A stretch of DNA of 64,000 nt, taken from contig WQVG01000003.1 in the NCBI GenBank assembly GCA_009781675.1, positions 3,117 through 67,116 on the forward strand. The letters run 5' to 3'. The position numbers and the translations under genes were made by a program. How positions within the stretch are numbered: position 1 is the first letter of the stretch; every line of letters begins with the position of its first letter. Source of the DNA: Candidatus Bathycorpusculum acetigenes. Lineage in GTDB: Archaea; Thermoproteota; Bathyarchaeia; Bathyarchaeales; Bathycorpusculaceae. The notes beneath the pieces are model-generated. The model did not search any database, was not told the DNA's origin, and saw only the letters and a list, made by a program, of their open reading frames with translations. Below are positions 1 through 64,000 of the stretch, piece by piece.

Positions 1-329
1 AAGGTTTCATAAGCGAAGCAGACGCTTGGACTGATGAATCATCCTTTGGCCAAACCTCAAATTATGGTGTGTGGGAATGGAATGAACGCGGCGAAAGCGC
101 CACTATAAAGAAACTCATGAACTTTGTAACTATAGCATATGTACAACTCTTGGAAAATTCGGGTATAACAGTTTATGTTGATCTTCCAGACGAACCTCAA
201 ATGCCGGAATACTTCGAATATGCAAAATTTGCGGGCATAGAAACCGCGCCTTTCCAATATGGTGGATTAGTGCCGGTTGTAGCAATCTTTGAGGTTAACT
301 GGACCGCATACAATACGGCGCACCCATAA
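1..329 (+). CDS. C-terminal end of a hypothetical protein (5' partial, continues upstream of the window)
   Basis: Reading frame open from position 3 to TAA at 327-329. No recognisable motif. Confidence 0.35.
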   Translation, partial: GFISEADAWTDESSFGQTSNYGVWEWNERGESATIKKLMNFVTIAYVQLLENSGITVYVDLPDEPQMPEYFEYAKFAGIETAPFQYGGLVPVVAIFEVNWTAYNTAHP

Positions 330-354
330 ATCGTAGGTAGGTTGCGTCACAAAA

Positions 355-1215
355 GTGTTTCCAAGGGTTCCTGACCAGCACAAAGTTGGGCGTCCCTTAA
401 TCCTAAACGGTTTGGGCGTTTTCTACGTCCTATTCACAACCGTTTATCTTTTTTTAGTTTATTTTTTGCAACAAAGTTCTAACCCTGAGCCAGTTTCATC
501 TGCATTCACATTAGCTGCCTGTGTCCTCTTTGGCGGCTTTATGGGGATGATGGATGACTGGATAGATCTAAAGTGGCGCTACAAAGCATTTATGCCCCTC
601 ATAGCTGCGCTACCGCTGATTTACTATGCCCAGACAATCAACGTCAGAACAAGCATAATACTGCCCTTTGTGGGGTTAGTGGATTTTGGCATCTTCTATT
701 TCTACCTTATAATTCCCTTGATTGTCATGATAGTGACTAATGTTGTGAATCAACTTGGTGGTTTAAACGGACTTGAATCTATCTGTCCTGCTATAGTCAT
801 AGCTGGATTGATGGCTTTCTCGCCAAACTATCTACTCATGGTCGGACCCCTCATGTTCTGGCTGATCTTAGCGGCATTTAATTTCTCAGGTAAAATATTT
901 GTCGGAAACACAGGCTCATTTGCAATAGGTATGACGGTCGCTTCTTTTGCTGTTATATCTGACTTAAAAGTTAACCTATTTGTTTCAATTTTGCCCTTCA
1001 TTTTCAACTCCGCTCTAATATTGCTCTCAGCGTTTTTTTCAGGCAAAAAAGCTGCTGTAACCTTCGATGGTAAAAGACTCTGCTCTGACCGCAGAAAAAG
1101 CCTTGTAACAATCATAACCTATCACCGTCCTCTTACTGAGCGCCAAGTAGTCTTGATCATCTCATGCATTGTTGCACTGTTTACATTGCTTGGCATATTA
1201 ATTCAGATGTTATAA
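355..1215 (+). CDS. Glycosyltransferase family 4 polyprenyl-phosphate HexNAc-1-phosphate transferase (MraY/WecA/AglH-like)
   Basis: Multi-pass membrane protein with the GT4 motifs MMDDWIDL (DD motif), NVVNQLGGLNGLE and IFVGNTGSFAIG. GTG start is uncertain. Confidence 0.65.
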   Translation: MFPRVPDQHKVGRPLILNGLGVFYVLFTTVYLFLVYFLQQSSNPEPVSSAFTLAACVLFGGFMGMMDDWIDLKWRYKAFMPLIAALPLIYYAQTINVRTSIILPFVGLVDFGIFYFYLIIPLIVMIVTNVVNQLGGLNGLESICPAIVIAGLMAFSPNYLLMVGPLMFWLILAAFNFSGKIFVGNTGSFAIGMTVASFAVISDLKVNLFVSILPFIFNSALILLSAFFSGKKAAVTFDGKRLCSDRRKSLVTIITYHRPLTERQVVLIISCIVALFTLLGILIQML

Positions 1216-1413
1216 ACCGATTTATAGCCGTTCATTATTAATGTAGTTGGTAATCAAAAAGGGCTAGTTTGCGCGGATGGGCGTCTTTGTTTGACTTTTA
1301 TCGGCAGTTTTACTTGCCGATTGCGCGTATCATCCGTAGTCGGTTGGGCTTATTCTGCAACTGCAATGTAGTCATCTGTAGGTGCAGTCACTATCTGCTT
1401 TGGAGTACTGGTT

Positions 1414-2082
1414 TTATAGTGTGTCCAAGGCATGCTCGATTATAAACATCTCAGGTCCTGTAGTCATGGAGCCTGCCACAGCTGCGTGGCTGTTAGCGAT
1501 TAAGCCTGTGCCAACATAGGGGATGCCGCAGTTAATCGTGCCTACATCAACGGGAACCTTGAAGACACTTTCGAGGGTTTTCTTTTCTTCCTCTTTTAAA
1601 AGTGGATGCGCTAAAACGCCCTTGTTGGTTGCCGTTGCAAGAGAGCCAACGTAGGGCAGAGCGGCGATTTCGGTGGGTACTGTTTCCACGCCTAATGCGT
1701 CTGAGATCTGCTCGATTTCTTTGGGCTTGAAACGGGGATCTACGACTGCGCCTCTGTCGTTGGCAAGTATAAGGTTGCCATAGGCAGTTTTTTTGTTTTC
1801 CATGATGGTAATATTGCCTGTGAAGACTTTCTTTATGTGTTCGAGTTCTTCATTGCGGATGGAATTGGGTAACAGCATACCGTTACTGTTTGCGCAGGCT
1901 AAAGCGCCGGCAAGAACTGAGCCGCTGATGGTGGTGTAGATGAGCTGAGCTTTGAGCCAATCCGCATATTCCTGTGCTTTATCTTGGGGAACCATAACTG
2001 GAATAATCACTATATTCTCTGTTGCCAGGGAGTATACGCCTATGCTTGCGCTCCCCACGATGCTGGATAGGTAAACAGTCAA
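1414..2082 (-). CDS. eif6: Translation initiation factor 6 (aIF6)
   Basis: 222 aa, typical aIF6 length and repeat pattern (SIGVYSLATENIVIIP..., GNLILANDRGAVV...). TTG start. Lies in the conserved ribosomal neighbourhood. Confidence 0.9.
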   Translation of the reverse strand: MTVYLSSIVGSASIGVYSLATENIVIIPVMVPQDKAQEYADWLKAQLIYTTISGSVLAGALACANSNGMLLPNSIRNEELEHIKKVFTGNITIMENKKTAYGNLILANDRGAVVDPRFKPKEIEQISDALGVETVPTEIAALPYVGSLATATNKGVLAHPLLKEEEKKTLESVFKVPVDVGTINCGIPYVGTGLIANSHAAVAGSMTTGPEMFIIEHALDTL

Positions 2083-2715
2083 AAACCTTCACTGTCCTTG
2101 TGATTGAACATACTGTTCTAGACTCACCCATTTAAAGTTCGCGGAAGTCATTGTTTCTGTTTTAATTTCTGTCTATCTGTCTTTGTACTTGATTCTCAGT
2201 TTAATTATAACTGAAATTTCCAGTGTTGTGCCCCGGTATTAGATCGGAAAATACGCGGAAATATTTTTTTGAAAGTGTACCCTTATCGACAGTTAGTTTC
2301 AACGGTTATCCTAAAGTCAGGCAGAAGTTGGAGTTTGAAACTGTTGTTTGATTCATTGTGTGTACTTGTTATTTGTGCTCAGAACATAAGTCATGTGGTC
2401 GTCTACAGCTAGTTTAGGCTCAACTATAGAGACGAACTAACGTTTGTGGAATTAAAAGCGTAGCGGGTATCCACCAAAAACACCGCAAAAGATAGCGTAG
2501 AAGGATCGGAGACGTTTCGTGTTGTTTCTTTGAGTTTTGGGAGATAACAATGATGTGCTGGGCTTGTTTGCTGTTTGAGCATAGATATCTCCATTGGGAT
2601 ATTGTAGCGATTCGATATGCTATGCCTGAGTGAATAATGCCTAATTTATTACATACTTCATTCGTTAAATTTTAAGTTATTTTTATAAATAATTTAAAAA
2701 TAAAAAAGATTTGTT

Positions 2716-3207
2716 TTACTGGTTTTCTGCCAAGTAAACGCTTATGTAGCCGTCTTTATCTTTGGTTATACGCGTTTTAATTCTGCGTGGAGGTTTCTCT
2801 ATTCCTCTTCCCCAAACTTTTTCGTTAACTTCTTGGCTGACGAGAACCTGCGGTAGTTCCTCAGTTTCCTCTTCTTCAGTAACTTTTGTCTGCAGTTTCA
2901 TATGTTTGGCTGCAAAGATTTTGATAATTTGTATCGCGCGGGGTGCACGTTTCTTAGGTGGTCGAATCAAGGCTCTTTGGAGTGGAATAGTGTAAAACCT
3001 TTCTTCAACGATATCGTCGTCTTTCTTCTTGCGTTTGGCTTTGGCTTCTTCTTCTTTTGTTTTTTCTGTTTTCTGCGGGGCTATCTCCTCTTTAGCTACC
3101 GCTTGTTCTGGTTCAGCAGTTACTTCTAGTGATTCTTCATCTGGTAATTCTGCTAACTCTTCAAGTTCTTCTTGCAGTACTTGTTCTTGTTCAGTTTCTT
3201 TTGTCAT
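2716..3207 (-). CDS. rpl31e: 50S ribosomal protein L31e with an N-terminal acidic/lysine-rich extension of about 70 aa
   Basis: C-terminal 90 aa match L31e (FYTIPLQRA...PPKKRAPRAIQIIK...VNEKVWGRGIEKPPRRIKTRI). No in-frame ATG/GTG/TTG near the start of the core domain. Confidence 0.85.
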   Translation of the reverse strand: MTKETEQEQVLQEELEELAELPDEESLEVTAEPEQAVAKEEIAPQKTEKTKEEEAKAKRKKKDDDIVEERFYTIPLQRALIRPPKKRAPRAIQIIKIFAAKHMKLQTKVTEEEETEELPQVLVSQEVNEKVWGRGIEKPPRRIKTRITKDKDGYISVYLAENQ

Positions 3208-3220
3208 GGCTATTTTCTCC

Positions 3221-3379
3221 TTACGGCTTTATCTTACTGGTCCGCCAGTTACGCCTAGATTTTGGGTTCATTCTGACTTTGCCGTCGGTTCTTGCTATGA
3301 CCCATGTTGGAACGGACTGCGATTCTCTGCCGGCTTTAGCTAAGCGGAGTTTTTTTGCGGTTGGTTTTACTCTTGCCAT
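3221..3379 (-). CDS. rpl39e: 50S ribosomal protein L39e (52 aa, below the ORF-track cutoff)
   Basis: Manual translation: MARVKPTAKKLRLAKAGRESQSVPTWVIARTDGKVRMNPKSRRNWRTSKIKP. Sits between the PDCD5-like gene and L31e, as in other archaea. Confidence 0.85.
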   Translation of the reverse strand: MARVKPTAKKLRLAKAGRESQSVPTWVIARTDGKVRMNPKSRRNWRTSKIKP

Positions 3380-3383
3380 TTTC

Positions 3384-3713
3384 TCATATCCTTCTGATAG
3401 TTGTCTCTCGCTTCCGTGATTGAAGCTGAATTAGGATCGACTTGAGCTGGGTATCTGAGAGGGGAATCGGCAACCTGCCGGCCTGGGCCATCTCGATGAG
3501 CTGCAATTCGATTTGCTCAGCAAAGTCCCGTTTAACCATCTTGAGGTTATTTAGCCTTTGCCGTGCTTCAGGTGCCAAAATCTTTGCTAAGAGCACCTGT
3601 TTTTGTTGCTCGATCTGTTGTTCGGCTTGAGCCTGCCTCTGCTCGTCGCTTACGCGGTTCTGCATCGAGAGAAGTTTTCTTTTGCGAATTTGCTCAAGCT
3701 CGTCATCTGCCAT
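3384..3713 (-). CDS. PDCD5/TFAR19-like DNA-binding protein
   Basis: 109 aa helical protein with the characteristic N-terminus (ELEQIRKRKL...) and conserved position between S19e and L39e. Confidence 0.8.
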   Translation of the reverse strand: MADDELEQIRKRKLLSMQNRVSDEQRQAQAEQQIEQQKQVLLAKILAPEARQRLNNLKMVKRDFAEQIELQLIEMAQAGRLPIPLSDTQLKSILIQLQSRKRETTIRRI

Positions 3714-3719
3714 GGTTCC

Positions 3720-4184
3720 CTATTCGCCTTGATACTTCTTGAGCTCAGGAACAGCTTTGTAGAGTTCCTTTGCTAGGTCTCCTGCAACTTCCTGTGACAG
3801 CTTACGTCCTTTAGGAGTCATAATTCTGCCCTGCGGACGGGTAATCTGAATTAAACCTGCGGCTTCAAGTTGTTTGAGCGCTTTGCGTATGTTGCTTCCT
3901 CCGGATTTTGCCGCCCGATTGGGTTTACTGCCACGGTTTTTTCTTCCACCGTAGTCTGAACGGAGGTTTTCCAGCCCGATTGGGCCGTGAACGTACACTT
4001 TACGCATTATGGATGCGCTTCTTGTATACCACCAAGCAGAATTCTGTGGTTGTTTCTCGACATGAGAGCCGGTTTTAGCGAAGGGTGCCCATGGCAGAGG
4101 TTGCACTTCGTCAACGTTTTCCATAAGATACTTCGCTAAACGGTCGATGAACATTGAAGCTGGAACGTCATGAGGAGTCATCAA
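3720..4184 (-). CDS. rps19e: 30S ribosomal protein S19e
   Basis: 154 aa. Motifs VPASMFIDRLAKYL, PWAPFAKTGSH, WWYTRSASIMRKVY, GGSNIRKALKQLE. Confidence 0.9.
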   Translation of the reverse strand: MMTPHDVPASMFIDRLAKYLMENVDEVQPLPWAPFAKTGSHVEKQPQNSAWWYTRSASIMRKVYVHGPIGLENLRSDYGGRKNRGSKPNRAAKSGGSNIRKALKQLEAAGLIQITRPQGRIMTPKGRKLSQEVAGDLAKELYKAVPELKKYQGE

Positions 4185-4231
4185 AGGTACTCTATCCTGT
4201 AGTTTTTCCTTGCACTAAAACAATGAAGCCT

Positions 4232-4239
4232 AATATAAA
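4232..4239 (-). promoter_or_regulatory. Candidate TATA box for the S19e-L31e operon
   Basis: TTTATATT on the minus strand, about 50 nt upstream of the S19e ATG. Confidence 0.3.
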
Positions 4240-4613
4240 TGTATTCGGATGACTAACTCTCGAACAAGACCCAAACCCGCTTATTTACTCTATTAAATAA
4301 AACTTTAACGCACACTTAGAGCAAACGCACGTCTGCATATTTGCACTAAAAAAATAATGTCATGTATCTATTATTGGTTTCCAGCCAGTGCCAACGGCCC
4401 TATCAGAAGTAACCAAGCAACTTTCTCCATAGAGCTTGCCATTTAACTAAATTGAGTGCATTTAACATCTGATCTACAGGATTATTATGAGCCATAACGA
4501 AATATGCAGTCGAGTGATGGATTGATTTTTTGTTGTATTCTCATTCATTACTTTTATAGCTTAGACTTAACCTTACTGTTGTAGTAAAATTAATCTTAAC
4601 TGGAGAAACATCT

Positions 4614-5102
4614 TTGAAAGATGATAAACGTCGTGGATTGCTTGAGAAGGTTCTAAAAGACCATGGCTATCAGGAAAGTGCTCTCTTGGAAATTTTACAT
4701 GGGGCACAGGAAATCTATGGATTTCTTGACAAGGAATTACTCACTGAAATCGCTGGAGTACTCAACCTTCCACCCAGCCAAGTGTATGGTGTCGCCACTT
4801 TCTACAGTTTCTTTAAACTCCGCAAACCCGGCGAACATGTCGTTACCGCTTGTCTTGGTACCGCGTGCTACGTTAAAGGCGTTGAGCCGATTATAGCCGC
4901 AATCGAAGAGGAATTCCATCTCAAGCGGGGCGGCTCAACTGAAGATGGCAAACTCTCCATTCTCCAGACACGGTGCATAGGTGCATGCGCTATGGCACCA
5001 ATCATCTCTATCGACGATGTAATCATAGGAAAAGCCACAAAAGAAGTCGTCATCAAACACATCAAACAAGTTTTGGGGGAAACTAAAGCTGAAGCTGTCT
5101 GA
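4614..5102 (+). CDS. hoxE: NuoE/HoxE-like [2Fe-2S] diaphorase subunit
   Basis: Thioredoxin-like ferredoxin pattern (ACLGTACYVKG ... RCIGACAMAP). TTG start preceded by GGAG. First gene of the hydrogenase operon. Confidence 0.85.
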   Translation: MKDDKRRGLLEKVLKDHGYQESALLEILHGAQEIYGFLDKELLTEIAGVLNLPPSQVYGVATFYSFFKLRKPGEHVVTACLGTACYVKGVEPIIAAIEEEFHLKRGGSTEDGKLSILQTRCIGACAMAPIISIDDVIIGKATKEVVIKHIKQVLGETKAEAV

Positions 5103-6741
5103 CTTACACAAAATTGTCGAGCAGGAACTTGAATTCGAACGCGCCTACAACTTCCGCATAAACATATGTTGCTCCAGTAGCTGTGCCTCACTCAACGCCC
5201 CTAAACTGTTAAAAGCCTTCCAAGACGCCGTCAAAGAACTCGGCGTAGAAAAACAATGCAAAGTCGCCCGCACGGGATGCATAGGCGCCTGCTCCGCCGG
5301 ACCCACAGTCCTTATCGAACCTGGGGCCTATCTCTACCAAAACATAACCCCTGATAAAGTCCACAACATAGTCCGCGATCACATAGTCATGGGGAGCCCA
5401 GTCAAAGAGATGCTCTATGAAAGTGGTGGATTCTTCAAAAAACAACACCGCATTGTTCTACGAAACGCAGGCAAAATAGATCCCAACCGTATTCAAGACT
5501 ACATCGCCATGGGCGGCTATACTGCACTGGTAAAATGTCTCTCAAGCATGACACCCCCAGGTATCATAACCGAAATCCTATCCAGCGGACTCCGCGGAAG
5601 AGGTGGCGCAGGTTTCCCCACAGGACAAAAATGGCGCCTCGTCGCCCAAGCCAACAACTCCCCCAAATACATCGTTGCTAACCTCGACGAAGGCGATCCC
5701 GGTGTATACGCCAACCGTTCCATCGCCGAAGCTGACCCCCATGCCATAATCGAGGGTATGCTCATCGCTGCATACGCCACAGGCGCAGAAAAAGGATACA
5801 TCTACATCCGTAAAGAATATCCATTGGCTATCCAAACCCTGCAGAAAGCCATCGATCAAGCCAAAGCTATGTCATTGCTTGGCGACAATATTTTGGAAAC
5901 TCCTCTCAAATTTGATTTGACATTGCGCTTTGGAGCAGGCGCATTCGTGGCAGGCGAAGAAACCGCAATTTTAGCCTCAGTTGAGGGCCGCAGAGCCATG
6001 CCACGTCCTCGCCCGCCATATCCCGCCAACTCAGGTCTCTGGCAAAAACCCACTCTCATACAAAACATAGAAACCCTAACCAACATCCCCCTAATAATCC
6101 AAAACAGCGCCGCATGGTTCTCCAAAACAGGCACCCCCAAATGCACAGGCACCAAATGCTTCTCACTAACCGGCAAAGTGAAAAACCCCGGGCTAATCGA
6201 AGTACCCATGGGCATCACGTTGCGCGAAGTGGTGTTTGACATCGGTGGCGGGATTCCAGACGGCAAAAAATTTAAAGCCGCCCTAATCGGTGGACCCTCA
6301 GGCGGTTGTCTGCCTGAGCATCTCCTCGAAGTACCCATAGACTACGACTCTCTAACCAAAGTCGGAGCGATCATGGGCTCAGGTGGTATTGTGGTACTTG
6401 ACCAAGACAGTTGTATGGTAGACACCGCACGATACTTCACAGAATTCTGCGTGGATGAATCCTGTGGCAGATGTACCCCCTGCCGTGCGGGGTTGCCACG
6501 GATGCTAGAAATTTTCCAGAAAATCACACATGGACAAGGCGAATTCAGCGACCTTGCAGTCTTAGAAAAATCTTGTCACTTCATCCGTGAGGCCAGTCTC
6601 TGCGGCTTAGGACAGACCGCGCCAAACCCCGTACTCACTACACTTCGCTACTTCAAAAGCGAATATCTGCATCACATAGAAAACAAAGAATGCGAAGCGG
6701 GTGTATGCTTTAAAACCCGTGACGAGGACGAACCGAAATGA
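5095..6741 (+). CDS. hoxF: NuoF/HoxF-like NAD(P)H-binding FMN/[4Fe-4S] diaphorase subunit. 5' end is uncertain: first canonical start is ATG 5389, but the frame is open from 5029 and encodes an N-terminal [2Fe-2S] domain.
   Basis: GRGGAGFPTG and SCGRCTPCR motifs. Upstream in-frame sequence NICCSSSCASL...RTGCIGACSAGP is the usual N-terminal ferredoxin-like domain. CTG at 5095 overlaps the hoxE stop by 8 nt. Confidence 0.8.
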   Translation: MSDLHKIVEQELEFERAYNFRINICCSSSCASLNAPKLLKAFQDAVKELGVEKQCKVARTGCIGACSAGPTVLIEPGAYLYQNITPDKVHNIVRDHIVMGSPVKEMLYESGGFFKKQHRIVLRNAGKIDPNRIQDYIAMGGYTALVKCLSSMTPPGIITEILSSGLRGRGGAGFPTGQKWRLVAQANNSPKYIVANLDEGDPGVYANRSIAEADPHAIIEGMLIAAYATGAEKGYIYIRKEYPLAIQTLQKAIDQAKAMSLLGDNILETPLKFDLTLRFGAGAFVAGEETAILASVEGRRAMPRPRPPYPANSGLWQKPTLIQNIETLTNIPLIIQNSAAWFSKTGTPKCTGTKCFSLTGKVKNPGLIEVPMGITLREVVFDIGGGIPDGKKFKAALIGGPSGGCLPEHLLEVPIDYDSLTKVGAIMGSGGIVVLDQDSCMVDTARYFTEFCVDESCGRCTPCRAGLPRMLEIFQKITHGQGEFSDLAVLEKSCHFIREASLCGLGQTAPNPVLTTLRYFKSEYLHHIENKECEAGVCFKTRDEDEPK

Positions 6742-7448
6742 ATCAGCATACCATGAAGCTCAAAATCGACGGTATAGAAGTCGAATGCGTCGAAGGCTCA
6801 ACCATACTAACTGCTGCAAAGGCCATCGGCATCAACATCCCAACCCTCTGCTACCTAGACGGTCTAACACCTTACGGTGGGTGTCGGCTATGCCTAGTCG
6901 AGGTCAGCGGCACAAGCAAACTTTTCCCAGCATGCGCTACCCCTGTTGCATCAGGCATGGAAGTCACCACCCAGTCACCTAAGCTCTATGAATACCGAAA
7001 AATGGTGTTACAAACCCTGCTGGCCGAACGGACCCATATCTGTGCAGTCTGTATTGCCAATGACCACTGTGAACTCCAAGCAATAGCAAATCAGCACGGT
7101 GTCGATCACGTTTTCTATGAACGCAACTGGAGTTCCAACAAAATCGATTCCACACATAATTTCTTAGTAATCGACCCTAATCGCTGTATTCTCTGCACCC
7201 GATGCGTTCGTGTCTGTGATGAACTCGAAGGTGTCCACACTCTTGACCTCAAATTTCGCGGCAAAAACACAGATGTCATAATGGATCAAGACGAGCCCTG
7301 GGTCAAAGCCTGTAGTTGTACATCTTGCCGTAAATGCGCCAAAGTCTGCCCCGTCGGGGCTATTTACATTGAAGGTGAAAACATCGAATACACCAAAGAC
7401 CCCGATGTTGCCGCTTTCATAGTTGAGCGGAGGAAGCGTCTTAAATGA
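6738..7448 (+). CDS. hoxU: HoxU-like iron-sulfur subunit ([2Fe-2S] plus [4Fe-4S] clusters, NuoG N-terminal type)
   Basis: CYLDGLTPYGGCRLCLVEV, CILCTRCVRVC and CTSCRKCAKVCP motifs. ATGA overlap with hoxF. Confidence 0.8.
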   Translation: MNQHTMKLKIDGIEVECVEGSTILTAAKAIGINIPTLCYLDGLTPYGGCRLCLVEVSGTSKLFPACATPVASGMEVTTQSPKLYEYRKMVLQTLLAERTHICAVCIANDHCELQAIANQHGVDHVFYERNWSSNKIDSTHNFLVIDPNRCILCTRCVRVCDELEGVHTLDLKFRGKNTDVIMDQDEPWVKACSCTSCRKCAKVCPVGAIYIEGENIEYTKDPDVAAFIVERRKRLK

Positions 7449-7987
7449 ATCCAAACCAAAAAATACGGGTCGCGACAGTTTGGCTCAGCGGCTGTAGCGG
7501 ATGCCACATGAGCTTCCTTGATCAAGACGAGCGGCTGATAGACTTGGCAAAAAAAATCTCTTTGGTGTACAGCCCATTTGCTGACATAAAAGAGTTCCCA
7601 AAAGATGTCACAATAACCTTAATCGAAGGCGCCGTGGCAAACGAAGAACAAAAAGAACTGCTAAAGACAGTACGATCCAGAACAACGGTTTTAGTTTCTT
7701 TGGGCGACTGCGCGGTTACGGGTAACGTCGCCGCACTGCGCAATGGTTTACCGCACAGCGACCAAGCCGTCCTAGAACGAGCCTACAAAGATCCTGCAAA
7801 TCTTCAATCTCAGATTCCTGCACAGGTACCCAAGTTGCTCACACATGCCAGGCCACTACACGAAATCGTTAAAGTCGATCACTATATTCCAGGGTGTCCA
7901 CCAAGCGCTGACCTCATCAACTATATGCTCACAGAATTACTGGCTGGACGAACACCCACCATGGAGGGGCATTCCAAATATGGCTGA
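7445..7987 (+). CDS. hoxY: [NiFe]-hydrogenase small subunit (HoxY-type, short form)
   Basis: 180 aa. WLSGCSGCHMSF, GDCAVTG and IPGCPP motifs. ATGA overlap with hoxU. Confidence 0.85.
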   Translation: MNPNQKIRVATVWLSGCSGCHMSFLDQDERLIDLAKKISLVYSPFADIKEFPKDVTITLIEGAVANEEQKELLKTVRSRTTVLVSLGDCAVTGNVAALRNGLPHSDQAVLERAYKDPANLQSQIPAQVPKLLTHARPLHEIVKVDHYIPGCPPSADLINYMLTELLAGRTPTMEGHSKYG

Positions 7988-9416
7988 TAAAAAAATATTG
8001 ATTTCACCCGTTACGCGGATTGAAGGACACGCCCAAATTACTATCCTTCTAAACGATGATGACACAGTTAAAGAAGCAATTTTCAAAGTCACTGACTTCC
8101 GAGGATTCGAGAAATTTACAGAGAACCGCCCCTTCTACGAAATGCCCGCAATTACCAGTCGTGCTTGCGGTATATGCCCAGTGAGTCACCTCTTAGCCAG
8201 CGCTAAAGCCTGTGACCAAATCGTCGGCGTCAATCCCCCCAAAACAGCAGTAAAACTCAGGCGTCTCATACATATGGGACAATTGATTCAATCACACGCA
8301 TTAAATTTCTTCCACCTCTCATCACCAGATTTTCTGTTGGGTTTTGACTCAAACCCTCTGCAACGTAATGTTTTTGGATTAATGGCACAAGAACCCGAAT
8401 TGGCTATGCGTGGTATTGGATTGCGCAAATTTGGACAAGACATCATCGAAAAGGTAGCTGGCAAAAAAATCCATTCCAGCGAATGGGTCCAGCCTGGAGG
8501 TGCCAAATGGCCTCTGACGCAGGAACGTGCAGACTACATCCGTAGCAGTCTACCCGAAGCTCTCGACGCCGCACAGAAAACACTGGATATGTACAAACAA
8601 ATGCTTGATGGCTTACAGGAAGAAGTGGCAAATTTTGGTAGCTTCCCCACCTACTACATGGGCCTAGTAACTCCTGACGACGGCTTGGAACATTATGACG
8701 GCAAACTCCGAATCGTAGATCCAACAGGAGCTACAGCTGTCGAATGCATAGACCCTGCAAAATACCAAGACTTCATCGGAGAAGCCGTTGAACCCTGGTC
8801 TTACATGAAGTTTCCCTACTTTAGAAATATCGGTTACCCTAGCGGCGCTTACCGCGTTGGCCCACTGGCTCGTCTTAACGTCGCCTCACATTGCGGCACA
8901 CCCCTAGCTGATGAGGAACTCAAGGAATTCAAAAAACTGGGCAAAAACAGTCCCGTTCAGAGCACATTCCATTACCACTACGCCCGACTCATCGAAGTGC
9001 TCTTCTGCATCGAAAACGTCAAACGGCTCCTATCTGACCCCGACATCCAATCCGAAAACATCCGCTCAAAAGCCTTTACAAACAACCCTGAAGGCATAGG
9101 CGTCACAGAAGCCCCCCGCGGCACCTTAATCCACCACTACAAAGTTGACACCCAAGGCATGATAATCTGGAACAACATGGTCATCGCTACTGAACACAAC
9201 AACATCGCCTACAACATGGCTGTAACACAAGTCGCAAAAAAATACGTCAAAGCACGAGAACTGCAAGAAGGAATGCTCAACCGTGTAGAGGCTGTTATCC
9301 GCGCATTTGACCCCTGCTTAAGTTGTGCCACACATGCCCTTGGTAGCATGCCACTAGATATACAGCTCTTCGCATCTGATGGAGCACTTCTAGACCGCAA
9401 AATAAGACAACACTAA
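7980..9416 (+). CDS. hoxH: [NiFe]-hydrogenase large subunit (HoxH-type)
   Basis: RIEGH, RACGICPVSH and C-terminal DPCLSCATH followed by a cleavable tail. Start moved to ATG 7980 (MADKKILISPVTRIEGH), overlapping the hoxY stop by 8 nt. Confidence 0.9.
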   Translation: MADKKILISPVTRIEGHAQITILLNDDDTVKEAIFKVTDFRGFEKFTENRPFYEMPAITSRACGICPVSHLLASAKACDQIVGVNPPKTAVKLRRLIHMGQLIQSHALNFFHLSSPDFLLGFDSNPLQRNVFGLMAQEPELAMRGIGLRKFGQDIIEKVAGKKIHSSEWVQPGGAKWPLTQERADYIRSSLPEALDAAQKTLDMYKQMLDGLQEEVANFGSFPTYYMGLVTPDDGLEHYDGKLRIVDPTGATAVECIDPAKYQDFIGEAVEPWSYMKFPYFRNIGYPSGAYRVGPLARLNVASHCGTPLADEELKEFKKLGKNSPVQSTFHYHYARLIEVLFCIENVKRLLSDPDIQSENIRSKAFTNNPEGIGVTEAPRGTLIHHYKVDTQGMIIWNNMVIATEHNNIAYNMAVTQVAKKYVKARELQEGMLNRVEAVIRAFDPCLSCATHALGSMPLDIQLFASDGALLDRKIRQH

Positions 9417-9692
9417 ACACGATACACTACTAACCCCATTTAGCATATGATCCGTCGCTTATAGGGTAAAAGCTCCTATTGCACAAGAGGCGCTAGACAT
9501 TTCTCTGGATAGATTTGGCAATTAACCCTTTATTCTATAAAACATTACAAACGCTTCCTGATCATCAGCAACTTTTGAATTAAGCGTTACCTTGGCATGC
9601 TGTTTAAATTCTTCGAGCCCTGTATTTCATTGTCTCTAATTAAATATGCAACATAGCTTTAGCCTCTGGGTATCAACGGCTTTTTATACACT

Positions 9693-10631
9693 ATGCTCAA
9701 ACGGGTTCTGATTGCTGGGCTCTTCAAAAAAATGGTTGATGAAATGAATAAGAATATAACGGCATTTTGTGCATTAGTCTTTCTAAGTATTCTTCTAGTG
9801 GTTCCCCTAAAACCCACAGATGCTGTAGTGGTGTTTTCAGACAATTTTTCTTCTGGAAGCTTTGAACACTGGTCCCAATACTATGCTGTTTCTGGTGCAA
9901 GTCAAAGCGTCAGCAACGGCATTGCGCGCTTCATCGTTCCCACCCCCACCGCAGGGAGCAATGCCTGTTCATACCTTGTAAGGGATGGTTTTATCTCAAC
10001 AGTAAACAGCACCATTGTAGCTTCACAGGATATTCTGGTAACCAAAGTTCCCAATGGGGTCTCACAGGGTAATGGTGCCATATTTTTCCTCTATGTCTGT
10101 GACTCTACAGATCTGGGTGGCAATATCGGAAATATCGGTATTGGTATAGACGGTTCAAGGGTGTGGTCTATGTGGCTAGGAGGAAGCCTCGTTTACACCT
10201 ACGTTTTTCAAACCAACGGCCCAACGCCGACAAGCAACACATGGTACCACATTGCCTTAACTGTTAATAATCAAGCCCAAACAGCTGTTTTAGAAGTTAA
10301 TGGTGTAGTGGTGATTAATGTTTCTCAGCAAGAATTCACCGATAATACTCATCCCCTCAGCCTCATGTCTGGAATGGGTGAAGACTGGTGGAGTGATGGT
10401 TCTGGACAGCAAGAAATCTCCATTGGCAACGTCCAACTCGACATCTCCGATGCCTCACCGACATCCATGTTATCTTCCACTTCCAATCCCGATTATTCAT
10501 TCTCTCCATCTCCAAATCACACATTAACTACAATTGATGCTGGTCTGCTCTTTGGATTAACAATTATGAGCATCATAATTTTAGCAGTTTTGATCGTTAT
10601 TTCACTTGCGGTGTTTAGACATAAACGTTAA
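9693..10631 (+). CDS. Secreted/surface protein with signal peptide and C-terminal TM anchor; possible lectin/LamG-like fold (weak)
   Basis: Likely real start is ATG 9744 (MNKNITAFCALVFLSILLVVPLKP). Ser/Thr/Asn-rich body. C-terminal hydrophobic helix plus RHKR. Confidence 0.5.
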   Translation: MLKRVLIAGLFKKMVDEMNKNITAFCALVFLSILLVVPLKPTDAVVVFSDNFSSGSFEHWSQYYAVSGASQSVSNGIARFIVPTPTAGSNACSYLVRDGFISTVNSTIVASQDILVTKVPNGVSQGNGAIFFLYVCDSTDLGGNIGNIGIGIDGSRVWSMWLGGSLVYTYVFQTNGPTPTSNTWYHIALTVNNQAQTAVLEVNGVVVINVSQQEFTDNTHPLSLMSGMGEDWWSDGSGQQEISIGNVQLDISDASPTSMLSSTSNPDYSFSPSPNHTLTTIDAGLLFGLTIMSIIILAVLIVISLAVFRHKR

Positions 10632-10785
10632 CGCATAAACACATCCCTGTGTTGCAACACCGTTACTCTATAGGTAGTACACTGTAACATCTAAAATTTT
10701 ACTCTACAGATATGATGTATAACAAGTTAAATTTGAAACGGCGCCATGACGGACATGTAAATATTTGGCTGTTACTGGGTAGCAG

Positions 10786-11067
10786 TTACTCTTTGCATTG
10801 TTTGAGGTTGCGGAGTTGCTCAAATGTCTGGTTTAGTACTGCATGGTCAGCGATGTTTTTAACGGCGGAAACCGGTAGGCAAACTGTGATTTTGCCAAGA
10901 AAGGGTTGCTTAAACCCCAGTAGCTGTGCTGACTCATCAGTCAAATTAACAAACATGCTCTTTATCTGCCAAGTATTCATGTCTACGTCGGCGCTGTTGA
11001 TTTCACCAAGTTCAAAATTATCTGCGGTAAATGCCTTTTTCCAAAAAAGTCGAGTTATTTCAACCAT
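10786..11067 (-). CDS. Hypothetical protein (93 aa)
   Basis: Protein-like composition. GAGG about 7 nt upstream of the ATG. More plausible than the overlapping plus-strand ORF extension. Confidence 0.4.
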   Translation of the reverse strand: MVEITRLFWKKAFTADNFELGEINSADVDMNTWQIKSMFVNLTDESAQLLGFKQPFLGKITVCLPVSAVKNIADHAVLNQTFEQLRNLKQCKE

Positions 11068-11164
11068 AAAAAAGCCTCATTATAAAAATGCAAAAAGCTG
11101 TTTATATCTGTTATTTAGAAGCTTTTTAACATCCAATTTCTATAGTATCGTGGTGGTGTTTGTT

Positions 11165-11569
11165 TTGTCAGGTTCTCAACAGCAAAGAAAACTATCAGCT
11201 GAAGAAGAACGCGTCATAGTCCACAAAGGCACTGAGATGCCTTTCACCGGTAAATACTACATATTCTGGGAAAAAGGTACCTATGTCTGCAGAAGATGCG
11301 GGGCCAAACTGTACCGTTCAGAACACAAATTTGAGGCCAATTGCGGCTGGCCCAGTTTCGATGAAGAACTTCCCGGAGCAGTAAAACGGTTGCTTGACCC
11401 TGATGGTGTGCGCGTAGAAATTGAATGTGCTAACTGTGGTGCTCACCTCGGCCACGTTTTTACCGGTGAACACTTAACAGAGAAGAATAGCCGTCACTGT
11501 GTTAATTCGTTGTCGATGGATTTCATTCCAGATAACCCTCCATTATCTACTATGGAAAAGGCGAAATGA
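11165..11569 (+). CDS. msrB: Peptide-methionine (R)-S-oxide reductase MsrB
   Basis: CRRCGAKLY...GWPSF...CANCGAHLGHVF...RHCVNS. Start trimmed to TTG 11165 (134 aa); GTG 11150-11156 are alternatives. Confidence 0.85.
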   Translation: MSGSQQQRKLSAEEERVIVHKGTEMPFTGKYYIFWEKGTYVCRRCGAKLYRSEHKFEANCGWPSFDEELPGAVKRLLDPDGVRVEIECANCGAHLGHVFTGEHLTEKNSRHCVNSLSMDFIPDNPPLSTMEKAK

Positions 11570-11614
11570 CCGTTGTATATATATTTATAATCCACAGGGC
11601 ATAGCCTAACAAAA

Positions 11615-12088
11615 GTGGTTATTATGCCGCAAATGCCGTATGGTGGAGATGTTGCCGTTGAAATGCTTCTGGCGTTACCTCTATATTGTCAATTTGATGA
11701 ACAGACTCGACAGACATTGGTGCAACAAGGTGTTCCACTAAGTGGCGAGATGTGTTTAAAGATAATCGGTGTATCGGATTTGGGTGATGTGGGTGGCGTA
11801 TCCTGTGTTGTAAGGCGTCCTGATAACGATGCAACACTTGTGGTATCGATTACAAATTTAATGTTTCCTGAAAAAGGAGAAATCTATGACATGATAAATC
11901 ACTATCGGAAAGCACGTATTGAGTGGCTCAAAGCTGAAGAAGATAGAGACCGTGCCTTAGGTCTTGGAGACCGAATCAAAGTGGTTAATACCTCGAGAGA
12001 GAACCTTTTTACCTCTTTGGAGATGCCAATGAATGGGCCTTGTCCCTGTCAAAGCGGGTTAAACTACGATGAATGCTGTGGAAAATAA
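11615..12088 (+). CDS. Hypothetical protein with C-terminal SEC-C metal-binding motif
   Basis: C-terminus is GPCPCQSGLNYDECCGK. The rest is unrecognised. Confidence 0.55.
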   Translation: MVIMPQMPYGGDVAVEMLLALPLYCQFDEQTRQTLVQQGVPLSGEMCLKIIGVSDLGDVGGVSCVVRRPDNDATLVVSITNLMFPEKGEIYDMINHYRKARIEWLKAEEDRDRALGLGDRIKVVNTSRENLFTSLEMPMNGPCPCQSGLNYDECCGK

Positions 12089-12222
12089 GGTGCGTTTTAC
12101 ACACCTTATCGGTACCACAAAATTATTCCTACCAGACGGGATGAACTCATCTTTGCTACTTTCATCTGAATTGACACTTCCTATTATTATCCATCGGATC
12201 CATTGAGTGTTTGTCCACTCTT

Positions 12223-12419
12223 TCACTCTTTCCCCACGACCTCAAAAGCAAATGAACTGTTATCGGGATAGCCATTTATTTTCCAATATTCTTCAGGATC
12301 TTCAATTGTTCCTTTTCCTGGCGTTCCATCAGCAAAATGCGGCGTATTTTCTTGACCGTAAGCATTCATTGATATACTAATACACATCAACACCAAGAAT
12401 ATAATCGCAAATTTTTCAT
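12223..12419 (-). pseudogene. Small secreted peptide gene (65 aa if repaired) whose ATG is out of frame at an A5 run
   Basis: ATGAAAAATTTGCG: one extra A gives MKKFAIIFLVLMCISISMNAYGQENTPHFADG...VVGKE, with a textbook signal peptide. As written, the ATG frame stops after 10 codons. Confidence 0.3.
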
Positions 12420-12587
12420 AATAATTCTTCTAAAATTAATAATGCTAATTTAAATACGTTTTTGTCCTGTTGATAATGCAATCAATAAAACATTGTGTGG
12501 CATATGAGGCTAAAATTTGAACATGATTTAATGTAGATAGAACACGCAACAGCATACATAAATCAAAAAAATACGCTGAAATCTACC

Positions 12588-13196
12588 TTACCTATTCCAA
12601 GTGTCGATAAAACAATATTCAGTAATTTTTTTTCTATGTGGTGCCGGAGGTTGCTCTTCTGGGTAACCAAGTATAATGAATGCATGCGGCTCAACGTGTT
12701 TTGGGATCTTTAGCGTTTTTTGCACAAGTTGTTTGCAGAAAGCAGGGGCACAGTACCAGCAGGCGCCCAAACCAATTGCATGTGCCGCTAAAAGCAGGTT
12801 TTGGATGCCTGCACCTAAACTCTCCACAGCCAAATCCCGTTCAATACTCTGCCGCGGCACATCGACAAATTTCCTAAGGTTCTCCATCGTTAAACTTGCC
12901 AAAATCAACACTGGGGCACCTGCAAACCGTTCCACTTGTTCACTGTGCATTTTAGCATCAACCAATTGATTATCTTTTGATGCATCTGTTGCCCAGGCGT
13001 CTGCCATCTGCTCAGCCAAATCCCGCTTAACTTTGGAATCCTCCAAAACAATAAACCGCCACGGTTGACTGTTATGTGCAGAAGGCGCCCAAGATACCAT
13101 CTCCAAAATTCTTTGCACGACCTCCGTGGGAACTGGTTTAGACTGGTATCTGCGGATACTCCGTCGTTGCCTAATCACATCATGCAGATCTGGCAT
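12588..13196 (-). CDS. Nitroreductase-family flavoprotein
   Basis: RRSIRRY, SWAPSAHNSQPWRFIV, and fold-typical length of 202 aa. Confidence 0.8.
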   Translation of the reverse strand: MPDLHDVIRQRRSIRRYQSKPVPTEVVQRILEMVSWAPSAHNSQPWRFIVLEDSKVKRDLAEQMADAWATDASKDNQLVDAKMHSEQVERFAGAPVLILASLTMENLRKFVDVPRQSIERDLAVESLGAGIQNLLLAAHAIGLGACWYCAPAFCKQLVQKTLKIPKHVEPHAFIILGYPEEQPPAPHRKKITEYCFIDTWNR

Positions 13197-13227
13197 AACA
13201 AGATAAAAAGAAAAGTTGGTTTTATGT

Positions 13228-14262
13228 CTATTCTTGGTTGGGTTCCAATATGACCTTTAGAGAATTGCCTGCCTCAGCCATCAGCCGAAAACCTTCCTGT
13301 GCATCCGTGAGTGGTAACCGATGAGTAATCATTTCTTTAACGTTTAGGTTGCCTGTTGTTAAAACACCCAGGGCATCTTCGATATCGTTGGGCGCCGCAC
13401 CGTAGCTGGTACGCATGGTGATTTCGTTACGCCAAAACTGGTTAATGGGCACCTGTAGCTTCACAGTTGGATCAGGCACTGCAAAGAAAAGCATAGACCC
13501 TCCATTTTCCACACAGTCCATCGAAGCCATAGCCGCTGAGATTGCGCCGGTACAGACGATAACTTGATCTGCTAAATGTCCCGTTAACTCCCGCAGTTTC
13601 TCTGGCAAGTTGGTTTTGGCATCGAGTGCATGTTGTGCACCAAATTTCTTAGCCAACTCAAGTCGATATGGGTTGATATCAGCGACGATTATGTTACCCA
13701 CACCTCTGTATTTGGCAAGTTGAACATGGAGAATACCGCTGATGCCGCTACCGATGATAAGCACCGTATCATCCCTTTTGAGCCCTGTTAATCTCTGCCC
13801 ACGGGACACGCAGGCCAGTGGCTCAATGAATGTGCCTTCCTCAAAACTCATTGCATCAGGCAATCTATAGATACCGTGTTCTACATTAATTTTGGGAACT
13901 AACACATACTGGGCAAAGCCACCGGGATAAAAATTGGTGGTGTGAAGTGTATGACAGGCAGTATGATTGCCTCTCTGGCAATGTCGACACTTAAAACAAG
14001 GAACATGATGGGAAACAAAAACGCGTTCTCCTTTCCAGTTCTTAACTTTGTCTCCGACTTGATCGATGATACCTGTGACTTCATGTCCCAAAACCCGTGG
14101 TGCCTTGGGGACCCGATACCACTCGATGACATCACTGCCACAGATGCCGCTCGCCATCACTTTGAGCCGTACTTCTTCTTCGCCGGCTTTAGGGGTTGGG
14201 ATTTCTTGCACTTGTACATCATGATTGTTGTAATAGAAGGCAGCTAACAACAAGTTCACCAA
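13228..14262 (-). CDS. Zinc-dependent alcohol/threonine/sorbitol dehydrogenase (MDR family)
   Basis: GICGSDV, GHEVTGII, structural-zinc Cys cluster CFKCRHCQRGNHTAC, GSGISG Rossmann motif. Confidence 0.85.
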   Translation of the reverse strand: MVNLLLAAFYYNNHDVQVQEIPTPKAGEEEVRLKVMASGICGSDVIEWYRVPKAPRVLGHEVTGIIDQVGDKVKNWKGERVFVSHHVPCFKCRHCQRGNHTACHTLHTTNFYPGGFAQYVLVPKINVEHGIYRLPDAMSFEEGTFIEPLACVSRGQRLTGLKRDDTVLIIGSGISGILHVQLAKYRGVGNIIVADINPYRLELAKKFGAQHALDAKTNLPEKLRELTGHLADQVIVCTGAISAAMASMDCVENGGSMLFFAVPDPTVKLQVPINQFWRNEITMRTSYGAAPNDIEDALGVLTTGNLNVKEMITHRLPLTDAQEGFRLMAEAGNSLKVILEPNQE

Positions 14263-14277
14263 AAAGAAAACGGCTGA

Positions 14278-15075
14278 CTAGGCCTTGTTTACCTTGATTT
14301 GGTTGTAGAGATCCTCGGCTTCCTGTGCGGTATAGCTGTCGTGGATTATGGCGCGGATGGCTCTGATGGATGCAACGGGATGCTCAGTCTGCCAGATATT
14401 GCGACCCAAGTTAACGCCCGCGGCGCCCTTCTGCATACCATCATAGACAAAATCAAAGACTTCACGCTGTGTCTCAGTTTTAGGTCCACCCGCAATGACA
14501 ACAGGTACAGGACAACCATTGATAACTTTTTCAAAGTTTTCTTGACAGTAATAGGTTTTAACGACACGAGCACCGATTTCAGCAGCGATCCTAGCTGAGA
14601 GCGCTAGATAACGAGCTTCCCGCTTCTCTAATTCCTTACCCACAGCACAAACAGCCATAACAGGAATGCCATAGTCTTCACATTCATCGACGAGTTTAGC
14701 AAGATTTGTTAAGCTTTTGTTTTCATATTTGCTACCGACAAAAACCGACATCGACACTGCCGAAGCATTAAGCCGCAAAATTTCCTCTATAGATGTAACT
14801 AGTGATTCATTAGCTAAATCTTCTCCAACAACTGAAACCGCACCAGAAACCCGCATAATGATCGGTTTCTCAATGCCTGGATCAACACAACTCCGTAGCA
14901 CACCACGAGTAAGCATCAGCGCATCAGCATACTGATAAATCGGTTTGATTGTCTCCGCGGGCTTCTCAAGGCAACGTGTTGGGCCTTGGAAGTAACCGTG
15001 ATCGATGGGCAAAAACAAGGCCTTTCCATCTTTCTCAAAGAGCCTGCTTAAACGGTTTTTCATTCCCCACTCCAT
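14278..15075 (-). CDS. Class I aldolase of the DhnA/FbaB/LsrF family
   Basis: LFLPIDHGYFQGP, VVKTYY (Schiff-base Lys region), VVIAGGPK, GAAGVNLGRNI. Confidence 0.75.
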   Translation of the reverse strand: MEWGMKNRLSRLFEKDGKALFLPIDHGYFQGPTRCLEKPAETIKPIYQYADALMLTRGVLRSCVDPGIEKPIIMRVSGAVSVVGEDLANESLVTSIEEILRLNASAVSMSVFVGSKYENKSLTNLAKLVDECEDYGIPVMAVCAVGKELEKREARYLALSARIAAEIGARVVKTYYCQENFEKVINGCPVPVVIAGGPKTETQREVFDFVYDGMQKGAAGVNLGRNIWQTEHPVASIRAIRAIIHDSYTAQEAEDLYNQIKVNKA

Positions 15076-15418
15076 AATAATTTCTCCAAAAAACAGTTGA
15101 TTTAAGAATTAAATAACCTTATGCCCAAACAAACCACTATTTGACTTACCCAAGAACGAAACTACCGATAGCTGTTAATCTTCGTCTCCATACCTACAAT
15201 TGATCATCAAAGCTCTTTCTTATGGCTGACAAGCGCAAGAATATAAACCAACCAAGCCCATACAGCCCGGCCAAACTTAGCATGTCCTGATAGTTTTTCT
15301 ATATCCAACCACAGATAACTAACTCCTGGTCAATCGTTTAGCTACAGCTATAATGTTGTAATGACGACGACTCAACCTAATTTCAGCCATGAAAGGCAAC
15401 GATAGCGTTTTTCCCTCT

Positions 15419-15643
15419 CTATTTCTCGTTCGGTCTTAGAATCAAGTAGCCCTTTTCTATAAGCCAGTGATGAAACTGCCAAGTTGTATAGAGACAGCCT
15501 TGACTGCATTTTTTACGTGTCTGTTCGTATGATGCTGACCCCTCAACATGTCCGTTTAGTTCCACTTGCACTAAGCATTGGACATCTTTACAGAACTCTC
15601 TACGTTTATACGCCACATAACCTTCAAGAGTCATAGTCATCAA
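15419..15643 (-). CDS. Small Cys-containing hypothetical protein (74 aa)
   Basis: ORF only. Protein-like composition, no motif recognised. Confidence 0.35.
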   Translation of the reverse strand: MMTMTLEGYVAYKRREFCKDVQCLVQVELNGHVEGSASYEQTRKKCSQGCLYTTWQFHHWLIEKGYLILRPNEK

Positions 15644-15824
15644 CCGCTAATTTCAACCTAACTTAATAAGCATTATCCGCCTATCTCATGCTTATCCCGC
15701 AAACAGTTAAACTAATCCAAAAATTATCCGCGTTTTGTCTTTAGTGATGGCTATTGACTAGTACAGTTGTTTACGAATAGAGTTAAAAACCTAAACCGCT
15801 CCATTCTATCGTGGACTGAGAAGC

Positions 15825-16520
15825 TTGGACAAGAAACGCGTATCACTTTACTGTGCAGGTTTCGCATTAACCGCCATAGTTATCGGTTGCTTTGTTGCCC
15901 AGATTTACCAGCAACAAAACTTCAGTTATACCCAGAACCCCAACAACAGCATTTCAGTTTCAAGTATAGCCAGCCTTAACACAATAACAATCAACCAGTA
16001 CACCCTGCTAGCGTTTCCGCCTTCACTCACAGTTCGAGTTCCAGTTATAAGTCAAGCAGTTCTTAATAATTCAACCCGGAGCCAAATCTTCAATTACATA
16101 AACCAAAACCCCGGTGTCCAATTCCGTGCAATCGCTTCTGCACTCTGCTTGCCTGTAGGTTTAGCAGAATACCATCTGGGGGTGTTGGTACGCTCGGGTC
16201 TGGTTTCGTTTATCCGAGATGGACGATATAAGCGGTTTTTTATTTCAAAACGGTTTAACACTAGGGATATGTCACTGATTTGCCTATTGCGGCGCAAAAC
16301 GCCTAAGAAAATTTTCGAGGTGCTCTTATCTAAACGGCATCTTTCCCATGGCCAGCTGGCGGAGGAAGTTGCGGTCACCTCTCAGGCGTTGACGTGGCAG
16401 ATGAAAACGCTCAAAGATACCCAGCTCATTTTGCATGTTAACGAAGGCTTGCGGATAGTTTATTCAATCGACCAATCTGCGGCACCGTTACTGGAGAAAT
16501 ATCTATCTATTGTAGACTAG
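15825..16520 (+). CDS. Membrane-anchored protein with two winged-helix (ArsR/MarR-like) DNA-binding domains
   Basis: N-terminal TM helix (LYCAGFALTAIVIGCFVAQI), then two HTH-like units (FRAIASALCLPVGLAEYHLGVLVRSGLV and HGQLAEEVAVTSQALTWQMKTLKD). Confidence 0.55.
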   Translation: MDKKRVSLYCAGFALTAIVIGCFVAQIYQQQNFSYTQNPNNSISVSSIASLNTITINQYTLLAFPPSLTVRVPVISQAVLNNSTRSQIFNYINQNPGVQFRAIASALCLPVGLAEYHLGVLVRSGLVSFIRDGRYKRFFISKRFNTRDMSLICLLRRKTPKKIFEVLLSKRHLSHGQLAEEVAVTSQALTWQMKTLKDTQLILHVNEGLRIVYSIDQSAAPLLEKYLSIVD

Positions 16521-16563
16521 CGTTTTTTAATCCCTATTTTTTATTATATTGCTTGATTGATTT

Positions 16564-17205
16564 ATGCCCAAAATCTACCTCTTAGGCGGAGAAAACGTTT
16601 ACAGCCGTAACGCAAAACAGATTAACATGGACGCCTTTGAAGGTGCTACTCAACCGCTTAACGTTTTGGTGTTACCTTGGGCGAGAGCATCTTTTGATAA
16701 CCAGTACCAAAAACGGCAGATCTTGATAGATTATTTCAGAAGTCTCGGTGCCAGCACAGTGAATTTTGCGGAGTATGGGCGGCTAGAGACTACGGCAGAG
16801 CAGATGGCCGAGGCGGGGCTGGTTTATTTGACAGGCGGACAGCCAAGTATCCTTATCGATCGTCTCAGAACCATAGGCCTAGACCAACTACTTGGAAATT
16901 ATGGCGGCGTGATAGTTGGGCGTAGCGCGGGAGCTTTGGCACTTTGTAAACGATGCCTAACTACCTGCAGGAGTAACTCAAAAACTCGAATCATCACCGG
17001 TTTGGACATAGTAAACATCACCCTAAAAGCACACTATACGCCCCAAAAAGATGCGACGCTAATGGGCTTTTCCCTAAACGAAACGATTTTTGCGGTTCCT
17101 GAAGGGTCAGCACTGGTTTACGAGGATGGAAAGCTCTATGCGATGGGTAACGTTTACCTTTTTAGCAAAGGTACCCGTCAGCCTTTCACTGAAACCTGTT
17201 TATGA
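16564..17205 (+). CDS. Peptidase S51 (dipeptidase E / cyanophycinase-like) family protein
   Basis: LTGGQPSIL and VGRSAGALAL (nucleophile Ser motif). Confidence 0.65.
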   Translation: MPKIYLLGGENVYSRNAKQINMDAFEGATQPLNVLVLPWARASFDNQYQKRQILIDYFRSLGASTVNFAEYGRLETTAEQMAEAGLVYLTGGQPSILIDRLRTIGLDQLLGNYGGVIVGRSAGALALCKRCLTTCRSNSKTRIITGLDIVNITLKAHYTPQKDATLMGFSLNETIFAVPEGSALVYEDGKLYAMGNVYLFSKGTRQPFTETCL

Positions 17206-17251
17206 AACCCCTTAAATGATACCTTTTTTAATGGGTATCAACACGGCATAG

Positions 17252-19036
17252 TTGATTGTAATGCGTAGAATTGTATTGCCCGCAATTCTTTTAGTCGTAC
17301 TTGTAATAGCATCAGCAGGGGGACTTTTAAGTGCGATTTCACCGGGTGTAAAAACGGGTGACTGGCTAGCCTATCATGTCAACGTGTCAGGGTATCCTTC
17401 GGCGGATCATGACCTAAAATCTGCCACCCTAACTGTCACCAGTGTGGAGGGTGACGCTATCCACCTAAGTGTCACATCAGAGTTCAACAACGGCACAGTT
17501 TTCACTGAGCAGATAACGCTCAACCTCGCCGAGGGTGTTTTAGGTGACGCCTTCTTTATTCCCTCCAACCTCAACGTAGGTGATCAGTTCTACGATGTTC
17601 ACCAAGGTAACATAACCATAACAGGTAAACAGACACGACTGGTTGCAGGTGCAGAGCGGTCGGTTGTTTTGAGCTCAACAGATACAACTCGCTATGTTTG
17701 GGACCACAAGACAGGCGCCCTCGTCTACGCAAAAACGACTGGACAAAACTTTACAATAGAAACCAGTATAGATAAAACAAACCTGTGGCCATCTGATATC
17801 TTGAACTTTACACCATCCATATTCTATTCAGTAATAACTGTCGTTGTTATCCTAATTGCTGTCTTGGCAGTTTTCTCTGCCATCTGGATACAACAGAAGA
17901 AACAAAAACTGCTGTTGCTTGCGCTTGAAGCCACCGGCGCCATCTTCACCGCAGTTTTCTTAATCTCCTACTTGGGCGGCATGCTTATGACCCCCTCCAC
18001 CACTGTTCTGCACTCCGAACTTCCCGTCCGCATAACCTTGTTTGTTGTCGGTGCAGCACTACTGACCTTAATTGTGACAAACTCCATTATGGTCCTGCGG
18101 GAAAAAGCCCTCAAAAGTTTCTCTGCGTTAAAAGCAGGTTTGTTTACCGTTGCGGTTGCCTACTTTCTCTTCACCCTCCATTCTCTCTTTACATTGGAGT
18201 GGATAGGCGAATGGGAACGCTTCGGTAGCGGTTCTCTCTCAACAATTATACTTATCCAAGATATCAGCGGAGTTGTAGGAATCCTTGCTCGATTTATAGC
18301 AGGCATAATTGCTCTAACCGTTGCTATACTATATTTCTGCAAACGGTTACCTTCAACCCAAAGGCTCCATAAGGCTCTACGATGGATTTTGGTGCTCGAA
18401 GCAACATATTGGTTTGCCCTCATACCGACAGCCATTACCTTGGCCTATATTGCGGCAGTTTTCTATAGAACGCCTATGGGTTTGCTGAGTAATCTCGCAT
18501 GGACCACTATCCCCGCGTTTGTGGAATCTATAGTGTTGCCATCTGCCTTGGTTATCTTTGCTAAAAAATTAGACTACAAAAAACCCGCTGTCAATGCTAT
18601 TAAATGGGCGTGGATTTCTGGGATCTCATTAATAGTGGTCTTCTGGTTGACTAACATGGGCTCTTGGATGCTCACCGTTGGCACTAAAGGTTTTAGTTAT
18701 CTTATCGGTTATCCCCAGAATCTGTTTAGCTTTCTCATAACTGTGGGTGGTCTTATCGCTTTAGCTCTCTATACTCTTTATTTTACCAAGAAACGTGGTC
18801 TTGCTCTGACATGGCAGACCCTCAATCTGCGGGGGGTAGGTGTCATTATTACTCTGCTGGGTCTCTATTTCCTTTGGAACTATCTTAACTGGATATTTTT
18901 TGGCGGTAACTACATCTGGAGTGACTGGTATGCATGGTCACTTGGACATAACTTGGATTTATGGATGTTGACATTGCCCCTAGTTGGTATACCGTTGATG
19001 CTTTATCGTCCAAGCAAAGAAAGCATCGTTATCTAA
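17252..19036 (+). CDS. Large polytopic membrane protein with an N-terminal extracytoplasmic domain
   Basis: Signal/TM at the N-terminus (likely start ATG 17261), soluble domain of about 170 aa, then about 12 hydrophobic helices. Confidence 0.6.
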   Translation: MIVMRRIVLPAILLVVLVIASAGGLLSAISPGVKTGDWLAYHVNVSGYPSADHDLKSATLTVTSVEGDAIHLSVTSEFNNGTVFTEQITLNLAEGVLGDAFFIPSNLNVGDQFYDVHQGNITITGKQTRLVAGAERSVVLSSTDTTRYVWDHKTGALVYAKTTGQNFTIETSIDKTNLWPSDILNFTPSIFYSVITVVVILIAVLAVFSAIWIQQKKQKLLLLALEATGAIFTAVFLISYLGGMLMTPSTTVLHSELPVRITLFVVGAALLTLIVTNSIMVLREKALKSFSALKAGLFTVAVAYFLFTLHSLFTLEWIGEWERFGSGSLSTIILIQDISGVVGILARFIAGIIALTVAILYFCKRLPSTQRLHKALRWILVLEATYWFALIPTAITLAYIAAVFYRTPMGLLSNLAWTTIPAFVESIVLPSALVIFAKKLDYKKPAVNAIKWAWISGISLIVVFWLTNMGSWMLTVGTKGFSYLIGYPQNLFSFLITVGGLIALALYTLYFTKKRGLALTWQTLNLRGVGVIITLLGLYFLWNYLNWIFFGGNYIWSDWYAWSLGHNLDLWMLTLPLVGIPLMLYRPSKESIVI

Positions 19037-19113
19037 AGGCATAGATTAGCCTATAAAATTAGTTTGCCCTTGAAACTCTTATATACACCAGTTGATAATC
19101 TCTCTTGAGTGTC

Positions 19114-19422
19114 ATGGCTGAAGTTTGTTCAACATGCGGATTACCTAAAGACCTGTGCGTTTGCGGTGAAATAGAGAAAGAGCAGCAACGGATCCGTATA
19201 CGTCTTGAAACCCGAAAATTCGGTAAAGCAACCACGATTATTGATGGGATGGATGACAAAAGTCAAAATCTTCAAAGTGTCGCCCAGAAGCTTAAAACTT
19301 ATTGCGCCTGTGGCGGAACCCACAAAAACGGGCAAATCATGTTACAAGGCGACCATCGCGATCGTGTCAAAGAGTTCCTGATTAAAATCGGATACCCACA
19401 GGAAAACATCGAGCTACAGTAA
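19114..19422 (+). CDS. sui1: Translation initiation factor aIF1 (SUI1)
   Basis: CSTCGLPKDLCVCG zinc knuckle followed by the SUI1 fold (IRIRLETRKFGKATTIIDG...GDHRDRVKEFL). Confidence 0.9.
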   Translation: MAEVCSTCGLPKDLCVCGEIEKEQQRIRIRLETRKFGKATTIIDGMDDKSQNLQSVAQKLKTYCACGGTHKNGQIMLQGDHRDRVKEFLIKIGYPQENIELQ

Positions 19423-19455
19423 GTAACCATAAACCGCTAACATGGTGCACCTCAG

Positions 19456-19695
19456 ATGAATAAAGCAGATAGCATACGCGATTTCTTTAAAAACACAAAA
19501 CATAGAAAACCAACTGCAATTTTCTGCCCCCGCTGCTGTAGTCCAAAAATCCAATTATCCACTAGCTTAGATGTCTGGCTGACTCCTAAACAATACTACT
19601 GTGAAAACTGTGGATACCTAGGCATCTTGGTTATGGAACTTGAAGAAGACGCTGATGATACGGATAAGGAAAAAAAGGAAAGTGCGCTTGATTAA
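19456..19695 (+). CDS. Small zinc-ribbon protein
   Basis: CPRCCS...CENCGY pair and an acidic C-terminus. Confidence 0.45.
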   Translation: MNKADSIRDFFKNTKHRKPTAIFCPRCCSPKIQLSTSLDVWLTPKQYYCENCGYLGILVMELEEDADDTDKEKKESALD

Positions 19696-19706
19696 GATAA
19701 GCGCTC

Positions 19707-20651
19707 TTAATCGGGTAATTCGAGGTTTAGCTGTTTTTTAAGTGTCTTGTAGCGGTTTCGTACGGTAACTTCAGTTACTCCGGCTGCTTCAGCTATGTCT
19801 TTTTGAGTTTTCTTCTCGTTATTTTGGAGACATGCGATGTAGAGAGCGGCCGCTGCTAACCCCATGGGGTCTTTTCCTGCGGCGGCACGTTTACGTCTGG
19901 CTTCCCGAAGAATGTTGATTGCAGCACCTTGGGTTTTGCCGGATATGCCGGTTTTCTCAGCGATTTTAGATACGTATGTCAGAGGATCTGCGATGGGCAT
20001 ATGGACTTCGAGTTCACGGAGCAATAATCTGTAGCATCGGGCAACGTCTTTTTTGTCAACTAAGCTGGCTTCAGCGATTTCGCGCAATGTCCTTGGTGTT
20101 CCGCTTCCGCGGCATGCAGCATACAATGCAGCTGCAGCGATGGCGGCGATGGATCGCCCTCGAACTAAGCCTTTGTCGAGAGCTTTGCGGTAGACAACGG
20201 CAGCCTTTTCTTTGATCGGTGGTGGAATGTAGACTTTATCTGAGAGGCGGTCAAGTTCCGCCATGGCTTGTGCAAGATTGCGGTCGATGGATGAGTGAAC
20301 TCTGCTTCGAATCTGCCACTTCCTAAGACGCCACATCTGGAGTCTTGTTGATAGGGGCAGTTTTCTGCCAAATGCATCGCGGTCCACTTGGCTGATGGCT
20401 GTGGACAAGCCTTTGTCGTGGACGGAGTAAGAGGTGGGTACACCGACGCGGCTTCTGGAAGCTTTCTCTTCCTGAGTGAACGCGCGCCACTCTGGACCTT
20501 TGTCCATCATTTGTTCGTAGAGGACAAGGCCACAGTCACCGCAGACGGTTTCCCCGGTGTCGTAATCGTGAACCAGGTTTGCGCCGCCACACTCGGGGCA
20601 TTTTTCTGCCTGTCGTTGGGTTGTTTTCGGTGCTTCTTTTTTTATGCTCAC
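19707..20651 (-). CDS. tfb: Transcription initiation factor TFB (TFIIB)
   Basis: N-terminal zinc ribbon CPECGG...CGDCG, B-finger region, two cyclin repeats. GTG start. Confidence 0.95.
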   Translation of the reverse strand: MSIKKEAPKTTQRQAEKCPECGGANLVHDYDTGETVCGDCGLVLYEQMMDKGPEWRAFTQEEKASRSRVGVPTSYSVHDKGLSTAISQVDRDAFGRKLPLSTRLQMWRLRKWQIRSRVHSSIDRNLAQAMAELDRLSDKVYIPPPIKEKAAVVYRKALDKGLVRGRSIAAIAAAALYAACRGSGTPRTLREIAEASLVDKKDVARCYRLLLRELEVHMPIADPLTYVSKIAEKTGISGKTQGAAINILREARRKRAAAGKDPMGLAAAALYIACLQNNEKKTQKDIAEAAGVTEVTVRNRYKTLKKQLNLELPD

Positions 20652-21023
20652 TTCTTCTACCTCACTTGGATATGCGTAGAACCGTCACCATAAGGCCAAT
20701 TTGGCTAGAAATAGTACATTCGGCCCGCGCAAACTAAGCAGATGAACTGTTTTAATATTTAAGTTTTGTGGTTTATTAAACCTGTTGCACACGTTCGCCT
20801 CGAAATTCCACAAACCAAAGAAAACGCTCCACGTATAATGATGTAAAAAAATGTAAAACTGAAAACAAAATAAAATCTACCTCTACATAGTTCCATCTTT
20901 ATTAAAACAAGCAATAGGCGCACTTCTAAGTAACACAACTCTCAAGAATCAGCCAAAAGCAAGAATAACACTCTTAAATTTCAATATGCTTATTAAGAAA
21001 AACGTTGACCTTTAACCTCTAAC

Positions 21024-21032
21024 AATAAATAA
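21024..21032 (+). promoter_or_regulatory. Candidate TATA box for tRNA-Gln
   Basis: AATAAATAA centred about 30 nt upstream of tRNA position 1. Confidence 0.35.
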
Positions 21033-21057
21033 CGCCTCACATAATCTGAAACAGCAC

Positions 21058-21133
21058 AGCCCGTTGGTGTAGTGGTCAAGCATTTCGGGCTTTGGACCCG
21101 ACGACGAGAGTTCGAATCTCTCACGGGCTACCA
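21058..21133 (+). tRNA. tRNA-Gln (anticodon UUG), CCA encoded
   Basis: Hand-folded cloverleaf: acceptor AGCCCGT/ACGGGCT, anticodon stem TCGGG/CCCGA, loop CTTTGGA, T arm GAGAG-TTCGAAT-CTCTC. Confidence 0.9.
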
Positions 21134-21305
21134 CCACTTTAACACTAATTTAACTACTAGATAGTGCCCAAAACTGTGAATCCAGGTCGTTATATTCTTC
21201 CTTGTTTGCGGGTTGTCGGAGGCTGAATACCTTTGGCTGACCTTACTGTTTTTTATGGGATAAAGTGATATAGATAAAACCCGAATAATCAAACTGGGTA
21301 ATAAG

Positions 21306-22364
21306 ATGGGTAGCGTAAAGGATCTTCAAGTAATCCAAAAACCTACTATGGCCGCCATGGGTATAGGTCGTTTTCTTTTCAGTGATCGCTACAGCGTATT
21401 TGACTGGGGTGAAATGCCTGACCATATCGATGGCAAAGGTGCCGCTCTGTGTTTGATGGGCGCATACTGTTTTGAGCAATTAGAACTTCTCGGTGTCAAA
21501 ACCCATTATCGCGGCTTAGTTAACGCAGAGGGAAACGTGGTAAAGGTTTCTAATCTCAAAGAACCCACTAACATCATGGAAGTTGCACTCGTTAACATTT
21601 ACAAACCCAAAATCGACGTTGTTGATGGCAGGGTATTGCATGATTACCACACCTATAGTTCAAGCCTTAAAAATTATCTTATCCCTCTTGAAATCATCTA
21701 CCGTAACGGTCTCCCAGAGGGCTCATCAGTGTTTAAGTTGCTTGCTCAGAATAAAGTAACCTTAGCTGACCTCGGCTTAGACCACCAACCAAAGCCCGGC
21801 GAAACCCTCACCAAACCCCTCTTTGGTGTGTCCACAAAGCTAGAGGAAATCGACCGTTACATAACTTGGACCGAGGCACAGAAAATCGCAGGTTTAACCG
21901 AACTCGAACTTGATCGTATCAAAACAGTTTTGCTTAAAGCAGACCAAATTATAACAGACATCGCGGCAAACACAGGCCTCAAAAACGAGGACGGTAAAAT
22001 CGAATTAGCCTTTGATGATCAAAGAGACCTGATGATTGTTGATGTCTTGGGCACCCTAGATGAGTGCCGCTTTAGCTATGATGGGGTGCATGTCAGCAAA
22101 GAAGTTGCCCGCCAATTCTACAAAACCACCCCATGGTGCAACGACCTAGAACAGGCCAAAAAGGACGCTGAAGCCCAAGGAGTACCGAATTGGAAGTCTT
22201 TATGCCGCTCGCAACCGCCCAAACTAGACCCCAAACTTAAAACAATAATCAGCCAAATGTATATGGCCGCCGCTAACGAGATGACAGGCTATCACCTCTT
22301 TAGCTCACCAAAACTTACCCGTGTAATTGAAGCCTACAAAGAGTATATGGGTGAAAAAACATGA
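21306..22364 (+). CDS. purC: SAICAR synthetase (PurC), long form
   Basis: FSDRYSVFDWG motif and overall PurC pattern. Overlaps purP by 4 nt. Confidence 0.8.
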   Translation: MGSVKDLQVIQKPTMAAMGIGRFLFSDRYSVFDWGEMPDHIDGKGAALCLMGAYCFEQLELLGVKTHYRGLVNAEGNVVKVSNLKEPTNIMEVALVNIYKPKIDVVDGRVLHDYHTYSSSLKNYLIPLEIIYRNGLPEGSSVFKLLAQNKVTLADLGLDHQPKPGETLTKPLFGVSTKLEEIDRYITWTEAQKIAGLTELELDRIKTVLLKADQIITDIAANTGLKNEDGKIELAFDDQRDLMIVDVLGTLDECRFSYDGVHVSKEVARQFYKTTPWCNDLEQAKKDAEAQGVPNWKSLCRSQPPKLDPKLKTIISQMYMAAANEMTGYHLFSSPKLTRVIEAYKEYMGEKT

Positions 22365-23461
22365 ACATGCAAGATAAAATTAAACAAGTACTAATGGACT
22401 ACGACCCAAAAAAAATCCGCATCGGCGTCTTGGGTAGCCACTCAGCACTAGAAATCGCCTCAGGCGCAAAACAAGAAGGCTTTGAAACAGTAGTCGTATG
22501 CCAAAACGGCCGAGAGAAAACCTACGCCCGCTACTATCGCAACATCTTTGATAAATTCATCTTCCTAGACAAATTCCAAGACATAACCCAACCTCAAATA
22601 ATAGAAGAACTCCAAGACCTAAACACCGTTTTTGTTCCCAACCGCTCCTTTAGCGTGTACACAGGCTACACGGACATAGAAACAAAATTCACCGTGCCAC
22701 TGATGGGTAACCGATATCTCCTAAAAACTGAAGAACGCACCGCCCCCAAAAATCAACTCTGGCTCCTAAAAGAAGCCGGTATACAAATTCCCCAAGCCTT
22801 CCAATCACCAACAAAAATAGACCGACCCGTAATCATCAAAGTCGCAGAAAAAAACCGAGCCATCGAACGCGCATTTTTCTATGCATCCAACCCCCAAGAA
22901 TACGAACAAGAAGCAGAGAAACGCATCAAAGCGGGAATCATTACTCCTGAAGCACTCAAAGAAGCCGTCATCGAAGAATATGTACTGGGCGCAAAATTTA
23001 ACGCCAACTATTTCTACTCCCCCCTAAACGATGACATCGATCTTTTAGGCTTTGACCGCCGTATCCAAACCGACCTCGATGGAATTCTAGATTTGCCTGC
23101 AAGAGAACAACTTGAACTAAACATAGCCTCACAAAACATCGAAATTGGACACCAAGGCGCCACCATGCGCGAGAGCCAACTCGAAAAAATCTTTGAAGCC
23201 GCCGAACACTGGGTCCAGGTCTGCTACAAAGAGTTCCCCCCCGGTATGATAGGTCTATTTTCCCTACAAGGCGCGGTCACAAAAGACCTGCAATTCCGCG
23301 TATTTGACGTAAGCCCCAGAGTACCAGGATGCCCCTGTGTAGAACCCACTTCACCCTACATGAAATACAAATACGGCGTAGAAGTCGGTCCCGGCAAACG
23401 AGTCGCCATGGAGATCAAGCGGGCGATAAGAAAACACCGCCTCCAAGAAGTGGTAACCTAA
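22361..23461 (+). CDS. purP: 5-formaminoimidazole-4-carboxamide ribonucleotide (FAICAR) synthetase PurP
   Basis: IGVLGSHSALEIASGAKQEGFETV N-terminus and an ATP-grasp body typical of archaeal PurP. Confidence 0.85.
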   Translation: MNMQDKIKQVLMDYDPKKIRIGVLGSHSALEIASGAKQEGFETVVVCQNGREKTYARYYRNIFDKFIFLDKFQDITQPQIIEELQDLNTVFVPNRSFSVYTGYTDIETKFTVPLMGNRYLLKTEERTAPKNQLWLLKEAGIQIPQAFQSPTKIDRPVIIKVAEKNRAIERAFFYASNPQEYEQEAEKRIKAGIITPEALKEAVIEEYVLGAKFNANYFYSPLNDDIDLLGFDRRIQTDLDGILDLPAREQLELNIASQNIEIGHQGATMRESQLEKIFEAAEHWVQVCYKEFPPGMIGLFSLQGAVTKDLQFRVFDVSPRVPGCPCVEPTSPYMKYKYGVEVGPGKRVAMEIKRAIRKHRLQEVVT

Positions 23462-23462
23462 C

Positions 23463-24548
23463 ATGATCGATTGCACAGCCATCGGAAAAATCATAGAAAA
23501 ATACGACCCAACAAAACTCGCCATCGGCACCCTAGGCTCTCACAGCTCACTAAACATCTTCAAAGGCGCCAAAGAAGAAGGCTTCCGCACAGTATGTATC
23601 TGCAAAGAAAAAGACGCCATCATCTACCAAAAATATCCCATAGTCGATGAATTAATCACCGTAAAAGACTTCAGCGAACTACTCAACCCCAACCTACAAG
23701 AACGCCTCCGAAAACTAAACGTCATTTTGATTCCACACGGCTCTTTTACCGCATACCTTAGCACCGAACAGCTAACTAATAACTTAGAGGTACCCCTTAT
23801 GGGAAACCGCCGCCTACTCAACTGGGAAACCAACCGCAAAAGCCAAGAAATCTGGCTAAAACAAGCAGGTCTACGCCTCCCAGCAACCTTCAACTCTCCC
23901 GATGACATCGACCGACTCACCATCGCCAAACTACAAGGCGCAAAAGGCGGCCGAGGATACTTTCTTGCAAACTCCCCAACCGGCTTCTATAAAAAAGCCA
24001 ACGAAATGATAAACCGCGGCTTACTAACAAAAGAAGACCTCGAACATGTCCACCTCCAAGAATATGCCCTAGGCGTCAACGTATACCCAAGCTACTTCAG
24101 CAGCATCCTAAACAACGACGTAGAACTCCTAGCCATGGACCGACGCTACGAATCAGCGGTTGACAGCATCGGCAAAATCCCCGCACAAGAACAACTCGAA
24201 ATCAACATCGCCCCAACCTACACAGTCGTCGGAAACTTTCCCATAGTACTCCGAGAATCCCTATTACCCGAAATATTGCAAATGGGTGAAAATGTCCACA
24301 AAAAAGCCGCAGAAATCGCACCACCCGGCATCATCGGGCCTTTCTGTCTCGAAACAGTTATCACCGATGACCTCAAAATATACACCTTTGAAATCAGCGC
24401 CCGCATCGTAGCCGGAACAAACGTCGGCATCGGAACCTCACCCTACGCCTATCTACGCTACGGCGAAAACATGTACATGGGAAGACGCATAGCACTAGAA
24501 CTAAAAGAAGCAACAAAACAAAAACGTCTCCACGAAATAGTCGGCTAA
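23463..24548 (+). CDS. purP: PurP paralog (second tandem copy)
   Basis: IGTLGSHSSLNIFKGAKEEGFRTV. Colinear with the upstream copy over its full length. Confidence 0.85.
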   Translation: MIDCTAIGKIIEKYDPTKLAIGTLGSHSSLNIFKGAKEEGFRTVCICKEKDAIIYQKYPIVDELITVKDFSELLNPNLQERLRKLNVILIPHGSFTAYLSTEQLTNNLEVPLMGNRRLLNWETNRKSQEIWLKQAGLRLPATFNSPDDIDRLTIAKLQGAKGGRGYFLANSPTGFYKKANEMINRGLLTKEDLEHVHLQEYALGVNVYPSYFSSILNNDVELLAMDRRYESAVDSIGKIPAQEQLEINIAPTYTVVGNFPIVLRESLLPEILQMGENVHKKAAEIAPPGIIGPFCLETVITDDLKIYTFEISARIVAGTNVGIGTSPYAYLRYGENMYMGRRIALELKEATKQKRLHEIVG

Positions 24549-24853
24549 CATACCTATTCACTCCTTCTTTTTGCTCTCTTTGTCATGGTTTTTTCCAAAT
24601 AACCTCATTACCCCAAACAAGCCTTTTTTGCTTATCTGCCCTTCAAAATCTGCTGTTCTCTCCAAATATATACTTGCACAAAAAACATTAAATTCTGGGC
24701 TTTCCTGCCCAAGACATGCCCTCTATTAGTTGGTTGCTTGTGAAAATAACCAAACGATTCTGCCAACACGGATAGTGTCCTTTTCAAATAAACCTGCAGA
24801 TGGAAACTAAAGTATTAGCGCTTATAAATTCAGCAATCAGGGCAATAGTTGGT

Positions 24854-24927
24854 GTTCCGCTTTGGAACAAAGCCGTTCCGTAAACAAAGCTAATAGTCGC
24901 TAGTCTAAATATATGCTAGGGGAAAGT
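24854..24927 (+). promoter_or_regulatory. Conserved upstream element: GTTCC-N5-GGAAC palindrome, third GTTCC half-site, AGCTAATAGT TATA-like box and an AGGGGAAA SD-like leader
   Basis: 43 of 48 nt identical, in the same gene-relative orientation, to 54116-54163 upstream of the secreted-protein gene at 52993-54087. Confidence 0.6.
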
Positions 24928-26580
24928 ATGAAAAGGTTATCTAAAATCATCGTATGTTCAATATTAATGCTAACGTTTCTCTCAGTTGCCATTGTAGCGA
25001 ATGTATCGTTAGCTGAAACTAATGCTGATAATGCGTCATTTTATGTTGGTGTGACCTATGGTGGAGCTACCGTTGAGGGTGCAAAGCTTCTAATAGATAA
25101 AGTCAAAGACTGTACCAACCTCTTTATCCTCTCCTCAGGAGAACTGGTATACAACACTACAGCCGTAGAAGAAATCGGTGACTATGCAATCGTCTCTGGG
25201 CTTAACTTTGCAACATCCTTTGGTCCATACTTCTACAATGTTCCTCAAGGGTGGATTGATACTGCAAAGCAACGCTGGAGTAGCCATTTTCTAGGGATAT
25301 ATTTCTATGATGAGCCCGGCGGAAAAATGCTCGATGATAATGTATGGCTACCCGATGAAGGTCGCAATACATCTATGTCTATAACAAAGCGAGATACTGG
25401 TAGCATTAGTGTATATGAAAGCTTCGAGTATGGCGGCATTACGACTGATTATTATTCTAATGGTACCGTAAAAGTAATTTCCCATGACCTAGATAAATCC
25501 AAGACGGGTTTTTTATCTGTTAATTATTTGGGCGGGTCATCCAAAATTATACCAAATGTTCCTTGGCAAGAAGTAAAATTCACAGAGTACCCAAACGGAA
25601 CCACTTCTCATTTTTATCCATACTGGTTCTCTATCGATATAACGTATTATCCTGATGGGGATATCACTGTTTGGGAGCATTTAGATGAGGAGGGTCAAGA
25701 AGGTATGTTCTATACGGCGGTGAATGGTAGTGCACGTATTGCTGAGGTGGAACCTTTGAGCGCAGTTTTGGATAGAAACCCAATTAAGACCTATTATAAG
25801 GCCGCTCAAGTGTTTGAAAATGAACTCACAAGACGTTTTCAACCCTTAGACAACATTTCAATACCTTTGTTTACTTCTGATTATGGGCTGTATTGGTGGG
25901 ATTTCCGAAGTGGCTACGACATGGTCCTTGCCCAAATAGGTTGGAACAACACCATCGAGCAAGAAATCGCCCTAGTCAGAGGCGCCGCAAACCTCCAAGA
26001 TAAAGACTGGGGTACCATTATTACTTGGAAATACACTCATGCACCCTTTCTCACCGATGGTCAGGAGATGTTTGAACAAATGAAAATCTCCTACGAAGCA
26101 GGAGCAGAATATGTCCTAGTTTTTAACTACTCTGAAGACTTCAAAAATCCAAATACTCTCCAAGAGGAGCACTACCAAGCACTGGAACGTTTCTGGGTTG
26201 AGGTAGTTCAAAACCCCGACGTCACCCATGGTAGAATAAAAGCCGAAGCCGTATTCGTATTACCCCAAAACTATGGCTGGGGCATGCGCAACCCAACCGA
26301 CCGCATCTGGGGTATATGGGACGCAGACAATACCTCTCAACAAATCTGGAACCAAGTACAAACTCAACTAGACCAGTACGGTTTAAAACTTGACATAGTC
26401 TACGATGATCCTGACTACCCAGTAGCAGGTCGATACAACAACATCCACTATGTAAACCCACCTTTTCCTTATGTATTGCTAATAACGGCCATTTTACTTC
26501 CTACAACCGCTGGAACTCTACTGATCTACTTTAAACGACGAAAAAACCAAACAGCGAGACCAGTTACTCCTGTATTGTAG
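24928..26580 (+). CDS. Secreted protein with signal peptide and C-terminal TM anchor (function unknown)
   Basis: Start placed at ATG 24928 (MKRLSKIIVCSILML...), because spacing to the conserved upstream element then matches the 54087 gene. C-terminal hydrophobic helix plus KRRK. Confidence 0.6.
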   Translation: MKRLSKIIVCSILMLTFLSVAIVANVSLAETNADNASFYVGVTYGGATVEGAKLLIDKVKDCTNLFILSSGELVYNTTAVEEIGDYAIVSGLNFATSFGPYFYNVPQGWIDTAKQRWSSHFLGIYFYDEPGGKMLDDNVWLPDEGRNTSMSITKRDTGSISVYESFEYGGITTDYYSNGTVKVISHDLDKSKTGFLSVNYLGGSSKIIPNVPWQEVKFTEYPNGTTSHFYPYWFSIDITYYPDGDITVWEHLDEEGQEGMFYTAVNGSARIAEVEPLSAVLDRNPIKTYYKAAQVFENELTRRFQPLDNISIPLFTSDYGLYWWDFRSGYDMVLAQIGWNNTIEQEIALVRGAANLQDKDWGTIITWKYTHAPFLTDGQEMFEQMKISYEAGAEYVLVFNYSEDFKNPNTLQEEHYQALERFWVEVVQNPDVTHGRIKAEAVFVLPQNYGWGMRNPTDRIWGIWDADNTSQQIWNQVQTQLDQYGLKLDIVYDDPDYPVAGRYNNIHYVNPPFPYVLLITAILLPTTAGTLLIYFKRRKNQTARPVTPVL

Positions 26581-26619
26581 ACTGAATAAATTTCCATTTT
26601 TTGATATTTTTACCTATTT

Positions 26620-26876
26620 AACGCTATAACTGTTAGAACGCTATTCGGCGACTATGCAATGTTGCCGGTCTCAACTTTACACCATACTTTGGTACCTCTA
26701 GCAGGGGGCATGCCCAGCCCTCAAGACACAATCTGGGGGTGTATATGGTCAGCAAACAATACGTCCCAACAAATCTGAAACCAAGTATAAACCCGACTGG
26801 ATCAATATGGGCAAAACTTGACATAGTCTATGATGATTCCGACTACCCAGTAGCAGGTCGATACAATAACATCTAC
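26620..26876 (+). pseudogene. Decayed tandem paralog of the 24928-26580 gene (5' fragment, with an internal deletion of about 1 kb)
   Basis: 26620-26700 aligns to about 25150-25240 and 26700-26876 aligns to about 26270-26455 of the intact gene. No long open frame. Confidence 0.7.
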
Positions 26877-26903
26877 TATATAGCAACTTAAATTGACATT
26901 GTC
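26877..26903. repeat. IS left terminal inverted repeat
   Basis: tatatagcaacttaaattgacattgtc matches the reverse complement of 27863-27889. Confidence 0.8.
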
Positions 26904-27823
26904 TTATATCCGTCGTGTTTGAACCAATTTTTGATATCACTAAGAGCAATGGCATCTAATGCCGTCTTTAGAGCCTTTTGTAAATCCTCCCAAGACCTAG
27001 CCTTAAGCTTTCTCAAAACCGCCTTCACCTTAGACCACACAAGCTCAATCGGATTTAGATCAGAAGAATAAGCAGGCAAAAACCACACATAAGCACCCCG
27101 CTCAAAAATAGGATCAAACACACCCTCCACCTTATGAGACGACAAATTATCCAAAAACGTAGCATCACCGCACTCATCGTAGGCGCTAAAACATACTTGA
27201 CATACAAACCAAAAATATCACCATTCAAAGTGCCTTTAAACGTTACAGGAGCATTTGCCCTGATAGGCGTACAGTGGCAAGTATGGAAGTACGCTCAAAG
27301 CGCGCATCAGGCACATAATCCGCCACTCTGCTGTGTTTGTCACCCCAACCATATAGTCTGGTCATGGCCGAGTTGATACTAGCTTCATCAAGAAAAGCAA
27401 GTTTATCAACCTCTAGAGTTTTTTGCAGCTCACGCCAATCATTGTGTTTTTCGACTATATCGACTCGTTTTTGCCCATTTGTATGGTGTCTTTTTTTAAA
27501 AGTTAGACCCATTGCTTTTAGATGAAACGATAAGCCTCCTTCTGTTAAGTCTAAAGATAGTTTATCTATGAGTTCTAGAAGGGTTATGTCGGGTGTTTCT
27601 GCTATGGTGTCTTTGATTTGTTGGTCTTGCTCTTTGGTGAGTTTGCTTTTTCTTCCTTTGTAGGGGTGGGTTGGTAGGTTCCTGTTTTTTGGTATTTGTT
27701 CCATATGCGGCTTATGGTGCGTTCGTTTATGTTGAACCATTTTTTGATTTGTGCTACGGGTTCGTTTCGTTGTTTAGCTGCTATGATGTCTGCTCGTTTA
27801 TCATCTGAAACCGGTCTAACCAC
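26888..27823 (-). pseudogene. IS630-family DDE transposase, split over at least three frames
   Basis: HTH part 27602-27823, middle part 27243-27740, C-terminal part 26888-27154 (DNLSSHK ... PAYSSDLNPIE). Manual translation shows two further frame changes near 27243 and 27165. Confidence 0.8.
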
Positions 27824-27862
27824 TGATATGCCTTCTTAATAATAAAACACCACAAACATACA

Positions 27863-27889
27863 CGACAATGTATGTTTAAGTTGCTATAT
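27863..27889. repeat. IS right terminal inverted repeat
   Basis: Reverse complement tatatagcaacttaaacatacattgtc. Confidence 0.8.
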
Positions 27890-28015
27890 ACTGACTCTTT
27901 TCCGTATGCTTGGCTACTAGCGGTTATTTTATTGTTCCTATAGTTGCTGTAGCGTTGCTGGTTTATTTTAGCCGCCGAAAAACCAGTTAACAAACCCTTT
28001 GCATCTATTTTGTAG
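27890..28015 (+). pseudogene. 3' fragment of the IS-disrupted paralog (C-terminal anchor region)
   Basis: Aligns to 26455-26580 of the intact gene and encodes a related ...VPIVAVALLVYFSRRK tail only after a frame shift. Confidence 0.6.
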
Positions 28016-28029
28016 CCTACCTTGGCACT

Positions 28030-28809
28030 CTATTTAGTGCTGTAGTTGTTGGTTAGGCATCGTTTGAGCAGGTTTTCAAAGGTTTGTCGGTTTCTGTTTT
28101 TTCTATAATTCCGCAATGCCTCCAGTAATTCCGTTTTGTCTCTTTCACCAATGATGCTTACGATTGTTTTACAGACTTCACTGTTGCCTTGGAAAAGAAA
28201 CTGGCAAACTGATGTAACATTGGATGCATTGCGCTGAGTGCTTGCAGTTTCAAAATCAACGATAAAGGGTATATCTGATTTGTTGACCAGGAGATGTTTG
28301 GGGGCTTTGCTGAGTTCGCCATGATCCAAGCCAATTTCATCAAGACGCCAGCACTGTTCCAAAATGTCTGTTAAAACTGTCCGTACATCCGTGTTGTCTC
28401 TATAGGTTGTTAGCCACTCCTCTAACAAGAAGCCGTCGATGAGTTGCATTAAAAGAAAATGCTTTGTTACCGCCACAAACTGCGGGCCTACCCCAATCGT
28501 GTTGGCCATAGCAAGCAATTCTGCTTCGTGATATAGGCTTTCGCGTTCTGAGTCTACTCTTTGCATCTTTAGTGCCAGTTGCTTGCCCTGCACATGAGCC
28601 GTCGTAACGATACCTACATAACCCTTACCCAAAACAGATAATGTAAATGCTGAGGATTTACCTGAGAATTCTATGGTTTCCACCCCTAGCCGTTTCAATT
28701 CTTCTACACGTGTTTGCATCTCATCGGAGGTTGCTCGGGGGTAACATACAACAGAAGCGTATGGTTCCTCCACAAGCTGATCTACGGGGACGGTGATTGA
28801 TTGTGGCAT
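28030..28809 (-). CDS. Atypical (RIO/Bud32-like) serine/threonine protein kinase family protein
   Basis: GKGYVGIV (P-loop-like), ALKMQR (Lys), LDHGELSKAPKHLLV and VDFETAS (catalytic/metal-binding regions). Confidence 0.5.
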   Translation of the reverse strand: MPQSITVPVDQLVEEPYASVVCYPRATSDEMQTRVEELKRLGVETIEFSGKSSAFTLSVLGKGYVGIVTTAHVQGKQLALKMQRVDSERESLYHEAELLAMANTIGVGPQFVAVTKHFLLMQLIDGFLLEEWLTTYRDNTDVRTVLTDILEQCWRLDEIGLDHGELSKAPKHLLVNKSDIPFIVDFETASTQRNASNVTSVCQFLFQGNSEVCKTIVSIIGERDKTELLEALRNYRKNRNRQTFENLLKRCLTNNYSTK

Positions 28810-28904
28810 GTATCTCTCAAATCAGCAAAACAAAAAAGTCTTCCGTATAATCAAGGGTGTGAATATCCAATTACCTATCTAGTCAAGTTCCACTAAGCTA
28901 ATCA

Positions 28905-31900
28905 ATGGGAAAAGTTAAAAGCAAATTAGTTTATCCCATTTGTATGTCGCAATCAAGCTCTGAGTTGCAAAAATCTGCTTTAGATATTTTTAGTCGCTTA
29001 AATTCTCAGCAAAGTGAAGCTGTAAAAGAGATTGATCGGCCGCTTCTGATAATAGCGGGTGCTGGTTCAGGTAAAACCTTGACTGTGGCAAGTAAAATCG
29101 CGTATTTGATCAAAAAAGGTGTGCGGCCAGAGAACATACTGGCATTAACCTTCAATCAAAAAGCTGCAGAAGAACTTAAAGTACGCGTAACTGAGTTACT
29201 GAATACTCATGAGGATCTAAACATATCCACTTTCCATTCTTTCTGCAATCAAGTTATACAAGATAATATACTTAACACTAAACTAAACGCCAACTTTAAA
29301 GTTATTACAGAAACAGCCCAGTTAGTCTATTTAGTAAAAAACATTAACAGTTTTGGACTCGAGCATCTGGAATTCAATCATAAACCCTACACGCTAGCCG
29401 AAGAGATGAAAAAATTCATATCCCGTTGCAAGGATGAATTTGTAACCCCCCAAGACCTGCAACTATACCTCGAAGAACAAGAAAAGATTTCAATAAACGA
29501 AGAGGTCCAAGAGGATCTAAATAACCTAAAAGATATTCTAAAGATTTATCGAGCCTATGAGGCCTACAAGCTACAAAATAACCTGCTAGACTTTGGAGAC
29601 ATGCTCTGCATAGTATACAACCTGCTAAAGAGCAAACCCCTAATCCTAAATAGTTATCAAGAGACTTTCAAATTTGTAATAGTCGATGAATTCCAAGACA
29701 CCAACTACATACAACTCCAAATAGTTAACTTGATTGCAAATCGTCATGGTCATATTACAGTTGTTGGCGACGACGACCAAAGTATCTACCGATTCAGGGG
29801 TGCGTACCTCACAAATATAACCGAATTTAAAAAAACGTTCCCAAATTTTGTCGAAAAAGCGCTAGAACAAAACTATCGTAGCACCAAAAAAATCGTAGCC
29901 GTAGCCAACGCTTTAATAGAAAACAGCCCCGAGAGAACAGTAAAGCAACTGTTTACAAATAATCCAGACGGCAACAAAATAGTTGTCATTAAAACCCCAA
30001 ATGACACCTCACAAGCAAACTATATTCTTGAAGTAACAAAAGAGCTCTTAAAGACCTATACACCCCAAGATATAGCTATACTATGTAGGCGAAGAGCAAG
30101 CGCTGAACCAATAATTAACGTCTTTAGAAAACATTCCTTACCATTTAACTTCTTTGGAGAAACAGGTTTTTTCCAAGAACCAATAATTAAAGACATCACC
30201 GCTTTTCTAAAAGTACTTAGCAATCCCTTGGAAAGCAACGCTGAAATCGTTAGAATTCTAGCTAGACGTAACTATGGTATAAATCAAGTCGATATATGCA
30301 AATTCACCAGTTATGCACACCAAAACGGCCTCTCTCTATATGAGACATTTGACCACTTAAACAAGATAGCCGTGGATAAACTCAAGTTCCTAGTAGCCAA
30401 ACAAACATTATCCGATATACTGAACAATAAAAATAGACTACGTACCCTTGATCTTGTTCATACAATTCTTTTTGAACGAGACTTCTACAAATACGAACTA
30501 GCCCTCAAAAACAACCGCAATCTCCAACTGTTAAACCAATTCTATGCGTTTGCAGAGGAGTTCAACAGCATATACCCCGATAGCGATATTGAAGCCCTCA
30601 CAGACTATCTGTCCTTTGCATCAAATTTTGAAATCGAAGAGAAAAGCGATAGCGGACAAGCCGTTGTCATATCAACAATTCATGGCGTAAAAGGTATGCA
30701 ATATCCCGTTGTCATAATCCCAGATGCTAATGAACGGAAAATACCCACAACCTATCAAAGAGACAAATTTGCCATACCCTCAGAGCTTCTAAAGGGAATC
30801 CAATCCAAATATGATGACAAAGAGCTACACATCCAAGAAGAACGCCGGCTATTCTATGTAGCCATAACCCGAGCTAAAGAAAAACTAATCATAACCTATG
30901 CCAACCGCCACGGAGAAAACAAAACAGACTCCAAACCTTCAAGATTTCTCCAAGAAATCAACTGTCAACAAAATCCAAGCCTCACCTTCCAACAAGTAAA
31001 CCCCACGGAAGTACCAATTGAATCAACAGGTACCGAGAATCAAACAAAAACCAAATTGTTCCAACAAATCATAGCAAACCTAACAATTGGACGATTTAAT
31101 GAAGCAATAGAAAATGTCCTTATTTTCGCTAAATCAACCAACAAAAGCATAGATCTGCAAACAGATATAATCAAAAAAATCAAAGAACCAAATTATGTTA
31201 CACTTGAACAAGCAAACGAAAAACCCTTAACTGTCCCCTCAGACCACGTTTTTAGTGTCTCCCAATTCGTCAGCTACAAAAAATGTCCTCGTCAATATTA
31301 CTACCATCATGTAATGAAAATTCCCGAAAAGCCCCGCTACTACTTTGATTTCGGCACAACAATACATAACATCGCAGAACGGCTAACAAGACTACAAAAG
31401 GAAGGACAGCCTGTCGATGAAGCTATCGCAGAGGAGTTACTGGCCAAGTTTTGGAGCTCAAAGAGCTACCTAACAGAACTTGATGAAAAAAGAGATTACG
31501 CTGAAGCAAAAATCATCTTGAAAGTTTTTCTTGAGGAACAAAGCAAAAGCAAGACAGAGATTTTAGATATCGAGCGATGGTTTGAGACTGCAGTAGGAAA
31601 CATACGCATTAGAGGAAGAATCGACCGCATCGACAAAGACGAGACGGGTTACACAGTTATAGACTATAAAACAAGCAAGAATGCATCCTCACTAAACGAC
31701 CTCAAAAAAGACATGCAGCTAATAGTCTACGCGCTTGCAGTAAAAGATATGTATGGTAATGAAAATCAGTTAAAAGTTGGCGATTGGTTCCTACGGCCTA
31801 ACACAAAGATCTTTTTTACCCCCGAAAAACAAGCAATCGAGGTTATACAAACCGAAATACAAGAGATGTCCAAAAAAATCAATTCAGCCATATTTGACCC

Positions 31901-31955
31901 CAAAAAAGACTCCTGGAACTGCGGCGAATGTGACTACAAATGTCTATGCGACTAA
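28905..31955 (+). CDS. UvrD/PcrA-type SF1 helicase fused to a C-terminal PD-(D/E)XK nuclease with Cas4/AddB-like Cys cluster
   Basis: AGAGSGKT (Walker A), VDEFQDTN, GDDDQSIYRFRGA, QNYRS, VHGVKGMQYP, YVAITRAK. C-terminus has CPRQYYY, GRIDRID, IDYKT, QLIVYA, CGECDYKCLC. Confidence 0.85.
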   Translation: MGKVKSKLVYPICMSQSSSELQKSALDIFSRLNSQQSEAVKEIDRPLLIIAGAGSGKTLTVASKIAYLIKKGVRPENILALTFNQKAAEELKVRVTELLNTHEDLNISTFHSFCNQVIQDNILNTKLNANFKVITETAQLVYLVKNINSFGLEHLEFNHKPYTLAEEMKKFISRCKDEFVTPQDLQLYLEEQEKISINEEVQEDLNNLKDILKIYRAYEAYKLQNNLLDFGDMLCIVYNLLKSKPLILNSYQETFKFVIVDEFQDTNYIQLQIVNLIANRHGHITVVGDDDQSIYRFRGAYLTNITEFKKTFPNFVEKALEQNYRSTKKIVAVANALIENSPERTVKQLFTNNPDGNKIVVIKTPNDTSQANYILEVTKELLKTYTPQDIAILCRRRASAEPIINVFRKHSLPFNFFGETGFFQEPIIKDITAFLKVLSNPLESNAEIVRILARRNYGINQVDICKFTSYAHQNGLSLYETFDHLNKIAVDKLKFLVAKQTLSDILNNKNRLRTLDLVHTILFERDFYKYELALKNNRNLQLLNQFYAFAEEFNSIYPDSDIEALTDYLSFASNFEIEEKSDSGQAVVISTIHGVKGMQYPVVIIPDANERKIPTTYQRDKFAIPSELLKGIQSKYDDKELHIQEERRLFYVAITRAKEKLIITYANRHGENKTDSKPSRFLQEINCQQNPSLTFQQVNPTEVPIESTGTENQTKTKLFQQIIANLTIGRFNEAIENVLIFAKSTNKSIDLQTDIIKKIKEPNYVTLEQANEKPLTVPSDHVFSVSQFVSYKKCPRQYYYHHVMKIPEKPRYYFDFGTTIHNIAERLTRLQKEGQPVDEAIAEELLAKFWSSKSYLTELDEKRDYAEAKIILKVFLEEQSKSKTEILDIERWFETAVGNIRIRGRIDRIDKDETGYTVIDYKTSKNASSLNDLKKDMQLIVYALAVKDMYGNENQLKVGDWFLRPNTKIFFTPEKQAIEVIQTEIQEMSKKINSAIFDPKKDSWNCGECDYKCLCD

Positions 31956-32147
31956 AAGCACATTATCAAAAATTGATCGAGCAAAAACAAACAAACAAAA
32001 ATCGTTACAGGTATCAGTTATCCTTTTCTGACCATAAAGTCTTATGGGCGGATCTGTTTGATTAATGCTCAATCTTTATCTATCCGAGAGCGGCATTTAA
32101 AAAAATTAGCACATCGCGGTGCTATCCAAATAGGCGAAATCACCGTT

Positions 32148-32717
32148 ATGACTGAGGTATCAATATTTAATCAGGGCAAAAAGCAGCCCATCAAAGCTTC
32201 TGAAATCGATCCAACATTCAAGTATGAACTTCAAAAAATTCCTGGGGCAGAAAAAATCCTTCGATGTTTTCAATGCGGCACTTGTACCTCTGATTGTCCC
32301 ATCGCTCGATTCAGTGACACCTACCGTCCCCGAACACTTATCCACATGGCGCAACTCGGATTAAAAGACCGAGTATTAAACAGCGACACACTATGGTTAT
32401 GCGCCGCCTGTTTTACTTGTACCGACCGATGTCCCCAAAATATCGACGTTGACAGTGTTATTCGGGTGTTCCGTAACCTCGCTGTCGAGAAGGGATGCAT
32501 TCCTCAGATGTTTTGTGACCAAGCCCAAAACATAGTTGAAACCGGCTACGCATACAAGATGCCCCAAACAAGAATCAAAAAGCGGGAAAGCCAAAGTCTA
32601 CCGCCTCTACCCAAAGGCAACACCGAAGCTCTAAAAAAACTCCTCAAAGGCATAAAATTTTTTGAACGTGTACAGCCGATACAGAAACCTCAAGGAGAAA
32701 ACCAAAATGAACCCTAG
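32148..32717 (+). CDS. hdrC: Heterodisulfide reductase subunit C-like (2x[4Fe-4S])
   Basis: CFQCGTCTSDCP and CAACFTCTDRCP. Start trimmed to ATG 32148. Confidence 0.75.
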   Translation: MTEVSIFNQGKKQPIKASEIDPTFKYELQKIPGAEKILRCFQCGTCTSDCPIARFSDTYRPRTLIHMAQLGLKDRVLNSDTLWLCAACFTCTDRCPQNIDVDSVIRVFRNLAVEKGCIPQMFCDQAQNIVETGYAYKMPQTRIKKRESQSLPPLPKGNTEALKKLLKGIKFFERVQPIQKPQGENQNEP

Positions 32718-33618
32718 TAAATGGCTGTTTTTCCTAGGTTGTACTGTACCCTACCGCGGGGTCTCCTACGAAATCAGCGCACGCAGAGTCCTTACAAAGC
32801 TCGAGGTGGGGCTGGTAGAGATGCCTGAATTCAACTGTTGTGGGTTGCCCCTCGATCCTGTCAGCCACGAAGCCATGATGATTTTAGCGGCAACAAACCT
32901 AGCAATAGCAGAACAGCAAGGCCTAAACATCCTCACCCTATGCCCAGGATGCGCCGGCACCCTCAAAAAAGTCAACAAGACCCTAAAAGAAGACAAACTA
33001 CAAAAAGACAAAATTAACAACCACCTCATAGCAGCAGGCCTAACATACAATGGAACAATCGAAATCAAACATCTGCTCGAGTTCCTCAAAGAAGATGTAG
33101 GGATAGAAAAAATCAAAGCCGCCATAACCCACCCGCTCACAAACCTCAAAGTCGCCGAACACAACGGTTGCCACATTCTACGACCCAAAAAATTTATCTC
33201 CTTTGACGACCCCGAAGATCCCCAGACTCTAAAAGCCCTCATCAAAGTCACTGGCGCTGATTGCCTTGACTATATCGATGAAACCCAATGCTGTGGTGCA
33301 CCCAGCGTTGGTGTAAGCGACACGATCGCTCTGCAACTCGTACGCGACAAACTCAACCACATAAAGATAGTTGGTGCTCAAGCCCTAATCACGATTTGCC
33401 CCTCTTGCCACATAATGTATGACACAAATGAGCTAAGGGTAGAAAAAAATTTTAGCGAATCCTATGGCATTCCCATACTACACTATCCGCAACTCCTCGG
33501 ATTAGCCATGGGTTTAACACCCCAAGAATTGGCCTTTGACGAACTTCGGGTAAATGCAGGGAAAATAACCCAACAACCCGCCATGCAGACTGCACAAAAA
33601 ACAACATCTAATTGCTAA
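32707..33618 (+). CDS. hdrB: Heterodisulfide reductase subunit B-like (two CCG domains)
   Basis: FLGC...NCCG and CPGC in the first half, GCH...QCCG and CPSC in the second. ATG 32707 overlaps the hdrC stop. Confidence 0.8.
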   Translation: MNPSKWLFFLGCTVPYRGVSYEISARRVLTKLEVGLVEMPEFNCCGLPLDPVSHEAMMILAATNLAIAEQQGLNILTLCPGCAGTLKKVNKTLKEDKLQKDKINNHLIAAGLTYNGTIEIKHLLEFLKEDVGIEKIKAAITHPLTNLKVAEHNGCHILRPKKFISFDDPEDPQTLKALIKVTGADCLDYIDETQCCGAPSVGVSDTIALQLVRDKLNHIKIVGAQALITICPSCHIMYDTNELRVEKNFSESYGIPILHYPQLLGLAMGLTPQELAFDELRVNAGKITQQPAMQTAQKTTSNC

Positions 33619-33716
33619 TTTTTCGTAACTTGAGTTCCATATTCTCTTTAGGTTCATTTAAGAACCCCTTACTCTTTAGGGTTAAGCCTTATCTGAGTAA
33701 CCCGCATTATCTACTC

Positions 33717-34085
33717 ATGACGCATATGCAACCCCAGCCTCCTAACCCCAAACATAAACGTATGAAACGCGAAAAACAAACTATAGCCTATATGGTTGAT
33801 ATTTACTGCAAAAATCATCATAGCACCAAAGACGAGTTGTGCGCTGAATGCAAAGAATTCAAAGAATATGCTCTTCTACGGCTCGATAAATGCCCCTTTC
33901 AGGAGAAGAAAACCACCTGCGGTAAATGCGTCATTCACTGCTACCGTCTTGACATGAAACAAAAGGCCAAAATCGTTATGCGATACTCAGGCCCGCGTAT
34001 GATTCTGCGTCATCCGGGATCGGTTTTGCATCATGCCTGGGATTCACGTCGAAAACCGCCGACGTTGGCAAAAAAGTCAGTTTAG
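33717..34085 (+). CDS. YgbA-like 'nitrous oxide-stimulated promoter' family Cys-rich protein
   Basis: REKQTIAYMVDIYCKNHH...LCAECKEF..YALLRLDKCPF...KTTCGKCVIHCY...MRYSGPRMILRHP matches the family pattern. Start trimmed to ATG 33717. Confidence 0.65.
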   Translation: MTHMQPQPPNPKHKRMKREKQTIAYMVDIYCKNHHSTKDELCAECKEFKEYALLRLDKCPFQEKKTTCGKCVIHCYRLDMKQKAKIVMRYSGPRMILRHPGSVLHHAWDSRRKPPTLAKKSV

Positions 34086-34118
34086 CTAATAAATCTTTCT
34101 AGTAATTTTATATCCATA

Positions 34119-34619
34119 TTGGTGCATACATTGACTGATGGCATCAAGCAACAACTCAAAAACTGGTTTTCTGATGTAGACAAAGTGGTTGTTGCAGGTA
34201 TCGGTAATCCCATCCGGGGAGATGACTACGCCGGTTTAAAAATTGCTGAAAATCTACAGAACAAAGTCTCCAGCAATGTTTGTGTGCTAGAATGCGAAAC
34301 AGTTCCCGAAAACTACTTGCTGGATATCGAAATTTTCCATCCTACACACATACTTCTTATAGACGCCGCCATTTTAGGAATCCAACCCGGAGAAACCAAA
34401 TTAGTTGAAGCCACTGCAATTGTGGGGTTCTCTATTTTTTCATCGCATGGTTTACCCTTACGGGTTTTCTGCGAATGTATCACAAAGCTAATCCCCAATG
34501 TAAAAGTTTCATTATTACTAATTGAACCCCTAAACATGGAATTCGGTTATGAATTAAGTCCCGAAGTGCAGACGGCAGTCGATAAACTGACCGCAGTTCT
34601 ACTGGGGTTGCTCACGTAG
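34119..34619 (+). CDS. [NiFe]-hydrogenase maturation endopeptidase (HoxW/HycI/FrhD family)
   Basis: VVVAGIGNPIRGDDYAGL and LIDAA motifs (Asp/His metal ligands), 166 aa. Confidence 0.8.
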   Translation: MVHTLTDGIKQQLKNWFSDVDKVVVAGIGNPIRGDDYAGLKIAENLQNKVSSNVCVLECETVPENYLLDIEIFHPTHILLIDAAILGIQPGETKLVEATAIVGFSIFSSHGLPLRVFCECITKLIPNVKVSLLLIEPLNMEFGYELSPEVQTAVDKLTAVLLGLLT

Positions 34620-35190
34620 TTGATTTACGCTTAAAAACATAATCAGTCGTTAATAGTAGTTTACCTTTGGAGTAGTTGTTCTCTTTGATTTCAAACTGGT
34701 TCTTAGCTACCCATTTGGCGGTGATACGCTCTTCTTGCTCTTGATCTTCAAAAGTTCCCCGCCAATACAGTTCAATAGTGAAGCCGTCACCAATCCATCG
34801 ACCCATATGATCATGGATCTGCCCATCCGAACTTAACCTAAACAAGTGTATTGTGCCATCTGTAGAATCAAACGTCCAGAGATCATTTTGGTAATAGTCT
34901 TCGTATTCTTCGATGTGACCATTAATTTCGCAAGTTATCCCCGCATCGGTTTCTTTTGCAATCACTTCGCCACATCCAGTTATCACTCTACGCTCGATGG
35001 TCTTCATGACAATACCTAACGCCCATTCTCCAATGAGTTGTCTGAGCCATTCTTCTGCTTTAGTTGATTCCAAATTTTTTAAAGTCACACCTGTGTCCTC
35101 ACCATAGTTTCCAAGGCTGATAAGCCAATGTGGCTGTATCGCTACAGCAACGGGATGGTCAAGTAGCTTTAACTCCCAAAGACTCTGCAA
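34612..35190 (-). CDS. Hypothetical protein (192 aa)
   Basis: ORF with protein-like composition. C-terminal half looks beta-rich. No motif recognised. Confidence 0.45.
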   Translation of the reverse strand: MQSLWELKLLDHPVAVAIQPHWLISLGNYGEDTGVTLKNLESTKAEEWLRQLIGEWALGIVMKTIERRVITGCGEVIAKETDAGITCEINGHIEEYEDYYQNDLWTFDSTDGTIHLFRLSSDGQIHDHMGRWIGDGFTIELYWRGTFEDQEQEERITAKWVAKNQFEIKENNYSKGKLLLTTDYVFKRKSTT

Positions 35191-35263
35191 ACAAAGATTG
35201 AGCGATGGGCCGAATACGGCTCTAGGTTTAAACGTTAATTAGCCGGCCGTAGCTATCTGGTTT

Positions 35264-35752
35264 GTGATACATATGGTTGGCATGGCAATCATAATCATGG
35301 GGTCTGAACGTGATCTCGAGTTTTCCCGAGAGATTGCTAAGTACCTCAAACTCTTAGGGATAAGCTACGAATTCCGTGTTGCATCCGCACATAAAACTCC
35401 GTTGGCGGTTTTAGAAATTCTCAAAGAATTTGAAACCCAAAAAGTTGTCTACCTGACCGTTGCAGGACGCTCTAATGCACTTAGCGCCTTTATTGATGGC
35501 AATACCGTTCACCCCGTCATAGCCGTTCCGCCCTATAGTGAAAAATATGGTGGTACAGATATTTACTCTTCACTTCGAGTACCAAGCGGCATCGGCTCAG
35601 TCGTTACCATCGAGCCAGAAGGTGCCGCGATTGCAACAGCAAAGATCCTAGCACTTAACGACACAACACTGCTTGCTACTGTTACAGCTTATCAGGACAG
35701 TAAAAAAAGAGAGCTTGAGCGGGCTAATGAATCTGTCAAGAAACTAAAGTAA
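35264..35752 (+). CDS. purE: PurE-family (AIR carboxylase / N5-CAIR mutase) protein
   Basis: IIIMGSERD, VASAHKTP, VAGRSNAL, PVIAVP. The start may be ATG 35273 or 35282. Confidence 0.75.
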   Translation: MIHMVGMAIIIMGSERDLEFSREIAKYLKLLGISYEFRVASAHKTPLAVLEILKEFETQKVVYLTVAGRSNALSAFIDGNTVHPVIAVPPYSEKYGGTDIYSSLRVPSGIGSVVTIEPEGAAIATAKILALNDTTLLATVTAYQDSKKRELERANESVKKLK

Positions 35753-35756
35753 CTTT

Positions 35757-36218
35757 TTATTTTAACTCGTTTTTTATAGTTTTCAGTGCGAAAACTACGT
35801 CTTTGAGTGGATTTATGCCTGTCTTTTTGTTGTGTTCGCATTTAGAGCAGTGTACGCTTATCTGCGCTTCATGTTCACATACGCCACATCTGTATGTCAT
35901 ATTGCTTCGTAACGTGTTAGAATCAAGCATAACATTGAACAACAGAAAACCGACCATTGTTCCAAGCACCACCGCAAAGCCTGTGTTGACGGCTGTGAGC
36001 AAAAACATGGCTGTCAAAAGCGTTGCCATGGAGGTAAAGCTCACGATTGTGCGCGTTTTTATACCGTATTTCTTGTCAATTCTGCTCCATAGTTTATTTT
36101 CTTCTACAAAGTTGCTTCTTTTGGCAAAGGCAACATAATTCACAAGCGTTAAGACTGCGGCGGCACCTAAACCTACACCATAGTAAAGCAACACTAGACC
36201 TATTATGTCTGAAATCAT
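35757..36218 (-). CDS. Membrane protein with C-terminal zinc-ribbon
   Basis: Four hydrophobic helices, then CGVCEHE...CSKCEH. Confidence 0.45.
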   Translation of the reverse strand: MISDIIGLVLLYYGVGLGAAAVLTLVNYVAFAKRSNFVEENKLWSRIDKKYGIKTRTIVSFTSMATLLTAMFLLTAVNTGFAVVLGTMVGFLLFNVMLDSNTLRSNMTYRCGVCEHEAQISVHCSKCEHNKKTGINPLKDVVFALKTIKNELK

Positions 36219-36481
36219 TTCTCTCTCCCTCTTTTTTCAATCAAGATCTCAAGCGCTTCAATTGACACAAATAAATTTTTGTCTGAACGCTTCAGATAAT
36301 TGCTGTACTATTCATTATTAGTTAATAAAAATATTGTGACAAGCGCCTGCATCATTTCTTTTTGAGGAAAGTAACTTTTTCTGTCAAGTCTTTCCAAAGA
36401 TAATTTAGTTTCTCTATTTTCAACCCTTAAAAAGTGCCAGACGCTGTCCTGCCATAATAAAACGGGTGTCTAACCAAAAAT

Positions 36482-36489
36482 ATTTTTAT
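36482..36489 (+). promoter_or_regulatory. Candidate TATA box for tRNA-Cys
   Basis: ATTTTTAT centred about 30 nt upstream of tRNA position 1. Confidence 0.35.
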
Positions 36490-36515
36490 GTGGGACGTTA
36501 CCTAGACTTCATAAT

Positions 36516-36591
36516 GCTGGGGTGGCCGAATGGTTCAGGCGGTAGCCTGCAGAGCTGCTCTATATGGGTTCAATTCCCATCCCCAGCTCCA
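36516..36591 (+). tRNA. tRNA-Cys (anticodon GCA), CCA encoded
   Basis: Hand-folded: acceptor GCTGGGG/CCCCAGC, anticodon stem GTAGC/GCTGC, loop CTGCAGA, T arm ATGGG-TTCAATT-CCCAT. Confidence 0.85.
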
Positions 36592-37078
36592 AATTAATCC
36601 ATTTGTGAATTTTCCTTTTGTCCTGAGCGCTCTTGATTTTTTTGTGGTGCTTCCAAAGGACATTTTGCAGAGAAGGCACCTTAAGGGCTTGGGCAAGTTT
36701 TCGCACCATTTCTAGACAAGTTTGCTGAGTCCATTTTCCCGCTGAGAAGGTGCCCATTTAAAAGGTAGAACAGGAAACGGTAATCTGACGAAAAATTTAT
36801 AAATAAACAGCAGATAAAACACCTGATAAACTTGCCGCCTAAAAATTTAATTGCATTAAATTATTTTTTTAGCGATCTTTATACATTAGGGCTCAAAACC
36901 GAAAAAATGTGCCCAATATCAAAATCTTATGATAAAAAAATTTGCAAACAAGTAATATCACCTTTTGCGGCGGCAAACTTTAAACGTCACACCTTTTATG
37001 TTGACACTGCAACATTAACCTCCGATATGTCTAGTTTCTGTGGCAAATACGGCAACATGTCACAGGAGGAATAATAAT

Positions 37079-37447
37079 ATGGGAACATACAAACAACCAT
37101 GTATGCATTGTGGAGCATTAATAGAACGAGACAGCCATTTTTGTACCAAATGCGGCAGTCATAGCCCCTTCGGATATCACTGCCCCTCTTGCCGAAAACA
37201 GATTGAGCGCGGAAACGCCATATGCTCCGGTTGCGGGCGTAACTTAATGACCCCTTGCCCTTTTTGTAACGGACAAACTTTCATTGGAAGCGAGAAATGT
37301 GATGCCTGCCAAAAATCCGTAATGATCCATTGTGAAAATGACCGATGCGGTAAACTTCAATTCTTCGAAAATACAAAATGTACCGCCTGTGGTAAACCCA
37401 TAAAAAATACAAAAAAACAACTTGAAAAAATGAAAAAGGAGAATTAA
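37079..37447 (+). CDS. Multi-zinc-ribbon protein (four tandem CxxC...CxxC ribbons, 122 aa)
   Basis: CMHCG/CTKCG, CPSCR/CSGCG, CPFCN/CDAC, CEND..CG/CTACG. AGGAGG 10 nt upstream of ATG 37079. Confidence 0.6.
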   Translation: MGTYKQPCMHCGALIERDSHFCTKCGSHSPFGYHCPSCRKQIERGNAICSGCGRNLMTPCPFCNGQTFIGSEKCDACQKSVMIHCENDRCGKLQFFENTKCTACGKPIKNTKKQLEKMKKEN

Positions 37448-37452
37448 CTAAT

Positions 37453-38217
37453 ATGTTACAACCCTTTACAAGAAATTACCATGACAATAGCACTGATGCA
37501 GGGCATCAGTTCACATTCTATTGCGACATATGTAATGACGGATATAAATCCAGCTTTATCGAATCGGCTACATACAAAAAGAAGAAAAAATCCAACTTTT
37601 TTGGCCAAAGTGCCGGTTTAGTCGGCGGATTCTTAGGCGGTGCAGCACAAAAAATTGGTTCTACCGCAGAACGCGGAGGAAACATCCTGTCCAAACAGCA
37701 CGAAGGGAAATCCCCTGAATGGCAAAAGGAACATGAGCAAGCCTTTGAGCAGGCTCAAAATGAGGCCAAACAACATTTCCACCGATGTCCCAACTGTAAC
37801 AAATACGTTTGCGACCACTGCCACAATGAAGACGCCGGACTCTGCACTGCCTGCGCACCTCGACAAGAAGTCTATGTAGCAAAAACACACGCACAAGTCA
37901 TGAAACGCGATATAGACACAGCCGGACAAACAGCCACAGTATGGCAAGGCAAAATCGAAAGTAAAACAACCATGTGCACCGCCTGCGGCAAACCTGCCGG
38001 AACAGGCAAATTCTGCAATAGTTGCGGAGCAAGCATGGAACTAAAAGAATGCCTCAAATGCGGCGCAAAAAACGCACCAACCGTCCGTTTCTGCAATAAC
38101 TGTGGAGAAAACCTACAAACAGCAACTGCCGCCACACCCACGGGTCAGTGCTCCTCTTGCGGGTTTAACAATCCCTCAGGAACAAAATTTTGCGGCGAAT
38201 GCGGAAATAAATTATAA
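37453..38217 (+). CDS. Zinc-ribbon-rich protein (254 aa) with a Gly-rich hydrophobic segment
   Basis: CDICN, CPNCNKYVCDHCH..CTAC, CTACG/CNSCG, CLKCG/CNNCG, CSSCG/CGECG. AAGGAG SD. 5-nt gap from the upstream gene. Confidence 0.6.
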   Translation: MLQPFTRNYHDNSTDAGHQFTFYCDICNDGYKSSFIESATYKKKKKSNFFGQSAGLVGGFLGGAAQKIGSTAERGGNILSKQHEGKSPEWQKEHEQAFEQAQNEAKQHFHRCPNCNKYVCDHCHNEDAGLCTACAPRQEVYVAKTHAQVMKRDIDTAGQTATVWQGKIESKTTMCTACGKPAGTGKFCNSCGASMELKECLKCGAKNAPTVRFCNNCGENLQTATAATPTGQCSSCGFNNPSGTKFCGECGNKL

Positions 38218-38293
38218 ACGCAAATCACTTAACCTGTGCTTTCAGATACCCAAAAAGCCAACTATTTGCACCCACACTGTCAGGAGATAAACC

Positions 38294-39655
38294 ATGGATT
38301 TATCCAACATTAAAAGTGGCGGTTCACCCAAACAGGCACAATCTGCCATGGAATACGTGGCACAGGCCGCTTCTCCTCTAATAAATGGCGAGGTCAAATT
38401 AACAATTAGCGACAATGCCCTAATAGCGATAGCGTTATTTGATGCTATAGAGATAACTTTTGCCGAGATAAACACTTTAGACTTGACAAATTATATTGTA
38501 ACAGTTAAGGCAGACAGTGGCGATTATACTTTTTCCCACATGGGTAACTGGTGCCAGCCGTTTTATGACACATTATGCGATGCATACAACAAGGCCGTGT
38601 TACGCTCTTTATTTATCAAAAACAACCCTATATTAACAGCAAAGGGTGAATATCGCTATAATGAAAACGGAGAAAACAAAAACACATCTGCAGTTCCTAT
38701 TTACATCTATGAAAACAATGTAACAGCCTTACCCCCTAATCTGTCTGCACGACGCGTTCCCCTCTGCTTTATAACCGCTATAGAAAGGGGTGATTATGAG
38801 TTGACTCTGCGATTAGACACAGGTGAAACCTATACCTATGCCAAGATAGGCTATGATACAGCTATATTCACAGACACCGTTGAAAAACAGCTCCGTAAAC
38901 TACGAGAAGAATCACTTATAGCAATCAAAGGAATCGACCCAGCACTCACAGCCGCACAGGCTTCCCAAATCGCTAAAATCATGCCCCCGGGCGTAGCAGT
39001 TCCTATTGGCAAGCTTGCAGAGATAGCACCATCATTTAGAGAGGCATTAGAAAATAAAATTGCCACTTCACGCGCTAACAAAAGTTATATAATATTAAAA
39101 GAATTATGCGATCCAACACAAATATTTGTAGGATTTCGAAAAAATGAAACGTTGCAAGACATCGACGGTTTGTCCGATGCAATATTTGAAAGCGCAAGTA
39201 GCATACCCCTTGGCTCGACTGGCGGGAGTAATACATTTGAAACATCAAACGGTTTAACAGATGCCAACAATGAGACCAAAGAAACAAAAACTGCCTCCTC
39301 TGATCCATACCTGATATGGTTAATCGCGCCATCCCCTGATGGTCAATTCGCCACGGTGGAATTTGCCGAAGCCGATAGTGCAACATTTGTTTACCATACA
39401 GGCGGCAACTTTACCACTTTTGCCAGACAGATCAACCGTGCATTGGAAGCAATAAATTTCAAACGTGAGGTCATTCGCATGACCGACAAAGAACTGCAAA
39501 AACCCGAAAACGCCGATTACTACATGGCAGCCAAACGGACAACCGCTCTACAATTCGTCCGTTCCAACTTTGTTGGAAGGATAATTCACTCAAACATGGA
39601 AAACTGGAAACAAAAACTAACAGAATTATGGAACAGTACAGACTACAACGGTTAA
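38294..39655 (+). CDS. Hypothetical protein (453 aa), no recognised domain
   Basis: Long clean ORF with AGGAG SD. Same strand as, and close to, the zinc-ribbon genes. Confidence 0.55.
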   Translation: MDLSNIKSGGSPKQAQSAMEYVAQAASPLINGEVKLTISDNALIAIALFDAIEITFAEINTLDLTNYIVTVKADSGDYTFSHMGNWCQPFYDTLCDAYNKAVLRSLFIKNNPILTAKGEYRYNENGENKNTSAVPIYIYENNVTALPPNLSARRVPLCFITAIERGDYELTLRLDTGETYTYAKIGYDTAIFTDTVEKQLRKLREESLIAIKGIDPALTAAQASQIAKIMPPGVAVPIGKLAEIAPSFREALENKIATSRANKSYIILKELCDPTQIFVGFRKNETLQDIDGLSDAIFESASSIPLGSTGGSNTFETSNGLTDANNETKETKTASSDPYLIWLIAPSPDGQFATVEFAEADSATFVYHTGGNFTTFARQINRALEAINFKREVIRMTDKELQKPENADYYMAAKRTTALQFVRSNFVGRIIHSNMENWKQKLTELWNSTDYNG

Positions 39656-39977
39656 ATCAGGCTCAACATAGATGTATATGTTGCGTCAAACGCAAACCTG
39701 CTCAACAAACACTATTGGGCTATAAGCGTGGTTTGATGAGTGTATTTATGCCAAAGCGGTCTTGGGGGTGGGCATTTGGGCTTTGTTTTGGGTGGTGGTG
39801 TGGCAGTTGGGGCTTGGTATAACACAGAGCTAACCGAGATAGCCTCATATACTTTTCTGCCAAATATACCGACAAGCAGGCGACAATATGACCCAAAAAA
39901 CTAAACACCGCGCACTTTATGAGTATTCGATTTCGGATCCGCTAATTCTATGCTTAAGCAAAGAGAATTTTTAGCAG

Positions 39978-40856
39978 GTGTTTAAAGATATGGATATATT
40001 GTTGTATTTAGTGGAGTTTTTAGTATTTATAGTATCAATAATTTGTTCCTTCAAATTTTTGGTTAAATGGTATGAACCCTTGCTTTCAAAACGCCCGCTT
40101 AACAGGAACAAATCGGCAAGATACATACTGGGCTTACTGCCGATAGGTTCTTTTTGTGTTATTTTATTTACCTTAAAAATGTTAGCTTCGTTCGATGTTG
40201 TGGACAGTTTTATTTATATTTCGATGTATATGGTTTTAGGGATTGCATGGCTTTTCCTTGGAGCGACGCTTATGTCGTGTGTTTTTGATTTGTCATGGCT
40301 TGACGATGCGCTGAATTTGAATAATAAAGCCGCTTTAATAGCGGTTGTGGGTGGATTTCTTGGATTAACACTTATTTATTCTGGTGCAAATATCGGAAAC
40401 GGACCGGGATGGTGGTGTGTTGTTTTTACCGGAGGCTTAGGTCTTGTTGCATGGATCGTTCTTGGGCTTGTAATCAACAGTTGCACAAAAACTTTTGAGC
40501 GCATTACCGTTGAGAGAGATATTGGATGTGGAATACGGTTTGGATCTTACCTGTTGGCAAGCGGAATTATTTTGGCGAGAGCGTGCGCCGGAGATTGGAC
40601 TTCTTTTTATATAACCTTAGTTGAATTTATAGACGGCTGGTCGGTGCTTGTTTTAGCAGGAATTTTGATTTTAGTTGAGCTATACTATATTCATAAGGCC
40701 AAATCGAACAAAACTAATAATGCTATTTTCGGTTCAATATTTTTGGCAGTTGTTTTTATAGCAATGGCGATCACGATTGTATATTTGTTGCCACCAACAA
40801 GTGGAAACCCAATATATAGAGTAGCACTTGAAGTCTTTTGGAGCCTGCATATATGA
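39978..40856 (+). CDS. Polytopic membrane protein with two DUF350 (YjfL)-like repeats
   Basis: Two repeats of an acidic stretch followed by a small-residue-rich helix (DDALNLNNKAALIAVVGGFLGLTLIYSGA and ERDIGCGIRFGSYLLASGIILARACAG), as in the DUF350 family. Confidence 0.5.
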   Translation: MFKDMDILLYLVEFLVFIVSIICSFKFLVKWYEPLLSKRPLNRNKSARYILGLLPIGSFCVILFTLKMLASFDVVDSFIYISMYMVLGIAWLFLGATLMSCVFDLSWLDDALNLNNKAALIAVVGGFLGLTLIYSGANIGNGPGWWCVVFTGGLGLVAWIVLGLVINSCTKTFERITVERDIGCGIRFGSYLLASGIILARACAGDWTSFYITLVEFIDGWSVLVLAGILILVELYYIHKAKSNKTNNAIFGSIFLAVVFIAMAITIVYLLPPTSGNPIYRVALEVFWSLHI

Positions 40857-42070
40857 AACATTCAATTAAACTTGAGCTGATACCCGAGGATAAGTATTCC
40901 GATTATCGGTACACCGTTATTTTCAAAGCGTACAAATGGGATCCGCAGGTTGGGGACAATAATACCGTTTCCAAGCATGTTGTCATATTAGACCCAAAAA
41001 CTGTTGAACAATTAAAATCATGGGCTGAACAGTTGTCAAGCGAAACAATGCTTATGGAAGAAGGACTGTTAAAAAACCTTCTTTTAGCAAAAGAATTGGG
41101 GTTACCTGATAAAATAAGAAAAACACTTGGTCGTACGTCAAATTATAATCGAAATAAAAATGTCCGGCTGATGCGTTTTGATTTTCATCCAACTAAAACT
41201 GGGTGGGCTATATCGGAGGTAAATAGCGATGTGCCGGGAGGTTTTGCGGAAGCATCGATTTTACCCGAGATTACCAATACATATTTTGACGGATACACGC
41301 CCGCCGAAAACTTTTCAAACATAATGGTTGAAGCCTTTAAAAGCAAAACTAAAGTTGCCGCAAATATAGCTTTTGTTCACGCGACAGCCTACTCTGACGA
41401 CCGACAAGTTATGCAGTTTTTAAGCGACCGTTTCATGGAAAACGGCATGAACACAGTTTTTGCTGCGCCCGATCATATAAAATGGGTAGATAAAAAGGCG
41501 TTTAGCATTGTAGAAGGAAATGAATGTGAAATAGATGGTATTATTCGATTTTTCCCATTAGAATGGCTTGTCAGTTTGCCGCGAACAGCGAAATGGCAAG
41601 GATATTACGACTGTGAAACGGTATCCTGCAATCATCCGGCAGCCATATTGACACAATCAAAAAGATTACCTCTTATTTGGGATAAACTTGGCGTTAAAAT
41701 TCCTGTATGGAAAGAATTGTTACCAGAGACAAAATCTCCAAAGGATATAAATCCACAAAATACTGATTGGATTTATAAACCGGCACTCGGAAGGGTTGGT
41801 GAAGGAATTTCAATCAAAGGAGCAATCAGTAAAAAGGAACTGGTAGAGATTGAAAAGTCCGCGCGTAGGGATTCAAAAAACTGGATTTCTCAGCGAATGT
41901 TTGAAAGCGTTCCTGTTAAATCAGTAAATGGTGAAAATTATCATTTGTGCCTGGGCGTGTTTACGATAGACGGAAAATTTGCAGGATTTTATGGAAGAAT
42001 CAGCTTGTATCCACGCATAGATTCTAACGCGGAAGATATTTCGGTATTGGTATCAAAGGAGGACGTGTAA
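40853..42070 (+). CDS. Glutathionylspermidine synthase-like (GspS/YgiC/YjfC family) ATP-grasp amidoligase
   Basis: Colinear motif matches to E. coli YjfC as recalled: RFDFH..WAISEVNSDVPGG, FFPLEW, ILTQSKRLPLIW, IYKPALGRVGEGI, LGVFTIDGKFAGFYGR. ATGA overlap with the upstream gene. Confidence 0.75.
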   Translation: MKHSIKLELIPEDKYSDYRYTVIFKAYKWDPQVGDNNTVSKHVVILDPKTVEQLKSWAEQLSSETMLMEEGLLKNLLLAKELGLPDKIRKTLGRTSNYNRNKNVRLMRFDFHPTKTGWAISEVNSDVPGGFAEASILPEITNTYFDGYTPAENFSNIMVEAFKSKTKVAANIAFVHATAYSDDRQVMQFLSDRFMENGMNTVFAAPDHIKWVDKKAFSIVEGNECEIDGIIRFFPLEWLVSLPRTAKWQGYYDCETVSCNHPAAILTQSKRLPLIWDKLGVKIPVWKELLPETKSPKDINPQNTDWIYKPALGRVGEGISIKGAISKKELVEIEKSARRDSKNWISQRMFESVPVKSVNGENYHLCLGVFTIDGKFAGFYGRISLYPRIDSNAEDISVLVSKEDV

Positions 42071-42831
42071 TGAAAGACAAAATGAGCCTGTATAAAATTT
42101 GGGCTCCGGACAACGCTTTGTGGACGCAATGGACAAAGCCTGTGCTGTTTGCAAGTTTACCCTGTAATACTGGTGATTGCGAGTTAAAACCGCCTAGTGC
42201 TGACCATATGCAAATGGTTGATTACAATGCGGTTATTATTGTAGATTTACCCGGAAAAGAAAGTGTTGACGAAGGACTGGTTTTGGCGCAGTGCGGATAT
42301 AGACCGGTTCCTCTGTACAACGGAGTATACGGTAATTCAAAATTTTCAATGATTGTAGATGTACAGGGCATTGCCGAAGCGTTGCAAGAGGGCGCCGATA
42401 TGCTGTCTTCGTTAAATATCAGAGCGGATGCTCCACCGGTATTTCTATTAGATTCTAACAGAATGACAGGCCAAGGAAAACAACCGGGCAAATATGATAA
42501 CCGTTGGTGTGTTTTTCCGCAGGATATGCCCTCCGCGTCTTTTCTTTTGAAAAACGGTATTCAAAAAATTATCGTACGCTCCACAAGGATTCAAGAAGAT
42601 TTAGCGCACATTTTATTACGTTATCAAAATCAGGGTATCAATATTTTTCTATGCAGCAATGACGAAATCCTAAAGGAGATAAAAGTTTCAAAACCGTCAT
42701 TGTTTATGAGCTTTTTTTACCGTTTCAAGGTAACTCTCGGCTTAAGCCGTAACGCAACCGGCGGATTTGGCGCAGTTATCCCCGAACCGCAAATAGGCTG
42801 GTCAAACAGGAGCTATTATTGGTATGGATAG
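42070..42831 (+). CDS. Hypothetical protein (253 aa) translationally coupled to the ATP-grasp gene
   Basis: TAATG overlap. AGGAGG 8 nt upstream. No motif recognised. Confidence 0.55.
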   Translation: MKDKMSLYKIWAPDNALWTQWTKPVLFASLPCNTGDCELKPPSADHMQMVDYNAVIIVDLPGKESVDEGLVLAQCGYRPVPLYNGVYGNSKFSMIVDVQGIAEALQEGADMLSSLNIRADAPPVFLLDSNRMTGQGKQPGKYDNRWCVFPQDMPSASFLLKNGIQKIIVRSTRIQEDLAHILLRYQNQGINIFLCSNDEILKEIKVSKPSLFMSFFYRFKVTLGLSRNATGGFGAVIPEPQIGWSNRSYYWYG

Positions 42832-42995
42832 TTAAAAAAGACAACATCGACAAAAACGCGGGCTGGTCTCATAGTGATCTTACACAGCTTGTTCCCTCAT
42901 ACATTCCACCTGAATAGCAGTATCGGTAGTTGCTGACCGGAAAACAAATTATGCCGCACTTGTATGCTGGTTATGGAAAGAAAAACCTAAAATAA

Positions 42996-43496
42996 TCAAG
43001 ATTTAGGCTTTTCTCTGCAATGGCATTCATCAGAAACGCAAGTACAATTTGGATTATAGCCGCTAGCGCATTCATCGCTACAGGTGCACTCCTCAATCAT
43101 AATGGTCCATTTAAGACCAAATTTGTCTTCAAGCTCTGCATAGCATTTATTCCAAAATGTTTCCTGCGCCTCACAAAATACTTTCCCGCCCTCTTTTAGA
43201 ATTTCAAATGCTGACTTGACACTTTCTGCTGTTTGAAGTTCTACACAAGCAAACGAACCATTGCCAAAAGTTGTCGGTTGACTAGGGGTCGTATCGCAAA
43301 GATAAATTGTGCTATTGCCAATTGGGAGTATACCGTGCATAATTAATTCTTCTGTGCCGGGTTGTATTGGATACTCCTTCGATGGTGGTGTATCTTTGTA
43401 TTGGCAATAATTAGCTTTTGTGTTAAATGCTTTCTCGTAGAGTTTAATTGCCTCTGCACAATTTCCATTGAAAATTAAATAAAGTGATGCTTTCAT
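42996..43496 (-). CDS. VOC/glyoxalase-superfamily PhnB-like protein with a Cys-rich C-terminal tail
   Basis: N-terminus MKASLYLIFNGNCAEAIKLYEKAF and GLKWTIM are typical of PhnB-like proteins. Tail is CTCSDECASGYNPNCTCVSDECHC. Confidence 0.7.
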   Translation of the reverse strand: MKASLYLIFNGNCAEAIKLYEKAFNTKANYCQYKDTPPSKEYPIQPGTEELIMHGILPIGNSTIYLCDTTPSQPTTFGNGSFACVELQTAESVKSAFEILKEGGKVFCEAQETFWNKCYAELEDKFGLKWTIMIEECTCSDECASGYNPNCTCVSDECHCREKPKS

Positions 43497-43679
43497 TTGT
43501 TTCCTTCCTTTATGAGTTTAATCTGGTTTTTATCTAAAATATATGATGAATCCTATTAAAGAGTGCATGTATTGGGTGGTTAAGATATCGTTAGAAAGTT
43601 CGTGAATACAAATTGCGCTGACTGGGGCAAATCGTCAGTATGTATAAAAAAACATGTTTATACCGTTTACGGGAAAAAA

Positions 43680-43705
43680 GTCAAATGAAATACAACTCAT
43701 TTGAC
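43680..43705. repeat. Perfect 9-bp inverted repeat GTCAAATGA-N8-TCATTTGAC
   Basis: Read directly. Lies in the intergenic region between the divergent VOC genes. Confidence 0.6.
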
Positions 43706-44046
43706 ACAATCAAACAAATTACGGATGATGTAAAGTTTTGATTTGCGTGGGATTTGCAGAATGCTTTACAGATACATAATGACATAACTTACAAGTCTTT
43801 GAACGAGTTATGTTCACATGTAAAAACAGTGGCTTTGCTCTGGGGATCATTTTGCGGGCATCAACAAAACGATACAAATGCCTAAATCGGCAGAAACACA
43901 GCTCACTGTTTATGGACTCACTCGTTATGCATGTTAATAACCGTTCAGTCTGAAGTTTTGTCCCATAAATGTTAACATGAACCCTCAATCCCACGATAAT
44001 TAACAGAACCCTTTTCGGTAGATTTTTATAGTGTTTCATGTTAGAG

Positions 44047-44076
44047 TTTATTTACGGCAAAAAAGTCGTAAATAAA
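44047..44076. promoter_or_regulatory. Perfect 10-bp inverted repeat TTTATTTACG-N10-CGTAAATAAA, 20 nt upstream of the VOC gene start
   Basis: Read directly. The position suggests an operator or 5' hairpin. Confidence 0.5.
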
Positions 44077-44095
44077 AAATAATGGGTATATTGAC

Positions 44096-44524
44096 ATGCA
44101 ACTCGAAATATTTATCAATTTTGACGGTAACTGCCGTGAAGCGGTAGAGTTCTATGCAAAAGTATTCAAATCAGAGGTTAGAAACCTTATGACTTATGCA
44201 GACGCGCCGCCTGATCCAAAATATCCTTTAAAAGAAGCTGACCGCGACAGAATAGTGTACGCTGGAATACCCATTGGCGGCATGACCGTAATGTTTATGG
44301 ATCTGCCTTCCGATTCACCGCTTACTGTGGGCGATAATATAACGCCAACCATCAGTACCGATAATAAAGATGAAGTTACAAGGTTGTTTAACGAGTTGAA
44401 AGAAGGTGGCGAAGTCTATATGGAACTTCAAAAAGCCTTTTTCAGCGAATGGTACGGTATGGTCAAAGATAAGTTCGGCGTGATATGGCAGATATTACAT
44501 TACGTCCCACAAAAAAAATTTTAG
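44096..44524 (+). CDS. VOC/glyoxalase-superfamily PhnB-like protein
   Basis: MQLEIFINFDGNCREAVEFYAKVF ... FGVIWQI. Confidence 0.75.
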   Translation: MQLEIFINFDGNCREAVEFYAKVFKSEVRNLMTYADAPPDPKYPLKEADRDRIVYAGIPIGGMTVMFMDLPSDSPLTVGDNITPTISTDNKDEVTRLFNELKEGGEVYMELQKAFFSEWYGMVKDKFGVIWQILHYVPQKKF

Positions 44525-44540
44525 AAAGGAGCTATTTATC

Positions 44541-44840
44541 ATGTCCAATGCTGTTTTGTTTATATCTTTTAAACTAGTGAAAGACGCATCTGTACCCGAC
44601 TTCTTATCTGCATCAGAAAAATTGAATAATGAGTATATGTCTAAACAAAAAGGCTTCATTTCTTGGAAACAACTTGTCGAGGGCGAGATGTGGGTTGATT
44701 TACTTACTTGGGAAACAATAGATGACGCCAAAAATATAATGGAACCAAATTGTACAAATACTCTTGCTGAAACGTTTTATTCTTTCATTGACCAAGAAAG
44801 CGTTAAAGTGCACCTTTTTTCTGTTAAAAAAAATTATTAA
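44541..44840 (+). CDS. Small alpha+beta barrel (ABM/Dabb-like) protein
   Basis: 99 aa. The pattern FISWKQL...WVDLLTWETIDDAK suggests a monooxygenase-like ferredoxin fold. AAGGAG SD. Confidence 0.4.
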   Translation: MSNAVLFISFKLVKDASVPDFLSASEKLNNEYMSKQKGFISWKQLVEGEMWVDLLTWETIDDAKNIMEPNCTNTLAETFYSFIDQESVKVHLFSVKKNY

Positions 44841-45046
44841 TTCAACATTTCTAAAATATATAGGGTGAATGTAGCACAAACATCTTCATTTATTTTTAGA
44901 CTGTCTCAATACTGGATATGTCTAAGGCATTATTTGCGGCATAATCAACTTTGAAAACCGGAATTACTCCCGAGTACTAATAGACTTTAGGTTTCAACTA
45001 ACGTTTTTATCCTAAGATCACTCTAAATATATTTGAGGTTTTAGTT

Positions 45047-45328
45047 TTGCAGAATAATTTTGATGTAGACGACTTAAATGTGATAGATATGGATGCAAAA
45101 AAGGTACTTGAAGCGCTTTCAGACTTTAATAGAGGCGAATTTACGAAAGGAGAACAAATACATAAAAAAACCGGTTTAAGCACCGAGATTATAAACGTTG
45201 CAGTTAAGGTTTTAGAAAAATCACTACTTGTAAACAATCCTGATATTTCCAAATCATCACCGCCATATGATTTTGATACCATAGAAATATCCGATTTTGG
45301 ACGACAAGTTCTTGAAAAATACGGTTAG
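45047..45328 (+). CDS. Hypothetical small protein, possible winged-helix
   Basis: TTG start. The segment GEQIHKKTGLSTEIINVAVKVLEKSLLV resembles an HTH. Confidence 0.35.
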   Translation: MQNNFDVDDLNVIDMDAKKVLEALSDFNRGEFTKGEQIHKKTGLSTEIINVAVKVLEKSLLVNNPDISKSSPPYDFDTIEISDFGRQVLEKYG

Positions 45329-45411
45329 CAATGATGTTTATTTTTCTTTAATTTATGACATAATTATCAATACCTCTGGTCTGCCCAATCTATTGGACCT
45401 TACAAAATAAA

Positions 45412-46632
45412 TTAAAAGCTTACAAAGTTGAATTTAATTATCGAAACTACGCCCCAGAGATTAATCAGCACACTCAAAGCTATCAGGGTTTTCTCAGTCC
45501 ACCCCAAGTTTTCACGCATACCTGCGGCTGTGAGAAGCATAAGAAACGGAATGAAGTCGAGGCTGAAACGGTAGCCGAATTGGGTGAAACCCACGGTGCC
45601 ATGTGTAACTATGGGCGGCAATATACAGAGGATGGCTAAGGCGGCCTTTTTATTTAGACTTCTCCATCCGCCTCTAAGGGCTCCTCTGAAGATAAGAAGA
45701 AAAGCTGGAGTCGTTAAGAACAATCCCAGCCCCATCCAGTTAGGCTGAAACCATGGGAAATCGGGTAGCAGGTTGGGACCTTGAAAAAATATTGCATAGA
45801 TATGGCGGGGAATGTAGGCCACGTTGAAGATACCTTGCTGAAAGAAAGGGTCTTCTTGTATACCCGGAATGAGGTAGTAGCCTATGTTAGTGAAGACACC
45901 ATAACGCGCATAATCATATAACGCGTTTAACCCCACCGGTATAGCTAAACCTGCAAAGAAAAATAGCACCTGCTTAAACCTGGGGATCCATGTATTTTTC
46001 TGATCATATATAAGCAAGAGGAAAAAAGGAAACGCCAACACCACCGGTAATCGGGCAATCACAGCACAACCCAAAAACAAACCTACCACAAAATTTCCCT
46101 TCCCATATAACGAGCAGATTATAGCACAAGTAAGAAACAGCACAGCAACCACTTGCTCAATGTACCAAGAAGAACCCACTGATGCAATAAACCAAAAACA
46201 GGTACCAAAGCCAAACAGCACCGCCAACCACAGGGCTTTAGTTTGGCTTGAACCAGCTTTTTTGAGCATTAACCATGTTGCCGCAACACAAAAGCCTGCA
46301 AGGACAACTGAGAGAAGCGCCTGATCAAATGCAGTGCCCCAAATCGCAACAAACGGCAAAAGCAATACAGCAGACATCGGAGGATAAACCACATAATAGT
46401 TACCGTTGAATGGAACTATTTCTGCAAGATTCTCTCCTCCACCCGAGAGTCCCAACTTGCCATGGAGAAACGAATCCGCAAGATAGACAAAATGGTTTTG
46501 ACCCGGAGGAGGACCCTTGGAAAGCAAAAATACGAGCAAAGCAATTGTTGCTATAAGCAGAAGTTTATAGCGTAACCTCAGAGACGTAGCCTTTTCTATT
46601 GTAGACTCGAGGGTTTGGCGAACGTTGTTCAA
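45412..46632 (-). CDS. GT-C-fold membrane glycosyltransferase-like protein (PMT/ArnT-like)
   Basis: About 11 TM helices with a conserved acidic/aromatic first loop (YLADSFLHGKLGL). 406 aa. Confidence 0.5.
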   Translation of the reverse strand: MNNVRQTLESTIEKATSLRLRYKLLLIATIALLVFLLSKGPPPGQNHFVYLADSFLHGKLGLSGGGENLAEIVPFNGNYYVVYPPMSAVLLLPFVAIWGTAFDQALLSVVLAGFCVAATWLMLKKAGSSQTKALWLAVLFGFGTCFWFIASVGSSWYIEQVVAVLFLTCAIICSLYGKGNFVVGLFLGCAVIARLPVVLAFPFFLLLIYDQKNTWIPRFKQVLFFFAGLAIPVGLNALYDYARYGVFTNIGYYLIPGIQEDPFFQQGIFNVAYIPRHIYAIFFQGPNLLPDFPWFQPNWMGLGLFLTTPAFLLIFRGALRGGWRSLNKKAALAILCILPPIVTHGTVGFTQFGYRFSLDFIPFLMLLTAAGMRENLGWTEKTLIALSVLINLWGVVSIIKFNFVSF

Positions 46633-46692
46633 CGTTACCTGACAATATAGAGATAACTGAAGGTTTTTAACCTTTAATGCAAAAACTTCTCT

Positions 46693-46911
46693 ATGGGAAA
46701 ATGTACAAAAACCGTGGGTGAACGCCGCCTAGGTCGAACCATTTACAAATTGGGTAACAGCATAGAACTCAGTAGCAAGGAAGGCAAAGCAAAACTAGCT
46801 GAACAAAATTACAAACAGCAGGTTCAAGCAGAACAGGGATTTGACGAAGATTCTCCGGTGCAAAACCTACGAGACACAACAAAATGGAAAACCCCAAAAA
46901 ACGGCTCTTAA
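46693..46911 (+). CDS. Hypothetical small basic protein (72 aa)
   Basis: ORF only. Confidence 0.25.
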   Translation: MGKCTKTVGERRLGRTIYKLGNSIELSSKEGKAKLAEQNYKQQVQAEQGFDEDSPVQNLRDTTKWKTPKNGS

Positions 46912-47100
46912 ATCTAACATCATTGAAAAACAAGTTTCATGCTGAACTCTTACTTTAGGGTTGATTCGGTTACTTGAATGGTGTGTGACAGACCATTTTT
47001 TGAAGACTAACCAAAAAACGCCGCCAGTTTATCTTCCTTGTAAACAGAAGCATGGTATAGCGTCCTGTAGTTTTACCACAGTTTGTGCGTACTGCTTCTG

Positions 47101-47727
47101 CTACCTAGTGATATAAGTCATTTCGTTTTTATCCCTGTTATTCTGTACGCTTTCTCTGCCCAGCTGGAAAGCTTTGAGGTTTAGGCTGATATAATCCCTT
47201 TTGAGTCTGTTTGCTATCGCCTGCTGAAATGATTCCACTTTAAGCGGGACCTCAGGAAGTGCAGAGAGTGCTCCAAGCAGAATTGTGTTAACAACCAGCA
47301 TGTTGCCCAATCTGTGGGCGATGCCTGGGCCGTCTACTTCATGAACCCGTGCTTTTGTCTTTAAAAGCTTCAGTAGCTCTTCTGTGCTTTTGAGTTTAAC
47401 GCCTGCAGGTAAGCTGTTTGGCGGAATAAGTTTCATGTTAACAATGACTGTACCGCACTCTTTGAGCATTGGCAGCGTTCGGGTGGTTTCTAGAACCTCA
47501 AAGCCCACCACTACATCGGCTTTTCCTGTTTCGATGAGGGGCGTTTCAACTTTGTTTCCGATACGTGTGTAGGCTACAATCGAGCCACCTCGTTGTGCCA
47601 TGCCATGTATCTCTGCTTTTGCAACATCGAAATCTTCTATCATTGCGGCCTCACAAAAAATATCGCTTAACAATACAACGCCCTGTCCGCCAACACCGCT
47701 AAAAACTACATCAAGTTTTTGTTTCAT
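47101..47727 (-). CDS. iorB: Indolepyruvate:ferredoxin oxidoreductase beta subunit
   Basis: GVGGQGVV motif and POR-gamma-like fold. 4-nt overlap with iorA. Confidence 0.85.
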   Translation of the reverse strand: MKQKLDVVFSGVGGQGVVLLSDIFCEAAMIEDFDVAKAEIHGMAQRGGSIVAYTRIGNKVETPLIETGKADVVVGFEVLETTRTLPMLKECGTVIVNMKLIPPNSLPAGVKLKSTEELLKLLKTKARVHEVDGPGIAHRLGNMLVVNTILLGALSALPEVPLKVESFQQAIANRLKRDYISLNLKAFQLGRESVQNNRDKNEMTYITR

Positions 47728-49916
47728 TGTTCTTCTCTCACGATTGCACTAAAGGGGCAGACTTTTTCACATACTCCACAGCCGTTACAGAGGGTGGCAT
47801 CGATTTCAGCTCTATTGCCGGTTTGACTTATAGCTGGACAGCCAAAGACTTCTGTACAGACTCTACAGCCGCGACATTGGTCTTTGATTTTTAGAGGGAT
47901 ATCGCGTGGGGCTAAAAGCGGGCAGGGCCGTTTAGCGATAATCACTGAGGGGCCCTCATAATTGATGGTTGTTCGTAGCGCTTTAGTTGTGGCTTTTATA
48001 TCGTAGGGATCGACAGTGATGACCTTTTCGATTCCAAGAGCACGGACGAGGCTTTCTATGTTAATGATTTTGGCGTTTTGACCCATGGCGGTTTTTCCTG
48101 ACCCCGGAGTTGGTTGATGGCCTGTCATAGCAACTATGCTGTTATCCATAATGATGACACAAACGTTGGCTTGGTTGTAGACAATGTTTAGCAGTCCTGG
48201 CATACCGCCATGGAAAAAGGTAGAGTCACCGATGACTGCAAAGACTTTGTCCTTTACACCTGCATGAATCATCCCTGCGGCCTGCGAGATGCCCCCACCC
48301 ATACAGAGACATGTCTGAAGGGATTTAACTGGTGGCAAAGCTCCAAGAGTGTAGCAACCAATGTCGCCCGCTACAATTTTATCCTCGGATTTTCCCCTCA
48401 AACTTAGGGCCCCCTGGGGACAGAGCGCGACACATCTGGGGTTGCCGCCGCAACCATCACAAACTATGGGTTTATGGGTTGTGGGATGCATGTTGAGCGC
48501 GCCGTATTGACAGGCTTCAATGCACCAGCCGCAACCGTTACATTGGTTTTTGTCAACGATAATATTGCCTGTGATGGGGGATTGGGAGAGGGCGTCGCGG
48601 GGGCATGCGGCGACGCATGCGGGGTCTTGGCAGACCTGACAGGTTATGGCTATGTTTTGAATTTGATTTTGACGTACAACGCGTATACGAGATTTGGAAG
48701 TGTTGTATACTTTTTCTTTGTTGTATGAGCATGCATACTCACAGGTGCCACAACCCACGCATTTATTGCTATCACAGTATACTGATTTGTGAATCATGTT
48801 TAGGGTGTAGTAGAGGGCACGGTGGGTGCATCCGGGACATAAGCCTGGCGGACGCGGCGGCAAATTGAGTTGTTGAGGTTTTTCTGGATTTGTGGTTAGA
48901 TGTAATTTGGCAAGGGCTGTGCGGATTTTGTCTGGGGAGAATTCTCCGATTTCCTCTAGTCCAAGTTCTGTTTTACCTATAAAGTCAATTTTTAGGCGTG
49001 CAATGTTTTCTTCTATATAGGGCCGTAGTTCCTCAAGAACTATTAGTTTTTTAACTTTAGACGCAAACGTTTTGACCAATTCTGAGGGAAATGGATGGAC
49101 AAACCCAAGTTTTAGCCATGAAATCTTCGAGGTATCCAAAAGGGAACGTGCATAGTAGTAACCAACACCGCTCCCTATGATTCCTATGTCTGAACTGTTA
49201 TCCTCAACGATGTTAAACGGTGAGGTTTCAGCTTCATTTTTTGCCTCTAATAGTTTACTCTCTAAAACTCGATGTTGACGGCTCGCGTTGGCCGGTACCA
49301 TAACCCATTTTGAGATATCCTTATCAAACTCGGCTTTGCGCTCAAATCTTTGGAGCTCTCCTAGTTTTACTCGTGCTTTGCCATGTGCAACGCGGGTGGT
49401 CAACCGTAAAATAATCGGTAAGCGGAGTTTTTCGCTGATTTCATAGGCTTTACGCGCCATGTCAAGTGCTTCTTGGGGATTGCCCGCATCAAGCAGGGGT
49501 AGTTTTGCGTGGACGGCGAAGTAGCGTGTGTCCTGCTCGTTTTGACTGCTATGCAGGGCAGGGTCATCGCAGATTACAATGACCAAACCGCCTTCGATGC
49601 CTGTGTATGCTAGAGTCATGATGGCATCTGATGCCACGTTTGAGCCTACATGTTTCATCGAGGTGAGTGCACGTACTCCTGTCATCGATGCGCCGATGGC
49701 AACCTCTGTGGCAATGATTTCATTAAGACTCCACTCAACATAAATCCCCAAGTCTTTTGCAACTACTGCTAAGGTTTCTAAAATCTCTGTGGAGGGTGTG
49801 CCGGGATAGGCCGCGGCAACTTTGATGTTAGCTTCGATTGCTCCCCGGGCGGTTGCTTCATCGCCGTTGAGCAGGGCGTAACTGCCCGGCTTATCTACAT
49901 TTATCTTGGAAGTCAT
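47724..49916 (-). CDS. iorA: Indolepyruvate:ferredoxin oxidoreductase alpha subunit with an inserted poly-ferredoxin module
   Basis: TPP PYR/PP domains (GDIGCYTLG, GDSTFFHGG), C-terminal CRGCRVC...CNGCGVCEKVCP, plus an extra 16-Cys insert at aa 379-513. Confidence 0.85.
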   Translation of the reverse strand: MTSKINVDKPGSYALLNGDEATARGAIEANIKVAAAYPGTPSTEILETLAVVAKDLGIYVEWSLNEIIATEVAIGASMTGVRALTSMKHVGSNVASDAIMTLAYTGIEGGLVIVICDDPALHSSQNEQDTRYFAVHAKLPLLDAGNPQEALDMARKAYEISEKLRLPIILRLTTRVAHGKARVKLGELQRFERKAEFDKDISKWVMVPANASRQHRVLESKLLEAKNEAETSPFNIVEDNSSDIGIIGSGVGYYYARSLLDTSKISWLKLGFVHPFPSELVKTFASKVKKLIVLEELRPYIEENIARLKIDFIGKTELGLEEIGEFSPDKIRTALAKLHLTTNPEKPQQLNLPPRPPGLCPGCTHRALYYTLNMIHKSVYCDSNKCVGCGTCEYACSYNKEKVYNTSKSRIRVVRQNQIQNIAITCQVCQDPACVAACPRDALSQSPITGNIIVDKNQCNGCGWCIEACQYGALNMHPTTHKPIVCDGCGGNPRCVALCPQGALSLRGKSEDKIVAGDIGCYTLGALPPVKSLQTCLCMGGGISQAAGMIHAGVKDKVFAVIGDSTFFHGGMPGLLNIVYNQANVCVIIMDNSIVAMTGHQPTPGSGKTAMGQNAKIINIESLVRALGIEKVITVDPYDIKATTKALRTTINYEGPSVIIAKRPCPLLAPRDIPLKIKDQCRGCRVCTEVFGCPAISQTGNRAEIDATLCNGCGVCEKVCPFSAIVREEQ

Positions 49917-49924
49917 CGTTACTC

Positions 49925-51241
49925 CTACATTTTGCCTTTACGCAAATCTAGTACCCGCTTGGCTTTGCCCTCGGTCCGTGGTAACTCACCATATTGGACA
50001 ATTTCTACATCAGCAGATATGCCTGTTATGATATGAATTCGTTTTTGAATATCGCTCTTTAAAGTCTTTCTGTCAAGCTGGCTGTTTTGAGCGGCTTTCT
50101 CTGTCATCTCCACCTTGACCGTGAAGGTATCAAGCGCTCCTGGTCGATCTACAACTATTAGGTACTGAGCGGATAGCTCAGAGAAATCCATAACCGCATA
50201 TTCAATTTGCGAGGGAAAAACGTTGACGCCGCGGATGATAAGCATATCATCTGTGCGACCGGTTATGTGTGTCATTCTGGCATGTGTGCGTCCGCATCTA
50301 CAGGGGTTGATGTCTATTTTGGAAATATCTCGGGTTCGATAGCGTAACATAGGTATGCCCGTTTTAGTTAGCGCTGTGAAGACCAGTTCGCCTTCTTTGC
50401 CTTCAGCTAGAACTTCTCCTGTGTCGGGGTCGATGGTTTCTACGATGAAATGATCTTCCCAAACATGTAACCCTGTGTGTTCTTCACATTCTATAGAGAC
50501 CCCCGGACCGCAAAGCTCGGTTAACCCATAGATATCAAAGGTCTCTATGCCCATTTCCTGTTCAATACGTTCACGAATTTTACTTGACCACGGTTCCGCA
50601 CCAAACATGCCGCGTTTGAGTTTGAGGTCTTTTTTAGGGTCGACGCCTTCCTGTGTCATAGCCTCAGAAAGATAAACCGCAAAGCTGGGAGTGCATGCCA
50701 GCATAGTTACCTCTAGATCTTTCATGAGTTTGATCTGACGCTGAGTCATGCCACTGCTTGCCGGCACAATCTTTGCACCTATTTTCTGTGCGCCATAATG
50801 GAAACCAAACCCGCCTGTGAATAAACCATACCCATACGCAATATGTATGACATCCTGTGGCCTACCACCCGTGGTATAGATACTGCGTGCCATAAGCTCT
50901 TGCCAGATCTCTATGTCGTTTTGGGTATAGGCACCGATGATGGGGTTGCCTGTGGTTCCACTTGAGGCATGAACCTCAACAATCTCACTTGGTGAAGCAG
51001 TAACCATGCCAAGAGGATAGTTATCCTTTAGGTCACTTTTAACGGTAAAGGGAATTTTCTGCAAATCCTCTATAGTTTGGATGTCCTTTGGCTTTAAGTT
51101 TATTGCATCAAATTTTTTACGATAAAAGTTACTCTTCTCATAGCAATAGTTAACTTGTTCTTTGAGCTTCTGCAACTGATAGTTTTTAATGTCCTGTCTA
51201 GGCATGGTTTCGATTTTTCGGTTCCAGTACTTGCCATCCAA
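49925..51241 (-). CDS. paaK: Phenylacetate-CoA ligase (PaaK / coenzyme F390 synthetase family)
   Basis: SSGTTGNP AMP-binding motif, YGLTE, and the C-terminal ACT-like region typical of PaaK. Confidence 0.85.
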   Translation of the reverse strand: MDGKYWNRKIETMPRQDIKNYQLQKLKEQVNYCYEKSNFYRKKFDAINLKPKDIQTIEDLQKIPFTVKSDLKDNYPLGMVTASPSEIVEVHASSGTTGNPIIGAYTQNDIEIWQELMARSIYTTGGRPQDVIHIAYGYGLFTGGFGFHYGAQKIGAKIVPASSGMTQRQIKLMKDLEVTMLACTPSFAVYLSEAMTQEGVDPKKDLKLKRGMFGAEPWSSKIRERIEQEMGIETFDIYGLTELCGPGVSIECEEHTGLHVWEDHFIVETIDPDTGEVLAEGKEGELVFTALTKTGIPMLRYRTRDISKIDINPCRCGRTHARMTHITGRTDDMLIIRGVNVFPSQIEYAVMDFSELSAQYLIVVDRPGALDTFTVKVEMTEKAAQNSQLDRKTLKSDIQKRIHIITGISADVEIVQYGELPRTEGKAKRVLDLRKGKM

Positions 51242-51470
51242 GGTTTATCCTCTCGTTTTCTGAGCGTAGCTACACTTCTTTTATGAGTCTATTAGATAAA
51301 AGTTCCCTACATTTAACAATAGCCGGGCATTTGTTCTCATTTGAGCTTTCTATGTATACCTCGTGTAGTTTTCATCAAAGCAATAAAATAGTAACTCCCC
51401 TGCAACTCGTGCGTTTAATAACCTGGTAGCTCTCACCATTTTCTTACTTTGATTTTCTAAACCCACGTAT

Positions 51471-52106
51471 TTATTCTCTTGAAATACCCACTAATTCTAT
51501 CTCTTCCCCAGGTTGAATGATGAGTTTGTTTGGGGCGTCCCATTTTTGTACTTTCATTAAATCAAACAGTGCTCCTGGCTTCATATGAACCAACACATTG
51601 TGTTTTGCTCCCACAATCCTTGCACACTGTGCCGCTTCATTTAGCCCCATATTAAACATTCCATCACCGCAAAACAGTGCGTAATCGATCTCTCGATTAG
51701 CAAGCTCTGACATCTGTTTAGTTTTTGAGGTATCGCCTGAACAATAAATTCGGACACCATCAAGGGTTATGATAAATCCAACGCAAGCCTTAGGATTGTG
51801 CATGAGATTTCGCGCTTCTGTGGCTTCAATTTCGATCCCACTAAGCGAGAAACTATTGTGTCTTCCACCCGCTAAAGCCTCTTTATTTGTAATAATTTTA
51901 CAACCCTCGTTTTGAGTAATCAATTCCAACTTATTATGATCCTGATGTTCATGCGTAACAAGGACAATATCAGCTGGCTTATCATACCCTTCACCAGCAT
52001 ATGGGTCAAGATATATTACCCGTCCGTCTTGCGCAGTTATACGTATGCTTCCATGCCCTTGATATAGTAGTTTTGCCACTCTAACGATCTCCAAAAGACT
52101 ATTCAC
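51471..52106 (-). CDS. MBL-fold metallo-hydrolase
   Basis: LVTHEHQDHN motif, 211 aa. Confidence 0.75.
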   Translation of the reverse strand: MNSLLEIVRVAKLLYQGHGSIRITAQDGRVIYLDPYAGEGYDKPADIVLVTHEHQDHNKLELITQNEGCKIITNKEALAGGRHNSFSLSGIEIEATEARNLMHNPKACVGFIITLDGVRIYCSGDTSKTKQMSELANREIDYALFCGDGMFNMGLNEAAQCARIVGAKHNVLVHMKPGALFDLMKVQKWDAPNKLIIQPGEEIELVGISRE

Positions 52107-52326
52107 AAATGTTATTTATAAGAAATTTTGAAATAATTTCCAACAGACAAAATTCCGCTATAATGCACGGTTCTAATGAGGGCAGACAAGAATTATGTTC
52201 CCAATTATGGAACGCACAATTGCCGACCCTGTCAAGCGCAAAAATACCTATAAACGTTAACCTGTGGTCATATCATCATCAACATAACTTGTTTTTAAAG
52301 GCATACGACTGATATTGAGGTGAGTG

Positions 52327-52403
52327 TGGTGGGCCCGATCGGATTTGAACCAATGACCAACAGATTATGAGTCTGGCGCTCTACCTAGCTGAGCTACGGG
52401 CCC
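52327..52403 (-). tRNA. tRNA with CAU anticodon (elongator Met, or Ile2 if agmatidinylated), CCA encoded
   Basis: Hand-folded: acceptor GGGCCCG/CGGGCCC, D arm GCTC-AGCTAGGTA-GAGC, loop CTCATAA, T arm ATTGG-TTCAAAT-CCGAT. Not initiator-like. Confidence 0.85.
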
Positions 52404-52479
52404 AACCCCTGTTGCTACATATTGCTATTCCAAACAGCATTTAAACATTTTCCGCCCCTTCCCTAAGTAACCAAACGAT

Positions 52480-52501
52480 AAAAAATAAAAATCCAAAAAA
52501 A
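52480..52501 (-). terminator. Oligo-T tracts (T7, T5, T6 on the minus strand) downstream of the wHTH-TM gene
   Basis: A-runs on the plus strand 30-50 nt beyond the stop at 52530. Archaeal terminators are oligo-T. Confidence 0.35.
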
Positions 52502-52529
52502 GATTACTTCCTCTTGTTTCCTCTTGTTT

Positions 52530-52988
52530 TTAGCCCTCAAAAATTGCCCGTTTGTTGCGTTGCCATAAAATTAATCCTTCAGCTAAAAACAGGCTTGCAG
52601 AACCAGCAGTAATTGGAACCAAGTATAAAACAGCTAAACTCGGTATCAAATTTTGAAAGAAAATCTGTCCTCCTAAAATCACCAATTCAACAATTAGCAT
52701 ACCAAAGAAAAAAAGGGAGTAACATATTAGGCGGGGCACGAGGTTTTTGCCGACCCACACATGCCCGCTAACATTTGTTTTCTCTTTTGTGACATATGTA
52801 CCATACACGGTTTTTTCGATTAAACCCAGCGATTCTAATTTCTGTAGTTGTCGGTATGCCGTGCTTGGACTGGATAGGTTGGCGCCGCGCATAACTTCTC
52901 TTGGTCCAACTGGTTTGTCTTCTTTAACCACAAAGGCATAAACGCTCAATGTGTTACCTTCCAAGTCTTCACAGCCCAAGCTAGACAC
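52530..52988 (-). CDS. Membrane-tethered winged-helix DNA-binding protein (wHTH plus 2 TM), paralog of 57629-58093
   Basis: N-terminal wHTH (REVMRGANLSSPSTAYRQLQKLESLGLIEK), conserved GHVWVGKNLVPRL junction, two C-terminal TM helices. Confidence 0.6.
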   Translation of the reverse strand: MSSLGCEDLEGNTLSVYAFVVKEDKPVGPREVMRGANLSSPSTAYRQLQKLESLGLIEKTVYGTYVTKEKTNVSGHVWVGKNLVPRLICYSLFFFGMLIVELVILGGQIFFQNLIPSLAVLYLVPITAGSASLFLAEGLILWQRNKRAIFEG

Positions 52989-52992
52989 CCCA

Positions 52993-54087
52993 TTAACTCC
53001 TGGGTCTGATGAATACTTCTGCGCCGTATTGATCGAGCTGGAACATTTGATCGTCAGACAAGCATGTATTGTAGATATAGCTGTTCCCGATTTGTGTTAG
53101 GACGAGTTGCTTGATTACCTCTGTTGTTGCCCATGTATCAAGAAAAGCATTGGTTCCTACATCGCGATTAACATCAACATCTGTATGCACTCTAAGTAGC
53201 GTTTGGATGATGCCTGATCGGATAACATCAACAGGGTTTATGTAACCATCTTCAGTTAGAGCCACACAATCTAATCGGGCATCCCAGCTACCAGAAATTA
53301 CAAGCAAACGCGATTCGCCTGGTGCAAAATGGTTGTCAAATGCGTCGTCTCCAATATGGACCACTTTCGTTGTCGAATCGCCATAGTTGTCACCGGTCTC
53401 AGATATTTGGTAGCATATCTGTTGCTCAGCAATTATTGCCGATCCACTGTAGGACGATCCGTCTTCAGGTATATCAATGGTGATTCGCCCAGTTACGTCG
53501 ACCCATGTGCCGTTCATGTTTAAATAAATGTACGAGTTGGTGCCTGCATCGTTGTGGACTGTTCGCTTATAATATTCTACGCCCTCCATCCAGTACTCTT
53601 TTTGATCCAAATAAGCCCAAGGCGATTGAGTAATTGTGCCATTCTCATCGAAGTATGGAGAGGGGCTATGCAGTGTTATGTTATACCATATTCCGTCAAC
53701 CCAAGCGCCTTCTGCTGTTCCACCACCACCGCTACTCCAGGCCCCATCAAAGATTGGTCTCTGCTCAGTGGTATTTCGGATGTTTTGATCTGCCCAGAAG
53801 TTCATTAAAAACAGGAGCGCTGTATAATCAGAGGGGTTAGTGACGTTAACGACTGCATAGTAGTCTATTGTTGGTCCGTCAGTTTGGGTTATGGGTGTAT
53901 CGGGGTTTGTTATAGTAAAGTCGGCGTAGACAACATCTATGTTGAAAGCTGCAGTAGGTCCCTGTACATGTGTAATCCAAGGTCGAATGTTTAGGTTTAA
54001 CTCTGATACAAGTAGAGGTGTCGCTGCTACAATTCCAATGGAAACCGATAGTATTAAACATACGATGATTTTTGCTGCGGTTTTCAT
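52993..54087 (-). CDS. Secreted protein (364 aa), function unknown
   Basis: Signal peptide MKTAAKIIVCLILSVSIGIVAA. Asn/Thr/Asp-rich, beta-like body. 4 nt upstream of the wHTH-TM gene. Confidence 0.6.
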   Translation of the reverse strand: MKTAAKIIVCLILSVSIGIVAATPLLVSELNLNIRPWITHVQGPTAAFNIDVVYADFTITNPDTPITQTDGPTIDYYAVVNVTNPSDYTALLFLMNFWADQNIRNTTEQRPIFDGAWSSGGGGTAEGAWVDGIWYNITLHSPSPYFDENGTITQSPWAYLDQKEYWMEGVEYYKRTVHNDAGTNSYIYLNMNGTWVDVTGRITIDIPEDGSSYSGSAIIAEQQICYQISETGDNYGDSTTKVVHIGDDAFDNHFAPGESRLLVISGSWDARLDCVALTEDGYINPVDVIRSGIIQTLLRVHTDVDVNRDVGTNAFLDTWATTEVIKQLVLTQIGNSYIYNTCLSDDQMFQLDQYGAEVFIRPRS

Positions 54088-54163
54088 GTTTTTCCCTGAG
54101 TATGCATTTAGCTAAAGCAACTATTAGCTCTGTTTACGGAACGTTTCTGTTCCAAAGCGGAAC
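54088..54163 (-). promoter_or_regulatory. Second copy of the conserved GTTCC/GGAAC upstream element with TATA-like box and leader
   Basis: See 24854-24927. Same orientation and same spacing to the start codon. Confidence 0.6.
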
Positions 54164-54215
54164 ATACCCAAACTAAAAAACAAATTAAAGAAACCGAAAA
54201 ATTTAGCTCACTTCA

Positions 54216-54473
54216 CTAAGTCAGAGGTTTACCAAACCATTTCTCATACCACGCACTATACATGGAGAGGCACTCATGCTGGTATGTTGCATCGCCTTCT
54301 TCTCTGAGACAACTAGCGAGCTCTAAATTATGCGCGAGCTCTGCTTTTGCTTCCTGCACGGTTGAGTCTATGTCATCGAGCATGTCGTTGCCGCCGGTTG
54401 CATAATCCTTTGTTGCCTGCTTCAAAAAAGTTCTTTTCTGACTGATTAATTGGCCTATTTTGCCTTCGCTCAT
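54216..54473 (-). CDS. Hypothetical helical protein (85 aa)
   Basis: ORF only, protein-like composition. Confidence 0.35.
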   Translation of the reverse strand: MSEGKIGQLISQKRTFLKQATKDYATGGNDMLDDIDSTVQEAKAELAHNLELASCLREEGDATYQHECLSMYSAWYEKWFGKPLT

Positions 54474-54508
54474 ATGCTCACCAGCCAGGTATTGATTGCC
54501 TACACATT

Positions 54509-55369
54509 TTAACGTTGTGTTCGCTCATAATGATAGAGGTATTCTTGTGCATAACCTGCATACCTGCCAAAGTAATCTCTAGCAAAAGCGCTGATTTTTA
54601 AATATTCACCGTTAGTGAGTGAGTTGTGGCTCTGCATCTTTTTAACCATCACCGGAGGCAACTGATCGGCATAGTGGTTTAGTATAACACGTTTAACCCA
54701 GACATCCACAGGAAAAGCCTCAAATTTCTCAAGCGAAAAAAGTAGCACACAATCAGCAACTTTTAAACCAACACCCTGAAATTCCAGCAGTTTTTTTTGT
54801 GCTTCCAGATAAGACATAGCCTTCAATAAGTCGAGGTCAACTTTTTCATCGAGAATTTTTCTAGCTGTTAGTTGCACATATTTTGCGCGATAACCCAAGC
54901 CGCATTCCCGCAGACCATTTTCACTAGCTGTTGCTAAACTCTCTGGTGTAGGAAACAGGTAGAACTCTTTGCCATCAAACACATATTTTTTGCCATATTT
55001 CTCTGAGAGTTTTTTGAGCATCTGTTCTATGGCTGCTATGTTTTTATATGCAGAGCAGATAAAGCCAATGAGGCATTCCCAAGGTTCCTGGCGGATAAGT
55101 CGTAATCCCTCAAACTGTTGTAGCGCTTTTTTGATGTAGGTATCCTTGGCGACGCATCTGTGGATCTGCGCTAAGTCATCGTTTAACCCAAAATAACGCC
55201 GCACAAACTCTTCATTAGCACCCTCAAATTCAAGTTCACAACCGGTTTGGCGGATTTTTAGAACAGTTTCACCAATAACACCATACCAGGTGTCGCCGAT
55301 TTTTCGCCAGCGAAATACTTGTCCGCAACAAAGCGAGAAATCCAAATCAAAAACAGCTCCTAGGTGCAT
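54509..55369 (-). CDS. ogg: 8-oxoguanine DNA glycosylase/AP lyase (OGG1 type, HhH-GPD)
   Basis: CCGQVFRW N-domain motif and GVGLKVADCVLLFSL...FPVDVWV (catalytic Lys and Asp). Confidence 0.8.
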   Translation of the reverse strand: MHLGAVFDLDFSLCCGQVFRWRKIGDTWYGVIGETVLKIRQTGCELEFEGANEEFVRRYFGLNDDLAQIHRCVAKDTYIKKALQQFEGLRLIRQEPWECLIGFICSAYKNIAAIEQMLKKLSEKYGKKYVFDGKEFYLFPTPESLATASENGLRECGLGYRAKYVQLTARKILDEKVDLDLLKAMSYLEAQKKLLEFQGVGLKVADCVLLFSLEKFEAFPVDVWVKRVILNHYADQLPPVMVKKMQSHNSLTNGEYLKISAFARDYFGRYAGYAQEYLYHYERTQR

Positions 55370-55375
55370 GTTCTA

Positions 55376-57505
55376 TTAGACCTCCATGAATCTCTCAGGC
55401 TTAGCAACATCTTTGGGCAATCCCTTTCTTTTTCGTATTTCATTGATGATTTCTTGGGCGAGTTTGGGGGGTAGTTTTTCCCAGTGGTCAAATATGGATT
55501 GCCAAACTGCTTTGCCTGAGGTGGTTGAGCGTAGTTCTTTAGATAAGCCAAACGTTTCAGCGACTGGGATGTACCCGGTGATCTGGGTTTGTGGGCCTTT
55601 TTGTTCGAACTGGGTGACTTTGCCCCGGCGGCTGTTGAGGATACGACTGATATCGCCTGCTAAATCTGCAGCTACTGAAAGTATGATTTTATAGATGGGT
55701 TCTTGGAGGCTGGGATTTGCAGTTAAGAAGCTGCCAAATACCGCTTTGCTCACCGTGTGTTCTATCTCAGAGACGGTTGTGTTTGGAGCAATCTCACAGT
55801 CGATAAGTCCTACTCTGAGTTGATGTATAGGCTCGCCACAGAGGGGTCCCGCGGCACAAGCGAATCTAAACCCTGCTTTGATTGCGTCAAGCATCTCTTT
55901 TGATAACTGTTGAGCCTTGCCCTCCACATCAATCAAACTGTTATTATAATCATCGTTGGCCAAGATCTGTTCTTTCTCTTCAGAATCAATATCTTGTTTT
56001 AAGTTCGGTTCAACCTGAACCCGAACGTTACTCTGCTTATCGGCACTCAATGCTAATGCAACTACACCGCTTTTTTGGGCGTACTCCCAATAGACAACCC
56101 GCGGCGGAGAAACCACCACATCAATACCCAGCACTTTCCTTAGTTCGTTGATGGCGACTTCAAAATGCAACTCACCCATACCGCTGAGCAGATACTCCCC
56201 CGTTTCTTTATCCACCAAGAATTTAAGGTTAGGGTCTTCAGAAACAAGCCGCTCAAGTCCCCCCTGAAACGTTTCTATATCCTGTGGATTTTTGGGCTCC
56301 ACCACCAACGTTACCACAGGCTCAGAAATATAGTTAATACATTCAAAGGGTACCATACCATCTTGGCAAGTGGAATCCCAAAGAGTCTCGCCCGCTTCCA
56401 CTTTCCCTGACAAAGATAGCGTAACTAAGTTGCCTGCCAAGGCTTCCCCAACTTCCTCACGCAAAGCACCCATATCAACATAGACCGTCTGCACCTCGGT
56501 CTCTCCCATAGTTCCTACCAGATGAAGTCTGCTCCCTTTTCTGATTTTGCCTGAAAAAACTCTCCCTGTTGCAAGTGTGCCGTTTTTTCCATCTGAATAA
56601 ACATTAGTCACAGCCATAACTATCGGTGGTTCATCATGGCATTCCCTCAAGTTCTTCCCAATTGGTGAGTTGAGGTTGCCGCCCCAAATTTTTTGAATAC
56701 GATAACCTTGGGCCTTCCGCGGATTGGACACCCTTCGTGTGACCATCTCAAAGACGGCCTCATAAACCGGTAACGCCTCCGCAAGCTTAATTGACGCACC
56801 GCTTTTACAAGCCGCTATTATATCTGAAAATTTTAATGCACGTTGCTTTGCCATCTCAATTGTAAAGCCCCAGCCGTAGAGTGCCGCGCCAAAAGCTACA
56901 TTTCCCGCATTAGCGTTAATTTTCCAGGGGTCTTTGTAGGTGGGTTCCGCATAGATCTCGATCAGATCGTTAAAGCTTGTGATTATGTGTTTGAGTTTCT
57001 TCTGGATTGCTTCCTCGTCTAGTTGCAGTTCAGTGATGAGGCGATCAATTTTATTGATAAAGAGCACAGGGCAAACACGTTCTTCTAATGCTTGGCGGGT
57101 TAAGATCTCGGTCTGTGCCATAATCCCCTCGACCGCATCCACTACCACTACAGCACCATCAATTACCCGGAGAGCTCGAGTTGTTTTGCCCGTGAAATCC
57201 ACATGCCCCGGGGTATCCACCAAGTTAATGAGATACGACTCGGCTTGATTATTATACAGCAAAGCTATATTGGCGGTTTTTATGGTAATTTTACGCTTCT
57301 GTTCTTCCTCCAGATAATCAAGTACACGCGCAGTCCCAGCCATCCGCGGAGAAAGTAGTCCTGCACCCGCCAGCAAACAATCAGCCAAAGTGGTTTTGCC
57401 ATGATCGATATGAGCAATAATGCCAATGTTGCGGATACATTCCTTTTTATCCATCAACGCTTGAATTTGCGGAATCTGCTTAAACCGTGGCATTCTATAA
57501 CCCAC
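55376..57505 (-). CDS. EF-2-like translational GTPase; paralog lacking the diphthamide-site motif
   Basis: AHIDHGKTT, DTPGHVDF, NKIDR and five-domain EF-2 colinearity. The domain IV tip reads IDCEIAPNTTVSEIEH instead of the H-x-D-x-x-H-R-G motif. Confidence 0.8.
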   Translation of the reverse strand: MGYRMPRFKQIPQIQALMDKKECIRNIGIIAHIDHGKTTLADCLLAGAGLLSPRMAGTARVLDYLEEEQKRKITIKTANIALLYNNQAESYLINLVDTPGHVDFTGKTTRALRVIDGAVVVVDAVEGIMAQTEILTRQALEERVCPVLFINKIDRLITELQLDEEAIQKKLKHIITSFNDLIEIYAEPTYKDPWKINANAGNVAFGAALYGWGFTIEMAKQRALKFSDIIAACKSGASIKLAEALPVYEAVFEMVTRRVSNPRKAQGYRIQKIWGGNLNSPIGKNLRECHDEPPIVMAVTNVYSDGKNGTLATGRVFSGKIRKGSRLHLVGTMGETEVQTVYVDMGALREEVGEALAGNLVTLSLSGKVEAGETLWDSTCQDGMVPFECINYISEPVVTLVVEPKNPQDIETFQGGLERLVSEDPNLKFLVDKETGEYLLSGMGELHFEVAINELRKVLGIDVVVSPPRVVYWEYAQKSGVVALALSADKQSNVRVQVEPNLKQDIDSEEKEQILANDDYNNSLIDVEGKAQQLSKEMLDAIKAGFRFACAAGPLCGEPIHQLRVGLIDCEIAPNTTVSEIEHTVSKAVFGSFLTANPSLQEPIYKIILSVAADLAGDISRILNSRRGKVTQFEQKGPQTQITGYIPVAETFGLSKELRSTTSGKAVWQSIFDHWEKLPPKLAQEIINEIRKRKGLPKDVAKPERFMEV

Positions 57506-57628
57506 AACACCGCCATAGTTGGAACCGGCGCTCCTATTAGTCTTTTTATTTTCAACCCTAAAACGAAAAACTCACAAAAAAGAAATGTTGACTTCGTTTT
57601 TCAGTGAGGGTATATCACGGTAACATGG

Positions 57629-58093
57629 TTATCCGATTTTTTCTATCTGCTCTGGTCGTTTCGAGTTCAGTTTACTGTGCAATGATAGTCCTTCGAGGAG
57701 AAACAGCACCATTGCAACTGCAGTAATTCCTGTTAAAAATAAGAAGCTTACGTCAATAACTAAATCCTTAATTAGAAAGCTGAGCAGTATTATACTTACT
57801 TCTGCGGCGAATGCGCCCAAAAAAAAGAAGGAGTAAAACATCAATCGAGGCACGAGGTTTTTGCCGACCCACACATGCCCCTTGATGGTTGCTTTCTCTT
57901 TTAGGATGTAGTCGCCGTAGCTGTTTTTCTCTATCAAGCCGAGGTTTTCGAGTTTTTGAAGGTGGCGATGTGCGACACTGGTACTGCTGAGTTCCGCACC
58001 TCGAGTCACGTCTCTTGTTCCCACAGGCCTATCTGCCTGAACGATGTATACATAGACGCTTAATGTGTTACCTTCAAGCTCATCAATAGTCAT
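57629..58093 (-). CDS. Membrane-tethered winged-helix DNA-binding protein, paralog of 52530-52988
   Basis: 60 of 88 hand-aligned N-terminal residues identical to the 52530 protein. Same wHTH plus 2 TM architecture. Confidence 0.6.
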   Translation of the reverse strand: MTIDELEGNTLSVYVYIVQADRPVGTRDVTRGAELSSTSVAHRHLQKLENLGLIEKNSYGDYILKEKATIKGHVWVGKNLVPRLMFYSFFFLGAFAAEVSIILLSFLIKDLVIDVSFLFLTGITAVAMVLFLLEGLSLHSKLNSKRPEQIEKIG

Positions 58094-58102
58094 ATTTTAT
58101 CC

Positions 58103-58825
58103 CTAAATGTTGCCGAAGTGAGTCTGTCGGAATGTGTCCATATCTGAGTTGTCCCTATCTCCAAATACAAATGAATTTCCGTTATTTGTCAGAGTTATGT
58201 GTTGTATGTCTTGATCGTCTGCCCAAGTTACTACTGTATTGTTGCCATCAAAGGTAACGTAACAAACGCTTCTAACATCAAGATAGATTGTTTGCGTATC
58301 CAAAGCCGTCTCAAACTCGTCACCGACGATATATGAATGACCAAAACCTCTTGGATATGTCAATTCTATTAAGTCAGTTATATAGATGCTACCATTGCAG
58401 GCGATGTTAGCTGATGAACCGTTAACCCAGTTTTCCATGTAAAAGGCGTATATTTTAGCAGGGTCTTCATTGTCTGGATTGCCCATACCGATGCAATATA
58501 TGTTCTTTGCAAGTTGCATATCATCAGTGGAGAATGTAACTTCAAAGTATTCGATTCGGGCTTCTGATTGTTGGTTTAAGGCGTTATCGGTGAGTGAGGG
58601 CTGAAAGTCGAGTATCTCTGTAAGCATATACCCGTCATTAGTTAGATCGATGGCAACGTATGCAGAAGGAATTTCTATGTTAAACCATGGCTCACCATAT
58701 GTTTGGTTTGTTTGGGCTTTTGCATTCATAAAGACTGATACGGGTGCAATTGTTGCTATTCCGATTGTTATGGCAAGGATACTTAAAGCGACTAGTTTTT
58801 TTTCGATTTTCATTGGTTTTTTCAC
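58103..58825 (-). CDS. Secreted protein (240 aa), function unknown
   Basis: Signal peptide (KKLVALSILAITIGIATIAPVSVFMNAKA). 9 nt upstream of the wHTH-TM gene. Confidence 0.6.
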   Translation of the reverse strand: MKKPMKIEKKLVALSILAITIGIATIAPVSVFMNAKAQTNQTYGEPWFNIEIPSAYVAIDLTNDGYMLTEILDFQPSLTDNALNQQSEARIEYFEVTFSTDDMQLAKNIYCIGMGNPDNEDPAKIYAFYMENWVNGSSANIACNGSIYITDLIELTYPRGFGHSYIVGDEFETALDTQTIYLDVRSVCYVTFDGNNTVVTWADDQDIQHITLTNNGNSFVFGDRDNSDMDTFRQTHFGNI

Positions 58826-59010
58826 CGTTTCATATACCCTCAGGGCAACATATAATACTCCCCCAAGAACAAAACAGGTTGTAGTGTGTTCTCTTTGAGA
58901 ACAGTTTAGGGGTGATTGCGTTCTGGAGGGGGAAAAGTTATTGAGTATACTTTTTTAAGGGGTTCAAGAGCTAAATTTTACTCATTTTTTAAAAACTTTT
59001 TGAAAAAGCT

Positions 59011-59034
59011 GGTACAATTGGTACACTCGGTACA
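59011..59034. repeat. Three direct GGTACA repeats with 9-bp period
   Basis: GGTACAATTGGTACACTCGGTACA, read directly, about 190 nt upstream of the 58825 start codon. Confidence 0.6.
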
Positions 59035-59294
59035 AACGATATAGTATAATCCAAAAGTTGAAGCTGTCAGGTTAGCTCGAAAACTAATTTAGTGATTTGA
59101 ATTTGTTGAATTTACAGTAACAGTTGCAGGTCCAGTTGTGACTGCGATTGGGTTTTTTTTGGCTTTTTGGCTATTTATAGAAGCGTTTGGCAACAGATAA
59201 TGTGAGGTATTGCAAAAAGCAGGTGAGTTTAAAGGTTAAATGGAAACGCTTAAACCATTTTTCTCGACATACTACCGTAGAGCAGAAAGAAAGT

Positions 59295-59519
59295 ATGAAT
59301 AGACATCGGGTAAATACTCTGACTACTGAGGGACGAATATTGATAGCGCTTGCGTTTGGTTTTTTCTTTGCAGGCATACTTTTAGTCCTTGTTACCGAAC
59401 TCAGAGGGCCCTTGCCAACTATTCAGCGGATGGTTTTCTTTGTCAGTTTAATGACTATTGGAGCTATCATCACTGATATCGTTAGAAAAGTTATGTATAA
59501 GCGTGGGATATATTTTTAA
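59295..59519 (+). CDS. Small two-TM membrane protein (74 aa from ATG 59295)
   Basis: Two hydrophobic helices. The longer ORF from 59187 has an unconvincing N-terminus. Confidence 0.3.
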   Translation: MNRHRVNTLTTEGRILIALAFGFFFAGILLVLVTELRGPLPTIQRMVFFVSLMTIGAIITDIVRKVMYKRGIYF

Positions 59520-59599
59520 TTAAAGAATCCTCTTACACTAACTGGGTGGCTTTTCCATAAGAAAGAGAAGAGGCGAACCAACGGTTGAAAAGACATACG

Positions 59600-59860
59600 T
59601 TAATTTGTTTGCAGAGTTTGGTTATCTGTCTGTTTCTGTTGGGTTTTATCTGCAGATCTAAATATCAGAAGCAGTAAACCTGCACCTATCCACTGCATCT
59701 CAATACCTAGCCCCCACCAACTTGCTGTATTTGTAAACTCCGTTAACTCTCCTACAAATGCCTGAAAGACAAACAAGGTGCCGAACGCTATGAGAAAAGC
59801 GGCAGTCACTGCTGTCAGTTGCAATAATGTGTCTTTGAACGTTTTTTTGTTAGGTGCCAC
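59600..59860 (-). CDS. Small two-TM membrane protein (86 aa)
   Basis: Two hydrophobic helices. GTG start. Confidence 0.35.
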   Translation of the reverse strand: MAPNKKTFKDTLLQLTAVTAAFLIAFGTLFVFQAFVGELTEFTNTASWWGLGIEMQWIGAGLLLLIFRSADKTQQKQTDNQTLQTN

Positions 59861-60151
59861 TTATGCCACACTCTAATGCTACCACTGCGCTTTGATATAA
59901 ACGGGTAAAAGCACTGATATGTATTTCTATTGATAGACGGCAGGATTTTTACATTAAGTTTGGTTTGGGCGTTTAGTTTTAGATAGATTCTAAAAAATCA
60001 TACAATTATGACTTTAAAGCAATAAACTGTTGGCAAAATTTCAGAACTAACGATCAAAGAAACCCAACCGCTAAGTCAAGATCTATACTGCTGTATACAT
60101 ACTCTTCGGCGATGAGTTCACCTTATATTTGTAGCTTTGACAGATTGTTTT

Positions 60152-60619
60152 ATGAAAAAACTCTGGATATTTCTGGCTTTGGTGGTGTTGGTTGCTACTC
60201 AGGTTGCTGTGTTGTCCTCCTTTAGTTCTATCTCTGAGTACACTTGGGCCGATGAGTCTGTGACTGTGGTTATATCAAAACTGGTTTATGCCCATCTTCG
60301 GGTTAAAGTTAGCATATCTGCCGTTGGGAATTCTGGCACAGTATTATTGTTCTCAAATGGTACGCAAAAAGTGATACCTGCCTCATCGTCTTATACGTTC
60401 TCAGTAGCTATGCCAAACAGTGGATTTTTTGGGGGTAGCTTTAGCACTCAGAGCGAAGCAATTAACCTCTCAGATGATCATCCAATTAATGTGGCTTTTC
60501 TCTCTAACGGTACATTCACCCAAACCCCCTACTGGGAAACGGACAAAGTTTCCGTTTATTGGTTTACTGTTCAAGGTAATGCACATATAGCTGTCGAAGG
60601 GATGGGCGCTGGATTTTGA
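60152..60619 (+). CDS. Secreted protein (155 aa), function unknown
   Basis: Start placed at ATG 60152 (MKKLWIFLALVVLVATQVAVL). Beta-rich body. Confidence 0.5.
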   Translation: MKKLWIFLALVVLVATQVAVLSSFSSISEYTWADESVTVVISKLVYAHLRVKVSISAVGNSGTVLLFSNGTQKVIPASSSYTFSVAMPNSGFFGGSFSTQSEAINLSDDHPINVAFLSNGTFTQTPYWETDKVSVYWFTVQGNAHIAVEGMGAGF

Positions 60620-61287
60620 CCGAAGAAATCCTCTTAAGCAAAATGGTCGAGTTTCTCACAGCGATAGATCAAGTTAAAAAATACCGCAAACTCGCCTCTG
60701 CCTTGATTGATTTTGCGTTAATAATTGTCGCTTCAGTTGTTGTTTTATTGACTTTGCACCTTGCGGTTAACCTGCTGAACCTCTACGGAATTAGTAACGT
60801 CTCCTCTAACAGTTGGAGCGTTGCCTTTTCCAACATTTTGATCCTCTGTATCGGTCTACTCATAGGCGTTGTCTGGGTCGGCCAAAAAACAGACACTGTA
60901 AAAACTCAACAATGGAAAAACACTCTAAACGAGGGAACCCCCGGGGCATTAAAACTTCTTCAGGAAACAAACTGGGAAAACATTTTCAGAGATATACGAT
61001 TTGCAAAGCTGGGCTTTGTCCTCTACGGCATCATAAAGGTGGTAGCGTACTGGTTAATAGCGGCCTTTATTTCTGTTATCTTATATGGCTTTATTATGGT
61101 AAATATTTTCCATTTCAGTTTTGATTTTAACTTTATTTCGATTCTGATTGTAGCTTTTGTCTTTGTTTTGATTTTAAGTCTAGGGGATCTTCGTAATCGT
61201 TATGAACAGGTTGGACGTCTTGATTCGCTTCTGTGGGAGCTTCGATGGTTTGAAAGGGAATTCCGGAGAACCGATTTCCAAGCCTGA
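60616..61287 (+). CDS. Four-TM membrane protein
   Basis: TTGA overlap with the upstream gene (TTG start at 60616 per the ORF track). Hydrophobic helices separated by a soluble loop. Confidence 0.5.
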   Translation: MTEEILLSKMVEFLTAIDQVKKYRKLASALIDFALIIVASVVVLLTLHLAVNLLNLYGISNVSSNSWSVAFSNILILCIGLLIGVVWVGQKTDTVKTQQWKNTLNEGTPGALKLLQETNWENIFRDIRFAKLGFVLYGIIKVVAYWLIAAFISVILYGFIMVNIFHFSFDFNFISILIVAFVFVLILSLGDLRNRYEQVGRLDSLLWELRWFEREFRRTDFQA

Positions 61288-61543
61288 TCTCTATGTATTG
61301 GCTAGAGTTATAAAGACTCTAAAAGAGAAAAATCGGATGAACAAAACCGCTCTAGCAACATCAACCGGATTATCCTATGATCGGTTGATCAAATATCTAG
61401 ATTGGATGGCTCAGAAGGGTTTCATCGCGTTTGATTCAAACGATGATGTTGTGCTCACGAAATTGGGCGCTGAAACCTACGATCAACTGGTAAAATGGAT
61501 TCTTCAATACATCGGAAAAGTGCGTTTCCAAAAATTAACATAG
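61202..61543 (+). CDS. Small winged-helix DNA-binding protein. Start uncertain (TTG 61250 also possible).
   Basis: KTALATSTGLSYDRLIKYLDWMAQKGFIAF...VLTKLGAETY is a typical archaeal wHTH. Overlaps the upstream gene. Confidence 0.5.
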   Translation: MNRLDVLIRFCGSFDGLKGNSGEPISKPDLYVLARVIKTLKEKNRMNKTALATSTGLSYDRLIKYLDWMAQKGFIAFDSNDDVVLTKLGAETYDQLVKWILQYIGKVRFQKLT

Positions 61544-61946
61544 CCTTCCTCGATAGTCGCATACCCAACTATTTCTCTTATTAGATCCGAGTTACCCTAT
61601 TTTGGCATGTAAACATACTCCAGATACTTTTTACGAGACTACCCTAACGTGTAGTTGAAGCTGGCGTAGAGGCGTTTTCTGTACTCAGAGCTAGTATCAG
61701 TGCTTTAGTTCCTTTAGACTCCCCATTTTTGTCGCTTCCACATTTGGGGTAATGAGTACAATGCAGTAAAACATCAGCCGCATTTTTGTGTGCTACCGCG
61801 ATCAGCCGTTGCAGAGGTTCAATAACACTCTTGACCCCGTTAGCTTGAGGGTTCTGCAAAGATTTTGCGCATCGATACACATGGCTCTTAGATCGTAGAT
61901 CATAAAAATACACAACAGAACCTGGAGTTGAATATTATTTGATTTT

Positions 61947-62996
61947 CTACAGTGTGTAGGCGGCTTTAGTGAGTTTTTCAGCACCGTTTTCGGTGACAAG
62001 TACTGTGTCTTCGATTCGGACTCCACCGTAACCTGGTACATAAACCCCCGGTTCATTGGTCACTACATTGCCAACTTCAAATATGTCACGGCTGTCAGGG
62101 CCTAAAATTGGTGCTTCATGAATCTCCAATCCCACCCCATGTCCAAGATTATGCACAAAAAACTTGCCCATCCCTGCGGCCTCGATTATCTGCCGGGCTA
62201 CCAAATCGGCCTCTCTGGTCAGTACGTGAGGCTTAATGCTTTCAAGTGCTCTTTGATGTGCAAGCTTTACTGTCTCATAGATTTTTGTTTGTTTCTGGTT
62301 GGGTTTGCCAGCAATGAAGGTGCGGGTGATGTCTGAGCGGTAAAACTTATGCGTTGCACCCAAATCAACAATCACAAAATCATCCTCGCTGATGGTTCTA
62401 TGTTCTGCTCCACCGTGAGGGTAGGCACAGCAAACTCCGCAGACCGCTATGGTCTCAAACGCAACTCCATCTGAACCTGCTTTGCGCATGGCATACTCAG
62501 CTTCAGTTGCAACCTCTCTCTCAGTAACGCCCGCTTTGATTGTTTGAGCGGCGGCTTTTATGCCCTCATCTGCAATTCTGCAGGCTTCCCGAATAAGCCT
62601 AATTTCCTTCTCATCTTTCACCGCCCGCAGACCCCGAATTAGCTGATTTATGGATTCAAGTTTTTCTTCGTTACCAACAGCTTTAGCTAACGCCCGCCAA
62701 CTCTCAATGGACAAGGTATCCACAGCGAGTCTCCCCGAAACATGCTGCGCGATTATATCCATTATATTTTCACCCCGTTTTAGAAGTTGCACTTGGGTAT
62801 CTTTAACTTCAGCCTTTGCCTGTTCGTAATTGACACTGTTCACAAAAAGCACGTTTTGGCCCTGTTCGGGAATGAGAAGTGCCACGGCTCCCTGAAACCC
62901 TGTGAGATAGGTAATATTGGTTGCGTTAAAAACAGCAAAGACGTCGGGTTTATTCTGTTTTGTTGCAGTCTCTTTGAGCCTATCGATCCGCATCAA
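61947..62996 (-). CDS. Xaa-Pro aminopeptidase/dipeptidase (peptidase M24B)
   Basis: Creatinase-like N-domain and pita-bread metal ligands (VDLGATHKFYRSDITRT, HNLGHGVGLEIHE, EPGVY, RIEDTV). Confidence 0.85.
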   Translation of the reverse strand: MMRIDRLKETATKQNKPDVFAVFNATNITYLTGFQGAVALLIPEQGQNVLFVNSVNYEQAKAEVKDTQVQLLKRGENIMDIIAQHVSGRLAVDTLSIESWRALAKAVGNEEKLESINQLIRGLRAVKDEKEIRLIREACRIADEGIKAAAQTIKAGVTEREVATEAEYAMRKAGSDGVAFETIAVCGVCCAYPHGGAEHRTISEDDFVIVDLGATHKFYRSDITRTFIAGKPNQKQTKIYETVKLAHQRALESIKPHVLTREADLVARQIIEAAGMGKFFVHNLGHGVGLEIHEAPILGPDSRDIFEVGNVVTNEPGVYVPGYGGVRIEDTVLVTENGAEKLTKAAYTL

Positions 62997-63595
62997 GATG
63001 ATTCCTGCCGATGAACAAGAACTGAAGGGCTGGTTTAAGTTTTCGCCTCACATGAAAGATGAGCCTAATCTGATACCGTTGAGGCAAGTGCCACTGGCTT
63101 AATGAACCGGTATTTCAACGTACATTTTTGTATCTTTGTCGGCTTTGAGCTAAACGATTTTTTGTGCCCTCAACAGGGCTTTAGCTGTATAAAAAGTGAG
63201 GGCTTATAGCCGTGTTACAGTTACGGTGTTGTATCGTGTCATCCCTGCGGGTAGACTTTGGCGGCTTCGTTCGATTGTTTGGTTTGTGTTCTTGTTTTTT
63301 CTTACTCTCATTCGACTGCTTGGGCGTGTTTACGCTGTTCGATTCGCGATTTTTAGAAATGACACAAACACTCTCGGCAAAAGAGGCGAACACCCGCGAC
63401 AGGAGCAGTCTTAGTCTTCGTGTTTAGATAAAATTGGGTGTGCTCTGAATCTCGTCTAGTTAGATATGACAGTAGAGTTTTGCATAACGATTCATATAAA
63501 AGCCTAAAAAAACATGAACTTTTACCATAGCAGCCCATTACCTTAATATACTGTTCAGGGTGTTCCATACTTTTAAAACTCTGGAGATTAAACGT

Positions 63596-64000
63596 TTGTT
63601 CGGCTATGCAGGAAGAGTTTTGTATGTCGATTTAAACACCGGTAAAACTCGCACCGAAAAACTTTCCGAAGAAACTGCAAAGAAATACATCGGCGGCATA
63701 GGTTTAGGCATGCACTTTTACTTGTCTAACTCTAAAGCTGTAACGGATCCTTTGAGCCCTGAAAACCCGCTTGTTCTCGCGCTTGGACCCCTCGCAGGGA
63801 CTATGTTTCCAACAGGCGGAAACGGTCATGCATTTATTTCAAAGTCACCTCAAACAGGTGGAGTCGGTGAAGCCGTAGGTCATGGCACCTTTGGTACCGA
63901 ACTCAAACGAGCTGGATACGACGCCGTAATCATAACAGGCCAAGCAAAAAAACCGGTTTTCCTCTGGATAGACGACGACTCTGTCAAGTTACCTGACGCC
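63596..64000 (+). CDS. aor: Tungsten-type aldehyde:ferredoxin oxidoreductase (AOR family), N-terminal part; continues beyond the window
   Basis: FGYAGRVLYVDLNTGK...YIGGIGLG...NPLVLALGPLAGT...ELKRAGYDAVIITG. TTG start with GGAG 10 nt upstream. Confidence 0.85.
   Translation, partial: MFGYAGRVLYVDLNTGKTRTEKLSEETAKKYIGGIGLGMHFYLSNSKAVTDPLSPENPLVLALGPLAGTMFPTGGNGHAFISKSPQTGGVGEAVGHGTFGTELKRAGYDAVIITGQAKKPVFLWIDDDSVKLPDA

Follow-up and report, generated by a model that had tools for sequence, protein, structure and literature searches.

The locus lies in a 64,000-nucleotide stretch of Candidatus Bathycorpusculum acetigenes contig WQVG01000003.1 (the window) and comprises three overlapping genes, MEM, LIG and THIRD, whose coordinates were read from the sequence. 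Its features are:

39826..39977, + strand: upstream region, a conserved non-coding leader or promoter, alignable across Bathycorpusculum contigs
39990..40856, + strand: MEM, a 288-aa DUF350 protein with about 8 predicted transmembrane (TM) helices (Pfam DUF350, hydrophobic segments)
40853..42070, + strand: LIG, a 405-aa stand-alone ATP-grasp protein of the GspS/YgiC/YjfC family (Pfam GSP_synth, AF2 model and Foldseek)
42057..42062, + strand: AGGAGG Shine-Dalgarno site of THIRD, within the 3' end of LIG (direct sequence reading)
42070..42831, + strand: THIRD, a 253-aa predicted cytoplasmic protein of a family without a name (open reading frame, homolog searches, AF2 model)
42748..42828, + strand: tail of THIRD, residues 227-253 (conservation of GGFG and of the last residue, low pLDDT)

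The LIG start overlaps the MEM stop (ATGA at 40853-40856) and the THIRD start overlaps the LIG stop (TAATG at 42068-42072). Both overlaps had been described in a first-pass annotation of this DNA and were verified in the sequence, as was the AGGAGG ahead of the third gene. The same annotation described strong Shine-Dalgarno sites in general and a distinctly AT-rich stretch. Neither description held: the site is strong in THIRD only, the other two genes having GGAG or AGGTG, and the GC content of the cassette is 39.6% compared to 43.1% for the window, with 11% of segments of the same size being equally low. In public gene calls MEM starts at the ATG at 39990 and not at the alternative GTG at 39978. 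The ∼150 bp located 5' of MEM align to three other Bathycorpusculum contigs with a mean column identity of 82%, and the alignment is lost to the left of this leader. No Rfam family was matched within or ahead of the cassette, leader region included. A defence-system identity was discarded as PADLOC models gave 0 matches with the six proteins searched, and a phage origin as LIG alone matches a PHROG.

The annotation had treated the three genes as one system, and a gene-neighbourhood survey bore this out. Of 69 informative genome loci, which come from many bacterial phyla and have unrelated flanks, at least 65 show the trio in the same order, and at least 65 contain MEM. The trio is therefore a self-contained cassette in which linkage is obligate. 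No fourth conserved cassette gene was found in these loci, the commonest flanking family being a generic sensor kinase (9 loci).

MEM matches the Pfam DUF350 profile (PF03994) above the gathering score (E-value 9e-11; 42.4 bits for a cut-off of 26; model positions 3-132 of 133). Two DUF350 repeats had been reported in this protein; only one is present. Residues 69-199 form one full central unit with extra helices on either side, self-comparison of the profile showed no internal repeat, and hhalign comparisons of the two halves, and of the central unit with the N- and C-terminal parts, gave probabilities of 1% or less. The same residues 69-199 align to E. coli YjfL, with 25% identity across the entire YjfL; however, the eight hydrophobic segments of MEM yield ∼8 predicted TM helices, compared to 4 in YjfL. 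Among 61 homologs, D69, D105, D106, N134, the GxGPGWW motif, E170, R176, D177 and D202 are conserved.

For LIG, family, fold and residues together show a GspS/YgiC/YjfC-type ATP-grasp ligase, with a predicted amide-forming activity, in agreement with the initial assignment. Pfam GSP_synth (PF03738) is matched over residues 41-380 (E-value 4e-26; 92.4 bits, cut-off 29.3), as is the PHROGs glutathionylspermidine synthase family (E-value 3e-16). With the AF2 model of LIG (pLDDT 90), the best Foldseek match is YjfC (7uk6; TM-score 0.74/0.76, E-value 8e-19), followed by YgiC (7uk8/7uka) and GspSA (2io8; TM-score 0.72, E-value 2e-18), all with a probability of 1.00. The link to 7uk6 comes from fold comparison only; PDB sequence searches with the LIG sequence and with the LIG profile returned nothing. 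The ligase motifs noticed at first reading are colinear with YjfC, YgiC and GspSA in the alignment: R108, D110, E122, N124, D126, E133, E237, K309, R314, G316, Q347 and R382 are invariant in the four proteins, and R108, D110, E122, N124, D126, K309, R314, G316, Q347 and R382 are also the same in two further homologs and invariant across 120 close homologs. The catalytic pattern R-x-D / E-x-N-x-D / K-P..R-x-G, plus Q and R, is thus kept, and these residues presumably serve the nucleotide, Mg and acyl-phosphate, roles that we assigned from GspSA structures.

LIG shares with the bifunctional GspSA (gss) and with trypanothione synthetase the ATP-grasp synthetase domain and its invariant residues. 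In contrast to GspSA, LIG has no N-terminal CHAP amidase: it begins where the GspSA synthetase domain begins, and the NCBIfam equivalog of the bifunctional enzyme, PRK10507, scores only 35.9 bits for a cut-off of 882, over the synthetase part only. With YjfC and YgiC, the ligase fold and catalytic residues are alike, whereas sequence identity is only 16–19% and LIG carries its own insertion, WxGYYDC..SCNHP. GspS couples the glycine carboxylate of glutathione to a polyamine, and members of the family activate peptide C-terminal carboxylates and join them to polyamines (PMC11762307, PMC12568646, PMC11117183). YgiC and YjfC are annotated in RefSeq as peptide--spermidine ligases, an activity for which PMC11762307 cites Pederick et al. 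2023. The earlier statement that these homologs have no established substrate therefore needs to be amended for in vitro peptide-spermidine ligation, which is annotated, but stands for the physiological substrate, which the same recent review flags as open.

The first-pass annotation recognised no motif in THIRD, and no family match was found in Pfam, NCBIfam, PADLOC or PHROGs. One search yielded 1234 homologs and another 1372 clusters at 50% identity. The AF2 model (pLDDT 86.7) shows a Rossmann-like alpha/beta core (approximately residues 54-224) between an N-terminal segment rich in Trp and the C-terminal tail. The N-terminus, MKDKMSLYKIWAPDN..., has no hydrophobic segment, and the protein has no signal peptide, TM segment or lipobox. 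Structural comparison, which had been suggested for this protein, gave no relative at E<1e-3 in PDB or BFVD, and a PDB sequence search with the THIRD profile returned nothing. The best PDB match, an inactive E1 Rossmann domain (E-value 2e-3, TM-score 0.26), and weakly matching SLOG-like viral proteins (TM-score below 0.3) are uninformative. We also discarded homology to YjfM (DUF1190; hhalign probability of 0.1%, no Pfam DUF1190 match) and to YjfK (DUF2491; none found), as well as a ubiquitin-like or Pup-like modifier, as THIRD has 253 residues and a Rossmann-like fold, LIG belongs to the ATP-grasp enzymes and the resemblance is confined to the C-terminal Gly.

Residues N84, D128, R131, D143, N144, R145, Q151, D152, S155 and D177 of THIRD are invariant, and the core also bears D177-x-x-H180. 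These ∼ten polar residues resemble an active site or a site that binds a ligand, and a pure substrate role for THIRD leaves them unexplained. They favour a scheme in which LIG would instead join the carboxylate of a free peptide or metabolite to a polyamine, as YgiC and YjfC do in vitro, with THIRD acting as a second enzyme or regulator (e.g., a hydrolase that reverses the reaction or processes its product, functionally resembling the GspSA amidase), its tail only docking it onto the ligase or gating the active site, and DUF350 exporting or importing the compound. We consider this scheme rather unlikely. Cys147 does not vary among close homologs, yet distant ones have V, M, C, L or I at this position, which discards a Cys/His amidase reading of THIRD and excludes a CHAP- or Cys-type amidase from such a scheme; furthermore, the THIRD fold is unmatched to any hydrolase or other enzyme.

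The tail of THIRD runs from R227-N-A-T through GGFG (residues 231-234) and AVIPEP to a spacer and YYWYG253. Its general form is R-N-x-x-GGFG followed by a Gly/Ser-rich spacer and a hydrophobic residue ahead of Gly-COOH. At least 95% of the distant representatives retain GGFG, and a spacer of between 0 and 33 residues separates it from the C-terminus. A terminal Gly occurs in 119 of 120 close homologs, in 72 of 76 complete genome copies and in 131 of 150 representatives below 50% identity, the others ending mostly with Ser or Ala. In the AF2 model the pLDDT falls below 50 at residues 246-253, and the tail is disordered. Across loci, tail integrity follows ligase integrity: where the ligase is intact, THIRD ends with Gly in 63 of 64 loci and with Ser in 1, whereas it ends with F at L070, which has no ligase, and with N at L029, where the ligase is frameshifted or fused (Fisher test of Gly end versus ligase integrity, p = 0.0014). 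Docking of the tail for the benefit of a small-molecule reaction leaves unexplained both the Gly or small last residue and its loss with the ligase. The first-pass annotation had proposed the 253-aa protein as a candidate partner or substrate. The linkage of the trio makes it an obligate partner, and the Gly tail supports THIRD as a plausible ligase substrate. We propose that the tail may combine a docking motif, GGFG, with a terminal Gly for activation by the ligase.

There is also a small clade of THIRD proteins without tail, which includes a natural ligase-partner fusion (P0331). This clade and the fusion indicate that the globular domain has a ligase-related role independent of the tail; they echo the two-domain GspSA and, to that extent, favour the free-carboxylate chemistry outlined above. 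In another variant (L084) the partner itself carries TM segments and still ends with ...GFGG. Together with the stop/start overlaps, P0331 and L084 argue for a physical coupling of LIG and THIRD.

Our preferred reading, to which we give a probability of about 50%, is that the cassette works as a module for amidating a protein C-terminus, in which LIG amidates the terminal Gly of THIRD, the amine being probably a polyamine. LIG would dock onto the GGFG of the co-translated THIRD tail and use ATP to phosphorylate the alpha-carboxylate of the terminal glycine, the same chemistry as that of GspS on the glycine carboxylate of glutathione. An amine would then accept the acyl group, a polyamine such as spermidine or putrescine being the likeliest one, and THIRD would acquire a cationic C-terminal adduct. 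At the membrane, MEM might supply or import the amine, or provide a binding site for the modified tail. The activation of a C-terminal glycine carboxylate and the formation of a polyamine amide would thus be common to GspSA, trypanothione synthetase and LIG, whereas LIG would take its acyl group from a protein tail and GspSA takes it from glutathione. Within this scheme, four points are inferred: that the tail serves as substrate, which amine is used, what DUF350 does and what the Rossmann-like domain is for. Hints towards a polyamine are the published linkage of DUF350/GspS-like operons to polyamine genes (PMC11237479), the conserved acidic residues of the DUF350 core, and an Arthrobacter locus in which the gene of an APC-family permease overlaps the ligase gene.

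Tails of a similar kind recur beside further ligases of the GspS/YgiC/YjfC type. The R-GG[FY]G ... G tail beside a ligase gene is a feature defined in the present analysis and not taken from the literature; Iyer et al. 2009 may already discuss such tails. YgiB ends with ...RSMGG and YjfM with ...SRGGYG...HWGG, and GG[FY]G is kept in 119 of 120 YgiB homologs. A tail resembling RGGFG...GG occurs on unrelated neighbours of YgiC, of YjfC and of 9–10 of 12 further diverse ligase homologs. It is recognisable in Rhizobium, Sulfitobacter, Vibrio, Sphingomonas, Azospirillum, Arthrobacter, Nocardia, Trichormus and Leptolyngbya; the B. cereus neighbour has a loose version, that of Bacillus N5-665 is merely Gly-rich (..GGSGGG), and no tail-bearing neighbour was found at the Azospirillum argentinense ligase locus. 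Within the last 45 residues of background open reading frames, GG[FY]G was found in 0 of 1539 and a broad version of the motif in 5 of 1539. The neighbours of the glutathione-using gss lack the tail. The tailed partners have unrelated folds, the tail being their sole common element, which speaks against a shared second enzyme acting on a small molecule.

The E. coli loci, yjfL-yjfM-yjfC (the end of the yjfIJKLMC operon of the PspA family) and ygiB-ygiC, resemble the cassette in that their genes are likewise overlapping or closely packed and the ligase-adjacent gene ends with R-GG[FY]G ... hydrophobic-G-G. In the yjf operon the DUF350 gene also lies directly upstream; this arrangement and the YjfL alignment agree with the ligase-DUF350 coupling that had been drawn from yjfC and yjfL. 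However, the order is MEM-LIG-partner in the cassette and MEM-partner-LIG in yjf, the cassette has no genes for PspA, YjfI or YjfK, and THIRD, unlike YgiB and YjfM, is not a DUF1190 protein but cytoplasmic, Rossmann-like and devoid of a lipobox. Outside the MEM-LIG-THIRD cassette, the partners (DUF1190 and others) mostly bear a signal peptide or a lipobox (LAGC and LKGC in YgiB and YjfM). Their tails would be extracytoplasmic, beyond the reach of an ATP-dependent ligase unless they are modified before export, a point that counts against direct modification and in favour of a small-molecule substrate.

Since most partners are predicted to be lipoproteins or to be secreted, the tail could also be a low-complexity element of the envelope or membrane, used for sorting, tail-specific proteolysis or DUF350 binding, with the ligase acting on another substrate and the co-occurrence stemming from a function in envelope stress. 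YgiB is handled as an envelope protein and its level increases in a tail-specific-protease mutant (PMC13435647), and the published links to PspA operons (PMC11237479) point the same way. This is nonetheless improbable. THIRD has neither signal peptide nor TM segment, background open reading frames very seldom carry the motif, and adjacency of the tailed partner to a ligase is nearly universal. Moreover, ygiB-ygiC and the Sulfitobacter pair lack a DUF350 gene and nevertheless encode the tail, which indicates that the tail goes with the ligase and not with DUF350. We regard as very improbable that THIRD is a RiPP-like precursor whose tail is cleaved, capped with a polyamine by the ligase and exported by DUF350 as a peptide-polyamine. 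Free peptides are substrates for the peptide-spermidine ligase activity of the family, the spacer is variable between conserved ends and the cassette includes a membrane protein; however, the cassette holds three genes only, no protease or tailoring gene is conserved next to it, and the conservation of the globular part (220 aa) goes far beyond the needs of a leader.

Under the preferred reading of C-terminal amidation, YgiB-YgiC and YjfM-YjfC in E. coli would follow the same logic. In its widest form, stand-alone GspS-like ligases, YgiC and YjfC included, would be protein C-terminal polyamine ligases acting on the RGGFG...Gly-COOH tail of a neighbour, with a membrane coupling by DUF350 and a spread of the cassette between bacteria and archaea; this generalisation is tentative and leans towards the doubtful.

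Other ATP-grasp or carboxylate-amine ligases modify the C-terminal end of a protein: RimK (on S6), LysX (on the carrier LysW), tubulin tyrosine ligase, and PafA (on Pup). They have in common with the proposed module the ATP-dependent activation of a carboxylate that lies in, or close to, the flexible C-terminal end of a dedicated protein encoded together with the ligase. LIG differs from them by its subfamily, GspS-like and not RimK-, TTL- or GS-like. In addition, the terminal residue is Gly instead of Glu, a polyamine is expected as nucleophile instead of an amino acid or lysine, and the membrane protein is an obligate third component.

The Gly-ended tail, present on neighbours of most of the family ligases examined, provides a specific candidate substrate for YgiC/YjfC-type enzymes. 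The present cassette is the cleanest case, with three genes, a partner without export signal and hundreds of diverse homologs. If the reading is correct, C-terminal glycine polyamination would be a previously unrecognised post-translational modification and, once confirmed, would offer an initial way into the function of DUF350 proteins.

The horizontal acquisition suggested at first pass is supported on other grounds than base composition, as the AT content is no evidence. Among archaea, the trio was found in Bathycorpusculum only, and this phyletic distribution, together with the sharp cassette boundaries, supports a gain from bacteria by this termite-gut archaeon. The cassette also records a bacteria-to-archaea transfer inside the termite-gut community. 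A chimeric assembly was discarded: the same 20-kb arrangement is present in the JGI/NCBI and ENA assemblies, which may have reads in common. Four further Bathycorpusculum-type contigs also contain the cassette, and one of these shares another gene of the window as well.

The cassette comprises three genes on the same strand of the window, coding for a membrane protein (MEM), a ligase (LIG) and a 253-aa partner protein (THIRD):

39978/39990–40856, + strand: MEM, ORF, DUF350
40853–42070, + strand: LIG, ORF, GSP_synth
42070–42831, + strand: THIRD, ORF, no library match

As the first-pass annotation had described, stop and start codons overlap (ATGA at 40853–40856 between MEM and LIG, TAATG at 42068–42072 between LIG and THIRD) and an AGGAGG site, read from the sequence at 42057–42062, lies ahead of the third gene. 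In public gene calls MEM starts at ATG 39990, which yields a 288-aa protein. A leader of ~150 bp (39826–39977) before MEM shows 82% mean column identity among Bathycorpusculum contigs, the sequence to its left being unconserved; it bears an AT-rich box (AATTTTTAG) ~20 nt before ATG 39990 and matched no Rfam family. MEM was assigned to DUF350 by profile HMM as proposed (Pfam; E 9e-11, 42.4 bits, cut-off 26). The two DUF350-like repeats previously read in this protein were not recovered: residues 69–199 align with E. coli YjfL over its full length (25% identity) and form the only complete DUF350 unit, which has conserved acidic residues in its core and is flanked by extra helices (~8 TM helices in all), and profile self-comparison revealed no internal repeat.

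LIG matches GSP_synth (Pfam; E 4e-26, 92.4 bits, cut-off 29.3). Searches of PDB sequences, profile included, gave no match; the AlphaFold model is confident (pLDDT 90) and its best structural match is E. coli YjfC (7uk6; TM 0.74/0.76, E 8e-19), YgiC (7uk8, 7uka) and the synthetase domain of GspSA (2io8 and others) being the further best matches. Twelve residues (R108, D110, E122, N124, D126, E133, E237, K309, R314, G316, Q347 and R382) are invariant in an alignment with YjfC, YgiC, two further homologs and GspSA, and equally so in 120 close homologs. Because this set is invariant, LIG is predicted to be a catalytically intact GspS-type ATP-grasp enzyme, in line with the first-pass annotation. 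In contrast to GspSA, the bifunctional glutathionylspermidine synthetase/amidase encoded by gss, LIG has no amidase domain, and it falls far below the cut-off of the GspSA equivalog model (36 bits against 882). That the E. coli stand-alone ligases YgiC and YjfC have no established substrate holds only in part: the physiological substrate of YgiC is unknown according to a 2025 review (PMC11762307; cf. PMC12568646), but the enzyme has peptide–spermidine ligase activity, and RefSeq now names both yjfC and ygiC 'peptide--spermidine ligase'.

THIRD, in which no motif had been recognised, matched nothing in Pfam, NCBIfam, PADLOC or PHROGs. Its homologs number 1234 in one database, and a second database yields 1372 clusters at 50% identity. 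Its AlphaFold model (pLDDT 86.7) predicts short N-terminal helices bearing an invariant Trp-rich motif (W11, P13, W18, W21, K23, P24, F27), a Rossmann-like alpha/beta core at ~residues 54–224 and disorder in the last eight tail residues. Foldseek searches of PDB and BFVD with this model returned no match with E < 1e-3 (best TM ~0.26); the predicted fold has been placed in no known family. Among representatives below 50% identity, N84, D128, R131, D143, N144, R145, D152, S155 and D177 are 97–100% conserved, Q151 93% and H180 88%. A Cys-type amidase was considered and excluded, since Cys147 is unconserved in the same set.

The C-terminal tail of THIRD follows the pattern R-N-x-x-G-G-F-G-x-x-I-P-x-P, then a Gly/Ser/Pro-rich spacer (0–33 residues, median 13–19), and closes with a hydrophobic or aromatic residue followed by Gly. 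The last residue is Gly in 119/120 close homologs, in 72 of the 76 complete genome copies and in 131/150 distant representatives (Ser in 9, Ala in 5, otherwise in 6, several of these tail-less). At the 64 loci with an intact ligase THIRD ends in Gly in 63 cases and in Ser in one; it ends in Phe at a locus without ligase (L070) and in Asn at one where the ligase is frameshifted or fused (L029). For the association between terminal Gly and intact ligase, p is 0.0014 by Fisher's exact test, or 0.008 with two ligase-fragment loci also classed as disrupted.

Like tails occur beside other ligases of the family. In E. coli, yjfM (DUF1190) lies directly upstream of yjfC and its product ends ...SSGGFTTKKASTVSRGGYGRSSSARGHWGG, and ygiB, whose product ends ...RSMGG, lies upstream of ygiC; GG[FY]G is found within the last 45 residues of 119/120 YgiB homologs, of which 117/120 end in GG. 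YgiB/YjfM proteins are not homologous to THIRD. YjfC homologs were then sampled from a plasmid and chromid collection, the choice being made before the neighbours were inspected, and the adjacent genes were read.

C-terminal ends of proteins encoded next to sampled YjfC homologs
Rhizobium: ..RQGFGGRSSFSFGG
Sulfitobacter: ..SRGGFGRAGGSRGFGG
Vibrio: ..SRGGWGSSVSSRSSWGG
Sphingomonas: ..SRGGFGSSARRFGSIHA
Azospirillum oryzae: ..RSAGFGSTGSSRGFSGS
Arthrobacter: ..TRGGFGGGAKGGGGHGG
Nocardia: ..QRGGLGSKSTGGGGS
Trichormus: ..VSGFGSFRSGGSSS
Leptolyngbya: ..VSGMGSSRSGGASS
Bacillus cereus: ..SGSSGIGNAKAPAGS
Bacillus N5-665: ..SRTGGSGGG

The locus of Azospirillum argentinense has no tailed neighbour. When these 11 neighbours, YgiB and YjfM were scored, 10/13 tails combined the broad motif with a small last residue; the B. 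cereus tail has a looser form only, that of Rhizobium (QGFG) falls narrowly outside both patterns and that of Bacillus N5-665 is Gly-rich only. The background consisted of 1539 other ORFs, all 100 aa or longer: none has GG[FY]G among its last 45 residues, and five fit the broad motif and also end in a small residue. Unlike the partners of stand-alone ligases, the neighbours of gss, whose product uses glutathione and which served as negative control, bear no such tail. As a DUF350 gene is missing both from ygiB-ygiC and from the Sulfitobacter pair, the tail goes with the ligase rather than with DUF350. The upstream 168-aa protein on the Arthrobacter plasmid (L090, 4896–7546), with a RGGFG...HGG tail, is annotated as a tRNA-dihydrouridine synthase, an annotation that looks wrong; the ligase gene there runs into the start of the gene that follows it, which encodes an APC-family (amino acid/polyamine/organocation) permease.

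In the GspS reaction, phosphorylation of glutathione at its glycine carboxylate precedes acyl transfer to spermidine (PMC11117183). By our reading, to which we give a probability of about 0.5, the acyl donor for the stand-alone ligases would instead be the C-terminal Gly of the protein encoded with them, GGFG serving as the docking element on the ligase and the spacer providing reach. A polyamine would be the favoured amine acceptor because of the family precedent, the permease gene overlap in Arthrobacter and the link between polyamine genes and DUF350/GspS-like operons described in the literature (PMC11237479). MEM may provide the amine or anchor the modified tail in the membrane region; a membrane-proximal reaction fits one locus (L084) where the partner is fused to TM segments, ends ...GFGG and is accompanied by no MEM gene.

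The globular domain of THIRD, however, has a role of its own, as shown by its invariant polar residues together with a small tail-less clade (P0331, P0333, P0334) that includes a natural ligase-partner fusion (P0331, 673 aa). The ligase might then make a small peptide-polyamine, with THIRD as second enzyme or regulator and a tail that merely docks; we regard this as the main rival, possible but clearly less probable than modification of the terminal Gly. A RiPP-like precursor would be highly improbable for a protein with such a domain. Against the terminal Gly as acyl donor, most partners outside this cassette begin with a lipobox or signal anchor and YgiB behaves as an envelope protein (PMC13435647), so that a cytoplasmic ATP-dependent enzyme would have access to these tails only prior to export or while it is under way. 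These features could also make the tail an unrelated envelope-targeting element, which is unlikely given that it goes with the ligase. THIRD of the window has neither lipobox nor signal anchor; the export objection therefore does not apply to this cassette, but generalisation to the family is weakened.

The ligase and DUF350 families are known and their association has been described (PMC11237479). Relative to the literature and databases searched, the THIRD family, the three-gene cassette with its inter-domain spread and the idea that the Gly-ended tail shared by these partners could be the substrate throughout the ligase family are new; literature on DUF350 or DUF1190 with these ligases, our coverage of which excludes Iyer et al. 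2009, held no proposal of a Gly-ended-tail substrate. With this candidate tail, what YgiC and YjfC act on, an explicit open question, becomes directly accessible to experiment.

A scan at one genome per species gave 78 loci, whose ORFs were searched with HMMs for MEM, LIG and THIRD. The three genes do co-occur elsewhere, a point raised by the first-pass annotation: all are present in the order MEM-LIG-THIRD at 64 loci. Nine loci are truncated at a contig end; L033 has all three genes with the ligase split by a frameshift, L041 only a ligase fragment, L070 the partner alone and L084 the ligase and fused partner. In a Synergistaceae MAG the order is circularly permuted (THIRD-MEM-LIG), complete in L056, the contig of a second THIRD-MEM copy (L045) ending ahead of the ligase. 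No fourth family is conserved beside the trio across the scanned loci, the commonest being a generic sensor kinase (9 loci), and flanks differ wholly among Breznakiella, Anaerocolumna and Acetivibrionales. At L029 a 621-aa ORF (4900–6765) joins the frameshifted ligase to the partner, whose terminal Gly is lost. At L084 (4841–7287, Defluviitaleaceae MAG) the fused partner carries 4–5 TM helices, and its long Gly/Tyr/Arg-rich tail has GFGG at the end. The Synergistaceae THIRD has its own N-terminal zinc ribbon (L045 5755–6759; L056 1273–2283), and two double-zinc-ribbon proteins are encoded upstream of the cassette in the window (37040–37447 and 37453–38217, +).

Hosts in the scan are mainly Bacillota, with Spirochaetota, Synergistota, Lentisphaerota, Verrucomicrobiota, Planctomycetota, Elusimicrobiota, Acidobacteriota, Myxococcota and Mycoplasmatota; the only archaeal hosts are termite-gut Bathyarchaeia of the Bathycorpusculum group. 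The window's THIRD has a 100% identical counterpart from Candidatus Bathycorpusculum, and DNA similarity to four related archaeal contigs carrying the trio (83–93%) is limited to ~39826–42831, i.e., the cassette and its 150-bp leader. With these hosts and this confined similarity, transfer from bacteria to the Bathycorpusculum lineage is well supported; the AT-richness previously invoked for it is not unusual (39.6% GC against 43.1% in the window, 11% of same-size windows being equally low or lower). An assembly chimera, the other concern raised, is unlikely, as in one of the four contigs a homolog of another window gene adjoins the trio and separate JGI and ENA assemblies have the same 20-kb arrangement.

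A 2989-bp contig binned as Fibrimonadaceae (L012, JAITUM010000053.1) shares 81% DNA identity with the archaeal cassette over 2.7 kb, far closer than any other bacterial copy, which reflects either mis-binning or an inter-domain exchange of very recent date. Just upstream of the cassette, a 453-aa protein (38294–39655, +) without Pfam match is encoded. Its full-length homologs (30–32% identity; L019 6868–8133, L016 782–2071, L020 1–195) come directly after the trio in an Oscillospiraceae MAG and lie close to the trio in two Clostridia MAGs; the gene may be loosely linked as an accessory or may have moved with the transferred block. Just downstream lie two paralogous glyoxalase/3-dmu-9_3-mt-family genes (42996–43496, −, and 44096–44524, +; 33% identical), the former with a Cys-rich C-terminal extension (CTCSDECASGYNPNCTCVSDECHC).
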